A stretch of 64,000 bases of DNA. Source: Diadema antillarum (taxonomy: Eukaryota). The notes below the pieces were generated by a model. That model saw only the letters and a program-made list of their open reading frames with translations. It ran no database searches and was not told where the DNA came from. The stretch's first letter is position 1. The number at the start of each line of letters is the position of its first letter. Below are positions 1-64,000 of the stretch, one piece after another. The position numbers were made by a program, and so were the translations under genes. Where the stretch lies: positions 62,001 through 126,000 of the forward strand of contig NW_027271112.1 of NCBI RefSeq assembly GCF_040938485.1, given 5' to 3'.

Positions 1-1892
1 ATTTCATTTTTTTTCTTTTTGTCTAAAAGAAATTCCTATCAAATTATGTGCAATTTTATACATGTATGACAAAAATGTTAAATGGTTAATCAAAGCTGCT
101 TACTATTTGTGGTATTTTGAGCACATTCAAGATATTGTAATCTCCAAATTCAGAGACAGTAGGGTCTCCATACACATAGAAGTTCTAGAACTGTAACTCT
201 GCATATTCATTATGGGACCTGCTCAACGTTGATGATACTTGTCGATGATAATTAAGTTCATAGTAGCCATATTGCATGATGATACTGATGCAGTACCGGT
301 ACTTTTAAAGAAGTTCAGACTTGAACGGCATCATCAGTTGCAATATTAGTAAATGAATTGAAGGACTGTCGGCTCTAAAACAACTGGAAAAGCCATATAA
401 AATCAGATCTCATTGGAGAAAGAATATGCTGTAAATTTAAGTGATATGTGGTTCTGACTTTTCCAAGTTATCACCAATTTTGTAGTGCTAAGGTTATATG
501 CTGTGTTACAATATTGACCTACATGTACACTGTATGCATACAATTTGTAGTTGCATGCTTGCTTGCATGGTGAAGATGGCTTTTATAAGTAGAGTCAGTA
601 GAATCTGACAACCAGAATGGTTGAAGTTTATTAAAATTGACATCCAATATTGGTTTTAATGCAATTGGACATTCAATATTGGTTACAATCATATTATATT
701 GGTTATAATAGTACACCAGCACATGTTATGAGGATGAGAGAATGAATATAATATTTTGATAATTCAGGAGTGCCGATGAACGGGTCACTTTCTGTACTAA
801 AAAACTCCTGGCAAAGTGGCATGTATTTAAGATGTCCATTTTCAGTGCTAACATGCTTAAACCCAAAGCCCCCCCCCCCCCTCCCTGCAAACCTGCCAAA
901 CTTTTAAAAAGTCTTGTTTATAGATAATAGATTGCATTTTGAAAGCTTCAATGGAAATTTATGGTAATCTACCTGTAAGTGTTTATTATAAAATAAACAA
1001 GTTAGGCAAAAGTTATGCATTCTTCTTGGACCTTAGAACATCATGAAGTAAGAAATCATCTCTGTAAAGTTGTAAGCCCCTCCATATCTAAAGTTAGCAA
1101 GATTAGTGCAAGTTTCAAAGATGACAACAGGATTAATAGTTTAGAGCACAAGTGAGCTAAACCTGCTCGTGGTGCTTGCAGATCAGAGCTACCACATTTG
1201 CATTTTTGATTTGTCATTTGTTGACCCAAACATCTTTCCTTTTTAATGTTTTAAAGTCATCACGATATGAATGAGAACCAGGCAGCATAGACTCAGTGAC
1301 ATCACTATCAGTTTTAGTTGTTACCTTTGCTATGTTTTTAAAGTTACATCGTAAATATTATAGTCATTCAGATGGAATGACAGAGTGAGTGTGGGTTATG
1401 GCAGAGTACTAAAGTGTAGAACGGGTAGCCAATGTGATCATGAGGTTACAGTAATAGAACTTTTTACATACCAGTAACCACTTTCACCATTTTTCATTTT
1501 TACCAGCACTGGTAATCCAGTCAAAGTCCCCCTTTCTTTGAGTAGCTGCCATTCCCAGGCACACATTTTTTTTTCTTTAAGTTTTTATTACAATATGCGA
1601 AACCCAGATTGAATTGGTGGTCAGCATTTCTTGTACGCATTATATTGTATTGCAATGTGTAGTGGCATACCTGTGGTGATTGTCTGTGAAGTCTGTGTCA
1701 CTGTTGTAAAAATGTGGTATAGTGGTATCATAGTTGAATTTGTTCATCTTATATGGCTGACTATTTGAAGATGAGGAATTTTAGAGAGAAAAAAAAATTG
1801 ATGCACATTACTCTAGATTCATGTAAATAATTGGTAACAATTGGTAACAATTTTTTTTTTTTTTTTTTTTTTGGGGGGGGGGGGGGGATATG

Positions 1893-2286
1893 CAGAGACT
1901 CCAACCCTAAACATCTTTTTATACAGGAGATTCTCCTGCCTTGACCCTCCCTAGCAAATTGGAGACTCTGACACCTGAACATGCACACAGTATTATGTGT
2001 GTGCAGTGCAAATCACGAGCGCTAAGCGCGACATCCCTTGTGATGGATCCAGGTTATAGATGCCCTTTGGTGCTATTTTGGCCTTATTTTTAAACACATA
2101 TTGACAGTACTAAAGTTGGGCGGGAGAAAGCTAAATTTCAAGCTGGAGAAAATACATAATTTGTACATCTAAAGCGGGAGACACACAACCATAATGGGAA
2201 AAATTCAAACTAAGATGGAAGAGCTGGAGATTTAAGCCTCAAAGAGTGAGATCTGCCACCAAAAGTGGGGAGGGTTGGAGTCTCTG
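1893..2286. mobile_element. hAT-like MITE (CAGAGACTCCAACCCT TIR)
   Basis: Perfect 16-bp inverted termini CAGAGACTCCAACCCT / AGGGTTGGAGTCTCTG. An 8-bp TSD could not be confirmed. Confidence 0.55.
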
Positions 2287-4456
2287 GGTATGTGAAAAGA
2301 CTTTTCAGCTTAATTAATAACCTATGTCAAATGTGATTGGTATCTGCCATCCACAGCTAAACTTAGAGAAATTAGTTGCAATTCAGTGACTTTTAGATTC
2401 ATAAGATTTTGAATTTAGCTTGGATTTGCAATTACAGTGTTATCTGTTTAGGTGCAAGAGTACAATGTAAGGGCTATTAGTTTATGTCACATCCGAACAT
2501 TTCCTGGATCTTTCCATTTACTTGTATGGTTCATTGTTTTTGTTAGCTGCAGAATATATGCACATTATATGCAAATGTGTTGGCTGTGATAAGTGAGACT
2601 GTATAGTGTAATGTCAAGCATGGTTTTGATTGTCCCAGTGTTATGATGCTTGAAAACGTGTACATATATTGTCTGTAGATCTTTCTCTTCTTTTTTGTAG
2701 CGTCCTGCAAGACCAAATTTGCTTGATACCCTATCTTTAGTAAGTTTTAATTTTTATGTTTGTACATAGTCAGTGCTAACCCTGCTTCTTGCACACTGTC
2801 TGCTTTTTACCCCCTCAGATTTCAGCCATTTGAAGATATATTATTATTATTATTATTTTTTTTTTTTTGGTTTTGTTCCAATGATTCTGAAATTCTATTG
2901 CAGTGGACATGTAAAAGCTACTCTCCAACATGCAAAGTGCTGGCCTCCTACAGCTTGTGTGAGCAGCTCTTATTGCATTTTAGTTGTGGCAAATTTTAAT
3001 CTGTGAAAGTACCAAGGGGTACCCAAAAAATAGATTGCAACTTTGAAGTGGCTGCATGCCAGCAAATTGCAGTATTGTGCATTTGCAAGCTATAAACCAG
3101 ACATAGATTGGTGTGGATGAGGACAACAATGTTGTTTTATTTCTTTATTAAATTCTTATTTAATTGATTTCACATGCTTGACAATGAGGACAAGATGACG
3201 ATATTGTGTATCAACAAAGGATTTAAAATGAAATATGACTGAACAGGTTCTTTCTGTAGAAAGCTAAATTCTCAGCAAGTGACGCCTACATTTCATGCTC
3301 CCGTGTGCTATAAACACTTTTTAGATTCCTCAGTCCGTGAGCTTCAGCTATCCTGCAAGATTCACTAGAATGTTGTAGTTTTGAGATTCTGAATGGAGTA
3401 GGCGCTTGCTACTGCTTACAAGCACAATTTGCATTGTAGGAGAGCTGCTTTTCTTTTCCTGCGTTGTGTTTATTGTTTCTACGTAGATTGCATGTGAAAG
3501 TAATCAATCATTTGTCCTGTTTACAATGTCAGGTGGCTTTGTTTGTTGCAGCATGCTCTTTGAAATGGCAGTATTGACATTTATAGTTTCCTGAGATCAA
3601 GATAAATGTTTTAGAATGCCTGTTTGCATCATGTTATCATTCTAAATTGTTTTCTACATACCTGGGTGAATGCATGAAAATGCAATTGTGTTCAGACTAG
3701 CAAAATATGAAATAGTCTTTAATCTTCCTCAGTAGTTCTCTTCTTTATTTTTTAATTCCTTAATTGTGTTTGAAAACTTTACAAGATTGGCAGCATTTGA
3801 TCTTTTTCCCCCACTGTTTCTTTGTTGTTGTTGTAATATTTCTGTATACATGTTTCTGCACAGACAGTAAAATGAATTTTTTCAAAGTAAACTGTCTTAC
3901 AATTTTTAAGCTTGACATTCTTGCTTTTGGTCCAGGCTAGTGCAGTAGATTATTATTGTTTGGTTTGTCAAAGAGATCATGTGCTCAAATATGTACCTTG
4001 TCACCACTGTAGGGACTTATGGATCATACTTTGTAGCAAGGTTTTTATACCTTCATGTGCCTAGGGAACTTTGCCATATATGGGACATGATTCTAGAATA
4101 TTCATCTTTTGTGCTGAACTGCATCATATGGTACAAACTTTCCATGTTAACAAGCAGTGTATTCTTATGTTCTGTGTTTACAAGAATAAAATTGAGATAG
4201 TTAGCTAAATAAAGAATAGCAGCCAAAGCTTCTTGAACATAGTTAGTAGTGTGTATGTAACTCATCAACAAACTGTAGCATAATCATTAATTGTTATGCT
4301 TGGTTTACGTGTACTTTCACTGCCATGGGATTTGCTGCGCATGCTGCAAGTGGCCATTATAAGCTAATCATGGAATTTTGCTCATAAATGTTTATCACAT
4401 TTTGTGCCATGATTGAAAAGATGGTTTTGCCATGCCCAGATTTTAGATGGTGTATA

Positions 4457-4935
4457 CTGTAAACGTCAATATTTTCGCGCGATTAATTTTACGCGCTGAG
4501 CGGCTCGAAAACATATTCGCGGGTTCTTGAATTCGCGCTCCGCAGCGGGTTAATACACAGTCGCTGTTTTCATCCAGCGATGCCAGCGTATGAAAGCGAC
4601 GTAGCGAGCGCTAGCGGCGCGAGTGTGAGTGTACAAGCGCTCAACTACACTATGTACGTAGTACACTGTACACGTATTTTACTCGATACATGTACTGTAG
4701 TCGCGGAGATGTTATGGATGTAGCACACCAATCGGCCATGGGCTCGGTGCGTGCGGCGCGTGCAATGATACTGCTATATGCGTAAACATGTCTGTACTAC
4801 GGAGCAGTATCATCGACGAAAAAATGTGCATAGAAAATTACGAAGATATATTCGCGCGTTTTTGAATTCGCGCTAGCCGAACGTAGCGCGAAATCCGCGA
4901 AAATTAATGTACCGTGAAAATTTCCACGTTTACAG
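4457..4935. mobile_element. MITE, TA TSD, TIR CTGTAAACGT.. (479 bp)
   Basis: TA|CTGTAAACGTCAATATTTTCGCG...CGTGAAAATTTCCACGTTTACAG|TA. A near-identical inverted copy lies at 56632-57101. Confidence 0.85.
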
Positions 4936-4986
4936 TACATGATACAAGCAAATTCATTCTTAATTTGCATGATGACCAAAGCTTAA

Positions 4987-5368
4987 AGGGTGTGTACAGT
5001 TCTGGTTGAGGTGAGGATTTATTAGCTTTTAACGTTTTGCGAGATATTCAGAAACCACTCTATGAGATGTCAAAGAGCATGCAATTCTAAGAGGTATCAA
5101 AAGTTTACTTGATGAAAATGGGTTTTGAAATGGCTGAGATATCCAAAAACAAGGTGAAACAAAGAGATCCTACTAAAAGGCGTGGCCTGTCACCTTTATC
5201 ATTTTCACTTTTTTTGATATCCATTTGAAAACCAATTTTCATCAAATAAACATTTAGTCCTTCTTAAAATTACATGCTCTTTCATATGTCATGAGAGGTT
5301 TCTCATTATCTCAATTTAGGAATGTTCAAAACATGAATCCCCACCCCAACCAGTACTGTACAGCCCCT
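4987..5368. mobile_element. TTAA-TSD MITE (Kolobok-like termini AGGG...CCCT)
   Basis: TTAA|AGGGTGTGTACAGTTCTGGTTGAGGTG...CAACCAGTACTGTACAGCCCCT|TTAA; near-identical to 14462-14845. Confidence 0.85.
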
Positions 5369-6183
5369 TTAATGGAATCTTGGAGTTCTGTGTTGCAGCT
5401 TCATGATGAAATGTTGACCCTATACTTTGCACTTCTGCATTTGACCATCAGTGAGCATTACCATCATTCTGACATTAAATCTAAATTGTAAAATTACTTA
5501 TGCAGGCAGAACAGTAAACAAATGTCACAGCTCTGTACTCTATAAATATTTCAAATAGTGTTATAGTCGCCAATAATGCTAACTTATTCTCCACCAATGT
5601 TATCTGTTATTTGTCATAGAGATCTAGTTTGATAGTTCACACAAATTAATCTTTACTGGCTGCGCATCACACCTTATAGAGCAAGACCCATGTAGGCTTT
5701 GTAGGGTATGGAGGATTGGATGTGCCTTGGTGGACATTGGATTTGGTTCCTTTGTGGAATCCCTTTGTTGCCTGCTTACTGTCAACTTCTGCAGCATATA
5801 ACTACTAGCTGTCACAAAGCAAGAGCTTATAGTATGAATAAAGAAAACATAAATGTAGCAATGACTGTAGTGTAACTAAGTGATATGGTTCTAAGTCTGT
5901 GAACAGTATGTATGAAAAACCGTCTTGGTATGACCTTTTGAAGAGATCATCTGCAGGAAAATTTGTGGGGAAGAAATGTTCAAGCTATGTCTCATTATAT
6001 TCCACATAGTAAGAATGTTGCAATAGGATTGGTCCAGAGCTGATCACGTGATGAAGCGTAGTTTTGCCCATCACATCACCTGAGAAGAAAAGTTTGTTAC
6101 ACTCTATGTTGATAGTCCCTTTTGTTTCGCTGATCTCCACACAGGCCACACAGTCCTAACGCAAGATGAGTACGCGCGAAATA

Positions 6184-6251
6184 AAAGTGCGTTGCACTGT
6201 GGACTATCATGTGACCGAGGTCACTTGATAGTACACAGTGCAACGCACTTT
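6184..6251. repeat. 68-bp near-perfect inverted repeat (33-bp arms, 2 mismatches, 2-nt loop)
   Basis: AAAGTGCGTTGCACTGTGGACTATCATGTGACC-GA-GGTCACTTGATAGTACACAGTGCAACGCACTTT. Confidence 0.9.
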
Positions 6252-6436
6252 CACTTCGGTGCGCGCAGTGCGCGCAGCAAATTCATTGTTTTGTCATCAC
6301 CGCGCACACGTAGCCTAAGCCCTAAGGATACCTAAAGACGGCTAAAACGGTTTCAGATGTGGAATAAAATGGGAATTTCTAGGACCCTAGATGTCGAATA
6401 TAAAGCAAATAATCAACTTTTAGTTTCAGGCAATGA

Positions 6437-6542
6437 GACAAACTATCACTTCCTCGGCGATCTGAATGTGTACGCTATCTTTCCTCAGCTGCGCTTCGGA
6501 AAGATAGCTACATCCAGATCGCCTCGGAAGTAATAGTTTGTC
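6437..6542. repeat. ~105-bp imperfect hairpin
   Basis: ACAAACTATCACTTCCTCGGCGATCTG...GCTATCTTTCC pairs with GGAAAGATAGC...CAGATCGCCTCGGAAGTAATAGTTTGT. Confidence 0.8.
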
Positions 6543-8220
6543 CCATCACCTTCACCAACGTTGATTATTTGCTTATTGGCATATTTGGTTGAAAAATTTC
6601 TTGTGATTGATAATATTTTGCCATCTTGGTCATGAAATGTGTCCGCTACAGTGAGAATTCTGAAGATTTAGATCTTGATCAATTATTATTGACATCCTAG
6701 TAATTTCTTCATAGTTTGACTTTTGTTGAGATTCCAAGTAAATTCAGTTCCTTTGGAACAAAATGTGATTTTTTTTTTTTTTACGTGTTATTGAGTGGCA
6801 AAGAGGAATGAAATTGATTGCACGTTATTAATCTGCAATGTGTGTAAAAGGCATACCACATTTGAAATTGAACAGCCAAAGTTGTATATATTGGCAGTCT
6901 AGCTGTTATTACTTTCCCCACATATTGGGCTCAGAGGAAGCATAAATCTGCAATCAAGACATTTTAATCCTCTCTTCAGAAAAAGTCTCACATGAGTTTG
7001 CAGACACATCAGTGACATTTAACCCCCTGTGTACCACCACTTTAGAATACTGTTTACATCTTACTAGGAATCGCTGCTAGTGTTAATGAGTGAATTAACA
7101 TTGGTGGTGGCTCTGTTCTCTCTCTTGGCAAGGGAGTGGCTTGGATAGGAGTTCAAAGGTATATTGGATTCTTCCTGTCCAAAACTTAATAATAGGTTGT
7201 TGAATCATTTTGTGCTAGAAGCCCTAATGAAGCATACTTCCCCTATGCTTTGTTATGATCCTGCCAGTTCTAGCATGGAATGAGCTGCTATGAGATGTAG
7301 TAGCTTTTGAGTGTCTTGATATCTGAATTTATTCGAGGAGATTTCTAATTCATTTGATATTGATAAGATTGGGACATGAGAATGAAAAGAGTCTCAGGAA
7401 AGCTGTGTTGAACAAGAAACATGAGGTATAGCATCATATTCCAGAAAGGTATCAATTAGATTTTTTAAAACAATGTTTTTATGTGTCCAATCAAGGAAAA
7501 ATTATGAAAAATTAACTTATAATACCCTTAAGATTTCTTATAAAGTTCTTCAGCCCTTAAAGAATATGATATGTTAAAGGGACAAATTGAAGAGTGAAAA
7601 AGAAATCATTATGTCTTCAAAAATGAATACAATGGATTTATGGAGAAGATTTAAGGTGAAGGCACACAAATGTGTGTGATGCTGATTGGTGCTGCCCTTT
7701 CTGAAGGAGACTCTACTTGCTTAGTTTCGTTTTCAAAGCACTTGACGTTCAGTTCAATGTGTACAATTTTGTAGCTCCTTTGTTTTGAAGCAAAACTGAT
7801 GCACTCTGTGTGTGCACTGTGTCAATTATTCAAGTTTTCAGTGGGGTTTGGATGGCAATCAGATGCATTCAGGTTTAGAATACCCATGATATTCAAAGCA
7901 GAGAGACAATGGCTAAGCATTGTGCAATATACAGAGTGGCAATTGAGGTACTGACCACATACTACTAGTACCCAGTAGATGTCTCACATACAATAACAGT
8001 GGTAGACATTCTTTTTATAATTTCTTTTTCTTTTTTTCTGGGGAAAATGCTTGATCTTTCTAGTGAGAATGGTGTTTTGAGTCTTAGTTGCATTTGCCGG
8101 TGATGGCTTCAAGAATATCCATGTTTGTTGGATTCATTTTGTTTGTTAAGTGCTTTTCTAGAGCAGTGATTTTACATTACTTCATTTGTTGTACATTTAC
8201 CTGCTTTTTATGATGACTTG

Positions 8221-8760
8221 GACCCCGTTTACAGTGCGGGGCTGGGCTGAGCCCTGCAATTTTGTCCGTTTACACTGCTGGGCTTGGCCGTGCTTTTAAT
8301 TCAAACCTTTCAATATTTTGTTGTAGTGGCGCTCTGCTTGTAAACAAACGCAATTTGGTATAGTCTGGTTTTCAGACCCTTTGCCAACTGGATTCCGTGG
8401 GAATGAAGTCGCCGTTCGGGCAAAGGACTTTGCCGAAGGAAAAATCCTTTGCAGGACAAAACCACCTTAAACTATACTAGTTTTCGACGTTAAGGGCCCT
8501 GGGGTTAATATCCTGAATAACGAAATAGCACGGGAGAGGGTTTGGAAGCCAGACTAAAATTGGCCGCGCATTTGGCCCAGTTTGCGTTTACACTGAGAAA
8601 AGGCCGGGCTCGGCTGCGGCCGATGAGACCACCTCCAGAGCATGGCCAAATGCGCGGCCAATTTTGGCCCGGCATTTGGTTTTTTGCGCGTTTACACTGA
8701 AATGAAGGCAGGCTCGGCCACGGCCGAGCCACGGCCGAACCTCACACTGTAAACGGGGTC
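8221..8760. mobile_element. PIF/Harbinger-like MITE (540 bp)
   Basis: Perfect 16-bp TIR GACCCCGTTTACAGTG / CACTGTAAACGGGGTC, with internal GGCC-rich repeats. The 3-bp flanks TTG/TAG are imperfect. Confidence 0.75.
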
Positions 8761-10055
8761 TAGAAGATGCGTTATAGATATTGTATGAGATCCTTTGTCT
8801 TGTTCATAATTATAAGCCAAGTATGCACATGATGTAAATGGGATAGGGCTTCTTATGTTGATGAGAATGCATTTCATCACGGTGGGTTATGATCTGCAGT
8901 TTTTTTTTTCTTTCTTTTTTTAGTTCAAAACTCGGAGATTATGGATGATTGCGATTCATGGGTGATTACTCATACAATTGTAGGTGCCTTAGCACTTGTG
9001 ATGCATAATTTATGTCATCATTAATGATATTGACTCTTGTGATTTGAGAATTACTAAGGACACACAGCATTGAAATGTCCTGTAGTGAGATCATTGCATT
9101 TCAGTGGTGTAGCACATGCTTTAGTGTTGGCATTAGTGTTTTTTTTTGTGTGTAATGCCAAAAGGGCAGCTGAGCATGTATTTGCAGTAATGAGTGGGAC
9201 TGACTTCATGCATTCCTCCAGACTCTTCATTTGTCATTTCTTCTATCATATAATGCTATGAAAACTAAGAGGGAGGATGTTCAATCAACTTGTATTTGAA
9301 TACATAAGCAAAGTTTGGTGAGATTAAATGGCTATTATGATCAGCCACAGAATCACTGTCCACTTCAGAAATAGAAGAACACAATTGGAGAATGTAATTT
9401 CTTGAATTAAAGAGTACATGTAGGTTTCTTCATCAATTTGACCAAGATCATACAATTTTGCCCTTTATGTACCGTACTCTCAGTTTACAGAGTACGTACA
9501 TACGGCATGCATAAATGGCACAATGTACTCGTAGTACTTATTGTCAATAGATGTGTATGCTGTAGAGGTTTTAAAGTCATGATATTTGACATGAAACACA
9601 ACATTACAAACTGTGTGAGAAGTGAGAACAGTTCTTATTGAATTTTCGTATCTGGTGTCCTCTGCACATTGTGTCTTTTAACCTGTCGAGGACAGACTGA
9701 TTACGCTACAACACGCCTTTCTCATAGACACCTGCTTGAGTATACTCGGGACTCGTCCTTAACTGGTTAATGCAGGCCTAGAAAAACTTGTTGTTGATGT
9801 TGTTATCATTGTTGTTGTTGTTATCATCATCATCTGATCATCACTGTTATTGTTATATTACTAAAACTCCACTTCAGTTGATATGTCTTCATAATTTGCT
9901 GTCTTGTTCATGTGTTTCTCATACTTGTATTCAATCTTAATATCAATTTTCCTTGTGCATGGGGAGAAAAAGACTAAGAAATTAAGAAGTTGCCAAGTTA
10001 AATATATTTTTGTATTATCTCTACAATTATTTCTGCTTTGTTCTCGTTATCTTAG

Positions 10056-13000
10056 ACAACCCTTCCCGAGTTCAGCGAGAGTGAGTTTTCAGTACAGCGA
10101 GAGCATGAAGAGTTCATCTGGCTCCATGCTATGTACGAAGAGAACGAGGACTACGGGGGAATCATTGTAAGTTGCCATTCTCCCACTTCATGCTTTGTAC
10201 CTTCCTGTGGTCATTGAAAGTGTGACTTTTTTGCTGCACAGAGAGAATCATTGAACATAATACCCTCGTTAGATGCTGATATTGGTTTTTATGCGTCTTT
10301 TTGTTTTATTGTCTCCATAAGCAACGAAAGGCTGTTTTGCTTTCACTCTCGTTACCTTTGATTCAGCTTGATAGACGGAATAATGTCGCCTTTGTATGAT
10401 GTATTTGATCCTTTTCAAAGCTTACCAAGTGCTGTGTCATGGTGCATGGAGTAATACAACATATTGCCATCCATATATTGCAGTAAATGTAGTCAGTGAT
10501 AGATATTTTTGTGACTTATTTAAGTAGCATTTACTTCATGTAATGTTGAAATGCCATCCCAGTTATTACCATAGCATTGACAAATGTGGCAGCGAGAAAC
10601 GTGAATTAATGTTTTTGATTCTTTTCTTTATCCAAAGTTCCAGGCAGCCTGTAGAAAGTTTCTGCATGTGATAAAGAACCAAGCTTGATATCTGATTGAT
10701 GTGAAAGTTTCATGTCATTTGTATATACAGGCCCTGTTAGTTTGCTGTTATAAGGATGAACTATACACATCCTTTTCAAAAAGCAAGATTGATTGTTTGA
10801 TTGTTTGAATCATCTTATTCAGAATTTTGATTGTTGACAAAATGTATTCATAGCATTTACAATGAACAGCTATTCTTTATCAACAGCTAAGGTATTACGA
10901 ATGTGCATCAAAGTGTCATCATGATCTTTTGTTATCGCTCATGAAAATAGATTCCCCCAGCGCCACCAAGGCCAGACTTTGATGCATCAAGAGAGAAGCT
11001 CCAGAAGTTAGGGGAGGGTGAGGGCACCATGACAAAAGAAGAGTTCAACAAAATGAAGCAGGAGCTGGAGGCGTAAGTCTAAGCCACAATTACTGCAGAG
11101 ATGTCGTTATGGTGTAGGGGGCTGGGGGCATAAGTCTAATCCTGTGCCATGTTACTTTTGAACTGCTGTATGCTTTGGTACTGTCACACTGTGTGGGGTT
11201 GGGTATGCAAGTCTATTGTCCTTCAGATATTGTTATTAAGATGCTGTATTACTTTGTGTTGCTGTACACTTGAAACTATAGTGACTTGACAGAACTTTGT
11301 TCAGCAATGCTTTTAATGGATGTAGTGGAAGCGTATTCTGTCCAGTAAGATTTCCTCAGTATTTGTCTTATTTTCTGGCAAGCAAGCTAAGGCGTAAGCT
11401 GTATAGTTGTGTTTACCAGTCGCAACATAGTCCTCAACCAAGCTGCAAAAAGTTACAAATGAACATCAGATCAGATAAATACCAAATAGTGGGTGCAGAC
11501 CTTTAAAGTTCTCAGAATGCTTATTGTTGAGGCAAATTCCACTTTTAGTTTTGATTCGGTATGCAAGATTATTGTTCAGAGAGGATGTACTAGGGTTCAT
11601 GATTTACTAAGCAACTTCTCATATTACTTTCTAACCCCTTTATCATGGTGGGTGGGGGGGGGGGGGGGGATGAAAAGAAACCTTTCATTTTCTTCCTTTT
11701 ATGAGAAGGTGGCCAAAACAACTGACAGTACATACCAAGAATATAGATGCAGTATTGGACAATGAATATACTTCACCCAATATGACACATTTTGATATTT
11801 AGATGTTACATGTTTTTATGCCTCCGCCACGAAGTGGTGCCGGAGGCATTATGTTTTCAGGTTGTCCGTCCGTCCGTCCTTCCGTCCGTCCGTCCGTCCT
11901 TCCGTCCGTCCGTCCTTCCGTCCGTAATGAATTTTGTGGACAGGGTAACTATCAAAACCTTTTGAGGTAGACTAATGAAACTTGGCATGTATGTGTATTA
12001 GGGGGTGAAGTTGTGCCTATCAACTTTTGGGTGCACATGCTCAAGGTCAAAGGTCAAAAGGTCAAGGTCAAATGCTTAAAATTGCACTATTTCCCCCATA
12101 TCTATGCAATGCCTGAAGATATTTTCTTGAAACTTCGTGTATACATGTATTACCCAATTAAGATTCTTTGGTGAAAGTTTGGGGTCATGAGGTCAAAAGG
12201 TCAAAGGTCAAAAGGTCAAGTAAAATGTTAAAATTTCACTTTTTTCTCTGTATCTTGGAAATTGTTCAAAGTATCTTTATGGAACAAAGTATGCATGCAT
12301 GTACTGACTGTCAGTAGTTAGCTAGGGAATTTGGGGTTTATGGGGTCAAAGGTCAGGGGTCAAAGGTCAAGGGCAATATTTTGAAATTTTACTATTTTCC
12401 TTATATTTATGCAATGCCAGCAGGATTATTTTTTTAAAACTTAATGTATGCATGTATATTACCCACTAGAGATTCTCTGGGATTTTTTTTTTTTTTTGCC
12501 AAGAAGGTCAAAGGTCAAAAGGTCAAAGATCAAGTGAAAGTGCTGAACTTACTACTTTTTCCATATCTCGGAAGCGGCTCAAGTAATCTTTAAACTTAGT
12601 ACATATTTATGTATGTTCTGCCTGACAGTGATTCTCTTATGAATCAAAGGCCAGATGAAAATGATAACAATTTACTGTTCAATACAGAAATTGCACTTTT
12701 TCTCCATACCTTGAAAATTACTCAAGTGCGTAAACTTATGAAAGGGTCAAAGTCGAAGTTAAAGTACATGCTCTCCTATTCATCCAATTAAACATAGGTC
12801 AAGGAAGGTAGATGCATTTGTGACAAACATGTCATTTTGATATTTTGCCAGTTTTGTGAAAATGTAATCACACATTGTCCACATGTACTATAGACCTATT
12901 AGGAGAATCGTGCATTATGGCAGAGGCATACCAGTTGCCATAGCGACATTTCTAGTTGAAATTATGACTTTGTGTCCAATTTGTAATTCCATGCATATTA

Positions 13001-16000
13001 TTTGACCTAAAAACAAACAGGAAGTGCAAATACCTGTTGTGATCATGACATAGCCTCAGCTACTTCCCAACAGTTGGCTGTAAATACGTAGAGTTTGAAG
13101 CAGAAGCAATTGGTGAAAGTTTAGCAGATAGGATGATATCACATATGATTCAATATTGCACACAATACATATTAACAAATTAATACAAATATTGAAGAAC
13201 AAGGAGAACATCTTGAATGTCATGTTCACATACTTTTCAAAATCGCACATATCCTTAAAGGTTAGCATATAAAATTCTGATTCTTTTTTTTTTTTTTTCA
13301 AATTGGCTACCTACAGTGAGTACCTAGCAACATTCAAGAAGACTGTGGCTATGCATGAAGTGTTTCTACAGCGTCTAGCAGCCCACTCCACCCTGCGAAA
13401 TGATCACAACTTCCGAGTCTTCCTGGAATACAAGCAAGAGGTTAGTTGGGTGCAAAGGAAAGGAACAAATAGTTTTGAATTGAGATGTATGCATTCAGAA
13501 AACAGATATTATGATAACTAAACACTTTATATGCCTTTTATCCGCAAAACCGTCGTTTTTGGTGTGCTTCATTAGTGTGCATTCATATGTGATGACCCTC
13601 GTCTTGGTGTCTGTGGGTCAGAGGTAGATTTCTTTCAAACGTCCAAGTGTTATTTTGAGATGGGGAGAGTCAACATGATGCCACCCAAAGTAACTGTAAA
13701 AGAGCTTTGTGAGAGAGATAAAATGTCTTTGCAGAATACTTTAGCCCAAATTCATGATCATCTACTTTCATTATACGTGCAAATATGGTCAAAGTTGAAA
13801 ATCTGTCACACTGTTTTGCTTGTATGTTTTAGAAGCTATTTAGTTTGAGTTTGCAGTGTTCAAATAATTTGCTTTTGCTGATGCAGCAGTGTTGGGAATA
13901 AAGAACCTCTGTATCCCTTGCTTCATTCGTTGTTGATGCTGAATGTATGCAAACGAATACAAGATCATTAGGCATCATCCTTCAACTGTATTTGATCCTA
14001 AATTTATTATACATTAGCCTGTTTTACTAGACAACCGCAAGTTTTACACAAAGATATTTAGCACCATTTGTATCACACACCCTTTGCACGATGGTTTTGG
14101 CATACTTATGACTCGACTACATTACAAGTTGAATGAACTACCTCTCTCAAAAGTTTGAACCAAAGACAGCAGTATAAATTTCATATGTAGCATTTCTGTT
14201 CATGAGAGCAGTATAGCCATAATTGTGTAGCCTTAAGTGCATGATTTGTGATTATTACACTTTGTGATAAGAATGTTCTGGGCCTTGTTTCCATGTTTCC
14301 AGTTAAATGTGCGAGGGAAGAACAAGAAGGAGAAACTATCAGGCCTCATGAAGTTTGTCACCAAGTCAGTGGATGAAGTGCTTGTTTCTGGCCAGAAGGT
14401 AAGACAACGAGGGCAGTTGGTTCTTTCTTTTTCCAGCTTTTTCCTGAGATCTTTGCTTTAAAGGGTGTGTACAGTTCTGGTTGAGGTGAGGATTTAGCTT
14501 TTAATATTTTGTGAGATATTCAGAAACCACTCTATGAGATGTCAAAGAGCATGCAATTCTAAGGGGTATCAAAAGTTTATTTGATGAAAATCGGTTTTGA
14601 AATGGCTGAGATATCCAAAAACAAGGTGAAATAAAGAGATCCTAATAAAAGGCGTGGCCTGTCGCCTTTTATTATTATCACTTTTTGGGATATCTCAGCC
14701 ATTTGAAAACCAATTTTCATCAAATAAATGTTGAATCCTTCTTGAAATTACATGCTCTTTCATATTTTATAAGAGGTTTCTCATTATCTCACTTAGGAAT
14801 GTTCAAAACATGAATCCCCACCTCAACCAGTACTGTACAGTCCCTTTAAGCTCAGTTTAGACACTTTTGTATTGTTTTACAGCAATTTGAAGCATGTCCA
14901 CGTTTTTATACCTCGCCATGAAGTGGTGCCGGAGGCAATAAATGCAATGTAATGACACAGAACCAGTGTTTACCTCTCTAGCGTTGTAAACTTTTAATGG
15001 ATTCTTTAATTAAAGTGGCATTCCCTTTGCCAGAATGTGATGTGGTGCCTTGATCCTACACTTGCCTATGCGTGATGGAGAGGATGAAGACTTTGTGTCT
15101 CAAAGTCATCTGTATTCCACTGTCTATTTTTCTCTCCTGCATGTATCCATGCAGTCATTGCACTAAGATCTCTCTTCCGTTTTTCTATCATTTCAGCACT
15201 AACTGCTGTTTGCCACGTTTCATTTATCTGTCAATATTAAATATATATAGCTCTTTTATCTGCATGTACAGTCCGACCTCGACTATCCGGCTATCTCTTA
15301 TCCTGACTTCTCTGCCATGTGGACATGCTCATGCAGTAAAGACAAAAATAAAAAAAGGAAAGGGATTTCAAACTCGATTACATCTCTTACAAAATTCACA
15401 TGATTTACCTATAATATTCTGATAGAACATTTTGAATTTTTACAGTATAATGTTTCAATTTCTGTAAAAAATGGACTGATTTTGAATAGGCCAGTATAGA
15501 TCCAGTTCCAGTGTAAGCTAACTGCCAGTGGGTTGGCAGATACGTGTACATGTACATAAACATTGTTTGTCCCATATCCGGCCTAGTTGCTTATATGGAC
15601 AGGCGTCAATCCCTACATGGCCGGATAAGAGCGGTCGGACTGTATACTTTGTTCATCACTCTTGAGAGCATCACTTTCTGTGTACTGGCTATGTGTGGGC
15701 GTGATTCTGATGGTGCACAGCAGAAGCATTTAGCGCTTCTCAATTTATATTCCGCAGGACGTCGATACTTTTTTTGAGCATGAGAAGAACTTCCTGGTGG
15801 AATACCACAACAAGGTGAAGGATGCAACAAGCAAGTCAGATAAGATGACACGAGCACACAAAGGTACAAATTCAGTCCCCTCTCAGTTTACCGTAAAAGT
15901 GGAAATTTTCGCAGTGTTCAAATTTTCGCACATTTCACGCAACCAGAAACTGGCGCGAAAATAAAAGAACGCGAATGTTTTTGCTTTCCATATGTTCCGC

Positions 16001-19000
16001 GGAATTAAAAGCATGTGAAACTCTTCTAACCTTGCCGTGCGCGAAAAATTAATCGCGCGAAAATATCCACTTTTACAGTAGTGCGTTATTGTAGTGGCCT
16101 ACATTTTGCAAAGCATTGTACTTATACTAACCTAATCCAAGAAGCATATAAAATCTCTTAGATATTAAAAACGAGATGAACCTGTGGACAGGTTAAGTGG
16201 ACGTAACTTCCAAAGTATATTGCCACCTGACTGGATGGCCGGAAGAATAAAGCAGCGTCTTGACTACTCTGCTTCTTACCTGAAATGCCTTGCCCATTCT
16301 TAACAAAAAAGCCATGTAGTGGGCTTGTGTTAGGCATACAGAGAGCAGGGCTGTTGTGACTCAATGGATAGTATCACAGATGTACAAAACAAAGATAGGA
16401 CAAGCAAACACTTCAGGGTTTAATTTGCCAAACCTTCGTATGTATTTTGAAGGAGTCACAATCTGAGGCATAATTTCTCTATTTGTGTGTCTTCGATGTT
16501 GAATGTACTGTAAAAGTGGGTATTTTCGCACGAGTAATTTTTCCCGCTCGGCCAAGTTTGATCAATTTTGAGCGTTTTTAATTCCGTGGAATCAAGACAT
16601 TACATAGTGGTACATATAGCAAGCAAAAATGTTCGCGTGCTTGTATTTTCACGCTAGTCTCTGGTTGCGTGGAATGTGCAAAAATTTCCACACCTCAAAA
16701 ATTTCCACTTTTAAAACATTGCTTGATACCCAAGTAAAGGGATATCCCTTCTTTGCTGAAATAAGAATAAGAGTAGGATTGTTGTACTTTCATGCTGAGG
16801 TAGATCCTTCCTACATTACCCAACACTGATTCATCCATCACAATGACAAATACTGTATGGAGAGTGGTTGCAGTCTGCATTTGTGTACTGAATAAGACAG
16901 AGAATCCAATGGAGTTATTGTGTGGATACCCCATTCTTAGCATCTGTTTAGTGATTATATTCATACAACGTTATGAATGTCTGTTTATTTTATGTAACGG
17001 TATATAATTATGAAAATGAGCAGTCTGTTCAGTAGCTTTTACATACACTGTCTTTGTTTCTCCCATCTTTGTTTCTTACAGATGTTGCAGATATATATAT
17101 CAAAATCTCGTCAGGATTATTAGGTCTTGGAACTATCGATAAAACAGATTTAGACAAGTAAGTGCACTCAAGTCGTACATCATGCATATCTATTTTGTTG
17201 ATCAAATATGTTGAAGGTGAAACTGCACTGTCATATTGTGTGTGTTTGTGAGAGCAGGGGCCTACAACATTAATCATTAGAATCAAGTCCTAATTGATAA
17301 TTTTCAAGTCATATTCCAAGTTACCTAATCAGAACCAATTATTGGGAGATGATTTATGGCTGAATTAAATGATGAATATCCCTGCTTCCAAGATGCATCA
17401 TTTAAAGTGAAAACATAGTTTTGGTAAGGGTGTGAGAACCCGTCTGGCACCATTTCATATTTGCTTGCAATATATCGAAAGAGTCTGCAAAGAAACTTGC
17501 CTGGCTGACGCGATTTGCCTGGATGATGAGTCGTTTTGGAGTATTTTGAGATCAAAAATAAAAGTCGGTTTACCAACTTATATTCCAGAAGGATCCAGAC
17601 TGACTCGGTCTCAGGGAAAACTCGACCCTATTTCATACAATTTACACGCAGTTCGTGATCGCCATTGATATTCTACTGTATAACAAACGAGGCTTTACTG
17701 AACAGACAGGAAAGTGTGCGCTAATCCTATTTAAAACAAATGGACCGCGCGCGGTCCTCAAGCATATTACGCACATCACCTGAGTTGCTGAGACGCGCTG
17801 TTTAGTGCTTGATAAGCGCACACTTATTTTACATGTGCGCCAAAGAGGTTTTTTGATGCGCGCGTTGTATCAACTGGACCATAACTGCGACTAGCCAGAA
17901 AGCGAAGCGCTATTATGCAGGCCGCTCCCATAGTACAACACTGTACAATCCAGAGGGACACGTTGGCCCACCGTCAAAGCGAGGCCGAGTTGTCCCAGAG
18001 TCCGAGTTTAGACTGACCCCGATCAGGTAAGTTCTGAGATTGCGACTGCGGTGAACCTTTGTGGTTAATATTTTGCATTTTCGTCGTTACCCATCGAATA
18101 TCTTGTTATTACAGCGTTATTCCGCACATTTCTTAGGCATACGTTCACATTTGGGAGCGAAATTTGACAACTTTTGCAGGCGTACCAGAACTATGTTTTG
18201 GCTTTAAGGTTCTTACAAAAACTATGTGATATCGTCAAATATGAATCTTCTTTTCAGCGCAGATGTCTAAACCCAACAAGATGGAGTGTAGATATTATGT
18301 ATACCAATAAAGGGAGATGGCAGTTGCTAGCCAAGTTACTGATTTGAAATAAGACGTAATATTTTTGGGTTCCACTTTAATGTACTGTAATGAGTGGTTT
18401 GTATAATTGCAGAGATATAAAGAGTTGGCGTGTATATGGACATTTTTTTTTTTTTGGGGGGGGGTCATAAAAGATCAGCTGTGCTTAGACGTCGGCAACA
18501 TCAGAACATTACGTCAAGCTGTATTCAGGTTGCTTGGTGGAATGTCAACAAATTGTTACAGGTGATGCACTTGCTTGATGCAGGTGGAGATGTTTTTAAC
18601 CCTTCCTGTCCCAGAGATTTTGGGCAGTGTGTACAATGCTATGTGGCATCCTGTGCCAAGCGGCAAGCAAAGCGCACAGAGGGTTAATAAAGAATCTCAA
18701 TTTTGCAATGTCTGTAGGATGATACGTGACTGTTGCCTTTCATTCAATAGTTACTTGCCTACATATTGTCTTCTACAGATTCTTCAACAAGATTTCAGAG
18801 ACATTTGAGAAACTGAGGGTAAGTTCATATAGCTTCAGTTGTACCTGTTAATACTCATATCAGTGTAGTTACCCTGTATGAGCTCAAACATCTCTGAATG
18901 TTAAAAATGAGTAGCATTTTACTTCTGACCAATACGCTGTCAGTATCAGTGTGTATCATTGACAATAAAGTAAAAGTTGTTTGTTCACTTTAAATTGTAG

Positions 19001-21869
19001 TGGTAACAGTTGCTCTGACTTTGTACTTGGTAACATGAAGCATATTTTTTTTTTTTAATACAGAGGTTGATGGCAGAAAAAAGAAAACCCAACAACTTCT
19101 GTTATTATCATAGGCATTGATTGTCAAGAAAATAAAATTGTCCCTCTGCCAGAAGGTTGGTTTGCTAGAAATTACTGTTTCCACAATTATCAGTCCTTTT
19201 TTTTTTTCTTCAGTGTATGGATAGTCTTGATTGATATATCAAAGTTTTGTTTGTTTGTTTGTTAAGATTCCCTCCATCATTACCCTCTCCCCCAAGGCAA
19301 CTAAGCCTCTCTGTTGGACAAATAAATTTAAATTGGCACTTGCCTTTTCAGTTATGGGCACTGTGCATAGATGCCCACTTATCTCTTGTTATATACCTCA
19401 TTTGATGAAACCTTGACTCTGATTGGTTGAAATTGGGGCATAGATTTAATGATTGCCTTCAGCCTTACAAAACCCAAACTGTCCCATAGTGCTTAACTGC
19501 CCTCTATTGGTGTTTACGTGGATATGTGTATGTGCACTGTAAATGCTTTGCTTCCTTAGCACGAGAGGTGACCTGTGTCCAATGCGATTGCAATACAAAC
19601 ATCTATGGCAGCTCTTGATGTGCGTTGGCATTTGGCCAAGTAAACAATTTTTCTAAGTCTATTCAGTGTATGAAACAGATAAAGGTTGCTTTTATTCAAG
19701 GAATTTTCGATAGTATTGCCCCTCAGGATCTTAAATCCATGCTTTGACCCTTGGTGTGCAAGCTTCTTGGGTCATGGCATGGAGTCGAGATCCTTCGGGC
19801 AGGGCAATAATATGAATAATGCCCTGAAAAGCAGTCCATATCTGTATTTTACGCCCTGCCCACAAATAACCTCCACAGCAAAGAGTAGAAAGATTTTAGT
19901 AACATGACATTGATGTTCCCCATTACTTTACTTCCCACAGAAATTAGAAGCTAGAGTGGCATCAGATGAGGACCTAAAGCAGTCGGATCTTCTGCGCTAC
20001 TACATGAGGGACTCGACAGCAGCAAAGGTTGGCATAGCTCTCTTGTGGAATGTTTTTGGACATTCACACTCTTCACCTGATAAAAGGAAGTTTTCAGAGA
20101 TTTTGAAACCAATATATGAGCTCACAAGCAAAATATGTAAGGATCTGATACTTTAAGATTTGTTTTTATGACAATTTTCTGGACCATTGCCTCTGAAGGG
20201 TGACAGGGGCAGAATTTTTTTTTTTTAAAGTTTGTATTATGGTCCACTCTCATATTGGCACTGACATTAAAGAACATAGGGAAAACAGCACAGTTTAATT
20301 GACTCTACAAAGCCATCTATTTTCATATTTCACAAACCCATTTAATGTGATGAACTACTTTGATATGACAGTAAAACAGTATCTTTTAGTGGAGTAGGTT
20401 TAAGCCAATGTGTCACCTGTCAAATGTAACACTGTATACACCATATATTTAGCGAGTCCAGTTTTTGCAAACCGGGACTTCTGACAATTACAGGAGTGGT
20501 TCAATCGCGACCGTGGAGTCCAGTAATGAACAGGGAAATGTACCCTTGTTATGCTTGCACTTCGCATTCATTTGGGGATCAGACTCGGTATATTTGTGTG
20601 TTGTCAAATTCATGGATAGCACCCCACTCATGAAATTAGTGAAGATAAAAACCTGCAAAATGTATGGCTTAAACAAAATGTGGTTTATAATCTGAGCTTT
20701 CTTCGCCCATTTTGTTCAGAATCTGCTGTACAGGCGCATGAGGGCTCTGGTCAACTACCAGAATGCCAACAAGGCTCTGGAGAAGGCCCGCATGAAGAAC
20801 AAGGACGTCCACACGGCGGAGAAGAACCAGACGGAGGCCTGCGAGAAGTTTGAGAAGATGTCGGACGTGGCGAAGGGGGAGCTGTCGGACTTTAAGGCAC
20901 GGAGAGTGGTGGCGTACCGGAAGAATCTCACAGAGCTAGCAGAGCTGGAGCTCAAACATGCCAAGGTATAGATGGAGCATCATATCATGGGGCATGCATC
21001 ACTGAATGTATGACAGATATTGGCATTTTTTGTAGAGTTTAATACAGTGCTCACCCAATAAGCAAGAACCGTTTTTAAATAGGAACACTGCATAAGTGTT
21101 TTCCGTAGAAAAGAAAGACAGATGATGAAGATGCGAGTCATTTTTTAGTAGGTGACCATCACCATGCTTCTTATTTTCAGCAATGTTTCCACCATACCTT
21201 AAGTGGATTATGGCTCTTGCAAGGCTCAATTTCGTTGAAGCAAGGTCTTATTTGCGATGGTTCAGATGCTTTGTGATGCAATAAGCCTAAGGCACACAGG
21301 AAATTTTATTGCGTTCCATGTGCACATTTAGAAAGATACTGCCTTTTTAGTGGGAAGGTAAGTGTTGCTTTATACAGCTGCATGTTATTTCAAACCATGG
21401 TCAAAACATTCTCACTTCTGCAGTGAGGTTGGAGAGGCATACCCAAAAGTCCAGGATAGGGCCCCTGCGTGAACTGATTAAATGTTCAAAGGAGACGGAA
21501 TGGTTACTGGGAGGGGCAAGGAGCGATGAGTGTAGAGGGTGATGGGATTCATGCTTTTAGTAGCCATAAGAGATTCATAATCACAAGATGTGTGCCGTAT
21601 TTGTTTTATGGCGTTTTTTTTTTTTTTTTTTTGTTTTTTCCAAGGGGAGGGTAGCAAGATATCTTGATAGCTTGCTTTGCTGTAGTCATGAGAAATTCTC
21701 TGTATTTTGATCTTGCACAATTAAGAGAGAGGTCTTCCCTTTTTGCCCCACATGTGCTCACTGTGCTCTTTATGTCTCTTCTATCCTTTCTTTCTCTCCC
21801 GTCCATCTTCAGGCACAAGTCCAGCTGCTGAGGAACTGCCTAGCATCCTTAAAGGAGGAGATGCCCTGA
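10056..21869 (+). CDS. SNX6: Sorting nexin 5/6-like (PX-BAR retromer-associated SNX), 5'-partial, 10 coding exons in window
   Basis: Exons 10056-10166, 10951-11072, 13317-13440, 14303-14398, 15758-15863, 17082-17157, 18779-18818, 19941-20027, 20720-20965, 21813-21869. All are AG/GT-bounded and phase-consistent (1065 nt, 354 aa + TGA). Translation includes [80 protein letters not shown] and [16 protein letters not shown], matching SNX6/SNX5 as recalled. The exon encoding DISDALSERDKVKFTVHTK was not found and is presumed upstream of base 1. Confidence 0.95.
11813..12957 (+). mobile_element. Helentron-associated non-autonomous element (HINE/DINE-1/Pearl-like)
   Basis: 5' TTTTTATGCCTCCGCCA with an internal inverted copy, a (GTCC/TCCG)n microsatellite at ~11863-11925, ~150-bp internal tandem repeats, a 3' subterminal inverted repeat TGGCAGAGGCATA, a short stem-loop GTTGCCATAGCGAC, and a CTAGTT end. 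A 5'-end fragment also occurs at ~14904-14940. Confidence 0.7.
14462..14845. mobile_element. TTAA-TSD MITE (Kolobok-like), same family as 4987-5368
   Basis: TTAA TSD, same termini and interior as 4987-5368. Confidence 0.85.
15269..15642. mobile_element. Tigger-like MITE, TA TSD (374 bp)
   Basis: TA|CAGTCCGACCTCGACTATCCGGC...GCCGGATAAGAGCGGTCGGACTG|TA. Confidence 0.8.
15891..16078. mobile_element. Short MITE of the CTGTAAAAGTGG family
   Basis: TA|CCGTAAAAGTGGAAATTTTCGC...GCGAAAATATCCACTTTTACAG|TA; similar to 45633-45841. Confidence 0.8.
16508..16714. mobile_element. Short MITE of the CTGTAAAAGTGG family, inverted, right end degenerate
   Basis: TA|CTGTAAAAGTGGGTATTTTCGC start; the interior is the reverse complement of 45633-45841. 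Confidence 0.7.
17406..18376. mobile_element. Putative TTAA-TSD non-autonomous element, CpG-rich interior
   Basis: TTAA|AGTGAAAAC...GGTTCCACT|TTAA (short imperfect TIR). The interior is strongly CpG-enriched relative to the surrounding intron. Confidence 0.45.
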
Positions 21870-24800
21870 CTCTCCACTCTAGCATAGAAGAAATCATCCA
21901 CAATTATTCCTACTCTTTTCTGTCGGAGAAGAGACGAGAGAGAGAAAGTTATTTTATTTTGCGATGGTAATTTTTGACCGGCATGCATTATTTTGCAAGT
22001 CTCATCAACACTCTAAGCCTCTCAATGCCTTGTATCATGTAAGTTGTACATAGAAATCTAAATCAATCAAAGTAATTGAGAAAATCAACAAAAATTTACT
22101 GACTTTGGCAGCAGGTATGGGTACTTTGTCATAGTTCTGTAATATATTCTCTACCTGAGATTTATTTTCTATGTGCGAAATATCTGTTCATGTCCTAACA
22201 CAGATCATATCTCTCTTTTCTTTTTAGTCAATAGATTTCTCCACCAACATTTTAGACATAAAAATAATTCTGTTCTGCTAGTCAACAAGTCAGCAAATAG
22301 TGAGAATGACGATTTTAAACTGTGTTTTGAGTACTGGTCAAACTCATGAGTTACCAGGTATCCATAGTTAGGACTTTTTTTTATTTCACTGTGTTTGAAC
22401 CAAAGCATGCATTTATTATCAATAGGTTGCAGCAATGTGAAGATTATTAACTGAGATTTATGAAAATGATCTATTACAAAGCAAGGGCAAGTAAGTTTTG
22501 AAGAACTATCATCCAAAGTGCAATTATCTGTTCAATTGCAGCATGCTTATACTTCTGTTCTATCAAATGCATTCTTTTCTCAAGGACATCTAGTTTATGA
22601 CCAGTCTGCCCTCCTCATGCAATAAGACAAAGGAACAAACTTTTTAAGTGCAACAGGAAAGATAATGCAGTTCAACTGAGCAATTTTTTATTTCATTTGA
22701 AGCAGTGAATACAGAAAAGAGCCCGTGTTAGAAAGAAAGGGATTTTACTCGACAAAAGGAAAATAGAAAAACAAGGAAAACAGTTCCACAAAATTCAAAA
22801 GTAGAAACGAAGGAAATGCTTGCTAGATAAAAAGAAAATTTCTTACGAGTAGCATTGGACATATTCCTTACTGGTTTGAAAAATGATGTATTGTATATTG
22901 TTCTCATCATTCTTGCTTCCATGACTGTTAAAAAAGAAAAGACTACCAAGTGTTCAGATTATGACCCAAGCTTTTCTGTGTAATGTTATCCCGTTTCATC
23001 CCTTGGAAGGATCATACAGCACCCTGTCATCATTGCTGTGCAGTGTTCACAACTAGTCATGTTACCTGATCACTTTCCCCCTCTAACAAGATGAATTATA
23101 CACTGCATCTGAGTAGAGTTGTTTGTACGGGTAGAAATAACAAGTCAAAGGTTGTGACACCAGACCACTTCTTAAGTGGTACATTGTATATTGATTCTTT
23201 TCTGAACTGCTCATCGATTGAACTTCCCACTAGCTACCTGAACCAAACACAGCCCGCACCATGTCTCTCCAAGAAGGGAGCGAGGCTCATTTCGTGGGTC
23301 TCAGAATGCCATGGGAGTCATCACCAGCCCCCCTACCCCCCCCCCCCCCCCCCCCAACAACCAAAGATTTGGTATCAATGGACAAAAATGAATGAGATGT
23401 CAAGTCTTCTTGGTATGTGCCACAAATTTGACTGGCATTTCAGTGGCCATGAGGATAGACACAGTATTTTTGCAATTCATTTCTTTGAAACAAAAGAAGA
23501 CAAGATTTGTATACACCTGTCTGTTTGCCCAAAGAGTGGAGCCAATGTGCATGTGATTTATTGATTAGTTATTAGTGAATTGATATTGAAAAACATTTAA
23601 ATAGCCAGACATTGGTATGTCCTTGAAAGTTGTGCTTTCAACGAATGTATCGGCATGTGCTTAAACATTTTAGCTGTATTTACAAAATTTGTCGATGGGA
23701 ATGTCCTCTGTCCCCAGACAGTTCAGTCAAACTGTGTTGTAGAATGATATTGCTAGTCTACCATCTACTTCCTCTACTTTTATCAATCATATAGGTTTAT
23801 CTCTTTTGATATTTTTGATATGTTAAATGTGCTTTATACGTTTGTTATGGTAAAGTCCGTAGAAATATTCACAATGTAGAAACACTAAGCTATTTCATTT
23901 TTATTTTTTTCCCATAGCCACAAGTTACTATTGCCATCTGGTGGTTGGATTTGCTTGTAATATGTATGGCATGTGTGAACGTGTTATTGAATGTAAACAT
24001 GTAAAACTTATAGTGTTGTATTAGCTGTGGCTGCATTGATATTCTTTTATTTCTACACTTGTTCATATGTAATGACATTCCATTTGTGCATCCTTACCCT
24101 CAAAAGGTAAAATTTAGAAGAGAATTGTGATTAGGTCAGGAGGGACTTACAAGGAAGTACTGTGGTACATTTAGACTTTGTTTGGGTTGATCCCTTCTGT
24201 TACCCAACAACAATCATGCTCATTTAACAGTAGCCACTTTTTTCGTGTCAGTTGAGAGCAAGTACAGTGTACATTAACAAGTGTACCGGTACTTGCCCGA
24301 TTTACTTCAATGGCATGTTTCAGCAAGATGTTTGATGGAAGCAAAAATTATTTTTTACTCTTCCTTACCTTGATCTTTTGACACTTGTCATATTCTTGTG
24401 AAATTAATGGACATTGTTCTATTATGTTGTCTTTCAGGATTGTTCTCTGTGTTTGGTCAAAAATGAAACTCTTGTCAATCTCACGCAAGTCCATGTCACT
24501 TGCCCTGAATCTAGGCATTCTGGAGTTTTGAAAATGCTTGTGTAGACAAAATATCCGAATACACATGGGGAAAACCAATTGAGCACTGACATTTTCCATG
24601 ATCTTGTCAAGTGAGTGACTTGTGTGAGAGTGACTGTATAGTATTTTAGTTCACTCCATGTGGATTTGACTCGGAAAGAAGTTCAGTACAATGTATGTGT
24701 TTTCCAGCATAAACATATTAGTCCAAGTTGTGGGACTGACATAGCAGGTACAGTCATGTTGCTGAAATAGTGCAGGTCATAGAGTAGACACAATCTCGCC

Positions 24801-26108
24801 TACCCGACTTCTGAGTTTCCTCCCTAATTCTAGCGTAGGAACATAAACCGTAACTGTACCCCCCAAAAGAAAAAAAAAAATCCAGAGCAAAAACCAGAAA
24901 GGGGGCAAGTTTTCATAGTGAAGACCAAAAACTGATCTGTAATGTGGCATTACACACTCTGTAAGATAAGAGATAAGAGTAAACAAAGCTGTGTAAAGCT
25001 GATCAAGCTTTGACAGTTGTACTTCTAGTAAAGTTGACTGCTGTGGCTTGTGGCATGCCACCAGGCATTACAAGCTTGCATGCCTCAACCCCAATGTTGT
25101 GTCAGTGTGCACAGGATGACATAGCTCCTTGCTGTTGATCTCTGTGGGTTCCAGCTTTCCATTTACTGAATGCACCTGTTTTGTTTGTACATTTATCTCA
25201 ACAAAGTTGATTGTGAGCTATGTGTGACTTATCAAATGAAAAAATAAATAATTGAAGCTATACTTGATGTAATAACTGTTGTTGGTACATCTTTTTATTG
25301 TTTTCATGAACCTTGCGCACAATTTCTACCTTCATGACAGCTAGGGTACCTCACTGTACTCGAGACATGTAATTAGTTTGCAACTGATGAGAAAGAACAG
25401 AATTAATATGTATGCTACAAGTATTTTCTATCATTGTTTTGATAGGCCTTTCGAAATTACTCCCCTCCCCCACCCTGCCAAAAATATAATATAAAATAGC
25501 ATTCTCATGAGTTAAGCACAAGGAAAAACAGTTACAAAGCAACATCTTTTATCTTTTGGAAGATTGGAAGACAGACAAAGAAAGAAATCCTTGATAAGTT
25601 TCTGTGGAGTCAGAGAGAAATTGATCCATGAGAATAACAAGGTAGAGAATACTCTGAAACAGAAATCAATTCCTTGTAAGTGCTGCTGCAGTAAATGAAC
25701 AAGGCTGACGGTCTTAGAAGGCAATAGGATGCCTTCTTACATGTACTTGACAAGCTGACAAAACATACTCCTGTCAGTAAGTTTGAATTTGCGGGTACAG
25801 TGTACCTTCACTGAGCTGCTGCAATTTGTTGCGCTGCTCCAACCACCCTTTCATAATGATTTTCACTGAATACTCGCATTGGAGTTACAGGCGATGTTTA
25901 TTTTTACTTTCAATGACTTTCATAAACAGGGAAACATTTTGATGAAATGGAAACTGAATGATGGCCTGAATATTGGAAATATGCAGCACTCATCCCACCC
26001 CCCCCCCCAAAAAAAAAACAACAACAACAAAAGGAGCAGAATCACCATGCAGTTTGAACAGAACTTTTGACAATGGTCATTTGAAGATTAATACATCATA
26101 TGTATATA

Positions 26109-26301
26109 CAGTCAACCTTGCTTAAGTCGACCTTGGAAAAGTTGATTAATGGCCTAAATCGAAGGTCTTTTAAAGTCTTCTTCTCTTTATATTCTATTGA
26201 TTTTAATCCCTCATAAGTAATACAATGTATTTTCCTTAAAAAGTTGAAGCTATTTCTTCAGTCCAAATACACTGTAGATTCAACTTAGGCAATATTGACA
26301 G
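26109..26301. mobile_element. Tigger-like MITE (CAGTCAACCTTGCT family), right end degenerate
   Basis: TA|CAGTCAACCTTGCTTAAGTCGA start; interior shared with 57123-57295. Confidence 0.7.
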
Positions 26302-27257
26302 TCCAATATTGTGAAGAGGAGAAGCACTTAAATAGTACAGTAGTGAGGGAATTCTGACAAAAATGACAAACATATTGTACTTTACCCAAAATAAATGATC
26401 CCTTGTCATGTCGTGAATGCCAATGTATTTAAGCATTATTACTGCAGGGAAGTTTAGGCTGGCCATGACAAAAATTATGAAAAATGCCCTAAACACACCA
26501 GAGAAGCCCTTGAGACAGTTCCATGACACTCATATTTCCTGACTAAACATCACATCAATTTAAACCCAGAACTAGAGATGGAGCATTGTGCATGTCATTG
26601 GGTTGAGCATCCATTCATGCTCCTGGTCGGCCAAATTCTGTAATTTTCCTCTCTATCAATATGCACAAGTTGCTGTCAAAGGACACAAATGCTATGGTCA
26701 TTTGTTCACTTCATTGCAATCTGACATAAAATGAAATGGGGAAAATATTCACCCAACTGATCATTTTGCAAACTGCTGAAGCCACAAATGGATCAGATTA
26801 CCATTTATCATCCAGTGCCTAAGAATTCACAGTCATACAATGTAAGTAAAATGAAGGCTATAGGGCAATCAAACCAAATTCATTTATATTGTTGTTGTTT
26901 TTTCAAATGGTACTATTACTTGAATATTGGTTTGTGACAAGCATGAAAAAGATAGCTAATAAATGTCTATATAAAATATGTTGGCATCTGATAGATGATA
27001 AATCCATCTGAAATATACAGCACAAATCCTGACATTCTTGGAAACAGAAGCAATGAGATCTAACATATTACGAGTATCTTGACACTCAATAAGACAAAAA
27101 TACGGTAAGCATCCAGCCAATTCCATGATCAGAAAAGTTCATGCTCTAGGTCTTTTGCTCAAGAGCCCCTCACACTACGTCAACATCAACCAAGTGTTCC
27201 AATATTGTGAAATGTTTTATTTACACTGTTCAAAAGATAAAAAAAGAAGAGGTCTTT

Positions 27258-30200
27258 CTAAGCTGCACTCGACAACACATTGAAAAAGTGGAAAACGTCG
27301 CTCTTGTCCAGCACTGCGACTTCTGTGTTGCATATTGAGCACTTCACAGGGTGGTAGAGCTCGTCCGAGGCCGAGCTGCCCCCACCATCTCCTCCTGCGT
27401 CCTCTCCCTCATCGTGCTTTCTCTTCTTCCTCCAGCGCTTCCTCTTGGAAGCGGGATATCGCAGCTGCTCGCTCCGAACAATGCAGCAGTTCATGACAAA
27501 CATAGCACGATACTGGTTCGAGTACACTTCGTGTCTCTGGCAGTCAATGCACAGTGTAGTCATGCAAGCCGGACAGTTCAAAATGGCGTCAGTCTTGTGG
27601 ACACCTGCCCCTCCATCTCCACCATCCGACGACTGCCCGGCGGCTTGGTCAGTCCCGCTAGCACCTGACCTCCCACTCTCCGACTGTCCCGCCCCTTTCC
27701 GGGGATAGTAGTACGCTCTCTGCTTGTCAATCCAGTTTTGGTTTTCAGTGTCAATATTCGGGTCATACAACAGTTCATCATTGCTTGGAATGGGCCGCTG
27801 CTTCGGTTGCTTGTTACCTGCAAAGCAAAATCAGAATAAGAAATATTTGAGATGTACAATGCCACCTCTGTATGATATTCTCTCTGCCCTTATTGATCTC
27901 CTAAAAGCCCAAACCAAAAAGCACTCCAAGATCCCTCTCTAACTAGAGCCAGGCATTCACAAGGGAAAATTTCCTTTCCAACATGAAGAAATGGCCGAAA
28001 TCGATTACAACAATAAAATATTTTAATAAGATAACCAAACATAATGACATATATACATATTAAGCATGCACGATGCTGAGAATAAAATTATTATTTCATG
28101 GGAAACTCTATGTATGACAAACAAGCTTCTGAAATAACAACAGTAACTTTTAGATAACACACTTCCCCCTTTTTTTTTTTTTAAATTTTCCTGCACTATT
28201 TTCATTCCATTTGTTACAGCACAAAAATGAAATGTGAGTTTCAATCGTTACCTTTGTCAAGTTCTACTTCCAAAGTGCAAAAGTATAACACATTAAAGGA
28301 TCTATTTCTGTTTACTGTGACCAATCATGATTTCTTTGTTACCTTGTCCAGTAATACAGGGGAAACTCGGTATAACGAACACTGCTATAACGAGATATCG
28401 GTTATTACGAGGAAATTTTCCCGGTCCCAAATTTCCTTCCACACAAGTCTATGTAAAATGCTACTCTTATAGCGAGATCGGCTATAACGAAATAACTGCT
28501 ATAACGAGATAAATTTTGTGATTTCCAAACAAAGAAAAACATAGCAAATCAAACCTGATATAGCGAGGTAAAGCAAAATGTCTGCGGGTAAAGCTTTACT
28601 TCGCCTGTGCTATCATGTTCCGAGATTGTAAAGCTCGATGCGCCAAAAACTGTCTTGCACACACATATTTTCTTCAGTTCACTCTACAGCTAGCACCGCA
28701 TGTTGTACGTGTATGTGTGTGTCTGAGCGCACTGATACATGCAGAAAATGTGGTGGGACGGCCGTATACATGACATCATCATGACGTTTAGCAAGTGTGA
28801 GGCAATCTGATGCTGTGATTGGCTTTCTACGTAGGGAATTCCCCATCTTCACACACACGCAGTCATAATGTACATACAGAATGAATGTGTCACACACACA
28901 CATCATTGTGCAGACCACATTCAAGCTTTCAACACACAACACACACCCATACCGTAACCACACACCAATCCACAGACGATCTTCACATAATCGCAAGCTA
29001 TATAGATTTACAAATTCAAACATCTACAATTGATAAGAAAAACATTCTTGATATCGGATTTCATTGGCGAAAAAACATTCTTACCCATAAAGGTGAGTAA
29101 TTACCTCACACACATTACCAAGTTATCAGTATTGATTGAAAGATGATGGGTAGTCCCACATGTGCAAATTAATGTCTTTATGTTATGCTTTCTGTTATGC
29201 CTACTGATATAACGAGATATCGGCTATAACGAGGAAAACGACTCGGTCCCGACCATCTCGTTATATCGAGTTTCCACTGTACCAAAATTATTGCTGTCGC
29301 CAGTATTATTTGAATGGAAGTTAATAAAGAATCATATAAGACAAAAAAAAAACCAACAACAACAGTGTCCTCAAAGAAATCAAATCAATGCCTTATATGA
29401 CTAAGGTTTAAGCCCTTAAAATAAAAGACTGACATTAATACATACTCTTCTTGCTCTTGCGCCCCTCGCTGCTCCCACTCGCTCCAGCTCCACTGGCAGA
29501 CGGCTTGTCTCCCTTTTCTTCCTCGTCGGAATCGAAGTAGATGTCGTCGTAGAACTGCTGTGCAGCTGGTTGGGATGAGGAAGCGGAGGAGGAGGGAGGG
29601 GGTGCTTCACCTGGAGCACCTTGTGTGGAAGATGGTTCTCTCTGGGATGTACCAGCCCCTCCTGCAGATGTCAGCCTTCTCTCAACTGAAAGGAAGCAAA
29701 AAAGAAATAATCATATGACTGAGACAGTGCTCTTGCAAAATGGTCAGCAGTTTTTGAGTTTCTGGAGGCTGCCACAGGCTTTGCCATATCATTACAATTA
29801 ATATTTTAGCACAATCACATCAAAAGATATCACCTTTTAGTGGGACCACCAAAAGCTGCAAAACAGGATGAGTAAATTTCATGATGTTGAAGATTACATT
29901 AAATACCTAAATGATAGTTTGAAACGTTTGGATGTAAGTTTGGGTCATTGACTCAATCACAACTGAGTAGACTTGTAGGTCGACTGTTTGTTCATTCACC
30001 CTCCTAGGAGAAAACATAAGAGATACTACTGTAACAAAAAGGTTCATAGATATACTATTGTGTGAAATGTGGTAGTGCAATTCATGAATTGGAGATAGCT
30101 ATGTTCTCATTTTGACCATTCCATCTCTTCCTAGAATTTTTTTCAAGCCTTGTTCAAATCAAGGTGATTTACCATTTGCCACAAACTGCTTCTCGTGATC

Positions 30201-31692
30201 TCTCATCGTCCTATCCAGTTCAAGCTCCATCTCTTTCTCAAATTCATCTTCACTGGACGACATCTGCAGGCTTCCATGACTCAGACTGCGAGTCAAACGA
30301 CGCTTCTGCTCGGGAGTTCCATGGAGGATTATGTCCAGTTCATCCTCTGAGCTGAAAACAAAACAAAAGTCACATTTCAAAACAAAACATTCATAACTCT
30401 GGAATATGCTTAAAATTTTGATTATACAGCTGTATACTTGTATGTGGACAGAAATTTGACAATACTGTTAAAGAAAAATGAGAAAAGGAAGAAGATGATG
30501 TGGAAAATTAAAATATATATTGAGGTGATCCCCTAGATGTACCTTGTACAAAAACAAAAACAGATTGTACCTCTATAGACTAAGAGGTCCTCATTGAGAT
30601 TAGTGCTGAAAAACCTCACTTTGCCAACTGGACCACACTAAGTAAAGTGTGTCACAACCAAGGGCAAATACAGTGAGTCCAAGAGAATAAAATTCATCTC
30701 ATCCACATTCATCAACATTGTCACTATCCATCATTATGAAAGGTAGTGTGCTGTGGTTCCAAACCAGAAGTCTTTTTACGATAAAAACAAACAAACAAAC
30801 ATACAAACTAACAAACTCACCAACAACAACCAAATGATAGAGTTAGAAATGCCAATGCACACCTATTCTGGTGACATAACATTTTGCTCATACAACAATT
30901 GCATCGGTCTTTTTCTCCAAGGACTATTAAAAGGAACAGAGTTTGGGTTGTGATAAATTAAAAATTTTTAAGTTAAGACCTAGATTCTAGTTTGATGCAC
31001 AGATTAGGATTAAGTTTAGGGTTGTGTTTCAGTGGTGGATCCACAGGGGATCGCACCGCGCCGGGTGCACGCGCCCCCCCCCCCCTTATTTTTTGTTAAA
31101 ACAGACGGAATTCCTGGATTCACCCCTGTGTTTGTGGGATTGCGGGTAAGCCCGGGGCCGTTGTAACCAGTAACATAACAGCAGGGTCGCTGGCGCTGGT
31201 GCAGATACTTTGAGTGGGTAGGGGTTATGTTTGGCTTTTAGCGTACATGTAAATTTACTGATATTTAATGAAAGCAAATGTCACAGAAGCAAATGTCATG
31301 GAAGCATCTATTTTCTATTAGTAATTGTGCGTAATTGTCTGTGACAGTGTGACATTATCAACATCAAAGAATCTTAATTTCTTCCGTCATGGTATTAACT
31401 ATTTTAATACACCAAGCTAATTTATAGACGGATAAGTTTATCTCATATATTCTACTTCTAGACACTAGTGAAAGAAAAGGCTCTTGAAAATTCATGTTTA
31501 AAATTTATCAAAATTTAATCATACTCGCAGTCGCACAACTCATGAACTGAGGCATGAGCTGATCATGCTGATGAAGAAAGGCTAGTTCTCCTAATAATCC
31601 TACCTCCCGTCGTCGTCTTCCCCGTAATCATTTGAAGTCCTGGAGGATTCTCTGCAAGGTTCCCCGAAGCGAAATGGTATATCACTGTCCAT
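27258..31692 (-). CDS. EAPP: E2F-associated phosphoprotein (EAPP), 4 coding exons, ~355 aa
   Basis: Exons 31692-31604, 30351-30173, 29685-29446, 27817-27258; phases 2/1/1 are consistent (1068 nt). Motifs [82 protein letters not shown] and [28 protein letters not shown] match the EAPP family. ATG context AAACATGG. Confidence 0.95.
28357..29279. mobile_element. Tc1/pogo(Tigger)-like non-autonomous element, TA TSD (923 bp), in an EAPP intron
   Basis: TA|CAGGGGAAACTCGGTATAACGA...TCGTTATATCGAGTTTCCACTG|TA, with repeated subterminal TATAACGA motifs. Confidence 0.85.
31030..31128. mobile_element. Short hAT-like MITE remnant with poly-C core
   Basis: CAGTGGTGGATCCA...TGGATTCACCCCTG imperfect TIR. 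TSD unclear. Confidence 0.45.
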
Positions 31693-31699
31693 GTTTGTT

Positions 31700-33000
31700 G
31701 AGTTTGACTCTGACTGTGTCTGTGCAATTCACTTGAGTTAGCTGGCGCTGGCTAGGGGAGGCCGTTTTCTGGTCAAGCTTTCACTTCAGCAGTCAGGGTC
31801 TGTCACCGGTCACCTCCCTTCCATTCACTCAGTCCCAGTGTTGTAACTTACTGAGTACCTGAATTACTCAAGCGTCTGGTAATGCCGATACAACTCAACT
31901 GCCCTATTGAAGCTACTCAAGTCGAGCGATCAGTCAGTCCATACCATGCATGCATAAGGCATTGGGCACGTACCACCATCATACCAGCTGTCATAGCCGC
32001 CGCACCGCCGGACGGAGAGGCTTGTGCAAGTGGGTGCCCAAAGAACACGAAGTCATGGGATTATTGGCGTAAAAGCTGCGGTGTTTCCGGTCAATCAATC
32101 ACGTACTAGTTCGATCGAGGGCGAGCGGCATAATTTGCGCGCGCGGATGTGTGAACGCACCATAGAGCTTAGTATATATCTCTATGGAACGCACGCACAG
32201 CACAATCGCAAACGTTCTCAGCGGACACGCGTACAGCGTACATATACATTGTACGTACAATGTACCATGAATTTTAACCAGTCACACGTGACACAAAGCT
32301 AAAGAAAATTAAAGGGAACATCTCTACCCTCAGCTAGCTCGCCGGCCGGTGTCAAAGGACGTGGGCAGTCGTGTACACAACACACTACCTTTGAAAGTAT
32401 ATCTCAACATTATTCACCTCAACTCAAGTGAGTATTGCTGGAATCGTATCATTCCCCATGCCATGTAACGTAATTTGAAGTAGAGACTAGAGGGGTGTCT
32501 AGGACTCTCAGTAGAGTCTAGGCTTTAATCACGTCGCTGTTGCTTAGAGTCATCGGACATCATACACATTAACTGCGACCGGCAGCCCCATTCGCACTAA
32601 CATACACATAGGTTTATAAGTTATGTAAAACATAGTTTAGACCCTAGACTCTAGTTACTGACGAACACTACAACACACAACAATGAACTGTTAAACCACA
32701 CAAGGCCAAGGAAAACCGGACGTGCTGCGTGTTCAGATCTATTCAACCCTGGGGAGCTGCTAGCCTATGCCGCTTTAGTGGAATAGTGCATTAATTAATA
32801 CACTATCACTACCTAATGCCACGCTAGTATCACTTTGACCGAAAGATCGGTCTGTATCTGTCCGTCGGGGAATGTTCCGCGGAGACTGCGTCTGGCTTCA
32901 CGGATCCCCTTGACAGTGCTTGAGGACAGCGTTAATGGCAAAATATTAAAGAGTCCTCCGGACAGACGGATCTTTCTGTCTAAGTATCACTATGCACTCA
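31700..33000. promoter_or_regulatory. CpG-rich divergent promoter region between EAPP and the SMIM26-like gene
   Basis: Marked CpG enrichment between two head-to-head genes. TSS positions are not determinable from sequence. Confidence 0.5.
32835..32982. mobile_element. Non-autonomous DNA transposon, 9-bp TSD family, copy A (148 bp)
   Basis: Ends TTGACCGAAAGATCGGTCTG...CAGACGGATCTTTCTGTCTA (20-bp TIR, 3 mismatches). TSD AGTATCACT at 32826-34 and 32983-91. Confidence 0.85.
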
Positions 33001-34523
33001 CCAGTGCGGTTTGTTGGAGGTCCAACTCCAACTGGCTGTATTAAACGTTAATGATAATATTTCACATAGCTGTCAGAAAAGAAACTTTTCCACAGGTAAT
33101 TTTAAAGGTGCAATTGTTGTTTGATGATCGAGGTCTGGGTCAGTGCCGTGTCATCTTTCTGAGCAATCTGATCGACATCTGAAGATTAAAATTCCACAGG
33201 AGATGTTTGGGTATAAATTGGGAATGGGAGGTCTAACAGTTAGCCTACTGTAAATTAGTTTCTTTATACTCATCCAACTTCTATTCCAAGATCCAAGATT
33301 CATTTTGAAACGCTAACAAAATGTTGGCTTTATTTCAGTGATTTTTCTTACCGGTATTCATTTATTATTAAACTTAAATGAAATTTCACCTGATGTCGTT
33401 ATATGACACAAAAGTAAAGTTTAAATCCCATCCAGAAATATGTGCAAAAGTGTAACTCTGACTATGAGTCACTCTAAGCTGTAATTTTTATGTTGTGAAA
33501 GTAATAGCCCGACCAGACGGCGTGCGAACTTGTGTACAGCGACAGGGCTGTGTATAGTTTAATATGAAAGTATGGTATTTGAAACTCTACCCTCACTGGA
33601 AAGACGATTTATTGTTTTTCCGATCACTTTCTACAAATGAAATAAATATGGTATATATTCCTCATTCTTCAAGGCAAGTGATGTATAAAGTCATGTAAAC
33701 TCAAGTGTTGGTAATCTTTATTCTTATTTCATCAATCTTGGCACAATTTTTATTTGCACATCCCCATGTTTCTACCACATGTATCGCTCATAAGTACATG
33801 TAATTACCATCATAAGGACATACAGTACAGACTTGTCTTGATCCTTGAAGAGAGAGGCTGGTCAATAGTGGTCATTTAATGCAACCAATGACACATGAAT
33901 CAATTGTTCTTCTATCTGTGTGACAGTTCCAGTTTGGCACATACTTTTGTAAATGTTTTTTAGTGGCGGCATCAAACATGGGATCAAAGGTATGGATTAT
34001 GACTGTTGTGACTCCATCTCTTGAACCTCCTTGGTTGTACGCTATGCTAATACTGTCACACAAAACTCATAATTCCAGCTGTGCAAGGACAATGAGAGTA
34101 TACTGTACTATAAAGTAAATAATTTTTAAGATTTTGATATCCTACTTGTACTGTGTTAAATAGTTATTAACATATTTTGTTTGTTGACAGAAAGGACAAG
34201 ATAGAGGAGAAAAACTTGCCACCTCTGTCTTTATTCTCGTCCTAGGTAGCTCTTGTATCTTCCAGCCACACTGAGGATCGATCATTCTTATTTTCTACAT
34301 TGTAACTGTGATAGAATCTTGAGGTTTTGTTTGTTTGTTTTTTCTTCTTCTTCTTTTTCTGTTTTTCTTGATTGTTTCTCAGGTATCTACATTACTGGGT
34401 GACAGTTGGAAAAATCGATGAGAAAATTCCTCTTTGCCACTTTATAGAGTCTGCCACCCTCACATTATCCCTTGTGATGTTTTAGCACACATTGGATTGC
34501 TGGACTGAAGGTTTGGGTGCACC

Positions 34524-35942
34524 ATGTGGAAGTATCTTCGATTTCTGAACCGGAGGCTGGACAGGAGTAAGAATTCTGTGTGGGGCAGGAGAGTGTCGCT
34601 GTTCTATGCATTTGGAACTTGGACGCTACTCGGCGTTTTCTTCATCAAGTGGAGACAGGAAGGCCTGGACCTGAACGCAGCAGTCTCAACGGAAGCGCCA
34701 AATCTTTCTGACGAGGAGAAGACAGAGCTAAAGAGGGAAAGGATGTTGAAATTGAAATTAAGTGAGTTGCTCTTCTACTGTAGTTGCAGTCCCTTTTGAT
34801 TTAAGTGACAGCTCAATCTAGACCTCATACCTTGGTTTCCATATAAAGGGCTACACCACTACAATTTGTACAGTCAACTTTGTGTACATGTAAGTCAAAT
34901 CCATTTGGACGGAAGAAATAGCTTTGACTTAGAGAAAACTAGACTTATGAGGGATTAAAATCAATAGAACATGAAGAGAAGAGGACTTGAAAAGACCTTT
35001 GACTTTCATAGGCGATTATTAAACTTACATGAGGTCAACTTAGCAAGGTTGACTGTAGTTTGGTAGTGGCAGCTCTTTAGGTGCAGAAGAAAAAGACCTG
35101 GCACGTACATATGAACAGAGAACAGGAATTCTTCCCACCCCATCCACCTCTCCCTCATAGTAAAAAGCAAACAAACTAACAAAAGAAAGAATAACAGATT
35201 TATGGTGAATGGGTACAGCATCATATTTTTAACTATGGCTTTGAAAGAGTGATATAAAATGTCTTTGAATAGTATATTTATTTCAATAGCTCTCCTATTT
35301 TGCAAGCTCTGGAAAACAGTGGTTATCTTTAGAGTAGAATGCTTACATGCAAACCAACCTTTAAAATTATTGCACTTCAAAGAAATAATCTATTTTTGCA
35401 TCCAAATACATGTTCATATAAATACCATTTCCTCCTTCAGTTTAGCCGTCGAGATTTCTCTCTGACTAGGAATGGCAATTCACACCATTAAGTTGATTTT
35501 GTGATTCAATTCCCTACATGTTTCAATAACACGCATGGCACAGTATCATGTGTTTGAAATGGTCTTGAACCCTGCAACCAACCTGCCTTTGCCAGTAAAT
35601 TTGGTATCCGTGTATCTAACATGGAGTCATATTTTATATGACTGTACATTGTACTGTCAACAGTCAACACCAGTACTTTGATACACTGTGAAGTGCTCCT
35701 TGAGTTTCAGGCTTAATTTATTTGGTCTTTGTAAAGATATAGTGTAAGAATGTGATGCTCTATGTGTCTTTTGACACTTGAAGTTGAATTTCTAAAATTC
35801 CCTCTTCTCTATTTGATGTTGTTTATTTACTGGTCTTTCATTTATTCATTTATTTTTTTTTTATTTTGCCATTACAGGAAATGAGGAGACAAGTTTGTAT
35901 GTGGCGGAAAATGTGTACACCCCCCTGGACTTCATGGCGTAG
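34524..35942 (+). CDS. SMIM26: SMIM26-like small integral membrane microprotein, 2 coding exons, ~100 aa
   Basis: Exon 34524-34761 (ACCATG context, donor A|GTGAGT) joins exon 35878-35942 (long pyrimidine tract + CAG, TAG stop). WGRRVSLFYAFGTWTLLG resembles SMIM26 WYRRMSVVYGIGTWSVLG, and LYVAENVYTPLDFM resembles FYVETVVTYKEDFV (both recalled). There is a single hydrophobic segment. Confidence 0.7.
34871..35055. mobile_element. Tigger-like MITE (CAGTCAACCTTGCT family) in the SMIM26-like intron
   Basis: TA|CAGTCAACTTTG...AGCAAGGTTGACTG|TA. Confidence 0.8.
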
Positions 35943-36359
35943 CATCTCGCCCAGTTCCAGTGGAGAACCTTGATATGGATGTGTGCAAACATGTATTGGA
36001 CCCGCTCCTACATAAACATGTGGACAGAACATAGACAGACAAGGATTACCTGAAAGCAATGTGCAGTGGAAATTTCACTTGTTGTCTTCAATTTCAGCTG
36101 AAATGACAGTGACAAACTTTTATGCCATCTCTCTTTTTGGGACACCACATCAGTTTTCAAGCTTATCTTACATATGGAGTGTTGGGAGCACTTCTTAAAG
36201 GATGCACTTTATTGTTCCTTTGGACTCTGTGAATATGATTTATGTTTCCTTTTATTATGATTAATGCATGTGCTTATGTGTGCTTTGTACAGAGATGATT
36301 TGAGCTCAGATTTAATTTACATGACCACTACAGAAGTACAGTTGTAGTCAAATACTTAT

Positions 36360-36497
36360 AAGCAAGTTACCCCAGGACAGATTTCTCCATGGGCAGCCTT
36401 CAAAGAAGGAGGCATTGAGAGTGCTGCTGCTGCCAGCAAACTTGAACCGGCAACCTCATGAGTGTCTATTGTCTCATCTCTTGAGTCACAACAGCTC
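36360..36497 (-). mobile_element. Possible degenerate tRNA-derived SINE
   Basis: Minus strand reads GCTGTTGTGACTCAA (A-box-like; the same 15-mer occurs on + near 16350) followed by GGTTCAAGT (B-box-like, 36448-36440). Weak. Confidence 0.3.
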
Positions 36498-36510
36498 TAT
36501 GTGAATGTGA

Positions 36511-38030
36511 CCATGGGGCTATTACGAGCCCTTTGGTTGAGATAAATATTAAGATTTTAAGTTTTTGCCCATCTGCCCATGTCGATGGCCGTTGACTTAT
36601 AGTTTGATACTTCTTCCTCGGGTTTCTTGCTGTGTAGACCTTCCTTAGGCATTGAAACTTACTCAGAACTGATATCAGGTGTTCCTTTCCTTCTGCATTT
36701 GCAATGAGCTCCATGGGGCTATTACAAGCCTTTGGTTGAGATTAAGATTAAGATTTTAACATTTTGCTCATCTGCCCATGTCGACGGCCGTTGACTTATA
36801 GTTCTATACCTCTTCTTCCTCCAGGTTTCTTACCCTGTAGACCTTCCTTAGACATCGAAACTTACTCAGAAAGGATTTCAGGCGTTCCTTTCCTTCTTCA
36901 TTTACAATGAGCTCCAAGAAACATGATTCGTTTTGAGGATTGAAGAGCTCCCTGGCATGATTGCCAGGTATCATTAGGTTTGGCGCCAACCCAATCATTT
37001 CACGAACATGGTCATTCAACCGCTTCTCGGCATCGTCCAGGAGTTCCTTTACGTCATGTGTTGCCTCCCACACCTGCACACCTGCGATCTCTCTCATGAT
37101 CAGTTTCTTGAAAAACTGACCTAAATTGATGACAGCATGTGTTGAATCTAGAAGTTTCATTCCGGGATCAGAAAGGAGAATGGGCCTGCTTTTCACTCCC
37201 TTGGCGATGTCGCCCAATTCTGCCTGCGAAAGTTTGTCTGGATTGATTTCCAAATAAGATGCTAGGTCTGCAGTCTCCATGTAGGTCCGGTCAATCTTGA
37301 AGTTTCCAAGTTCCAACTTGGCTGATTCTCAAGTGGCATGGCATAAAGTGCAAAGGTCTTTCGAGCCACTACCTTTCAATCCTCCGTCAGACCTATCAAG
37401 TTTTTCGTTGATCATGGAGTTGTAAATTTTGAGGCGATGCAGACATGTGGAGTTTACAGTGTATGTTTTCATCACTTGGCCTTGCATGAGGTTTCTCTTG
37501 AACTCATTGTCACGCGCAACTAAATAGCTTTTGATGGCGAGTTTCTGTCTCCAATGGCTTCTAGAATCGGCCTGTTGATGTGCATGGCATTGGGCTTCTG
37601 CTCCTTGGAAGTCTGTGATTCGAGTGCCATCCTTCTTCACCACCTCTGACTGAAGAACTGCAAATGCTGCCCTGAATGCCTTGTCAGGCAAATAGTGTTG
37701 GAGGAGCCATTGTAAAATGGAATGTCCCCCATTCCATCTACACCATCTTTGATTGCGGTGTGCAGGATAAGCTCTGGATCATCAGTGAAAATCCATGCTG
37801 GGCGAGCCCTTCAATGATGTCTATATCCAGCTCCTCCAATGTTTTTGCGACAGCCTCTCTGTAACTCCACATCACACCTACAACTGTATGCAGTTTGACT
37901 CGGCAATCTCTCGAACAATGGCAGCCCCCCGATCACCTGTGGCTCAAACATATTACTGATGTGGGTCATTTGGAGATCCTATCGTTTGACAGGGGTGTGA
38001 TGCATGTAGCTGCTGGTAACCATCATGCCA
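36511..38030 (-). pseudogene. Degenerate RAG1-core-like (RAG1L/Transib superfamily) transposase fossil
   Basis: Collinear RAG1-core motifs across shifting frames: WSYREAVAKTLEELDIDIIEGL; KDGVDGMGD (D600-equivalent, codon 37738-37736); PDKAFRAAF; EQKPNAMHINRPIL; NSMINEKLDRSDGGLKGSGSKDLCTLCHAT; ELGDIAKGVKSRP; LDSTHAVINLGQFFKKLIMREIAG; HVREMIGLAPNLMIPGNHARELF; LIVNEEGKERLKSFL...LRKVYR. Several frameshifts and stops. Confidence 0.85.
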
Positions 38031-38054
38031 AAGAATGCACTTCCAGGCATGAAA

Positions 38055-38345
38055 GATGGCTCCCTCTATGGGGAATTCAAAGTTTTTGAAGAAATTTGGT
38101 CTTGAAATGGCTGAGATATCCAAAAACAAAAGAGGTCCTAATGAAAAATGGGACCCACCTTTTATTAGGACCTCTTTGTTTTCAGATATCTCAGCTTTTC
38201 TAAACCATTTCTTTAGTAAAAGTATAAACTTTGAATTCCTCTTAGAATTGTATACTCTTGAATATCTCATAGTTTCTAATTACAAAATATCTCGTAAAAA
38301 GTTAAAATCTGAATTCCCCATTTCAGCTAAACCTATACCATCCCT
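38055..38345. mobile_element. Partial TTAA-TSD MITE (right portion) abutting the 5' end of the RAG1-like fossil
   Basis: Contains GAAATGGCTGAGATATCCAAAAACA and ends CCCT|TTAA like the family above. The left TIR was not found. Confidence 0.7.
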
Positions 38346-51200: not shown

Positions 51201-54200
51201 CAGACAGTTTTTACGTCTACTTTCCACACCAACATTTGAAATAATTTCTTACATTTGAAATATGATGTATCTTAAAACCCACTGGTAGTGGTCAACTCCT
51301 GTTGAGAGATTCCTCGGCTGTGTGTGTACTTACACTGTGATCACTGATAAAGCTATACACTAATTTGTTAGAGGGATTCTCAAATACATTTGAGCTGGGC
51401 CAGCACCCGTATCCAAGGTAACCTCATGCCACTTGGTCTTTAAGTATTAAAGGAGAGAATAGTTACAGGATGTAGCACATACCATTGCTACTTGACCGAC
51501 GTTGTACCAAACTTCAGCAGTGGTGGCGTCATCATTGGAGAGAGACAGCGCCCTCTCAAAAGAAGAGAGGGTCATGTCGTACTGCTGCGCATAGAAACAG
51601 CACAAGCCCAAGTTGTTGAAGAGCTCCGCATTGTAGACGCCCATCTGGAGCAGTCTCCTGTTGGCAAAAGGTCAGAAAAAGATTGACTTTGTGATGGAAA
51701 TAGAAGTGAAGTACCATTGGAAACACAAATATCATAGCAGATAACCCTGTACATGTATCATATGCATTCTCATCATTGCACATTGATTTTGATTATACTG
51801 GCATCAGTTTTCTCCTTATCTAAACAAACTTTGTCATTCAAGAGAAAAAGCCTCTTTTTCTCACGGGTTAGAACTACTGCACAATGAATGCGGGAAGAGT
51901 GAATGATGTGATATCTAATTGAATAGACACACACACAAAAAAAGATACAGGTACAACAACCTTTAAGTCTGTTTTGACATACTGATATGTACAAAATATT
52001 TTCGGACTTGGTTAGACATCCCTTTTCATACCTCACAGCCACAAATTGCCAGGTCTCTAGGTGCCTAATGTGACAAGCAGTACACTGTATTTATCAACGC
52101 AGTCATAACAGATTGCACATGATTCCTGCAAGCATGAAAGTCTACAGTTTTAAAGTTGCCTTCTGTTTTTAGTGAGAAAGAAAAGTAATTCATCATTTTT
52201 TTTTACTATGATTACATCATCCACCTTAACAAAACCAGGTACCCATTTTGATGGATATATGATTGCTACGAATACAGTCTTACATCGTAATCCACCATAT
52301 TTGGACCAAATTCAGTCATTCATTTTGCTACAAAATGAACCTATGATACCCTGGGTCACATCAACTTGAGTCACAATTTTTGCATGTGAAAAGAAAACAT
52401 CCATGCCAGCATAATTCATCATATCCATACCAAAGTCAGATGTCCATCTCGACTGTAGAAAACAACAGCAAACAAGGCATTCTATTAAAGTACAGTTGAA
52501 CCTCTCGTATCCGGACAAGTCGGGACCGGGGCTCATCCGGATAAGGGATTTGGCCGGATACGGGAGACTCAATGCTTTATACATGTACATATACATACAC
52601 ATGTACTGATGTAGCCCATTGTAGTACCACATGTAGTAATGTGTATACTGCAACCTTTTCATTGTTACACTCAGTAACAGACCCCAAAATAGAGGTTCGT
52701 GTTTGCAAGAATGAAATCATTTTCTTTTATAAATTCTTGGGATGATTTACCTAAATAATTATTAAGAAATGTATCAAGTATATGTAATTCATGTGTGTTT
52801 GTGTAGGAGTTCTCAAGGAGTTGGGAATCCCCCTTTCCTCCCGTAATTATTTAAAAAAATCACGGCGAGATTGCGTCCGTATAATAGAGAGATCCGGATA
52901 AAGGGAGGCCGGATAAGAGAGGTTCAACTGTACTCTCTATGTATATGATACAAAGAGGACTTACTTGGGGAGGGCTAGCCATGAAGACTTCTTTTCTCAC
53001 CTGTAATATCTTAGCGCTATTTCCGGCTGGTCAGAGTAGAAGTGGAAATTTGCAATGCAGGCAATGGCCTCCACATGGGTGTTGTCATGCTTCAGGACTT
53101 CCTTGTAGTACTTGACAGCCTTGTTTAGATCATTCATCCCCTGAATCAGCATTAAGAATATTAAAGTAGCCAGTAGCTAGCATGCTTTGTCATTGGACAC
53201 ATTATTGATACACATACATATTCAATATACATACCCACATACATGTTACATTCCTACAGTTCATGTACTGTATATTTCTTGCCAGGTATATGCCAAAGTA
53301 CATTTCTAGATGATGTCATAACAGGAAGCCAATTACCATCAACTGCAATGGTAAATATGCTTGCTTGGACTGCAAAAGTCAACAGTAACAATGGTGAGGA
53401 CAACAGCAATAAACCTAATGATGATCTCTTTTAAAAATTTAATGACTGCAAACCAGGGGGGAAAAAATAGCATCAGAATACCCTGAAATAACATGAAGAA
53501 AAAAATTGTTTCATTTCTTTGTAAAATTGTATACCTGGTTTTAAAGAAAAAAGGGAAAAAAAGCTGGCATCAAAATACCTTGAAATAACATGTCGAAGAC
53601 AATTTTTTTTCATTTCTTTGTGAAACAGTATACCTAGGATCATGAACTGAATGTTGCACCATGTGCCACATTCAAGTTACTATCATAATGAGCATGTGGC
53701 GCCATGTAACTGTTCAAGATCAATATTTGCATAGAGGGTGAGTAATTAGAGCAAATCAATTAATTCATCACACTACTTTCGATTCAATTTATGCATACAG
53801 TTATCAAATTTTGCTAAATCATCCACTGCCATAACGACTGGGTAAGTACCTCGTATATTCTGGCTATGCCGGTCAGCAAGGCCGTCTCGTGCTCAAACTT
53901 CTCCAGCCCCTGCCCGTAGATCTCGATGGCGGTCAGCGGCTGGTCAAGCCTGACGTAGACCTTACACAGGTAGAGATAGATGTCGATGACGTCCTGCTGC
54001 TTCAGCGCAGACTTGAATTGGCGCTCGGCGTCGCGATACAGCCCCAGCCTTGTGAAGAATTTTCAACAATATATATACGGACAGTGCATGAGAAGGTGGA
54101 TGGTGTGAATCCAGATTGATAGTATCTGAATATGTAAGCTAAATACTCGTGTGATTTAAATGCATCTCCGGTCAAGGTTTGATTAATACAAAATATAGAT

Positions 54201-57200
54201 AAGTTGATGTTTAACATAAAATTTTCAAAAGGAATGAGTAGAAATAATAAAAACTAAAAATAAGCGAGTGGATCCATTAAAACGTTTATGACCTGATTAC
54301 CCTATGAATATTTTGAGTCTCATACGCTGGCTTGTGGAAGTAAGACATTCTATCCACTTGAACCTCACACATAATACCCAAATGCATCCCCAGCTTTGCC
54401 TAATATGCTCAGATACCATATCTCTACAAATATTATCCTTGCCTGCTGTAAACACATAACATCAGCAAGCACGCCCCATCTGACCCTAGTGTGTAGCAGC
54501 GTTCAAAGGCAAGACAGCTAGAAGGATACCTGCCCTACTACTTCCCACTGGGCTACTATTATATTTTCCTCTTTGTTTGTTTTTTTGTTTTTTTTTCACT
54601 CAGCTTTAAGGGATACCTGTAATAGCATTTGCCCAGCTGAACTTTCCACCACCAGTCCTTAAACTGACAGGCTTCTGTGGCCTTGGCTGCTAGCTCCAGG
54701 GCATTACGCACATCATTCTCATGGTGAAAGATGTACTCAAACAGAGCCTGTGGAAGAGAAGAAGGAAACATATTGAATTCTGCAATAACTTGCAATTTTT
54801 TTCTTTGTCTTTCAAATTTTTCTAGTTCACCTAGAGTCACACACACATATCCATTCATACCTTTTTATACACTTTTCTCTCTTGTAACACTTGAAAATGA
54901 GTATATCTCCTCCTGCTCATGCTGAACTATTGCTGTAACACAAACTATGATCACTACAACGGTTTAACACATATGAGTACCAGGGGGTAATCAAATGATT
55001 AATCTTCATTACTACACACTGGATTGATAATAACAGCCAGAGTTTTGACTTATATGAATAGAAACAGAGTGCTATTTTTTTGAGTTGGAATCCCCCCCAT
55101 TCATGAGCAGCAACTGAGTGAAGGTAAACATTCAATTTGCAATACAATGCAGCTCTTAAAATGGTTGCCAGTCCTAATACCTTCACACAGTCTTTAGGTA
55201 TCTTACCCTGGTTTGGCTTTTTCTGAGTAATACTGCTGCTTCTAAATAGCTACCTTTTTTGGTAAGACACTGTCAGTCACTTACAACAAACAGTACTTGA
55301 TTGAAAATAAAAGCTCTAGACTTGGCCTACAAATTTTTCTTTTCTTCCCTCTATAATGCTTGCCTAGAACTGCAAGGCAGACATATCCATTGTTTCTGTT
55401 CACACAAGAGTAAATGATTCTATGCCATGTCTGTATTCATGTCTCACTTTTGATTAGGATAACATCATTCTTTTAATCTTTCATATGCATTACTTTCTAA
55501 ATCTTATACAAGACCACAATATGGGTAAATTTCCTGCACTACATAAGAGGAACATCAAAGGTTTTTATAGTGACATATGCACAAGCTTGAAAGATTATCA
55601 TTTGACAAAGAAACAGCAATATATTGACAGCAAAGAAAACAATGCACTACCTTCGCTAAGTTTGCTCTTGCAGCATACTTTGAAAAGTTCAGTCGAGGAA
55701 TGTTGATGAATGGACCGTCTGGTGTAGACAACATTGATGCCTGAAAACATTCAAAAAGAAGAAAAATGTATATTTCCAGTACGAAACATGGTAGTATGAG
55801 CCTTACAGTATGCACACTGTGATATGCCTCAATGTAAAACCTGCTAGCATGCAAAACAATTTCCAGTAGTTCAATTAGAAATCAGAACAGCATTGATGAT
55901 GAGCAACAACTGTGCAACAACTGTGAAGTTAACATCTTTTTCTGGTTCCCAACTAATAACGATTACGTCTATGGAGACAAATTCAACACTTTGCCAAGTT
56001 GAACTATCACTTAATCAAATCTGATATATGGGTGAAGACAAAAGAAATCATCCAAGTCAACAGCTCACAATTTTCTCTTTAAGTTTCACAACAACAAAAG
56101 GTGACATTACCGTTCCCAATCTGACGAATCGGCCAGAGGCGCTTGTGACTGGACGAGCTGTGTGTGCTGTTCGGGGTGCCCTGATTGCCTGCTCCATGGT
56201 CCCAGGTCGGCCACCCTGCGTACCGGGTCGCACAAATCCGCTAAGAGGACGTCCCGATTGTGAGGTTGGCCGAACTCCAGCACTTGGGGCCCCTGCTCCA
56301 GTACCAGGCTTCTTTAGTGATGTTCCTGGCCCTATGATAAGTGATACAAAAAGAGGAAATAGAATAGTGAAAACATCAACAAAATGTGAATAATTTCTTG
56401 AATAGGTGTTGCAACCTATAAAGATAAATGACTCTTATCTGCTGAGACTTGCATTGTGTAACGTTCCTATCACCATAAATAATCAACTGCCCTACATCAA
56501 CACTTGTGTTGGCCTGGATTACCATAAAGGCACAAAGAATATCTGGCCATAGCAACTGCAATACTGCCACAGAGAGAAAAAACAAAATGGGCTGAGCAGT
56601 TATTAAAAAGTCTGGACTACCAGCTAGACTACTGTAAACGTGGAAATTTTCGCGGTACATTAATTTTCGCGGATTTCGCGCTACGTTCGGCTAGCGCGAA
56701 TTCAAAAACGCGCAAATATATCTTCGCAATTTTCTATGCACATTTTGAACGGCCTGAATTGTGTGCGCTTCGTCGATGATACAGCTACGTAGTACAGACA
56801 TGTTTACGCATATAGCAGTATCATCGCACGCACCGCACGCACCGAGCCCATGGCCGATTGGTGTGCTACATCCCCGCGACTACAGTACTAGTACTAGTAA
56901 AATACACATGTACTACGTAGTTGAGCACTTGTACTCGCACTCGCGCCGCTCGCTACGTCGCTTATTGTACGCTGGCATCGCTGGATGAAAACAGAGACTG
57001 TGTATTAACCCGCTGCGGAGCGCGAATTTAAGAACCCGCGAATATGTTTTCGAGCCGCTCAGCGCAAAAAATTAATCGCGCGAAAATATTGACGTTTACA
57101 GTATATGGAAATTTTGCAGATACAGTCAACCTTGCTTAAGTCCACCTTACATAAGTCAAATAATCGCCCAAGTCGAAGGTCCTTTAAATCCTCTTTTCCT

Positions 57201-59293
57201 TGTATTCTATTGATTTTAATCCCTCATAAGTAAAATTTTCTCTGCACCAAAACTATTTCTTCAGTCCAAATAGACTTTAATGGGCAAGGTTGACTTATAT
57301 TTCATATTTCCCAAAGTTATCAGCCATGCATTCATTCTAAATCTAAGATTTCCACCCCCTCCATACATTATTTGACAATTACGTAAAAACAATCATGCCA
57401 ATCACACAATTAGAAACTTCTATTCCAAACTATCTGTCAATCTAAAAAGCAAGCTGACATACTTGTTACTTGGGCAATGGCATTGTCATCCATTAGCATC
57501 TCAGCAATTCCCTCTTCATCCACATCCACCTCATCAACATAAACCTGAGCAGTAAGAGCTTGCGTCTTCAGAGACCACGCAGCCTGTTCAAAGAGAAATG
57601 TTTGGACATTGTGTAATAGTAAATTATGCACTGACAAAAACATTTAGACTGATTGAATTGAATTGAAATAAATTTCTGACATATTTCAATGGTATCTGAC
57701 ATAATTCAATGGTATCAAACATATTTCTGACTTTGACTACCTTAAAGGGATCACACAGTTTTGGTTGAGACCTAATTTCAGATTTCTAACATTTTTTGGT
57801 GAGATAATGAGAAACCTCTTACGAAATATGAAAGAGCATGTAATTCTACGAGGAATTCAACGTTATTTGATGAAAATTGGTTTTGAAATGGCTGAGATAT
57901 CAAAAAAGAGTGATTCTAATAAAGTGTGGGACCCACACTTTATTACGATCGCTTTGTTGTACTTTGTTTTTGGATGTTTCAGTTATTCCAAACCCGATTT
58001 TCATCAAATAAAATTTGAATTCCCCTTAAAATGGTATGCTCTGTACTACATCATAAGTGTTTTCTTGGTATCTCGTAAAAAGTTCAAAGCCCAATTCTCA
58101 TCTCTACCAATACTGTACTATCCCTTTAAATGCAGAGCTCTATCAAACGCACTTTTCTCTGTAATACAGTGATATTCACCTTGTCTCTTACACAAAACAT
58201 GTCTCACAGCCCATGTGAAGAAAATCTTATCTTTACTTTCTCTTCAAATTGTGTCATGACATTACAGTGATTGAATGGTATTGAGCTAAATATCAGTTTA
58301 TGACTGGATAAGCAGTGTTTTATGATCAACATGAAAATCATTGTGAACATCTGGTTTGCTTTCTTACCTGATCATATGGATTTTTATTCAACATTTCGGT
58401 GCAAATGGTCACACAGTCTTCAAACTTCCGTCTACGATAAAGACTCATGGCCATGAAGAGGGGATCCATAATTGTGGTAGTTGGCTTACTGCAAACAAGG
58501 TTAGGAAGTAAAACAATCATGACACATTCAAGAAAACCTGTAAAGAAGGATTGAACTACACAATCAAATTATGCATCTTAAAATATATTTCTGCAAATTC
58601 TGTAAGAACTTTCTTCTCAAACCACATTCTCAGAAAGAGAACTTGCTGAATATATGGATCTCCCAACATATTGTTCCGTACGCAATACTAATATGCAGTC
58701 AGCATCTTTTCCACACATCAAGCCGTAAAGACAACTTACATTTACAAGGAATGTGGTCTAGTTGACCCTTCCATTACTGTATTAGGGTGGGGAGGAGAGA
58801 TGAGAGAGAAGAAAAACAGACTGTGTAGAATAGTGCTGTACACCAGCTGGCATTTGGTACTTGGTTCTTGGTACTTGGTGATGATTCTCCAAAAGACCCA
58901 AGCGGAGTTTAAAGTGGGGGGCATTTCATGAAGCATTTTGTCCAGCAAAGTTGTCTGACAAATTTGCTTTCAGCCAATTAGATGCAAGCATTTCAGTAGC
59001 TTGTGACAATTTGTCAGAAAACTATCCGACCAAAATGCTTCATGAAATGCCCCCCTGGAGGTGGCGGCAGAGGGTGGACTCAGTACGGGACAAAATAATT
59101 TAAAGGAATGGTATAGTATTGGTGGAGTTTCAGCTTCTCAACGATGTCACTGCGAACCAAATTTGACAATCAATATCAATAATGAAATGAAATAAATAAA
59201 TAATACTGTATTAGAAACTAGTCTGTATATTCCTGTATCAGGCCCTACATTGAGTATGGCAGGGTACCTTCCCATCGGCACCCTGCGTATCAT
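48204..59293 (-). CDS. TTC8: Tetratricopeptide repeat protein 8 / Bardet-Biedl syndrome 8 (BBSome subunit), 12 coding exons, ~515 aa
   Basis: Exons 59293-59268 (less certain), 58488-58368, 57583-57463, 56331-56111, 55740-55651, 54747-54617, 54048-53850, 53140-53001, 51657-51483, 50454-50332, 49217-49134, 48320-48204. Total 1548 nt, phase-consistent. Motifs: YRRRKF..C, EGIAEMLMDDNAIAQV, RPGTMEQAIRAPRTAHTARP, DWWWKVQLGKCYYR, ELFNNLGLCCFYAQQYDM, APHMFEPHYN and LKKHFALL*. Confidence 0.95.
48503..48678. mobile_element. Tigger-like MITE, TA TSD (176 bp)
   Basis: TA|CAGTGGAAACTC...GAGTTTCCACTG|TA. Confidence 0.8.
49487..50045. mobile_element. TTAA-TSD MITE (AGGACAAGTCCACCTTCATA TIR), 559 bp
   Basis: TTAA|AGGACAAGTCCACCTTCATA...TATGAAGGTGAACTTGTCCT|TTAA. 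Confidence 0.85.
50584..50893. other. Assembly gap (310 N) inside a TTC8 intron
   Basis: N run preceded by CA-rich repeats. The TTC8 frame is complete across it, so no constitutive exon is missing. Confidence 0.98.
52493..52930. mobile_element. Tigger-like MITE, TA TSD (438 bp)
   Basis: TA|CAGTTGAACCTCTCGTATCCGG...CCGGATAAGAGAGGTTCAACTG|TA. Confidence 0.85.
56632..57101. mobile_element. MITE, TA TSD, inverted copy of the 4457-4935 family (470 bp)
   Basis: TA|CTGTAAACGTGGAAATTTTCGCG...CGCGAAAATATTGACGTTTACAG|TA; the interior is the reverse complement of 4457-4935. Confidence 0.85.
57123..57295. mobile_element. Tigger-like MITE (CAGTCAACCTTGCT family)
   Basis: TA|CAGTCAACCTTGCTTAAGTC...GCAAGGTTGACT. 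Confidence 0.7.
57746..58125. mobile_element. TTAA-TSD MITE (Kolobok-like), diverged relative
   Basis: TTAA|AGGGATCACACAGTTTTGGTTGAGA...CCAATACTGTACTATCCCT|TTAA; shares GGTTTTGAAATGGCTGAGATATC with the other copies. Confidence 0.8.
58916..59055. mobile_element. Small MITE (GGGGGGCATTTCATGAAGCATTTTG TIR)
   Basis: ~25-bp inverted termini, with an inner TTGTC..ACAA symmetry. TSD unclear. Confidence 0.65.
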
Positions 59294-59508
59294 GGCTGTT
59301 TGCGTATAGAACAAAAAGGTACGCGCGGGATTAAGTTTCATTAGCTATAAAAACAATAAAAACGAAGAAACGAAAATCAAACTCAAAAACAAACTAACAA
59401 ACCAAACTAGAGCTCTAAACACATTTCAATTACACATCCGCTCAGTAACGACGCATGGCTGTGAAATTCACGTGTATTACCTATGGTCATGGAGGGGAGG
59501 GGGTGCCG

Positions 59509-59521
59509 ATCGCTAGGTAAC
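59509..59521. promoter_or_regulatory. Candidate RFX X-box upstream of TTC8/BBS8
   Basis: ATCGCTAGGTAAC (reverse complement GTTACCTAGCGAT), one mismatch to a 13-bp X-box, ~215 bp upstream of the predicted ATG. BBS genes are established RFX/DAF-19 targets. Confidence 0.5.
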
Positions 59522-60181
59522 GACACGGACCCTTTTAAGCTGCGCGAAGAAAACGGAATGCATGCACTAAAATTGCGCTATTTTAAAACGGAGATTCATA
59601 ATCATAGACGGTCACGACATTCAAAACTGCAGTATTTATGGCATATTTGAGGTAAGAATTAGGCGAATTTGTGTTATATTTCACAAGCTACAGATCCTTA
59701 GGGTGACGATAGTGGTACCCCCAATTGCAATGCTACATCATCATTCCAACTTCATTTTGATCTTGAAACTGAATAAATGACTCCTCATAAACAACTGATG
59801 TTTACGGACTTAACCTTTTAGGCTGGGCTGGCTGGCGTTAGTGACGGTTTGGCAGCTGTGCCCTATTCATTATGGAATTACTAGGGTTTCTATGAGTATG
59901 AATAAAAAAAAAAAAAAAAACATATTCGATCACCATCAAGATTCAACTTCCAAAGTCCCAAGTATTATGATTGGTGTCGGGAATCAAATGTTATCAGCAA
60001 GAAGCTTGAAGAGTGCATGCAGATGCCTGAGATGGCAATAAATTTAGTCAATCAACAAGATATAAATTGTCCCTATACACTCGGTTAAATGTTCTACAAA
60101 TTATGAAATATTACCTCTTTTTCAAAAAGGTGTTTTGCCTCACAGATCAGATCTTGCAACTACCTAGATCTATTTCAAGCT

Positions 60182-60933
60182 TTGACCGAAAGATCGGTCT
60201 GTATCTGTCCGTCGGGGAATGTTCCGCGGAGACTGTGTCTGGCTTCACGGATCCCCTCCGTATACAGACCGAAGTCAATGATTGCCGCTCCTGTGTGGAG
60301 CAGTCGCGCACAGATCAAACGTTACGATAAACCAAATTTCAGACGGCTTTTTTACATTCAAACAAGTTTGACATGACATGACACATTATGCAGCAATATT
60401 TGGGATAAATTTCTCAATTGTGCAATCGAAATACTCACATAAACTCGGATATAACGCAGAAATTTTATCGATATCGCAACATCGCCGTTCGCAAGCTGTA
60501 AGTGGCCATTTTAAATCTGTAAGCCAATCACATGCGAGGTACATGTTTTAGTAAAACAAACACGTAGAAACTACCTCGCATGTGATTGGCTAATAGATTC
60601 ATAGTGTATGTTTCTGGAGTTTGAACGTGACGACGCGACAGGCTGTGTTTTACGTTGAAAATTCTACTAAAATGTTGGATTATTCATTAATCTGGTGAGT
60701 GTAATGTATTCTTAAAAAGCTAATTTTACTATACAAGCTTAAATTTGCCAACCTAGGGCCGTGAATTAGACGCAATCGAGAAGGGTGAGGTACCTCACCC
60801 AATTTTCCATAGAGACAGTGGTTAAGAACATCCACACAGCAATGGGTACTGCAACCTTCCGTCTGTCTACGGAGGACAGCGTTAATGGCAAAATATAAAA
60901 AGAGTCCTCCGGACAGACGGATCTTTCTGTCTA
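60182..60933. mobile_element. Non-autonomous DNA transposon, 9-bp TSD family, copy B (752 bp)
   Basis: Same termini as copy A. TSD TTTCAAGCT at 60173-81 and 60934-42. Carries ~600 bp of extra internal sequence. Confidence 0.85.
60522..60591. promoter_or_regulatory. Perfect 20-bp inverted repeat carrying two oppositely oriented CCAAT boxes
   Basis: AGCCAATCACATGCGAGGTA (60522-41) and TACCTCGCATGTGATTGGCT (60572-91), 30-bp spacer. Confidence 0.6.
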
Positions 60934-61066
60934 TTTCAAGCTATGCTTCACGTCGTCGCGAGGTTACAATCGTTTACATACGAAACCATGGATTCGATTC
61001 GGGATCCCCATCGCATCGCAAAACTATTCGTAGTAGTGTGTACATACCACCGTACATACGGCATGC

Positions 61067-63890
61067 ATGAAAGAGCGTAGAAGTACGGCGCCCTCTTCTG
61101 TTTCTTCACCCAAAGCGGTAGTTTTGAAACTCCAAAGGATCTACGGCGAACGAACCGCAATGGAACCAAAGGCTGTTTCTGAAGATCCCGATACCGAGTG
61201 CAATATCAATCTCAACGGTTTCATTACACAAACGACGAAAAGTAGAATAGTCGTTGAAATATTGAAGTATATTCTATACCATCGTGAACAAATCCCATTG
61301 CCTTTCGATCAACTTTATTTTCAGTATCAACGACCGGAAGTAAGTAGTAATTGGACATGTGTAGTCCCATTCGCTTCATTTTGTGTTTTTGAAGTTGACG
61401 TCTTGTTCATGTTTGTATGAACACACATTGTCATTGTAGATCTACATGTTGGGTAAATTACATCCTGCTGAACAGTATTGTGTAGAGACAGGGTTGTGCT
61501 TGTGTATGGTTAGGTACATCAAAACAAATAGTAGAACTCTTTAGTAGAATAGTACATGTATGTGCCCATCTAACCGTATCATTTGCAAGTTTATGCCTTG
61601 CTGTAGCTCATGAGCTGTATGGTTGGGTGTTCATAATACCGGACACCTAACGTTTTTCTATCAATAGAAACGTGAAAAATCTCACAATTTGCCTGAAATT
61701 TTACTCACGTGTGGACAAAATACTCCGGATTCACAAGCGCGCACTGAAAATCGCTCTTCAGTCTTAGATGGCGGCTTCGAACGCGTGGGGTGTCATTTTT
61801 TCCGCACTCAGTTGCCCTGCTCATTTCTACCGACCACCCTGACAATACGTATAAAGGGCACTTAAATGCGTTTTTTTCGACAGGCCGCTGTTTTTTTTCT
61901 AGCCGTCATTTTCCCCCCAATAATATTTGAATATATTTTGAATCCTTCGATATTACTTTTGAAGGACTGTTTGATGAATTTGAATTGATTTTCATTAGGA
62001 AACTTTTCATCGTAATTGAAATAAATTAGATGAGTCGGTTTGTTTTTTCACATTCATTTCTCGTTTCTGCTTCAACTCGTACGGTCGTAGCGGGCGACAA
62101 AATAATAATGTCATGTGTATGTGCAACGTGTGTGCACGATCGTACAAGCGGCGGTGACAATTTTGCGGTCAAAATCGTCAAATTTATTACGGAAGGATAC
62201 TCTACATCTAACAACGAGTCAGCAAAGGTAGGCCACTGCTGGCCTAGTTATATGTAGTTACACGATAAATCTTATTCGATTTTGCTAAATTTCGTTAATT
62301 TAGAGGGAATACTTATTTGTTTTCGCCTCATTTTACTCGGTAGCGTAGCCCAGTGAAGAATCGAACACCGTTGCGCGTAGTCCCATGCGTACATTTTCTT
62401 TCTGTACGCGCAATGCCATTATAATGCGCGGACGGTCGTTATGGACCCGGTCGGTGGGTTGAACACCTACCATACTTTGTAAAAGTTGGTATTTTTGTTG
62501 ACCGAAAGATCAGTCTGTATCTGGCCGTCGACGTCGGGGAATGTTCCGCGGAGGCTGCGTCTGGCTTCACGGATGGAGCGATAACGTGAAAAATATAAAA
62601 GACTCCTCCGGACAGACGGATCTTTCTGTCTAGTATTTTTGTAATTTTTGCACTAAGCTGAGCAACAGATGTAAAGTCAAAAACATTAATTTTGCTTTTG
62701 TGGGCTAAATTTGTGCTGCGCTGCACAGCTGTGCATTTGATTACTTGTACAATGTATTGTATGTTTGAGATATCATTATGTTTCATACGTGAAAATCAAT
62801 GCAAATCTTGTACAATGTCAATGCAATGTCCATCAAAAGTTTGAATACTCGCTTGCGCGCTTGCACACATACACACACTTGTGCACACACAGGCAAATGC
62901 TACTGTAGTATTAATATGATTCAACCCATTCAATGTGTCCATAGAAAATCATGAAATTATCTGTACTGGTTTTAGAATTTGCATTCAAAGCCAGAAGTAG
63001 TGTGAAGAAACTCACAGAAATTAATATGTACGATGCAAAAGAAAACTATTTCTGTAATACAGTACAACTGTCTAGGCCTATAGCAGTAGACCTGTGTGTT
63101 CACATAGTGAAGGTATACATGTAGCTCTAGGTATCAGGAATTGTCAATTTATGTTTGATTGTTCACAACTTCTGTAAAAAAAAAAAACATTTTTGTTTTT
63201 GTTTTTGATGGAATTTGCTCATGGTTTTACCTTTCATTTCCTTCATAATTTTTATGCTTCTGTTCACACTAACTAATTTTCAGGGTCCCACTTCCCCTTC
63301 TAATTTTGAACTCATTAAAGTGTATTGTCTATTTGTTGTTGTTTTTTTTCTGTCTGTGCTCACAGGTTTGTTCATCAGGTAACAAGAAAAGCCTCTTCAA
63401 AAAACGGATGTGCCAGGTAATGAAGGACTTTCAGGAAGTCTTTGACAATGTTGACACTCTCTTCCAGGACACTGATGTATCCGATCTTATCATTCTCTTG
63501 GGCTCCACATGGATCAATCCCAAGGAAGTCTTTCATATACGCTTCTCCAATAACAAACAGGTGAAAGAGACACTCACTGTAAAGCACTGTGTGCGGAACG
63601 TGGCCCGATCTCTGATCACCAACGGACCCCTGAGCGATGTCTCCCCGCCCCCCATCACCAGCCTACTCTGCCTGGCCCATGCGCCCCGTTCTTACAAGCC
63701 GACGTGGTTCAAACCCAAGGCGAATTTCAAGGTTCCCTCGAAGGGGCGTCAGTGTCGCATCAACGTAAGCTGCGGGATGGTGCACAGCAGTTTAGCTGCC
63801 GAAGACCACATCTGGATGCAGACACCATCTGGGATCAAAGGGATTAGAGACACCGTATCGGAGCATGCCACAGACCTCTGGAGCAGTTGA
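61067..63890 (+). CDS. MAD2L1BP: MAD2L1-binding protein (p31comet), 2 coding exons
   Basis: Exon 61067 (or the better-context ATG at 61160)-61339, donor GTAAGT, joins exon 63366-63890 in phase 0. Motifs EILKYILYHREQIPLPFDQL, LIILLGSTWINPKEVF, WFKPKANFKVPSKG and EDHIWMQTP match p31comet as recalled. Confidence 0.9.
61620..62472. mobile_element. Putative TA-TSD non-autonomous element in the MAD2L1BP intron
   Basis: TA|TGGTTGGGTGTTCA...TGAACACCTACCA|TA imperfect TIR; CpG-rich interior. Confidence 0.5.
62498..62632. mobile_element. Non-autonomous DNA transposon, 9-bp TSD family, copy C (135 bp)
   Basis: Same termini. TSD GTATTTTTG at 62489-97 and 62633-41. Located in the MAD2L1BP intron. Confidence 0.85.
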
Positions 63891-64000
63891 TGAAAGCTTT
63901 ATGGGCTCTCTTCTATCTGCAGAGCATGTTCAATAGAATACATCCCTGGGAGAACCATAGAGGGAGTTACTGCATCATGATACAGCCAATGACATGAACA

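What the first reader, a model, noticed from the sequence alone, without database searches (positions are those of the whole stretch)
36511..38030. RAG1-core-like transposase fossil (RAG1L/Transib superfamily) between SMIM26-like and a Gypsy element
Seen in sequence: the minus-strand frames give, in order, WSYREAVAKTLEELDIDIIEGL / KDGVDGMGD / LPDKAFRAAF / EQKPNAMHINRPILEAIGD / NSMINEKLDRSDGGLKGSGSKDLCTLCHAT / FKIDRTY / ELGDIAKGVKSRP / LDSTHAVINLGQFFKKLIMREIAG / HVREMIGLAPNLMIPGNHARELF / ELIVNEEGKERLKSFLSKFRCLRKVYR. Recalled vertebrate RAG1 core has the same order: [23 protein letters not shown] / KESCDGMGD (D600) / VPEKAVRFSF / EAKPNSELCCKPL / [28 protein letters not shown] (D708) / HSITRSH / ELRDRVKGVSAKP / [23 protein letters not shown] / [23 protein letters not shown] / ELIPSEERHEALRELM..MKPVWR. 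Inference: the DGMGD and DEKL..GL..SGS..CTLC signatures are closer to RAG1/RAG1L than to canonical Transib (KWGCDG, MxDGK). The divergent NSMxDEKLDR version may mark a distinct RAG1-like transposon lineage, which bears on the origin of V(D)J recombination. The ORF track shows only two unlabelled fragments of it.
Basis: partly seen in the sequence, partly recalled or inferred. Interest (0 to 1): 0.92.

Follow-up and report, generated by a model that had tools for sequence, protein, structure and literature searches.

The report
Decayed RAG1-like transposase gene fragment
This is a broken, truncated leftover of a RAG1-like (RAGL-B) transposase gene, a kind of relic already described in sea-urchin genomes; the more interesting thing is elsewhere in the same genome, where an intact RAG-like transposon appears to have moved recently.

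Summary
All ten peptides are on the minus strand, and window 36771-38065 is collinear with residues 311-740 of Diadema setosum RAG1L (tblastn E 1e-89). PDB's best match is amphioxus RAG1L (6b40, E 4.9e-29), against 1e-9 for mouse RAG1; no Transib chain matched.

It is a pseudogene:
- It has 5 frameshifts and 3 in-frame stops.
- It has Asn where the catalytic D708 should be.
- The N-terminal third is missing, as is the C-terminal part that carries the third catalytic residue.
- No RAG2L partner, TIRs or TSDs were found.

It is not a new lineage. With its sister copy on contig C30, it is sister to a Lytechinus pictus RAG1L, inside the echinoid clade that holds SpRAG1L (RAGL-B). Solitary RAG1L pseudogenes in sea urchins are already described (PMC9885083).

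Found in passing and more notable: the same genome holds an intact 12.7-kb RAG1L-RAG2L transposon at two unrelated loci (C652 and C862). The copies are 99.2% identical, with 17-bp CAC-type TIRs, perfect 5-bp TSDs and a precise empty site on contig C3. A similar two-copy element occurs in D. setosum. The papers I read report no such element in echinoids.

The scan had not noted this family on other DNA; s1-217777 concerns a different, Transib-like element.

The parts
37886..38065 (-). RAG1L fossil, segment 1 (about P0002 residues 311-368), with one in-frame stop; the 5' limit of homology
   Evidence: tblastn with P0002; family HMM positions 339-365; three-frame read
37783..37875 (-). Segment 2, in a different frame (WSYREAVAKTLEELD...)
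   Evidence: HMM positions 398-431
37694..37783 (-). Segment 3, after a further frameshift; holds KDGVDGMGD, the equivalent of the first catalytic Asp (D600), which is retained
   Evidence: HMM positions 432-462
37605..37694 (-). Segment 4 (YLPDKAFRAAF...), after a frameshift
37523..37606 (-). Segment 5 (EQKPNAMHINRPILEAIGD...), after a frameshift
   Evidence: HMM positions 491-517
36771..37526 (-). Segment 6, 252 codons in one frame with two in-frame stops. Holds SMINEKLDR (Asn at the D708 equivalent) and the CTLC zinc ligands. Homology ends at about P0002 residue 740, before the third catalytic residue. The ORF 36804-37280 is the annotated 158-aa protein P0001.
36511..36713 (-). Tandem duplicate (about 200-bp unit, 88-91% identical) of 36711-36916, repeating the last about 40 codons of the fossil
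   Evidence: the repeat finder families D1, D2, D4; blastn; HMM positions 721-773
38062..38350 (.). Very high-copy palindromic MITE-like repeat that abuts and bounds the 5' end of the fossil (not part of RAG1L)
   Evidence: Inverted repeats I1-I3; summed contig depth about 10^5-10^6 against about 20-50 beside it

Best explanation
Window 36469-38065 (minus strand) is a dead, solitary fragment of a RAG1-like (RAGL-B family) transposase gene in an echinoid genome. A copy of the single-exon RAG1L core was left here, by transposition or duplication of a RAGL element. It then lost its N-terminal third, its C-terminal part (with the third catalytic residue and the ZnH2 histidines) and any RAG2L partner and terminal repeats. 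It has since drifted nearly neutrally, gaining frameshifts, stops, a catalytic Asp-to-Asn change, a small tandem duplication of its tail, and a MITE and retroelement debris at its 5' side. The whole block was afterwards duplicated, or persists as two very divergent haplotypes (C224 and C30). It has no transposase function now. Shown: homology, lesions, truncation, phylogenetic position, the second copy. Inferred: the order of events and the original mode of arrival.
For: Homology. Lesions: 5 frameshifts and 3 in-frame stops, and Asn aligned to the Asp of mouse RAG1 'YDEKL' and amphioxus 'VDEKW'. Truncation: only positions 339-773 of an 885-position RAG1L HMM are found anywhere in window 15-45 kb. 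No RAG2L remnant turned up in window 15-45 kb or in 18 kb of C30, although relatives carry RAG2L tail-to-tail. No CAC-type TIR/TSD pair flanks it. Near-neutral drift: differences between the window and C30 copies fall 24:20:30 and 28:23:30 over codon positions, and omega in the true frame (0.39-0.41) lies close to the control frames (0.45-0.97). The C30 copy carries different lesions, DGAYGMGD and ID*KLD. Phylogeny: sister to L. pictus RAG1L P0195 (97/96) within the SpRAG1L/Diadema clade (100/100). The literature describes the same class of object in sea urchins (PMC9885083; bioRxiv 10.1101/100735).
Against: The 158-aa ORF is annotated as a protein in the public record (P0001). Omega in the true frame is the lowest of the six frames tested. 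The fragment is kept in two copies, and in contigs of a second species label. None of this outweighs the frameshifts, stops and missing catalytic parts. No RNA data were available.
Confidence: 0.9

Rival explanations
1. A truncated but domesticated RAG1L-derived gene: a 'type II' solitary RAG1L with a non-nuclease role, as proposed for PlRAG1Lb in Paracentrotus. The 158-170-aa ORF would be expressed.
For: ORF 36804-37316 is open for 170 codons and is annotated as a protein (P0001). True-frame omega is about 0.4. Domesticated solitary RAG1L genes exist in sea urchins (PMC9885083).
Against: The ORF is only a piece of a longer homology that is broken by 5 frameshifts and 3 stops. The C30 copy breaks the same stretch by a frameshift. 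Codon-position differences are uniform, and one control frame gives omega 0.45-0.51. No RNA run was found.
Confidence: 0.05
2. A representative of a new RAG1-like transposon lineage, distinct from the known RAGL families.
For: It is only 42-46% identical to the intact RAG1L copies of its own genome and 50-58% to the best named protein.
Against: It nests with strong support next to an annotated L. pictus RAG1L, inside the SpRAG1L clade. The 'signature' motif is the common echinoderm one plus a mutation.
Confidence: 0.02
3. An internally deleted, non-autonomous RAGL element that can still be mobilised in trans by the intact RAGL transposase of this genome.
For: Intact RAGL elements are present in the same genome. 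Related fragments of the same sublineage lie at another locus (C557/C1974).
Against: No TIR/TSD pair was found around it, and neither the C652 nor the Diadema TIR occurs next to it. The only full-length second copy sits in a block of at least 45 kb that is collinear with the window, so it arose by duplication or is an allele, not a transposed copy.
Confidence: 0.02

Closest known systems
Solitary ('type II') RAG1L sequences and RAG1L pseudogenes of sea urchins (Yakovenko et al. 2023, PMC9885083; Morales Poole et al. 2017, bioRxiv 10.1101/100735)
   Same: Unpaired RAG1L copy in an echinoid genome, with no TIRs and no RAG2L, partial and broken, and clustered with partial duplicates. It belongs to one of several echinoid RAG1L lineages.
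   Different: This is a different species and locus. This copy is demonstrably dead, with catalytic residues lost, whereas some type II genes are expressed and intact.
SpRAG1L of Strongylocentrotus purpuratus (Fugmann et al. 2006) and the L. pictus RAG1L P0195 / D. setosum RAG1L P0002
   Same: Same clade in the tree (100/100), same core architecture and motifs (DGMGD, SMIDEKLDR, CTLC). It is 50-58% identical over the core.
   Different: Those genes are intact, multi-exon and paired tail-to-tail with RAG2L. The window copy is a truncated core fragment without a partner.
Amphioxus ProtoRAG / BbRAG1L (PDB 6b40)
   Same: Best solved-structure match (E 4.9e-29); same RAGL-B family.
   Different: ProtoRAG is a complete active transposon with TIRs and 5-bp TSDs. 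The window fossil has neither.
Vertebrate RAG1
   Same: Collinear core homology (E about 1e-9); the D600-equivalent motif and CTLC are conserved.
   Different: Much more distant than RAG1L, and this is not a recombinase gene. The genome's best PF12940 score is 242 bits, so no true RAG1 is present.
Transib transposase
   Same: Same DDE superfamily by established knowledge.
   Different: No Transib structure matched at E<=1, while RAG1L and RAG1 did.

Membership tests
RAG1/RAG1L core (Pfam PF12940) | Significant, collinear match to the RAG1 core profile | tested here: met
   PF12940 33.8 bits against a cut-off of 25 on the 170-aa piece. Own-genome scan E 3.2e-13 at C224:98831-99547. RAG1L HMM positions 339-773 matched in order. 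tblastn E 1e-89.
RAG1/RAG1L core (active enzyme) | DDE catalytic triad (mouse D600, D708, E962) | tested here: not met
   The D600 equivalent is present (DGMGD). The D708 equivalent is Asn. The region of E962 (GEGNEA in intact copies) is absent.
RAG1/RAG1L core (active enzyme) | Uninterrupted reading frame | tested here: not met
   5 frameshifts and 3 in-frame stops between 38065 and 36771.
RAGL transposon (ProtoRAG type) | Convergent RAG2L (kelch + PHD) gene next to RAG1L | tested here: not met
   An HMM built from five own-genome RAG2L sequences finds nothing (best E 1.1) in window 15-45 kb or in the C30 copy. The same HMM finds RAG2L next to the L. pictus relative at E 9e-83.
RAGL transposon (ProtoRAG type) | CAC-initiated terminal inverted repeats flanked by 5-bp target-site duplications | tested here: not met
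   The strict scan found none within about 20 kb on each side; the loose scan gave chance-level hits only. The same scan recovered exactly one pair in each positive control.
RAGL-B family (as opposed to a new lineage) | Clusters with SpRAG1L/BbRAG1L-type proteins | tested here: met
   100/100 clade with SpRAG1L and Diadema RAG1L; sister to L. pictus P0195 at 97/96. SpRAG1L is placed in RAGL-B by PMC7204232. No confirmed RAGL-A, -C or -D reference was in my tree, so the A/B boundary itself was not tested.
Transib | Closer to Transib transposase than to RAG1/RAG1L | tested here: not met
   The PDB search returns RAG1L and RAG1 only.

The most novel reading that the evidence does not exclude
The fossil may be a relic of an earlier wave of a RAGL-B transposon family that is still (or was very recently) transposing in this sea-urchin genome. 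An intact 12,738-bp RAG1L-RAG2L element with 17-bp CAC TIRs sits at two unrelated loci: C652:273048-285785 with TSD TTTTA, and C862:119004-131760 with TSD TCACG. The copies are 99.2% identical, and contig C3 holds a precise empty-site allele. This would be a transposition-competent RAGL element with insertion polymorphism in an echinoid. The literature I read says such elements have not been found there.
Probability: 0.8. Interest if true: 0.75.

Novelty: new member of a known kind. Interest (0 to 1): 0.3.

Why it matters
The window fossil adds one more dead RAG1L copy to a class already catalogued in sea urchins. It does not bear on the origin of V(D)J recombination beyond confirming that several RAGL-B sublineages coexisted and died in echinoids.

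The by-product is worth more. Echinoid RAGL loci have been regarded as immobile, TIR-less and domesticated or fossilised (PMC9885083; PMC10629977). A complete element with TIRs, 5-bp TSDs, two near-identical insertions and an empty-site allele would give echinoderms a candidate live RAGL transposon. A parallel two-copy element occurs in Diadema setosum. Such an element could be compared with ProtoRAG and tested for how RAG2L, the TIRs and transposition evolved.

Tried and rejected
- **PF03089 (vertebrate RAG2):** it found nothing in the genome and nothing in the controls, so it was uninformative. I replaced it with a protein query and an HMM built from own-genome RAG2L.
- **Rfam on the window:** no hits.
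- **Organism name:** run and organism names are coded, and own-genome records are withheld. I inferred only 'echinoid close to Diadema'. The basis is 81-89% amino-acid and 87% DNA identity of the C559 fragment to D. setosum RAG1L, plus shared repeats at 80-90%.
- **Allele or paralogue (C224 against C30):** unresolved.
  - The two are collinear over at least 45 kb at 88-95% identity.
  - Three samples each show both forms at similar depth, which leans towards a fixed duplication.
  - Allelic divergence of about 6% is seen elsewhere in this assembly.
- **dN/dS:** true-frame omega of about 0.4 looked like constraint, but the control frames and the even spread over codon positions show it is not distinguishable from neutral drift with a transition bias.
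- **Diadema element ends in the own genome:** the left end has no match, and the right end matches only a short remnant at C640/C365. I did not pursue this.
- **C862 empty site on C129:** It is inferred only from the absence of the TIR and of any RAG1L hit on C129.
- **TIRs around the L. pictus relative:** none found within the 10-kb flanks held.
- **Consensus or repaired sequence:** none was built. Breaks were read with X only.

Full report
**1. What is in the window**

A 170-codon ORF (36804-37316) matches Pfam RAG1 (PF12940) at 33.8 bits, E 1.4e-8, profile positions 370-519 of 653. The adjoining 120-codon ORF matches profile positions 237-357.

Against solved structures, the 170-aa piece hits amphioxus RAG1L (6b40_A) at E 4.9e-29 and vertebrate RAG1 chains at about 1e-9. 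The 120-aa piece hits 6b40_A at E 3.7e-12. No Transib chain is returned.

A search of 1.84 billion representative proteins found 138 relatives. The best named ones are 'V(D)J recombination-activating protein 1-like' proteins of echinoderms: Diadema setosum, Asterias and Amphiura. After those come Ptychodera, Branchiostoma and, far behind, turtle RAG1.

tblastn with the Diadema protein (P0002, 853 aa) aligns its residues 311-740 collinearly to window 38065-36771, at E 1e-89 with 155/307 identical in the main HSP.

**2. Anatomy and state**

Reading the three minus frames against P0002 gives six segments joined by five frameshifts: 38065-37886, 37875-37783, 37783-37694, 37694-37605, 37606-37523 and 37526-36771. 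There are three in-frame stops.

- The first catalytic motif is retained (KDGVDGMGD).
- The second is not. The fossil reads SMINEKLDR where intact echinoderm copies read SMIDEKLDR. The Asn aligns with the Asp of mouse 'YDEKL' and of amphioxus 'VDEKW'. By established knowledge that residue is D708 of the D600/D708/E962 triad.
- The CTLC zinc ligands are present.

An HMM built from 11 full-length RAG1L proteins finds only positions 339-773 of 885 anywhere in window 15-45 kb. The N-terminal third is therefore missing, as is the C-terminal part, which in intact copies holds the GEGNEA motif with the third catalytic residue.

The last 200 bp or so of the fossil is tandemly duplicated: 36511-36713 matches 36711-36916 at 88-91%. 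The 5' limit abuts a palindromic MITE-like repeat of very high copy number at 38062-38350. Beyond that lies debris of LTR retroelements, with rve integrase, aspartyl protease and a gag-like ORF.

No RAG2L remnant is detectable in window 15-45 kb, and no CAC-type TIR/5-bp TSD pair flanks the fossil. The same scan recovered exactly one pair in each positive control.

**3. The second copy**

The window is G000:C224:62001-126000, in a 1.75-Gb assembly of 2963 contigs. The fossil has one full-length relative at the DNA level, at C30:4675891-4677216 (87% identity). This is not a transposed copy. Window 1196-46000 is collinear with C30:4642617-4683214 at 88-95%, and that block includes the MITE and the retroelement debris.

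C30 has an extra tandem copy of the 3' 750 bp. Its lesions differ from the window's: DGAYGMGD, ID*KLD and a frameshift after GQFF. The stop after CTLCHxT is TGA in two copies and Gln in the third. This fits independent CpG decay of a CGA Arg codon, which is inference.

Differences between the window and C30 copies are spread evenly over codon positions (24:20:30 and 28:23:30). Omega in the true frame (0.39-0.41) is near that of some control frames (0.45-0.97). Drift is therefore essentially neutral.

Contigs of three samples of the same species each show both forms at similar depth, and a second species label also carries the stretch at about 8-10% divergence. Whether C224 and C30 are old paralogues or very divergent haplotypes remains open.

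Shorter fragments of the same sublineage lie at C557 and C1974 (74-82% DNA identity). No intact member of the sublineage was found in the genome.

**4. Which family**

The genome holds at least 31 PF12940 matches. In a maximum-likelihood tree (25 rows, 576 columns, LG+C20+F+G4; quick version):

- The window and C30 copies pair at 100/99 support.
- They are sister to an annotated Lytechinus pictus RAG1L (P0195) at 97/96.
- They sit inside a 100/100 clade with S. purpuratus SpRAG1L, D. setosum RAG1L and another own-genome fragment (C559).

The literature places SpRAG1L in the RAGL-B family (PMC7204232). The L. pictus relative is intact and has RAG2L tail-to-tail 3 kb downstream. The window copy has lost that partner.

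The fossil is thus a member of a known echinoid RAGL-B sublineage, not a new lineage. The host is inferred to be an echinoid close to Diadema. The C559 fragment is 81-89% identical in protein and 87% in DNA to D. setosum RAG1L, and interspersed repeats are shared at 80-90%.

**5. What is known**

- Yakovenko et al. (PMC9885083) report 3-7 RAG1L sequences per sea-urchin genome.
  - About 60% of them are unannotated potential pseudogenes.
  - They state that TIRs were not identified around RAGL genes in any echinoid genome.
- Morales Poole et al. (bioRxiv 10.1101/100735) describe many TIR-less RAG1L-RAG2L copies in sea urchins, and fossil elements with TIRs in a starfish.
- Martin et al. [quoted passage not shown]

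The window object is a textbook case of the already described pseudogene class.

**6. Mechanism**

- **Shown:** homology, truncation, lesions, lack of a partner and of ends, near-neutral drift, and duplication of the whole block.
- **Inferred:** a RAGL-B copy arrived by transposition or duplication. It was truncated on both sides within the large core exon, decayed, and acquired a MITE and retroelement insertions. The block was then duplicated or diverged as haplotypes.

It has no present function (confidence 0.9). The main rival is a domesticated short ORF, because P0001 is annotated in the public record. I rate that at about 0.05.

**7. Noticed while searching for relatives (outside the window)**

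(a) In the window's own genome, the intact RAG1L-RAG2L pair on C652 lies in a 12,738-bp element, C652:273048-285785.

- **Ends.** They read 5'-CACAACGGCAAATCCCC and, in reverse complement at the other end, CACGACGGCAAATCCCC. The flanking 5-bp TSD is TTTTA.
- **Second copy.** It lies at C862:119004-131760, is 99.16% identical over 12.78 kb, has entirely unrelated flanks, and carries its own TSD, TCACG.
- **Empty site.** Contig C3 (around 755410) carries both C652 flanks abutting, with a single TTTTA, which is a precise empty site.
- **Copy number.** The TIR occurs exactly four times in the assembly.
- **C862 allele.** The flank of the C862 copy matches C129 at 98%, and C129 has neither the TIR nor a RAG1L hit.
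- **Coding capacity.**
  - The RAG1L of this element is covered without stops over residues 1-811 of the Acanthaster homologue, in three exons.
  - It keeps DGMGD, IDEKLD and GEGNEA.
  - Its neighbour matches amphioxus RAG2L (6b40_M, E 2.6e-20) and ends in a PHD finger.

(b) D. setosum carries a 14,775-bp RAG1L-RAG2L element on two chromosomes.

- The two copies are 99.2-99.4% identical.
- The ends read CACGTTCAGCTT and, at the other end, AAGTTGAACGTG.
- The TSDs are CGCCT and CAGTT.

These elements look recently mobile, which the papers cited above say had not been seen in echinoids. I found no paper describing them in the library searched, but that library is incomplete.

**8. Verdict**

It is a RAG1L fossil, but not a new lineage and not informative on V(D)J origins. 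It is a new member of a known kind, of low interest in itself. The intact, apparently mobile RAGL elements deserve their own follow-up.

Noticed in passing
Own genome, outside the window: G000:C652:273048-285785 and G000:C862:119004-131760; empty site near G000:C3:755410 (loci L033+L036, L054-L056, L058): Complete 12.7-kb RAGL transposon at two unrelated loci, 99.2% identical. It has a 17-bp CAC TIR (1 mismatch), perfect 5-bp TSDs (TTTTA and TCACG), an open three-exon RAG1L with all three catalytic motifs, and a tail-to-tail kelch+PHD RAG2L. Contig C3 carries a precise empty-site allele. It looks like recent transposition in an echinoid, which the published work I read says has not been observed.
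   Followed up: yes
Diadema setosum GCA_964275005.2: L046 6588-21362 (OZ188196.1) and L047 6593-21221 (OZ188186.1): A 14.8-kb RAG1L-RAG2L element on two chromosomes, 99.2-99.4% identical, with unrelated flanks. The 12-bp TIR is CACGTTCAGCTT / CACGTTCAACTT, and the 5-bp TSDs are CGCCT and CAGTT. The RAG1L proteins (853 aa) are identical at both sites.
   Followed up: partly
window 38062-38350: Palindromic MITE-like repeat of extremely high copy number: summed contig depth is 10^5-10^6 in four runs of two species labels. Many contigs join across it on opposite strands.
   Followed up: partly
window 38634-43488 (minus strand): Debris of LTR retroelement(s): rve integrase (38634-39080), a gag/PNMA-like ORF (39989-40747) and an aspartyl protease (43047-43466). 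The order does not fit one intact element. Observed only.
   Followed up: partly
window 1196-46000 against G000:C30:4642617-4683214: Collinearity of at least 45 kb at 88-95% identity between contigs C224 and C30. This is either very divergent haplotigs or an old segmental duplication. Three samples each show both forms.
   Followed up: partly
Own genome: C184:2606819-2609600 with RAG2L at C184:2594197-2594934; C19 and C952 RAG1L/RAG2L pairs: Further RAG1L-RAG2L pairs of other sublineages. C184 has a RING-bearing N-terminus and groups away from the echinoid clades in the tree. The C19 and C952 pairs carry stops. Their ends were not examined.
   Followed up: no
Own genome: C640:1691579-1691933 and C365:603488-603844: Short match (81-89%) to the right terminal 200 bp of the D. 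setosum RAGL element. It may be a remnant or a non-autonomous relative.
   Followed up: no
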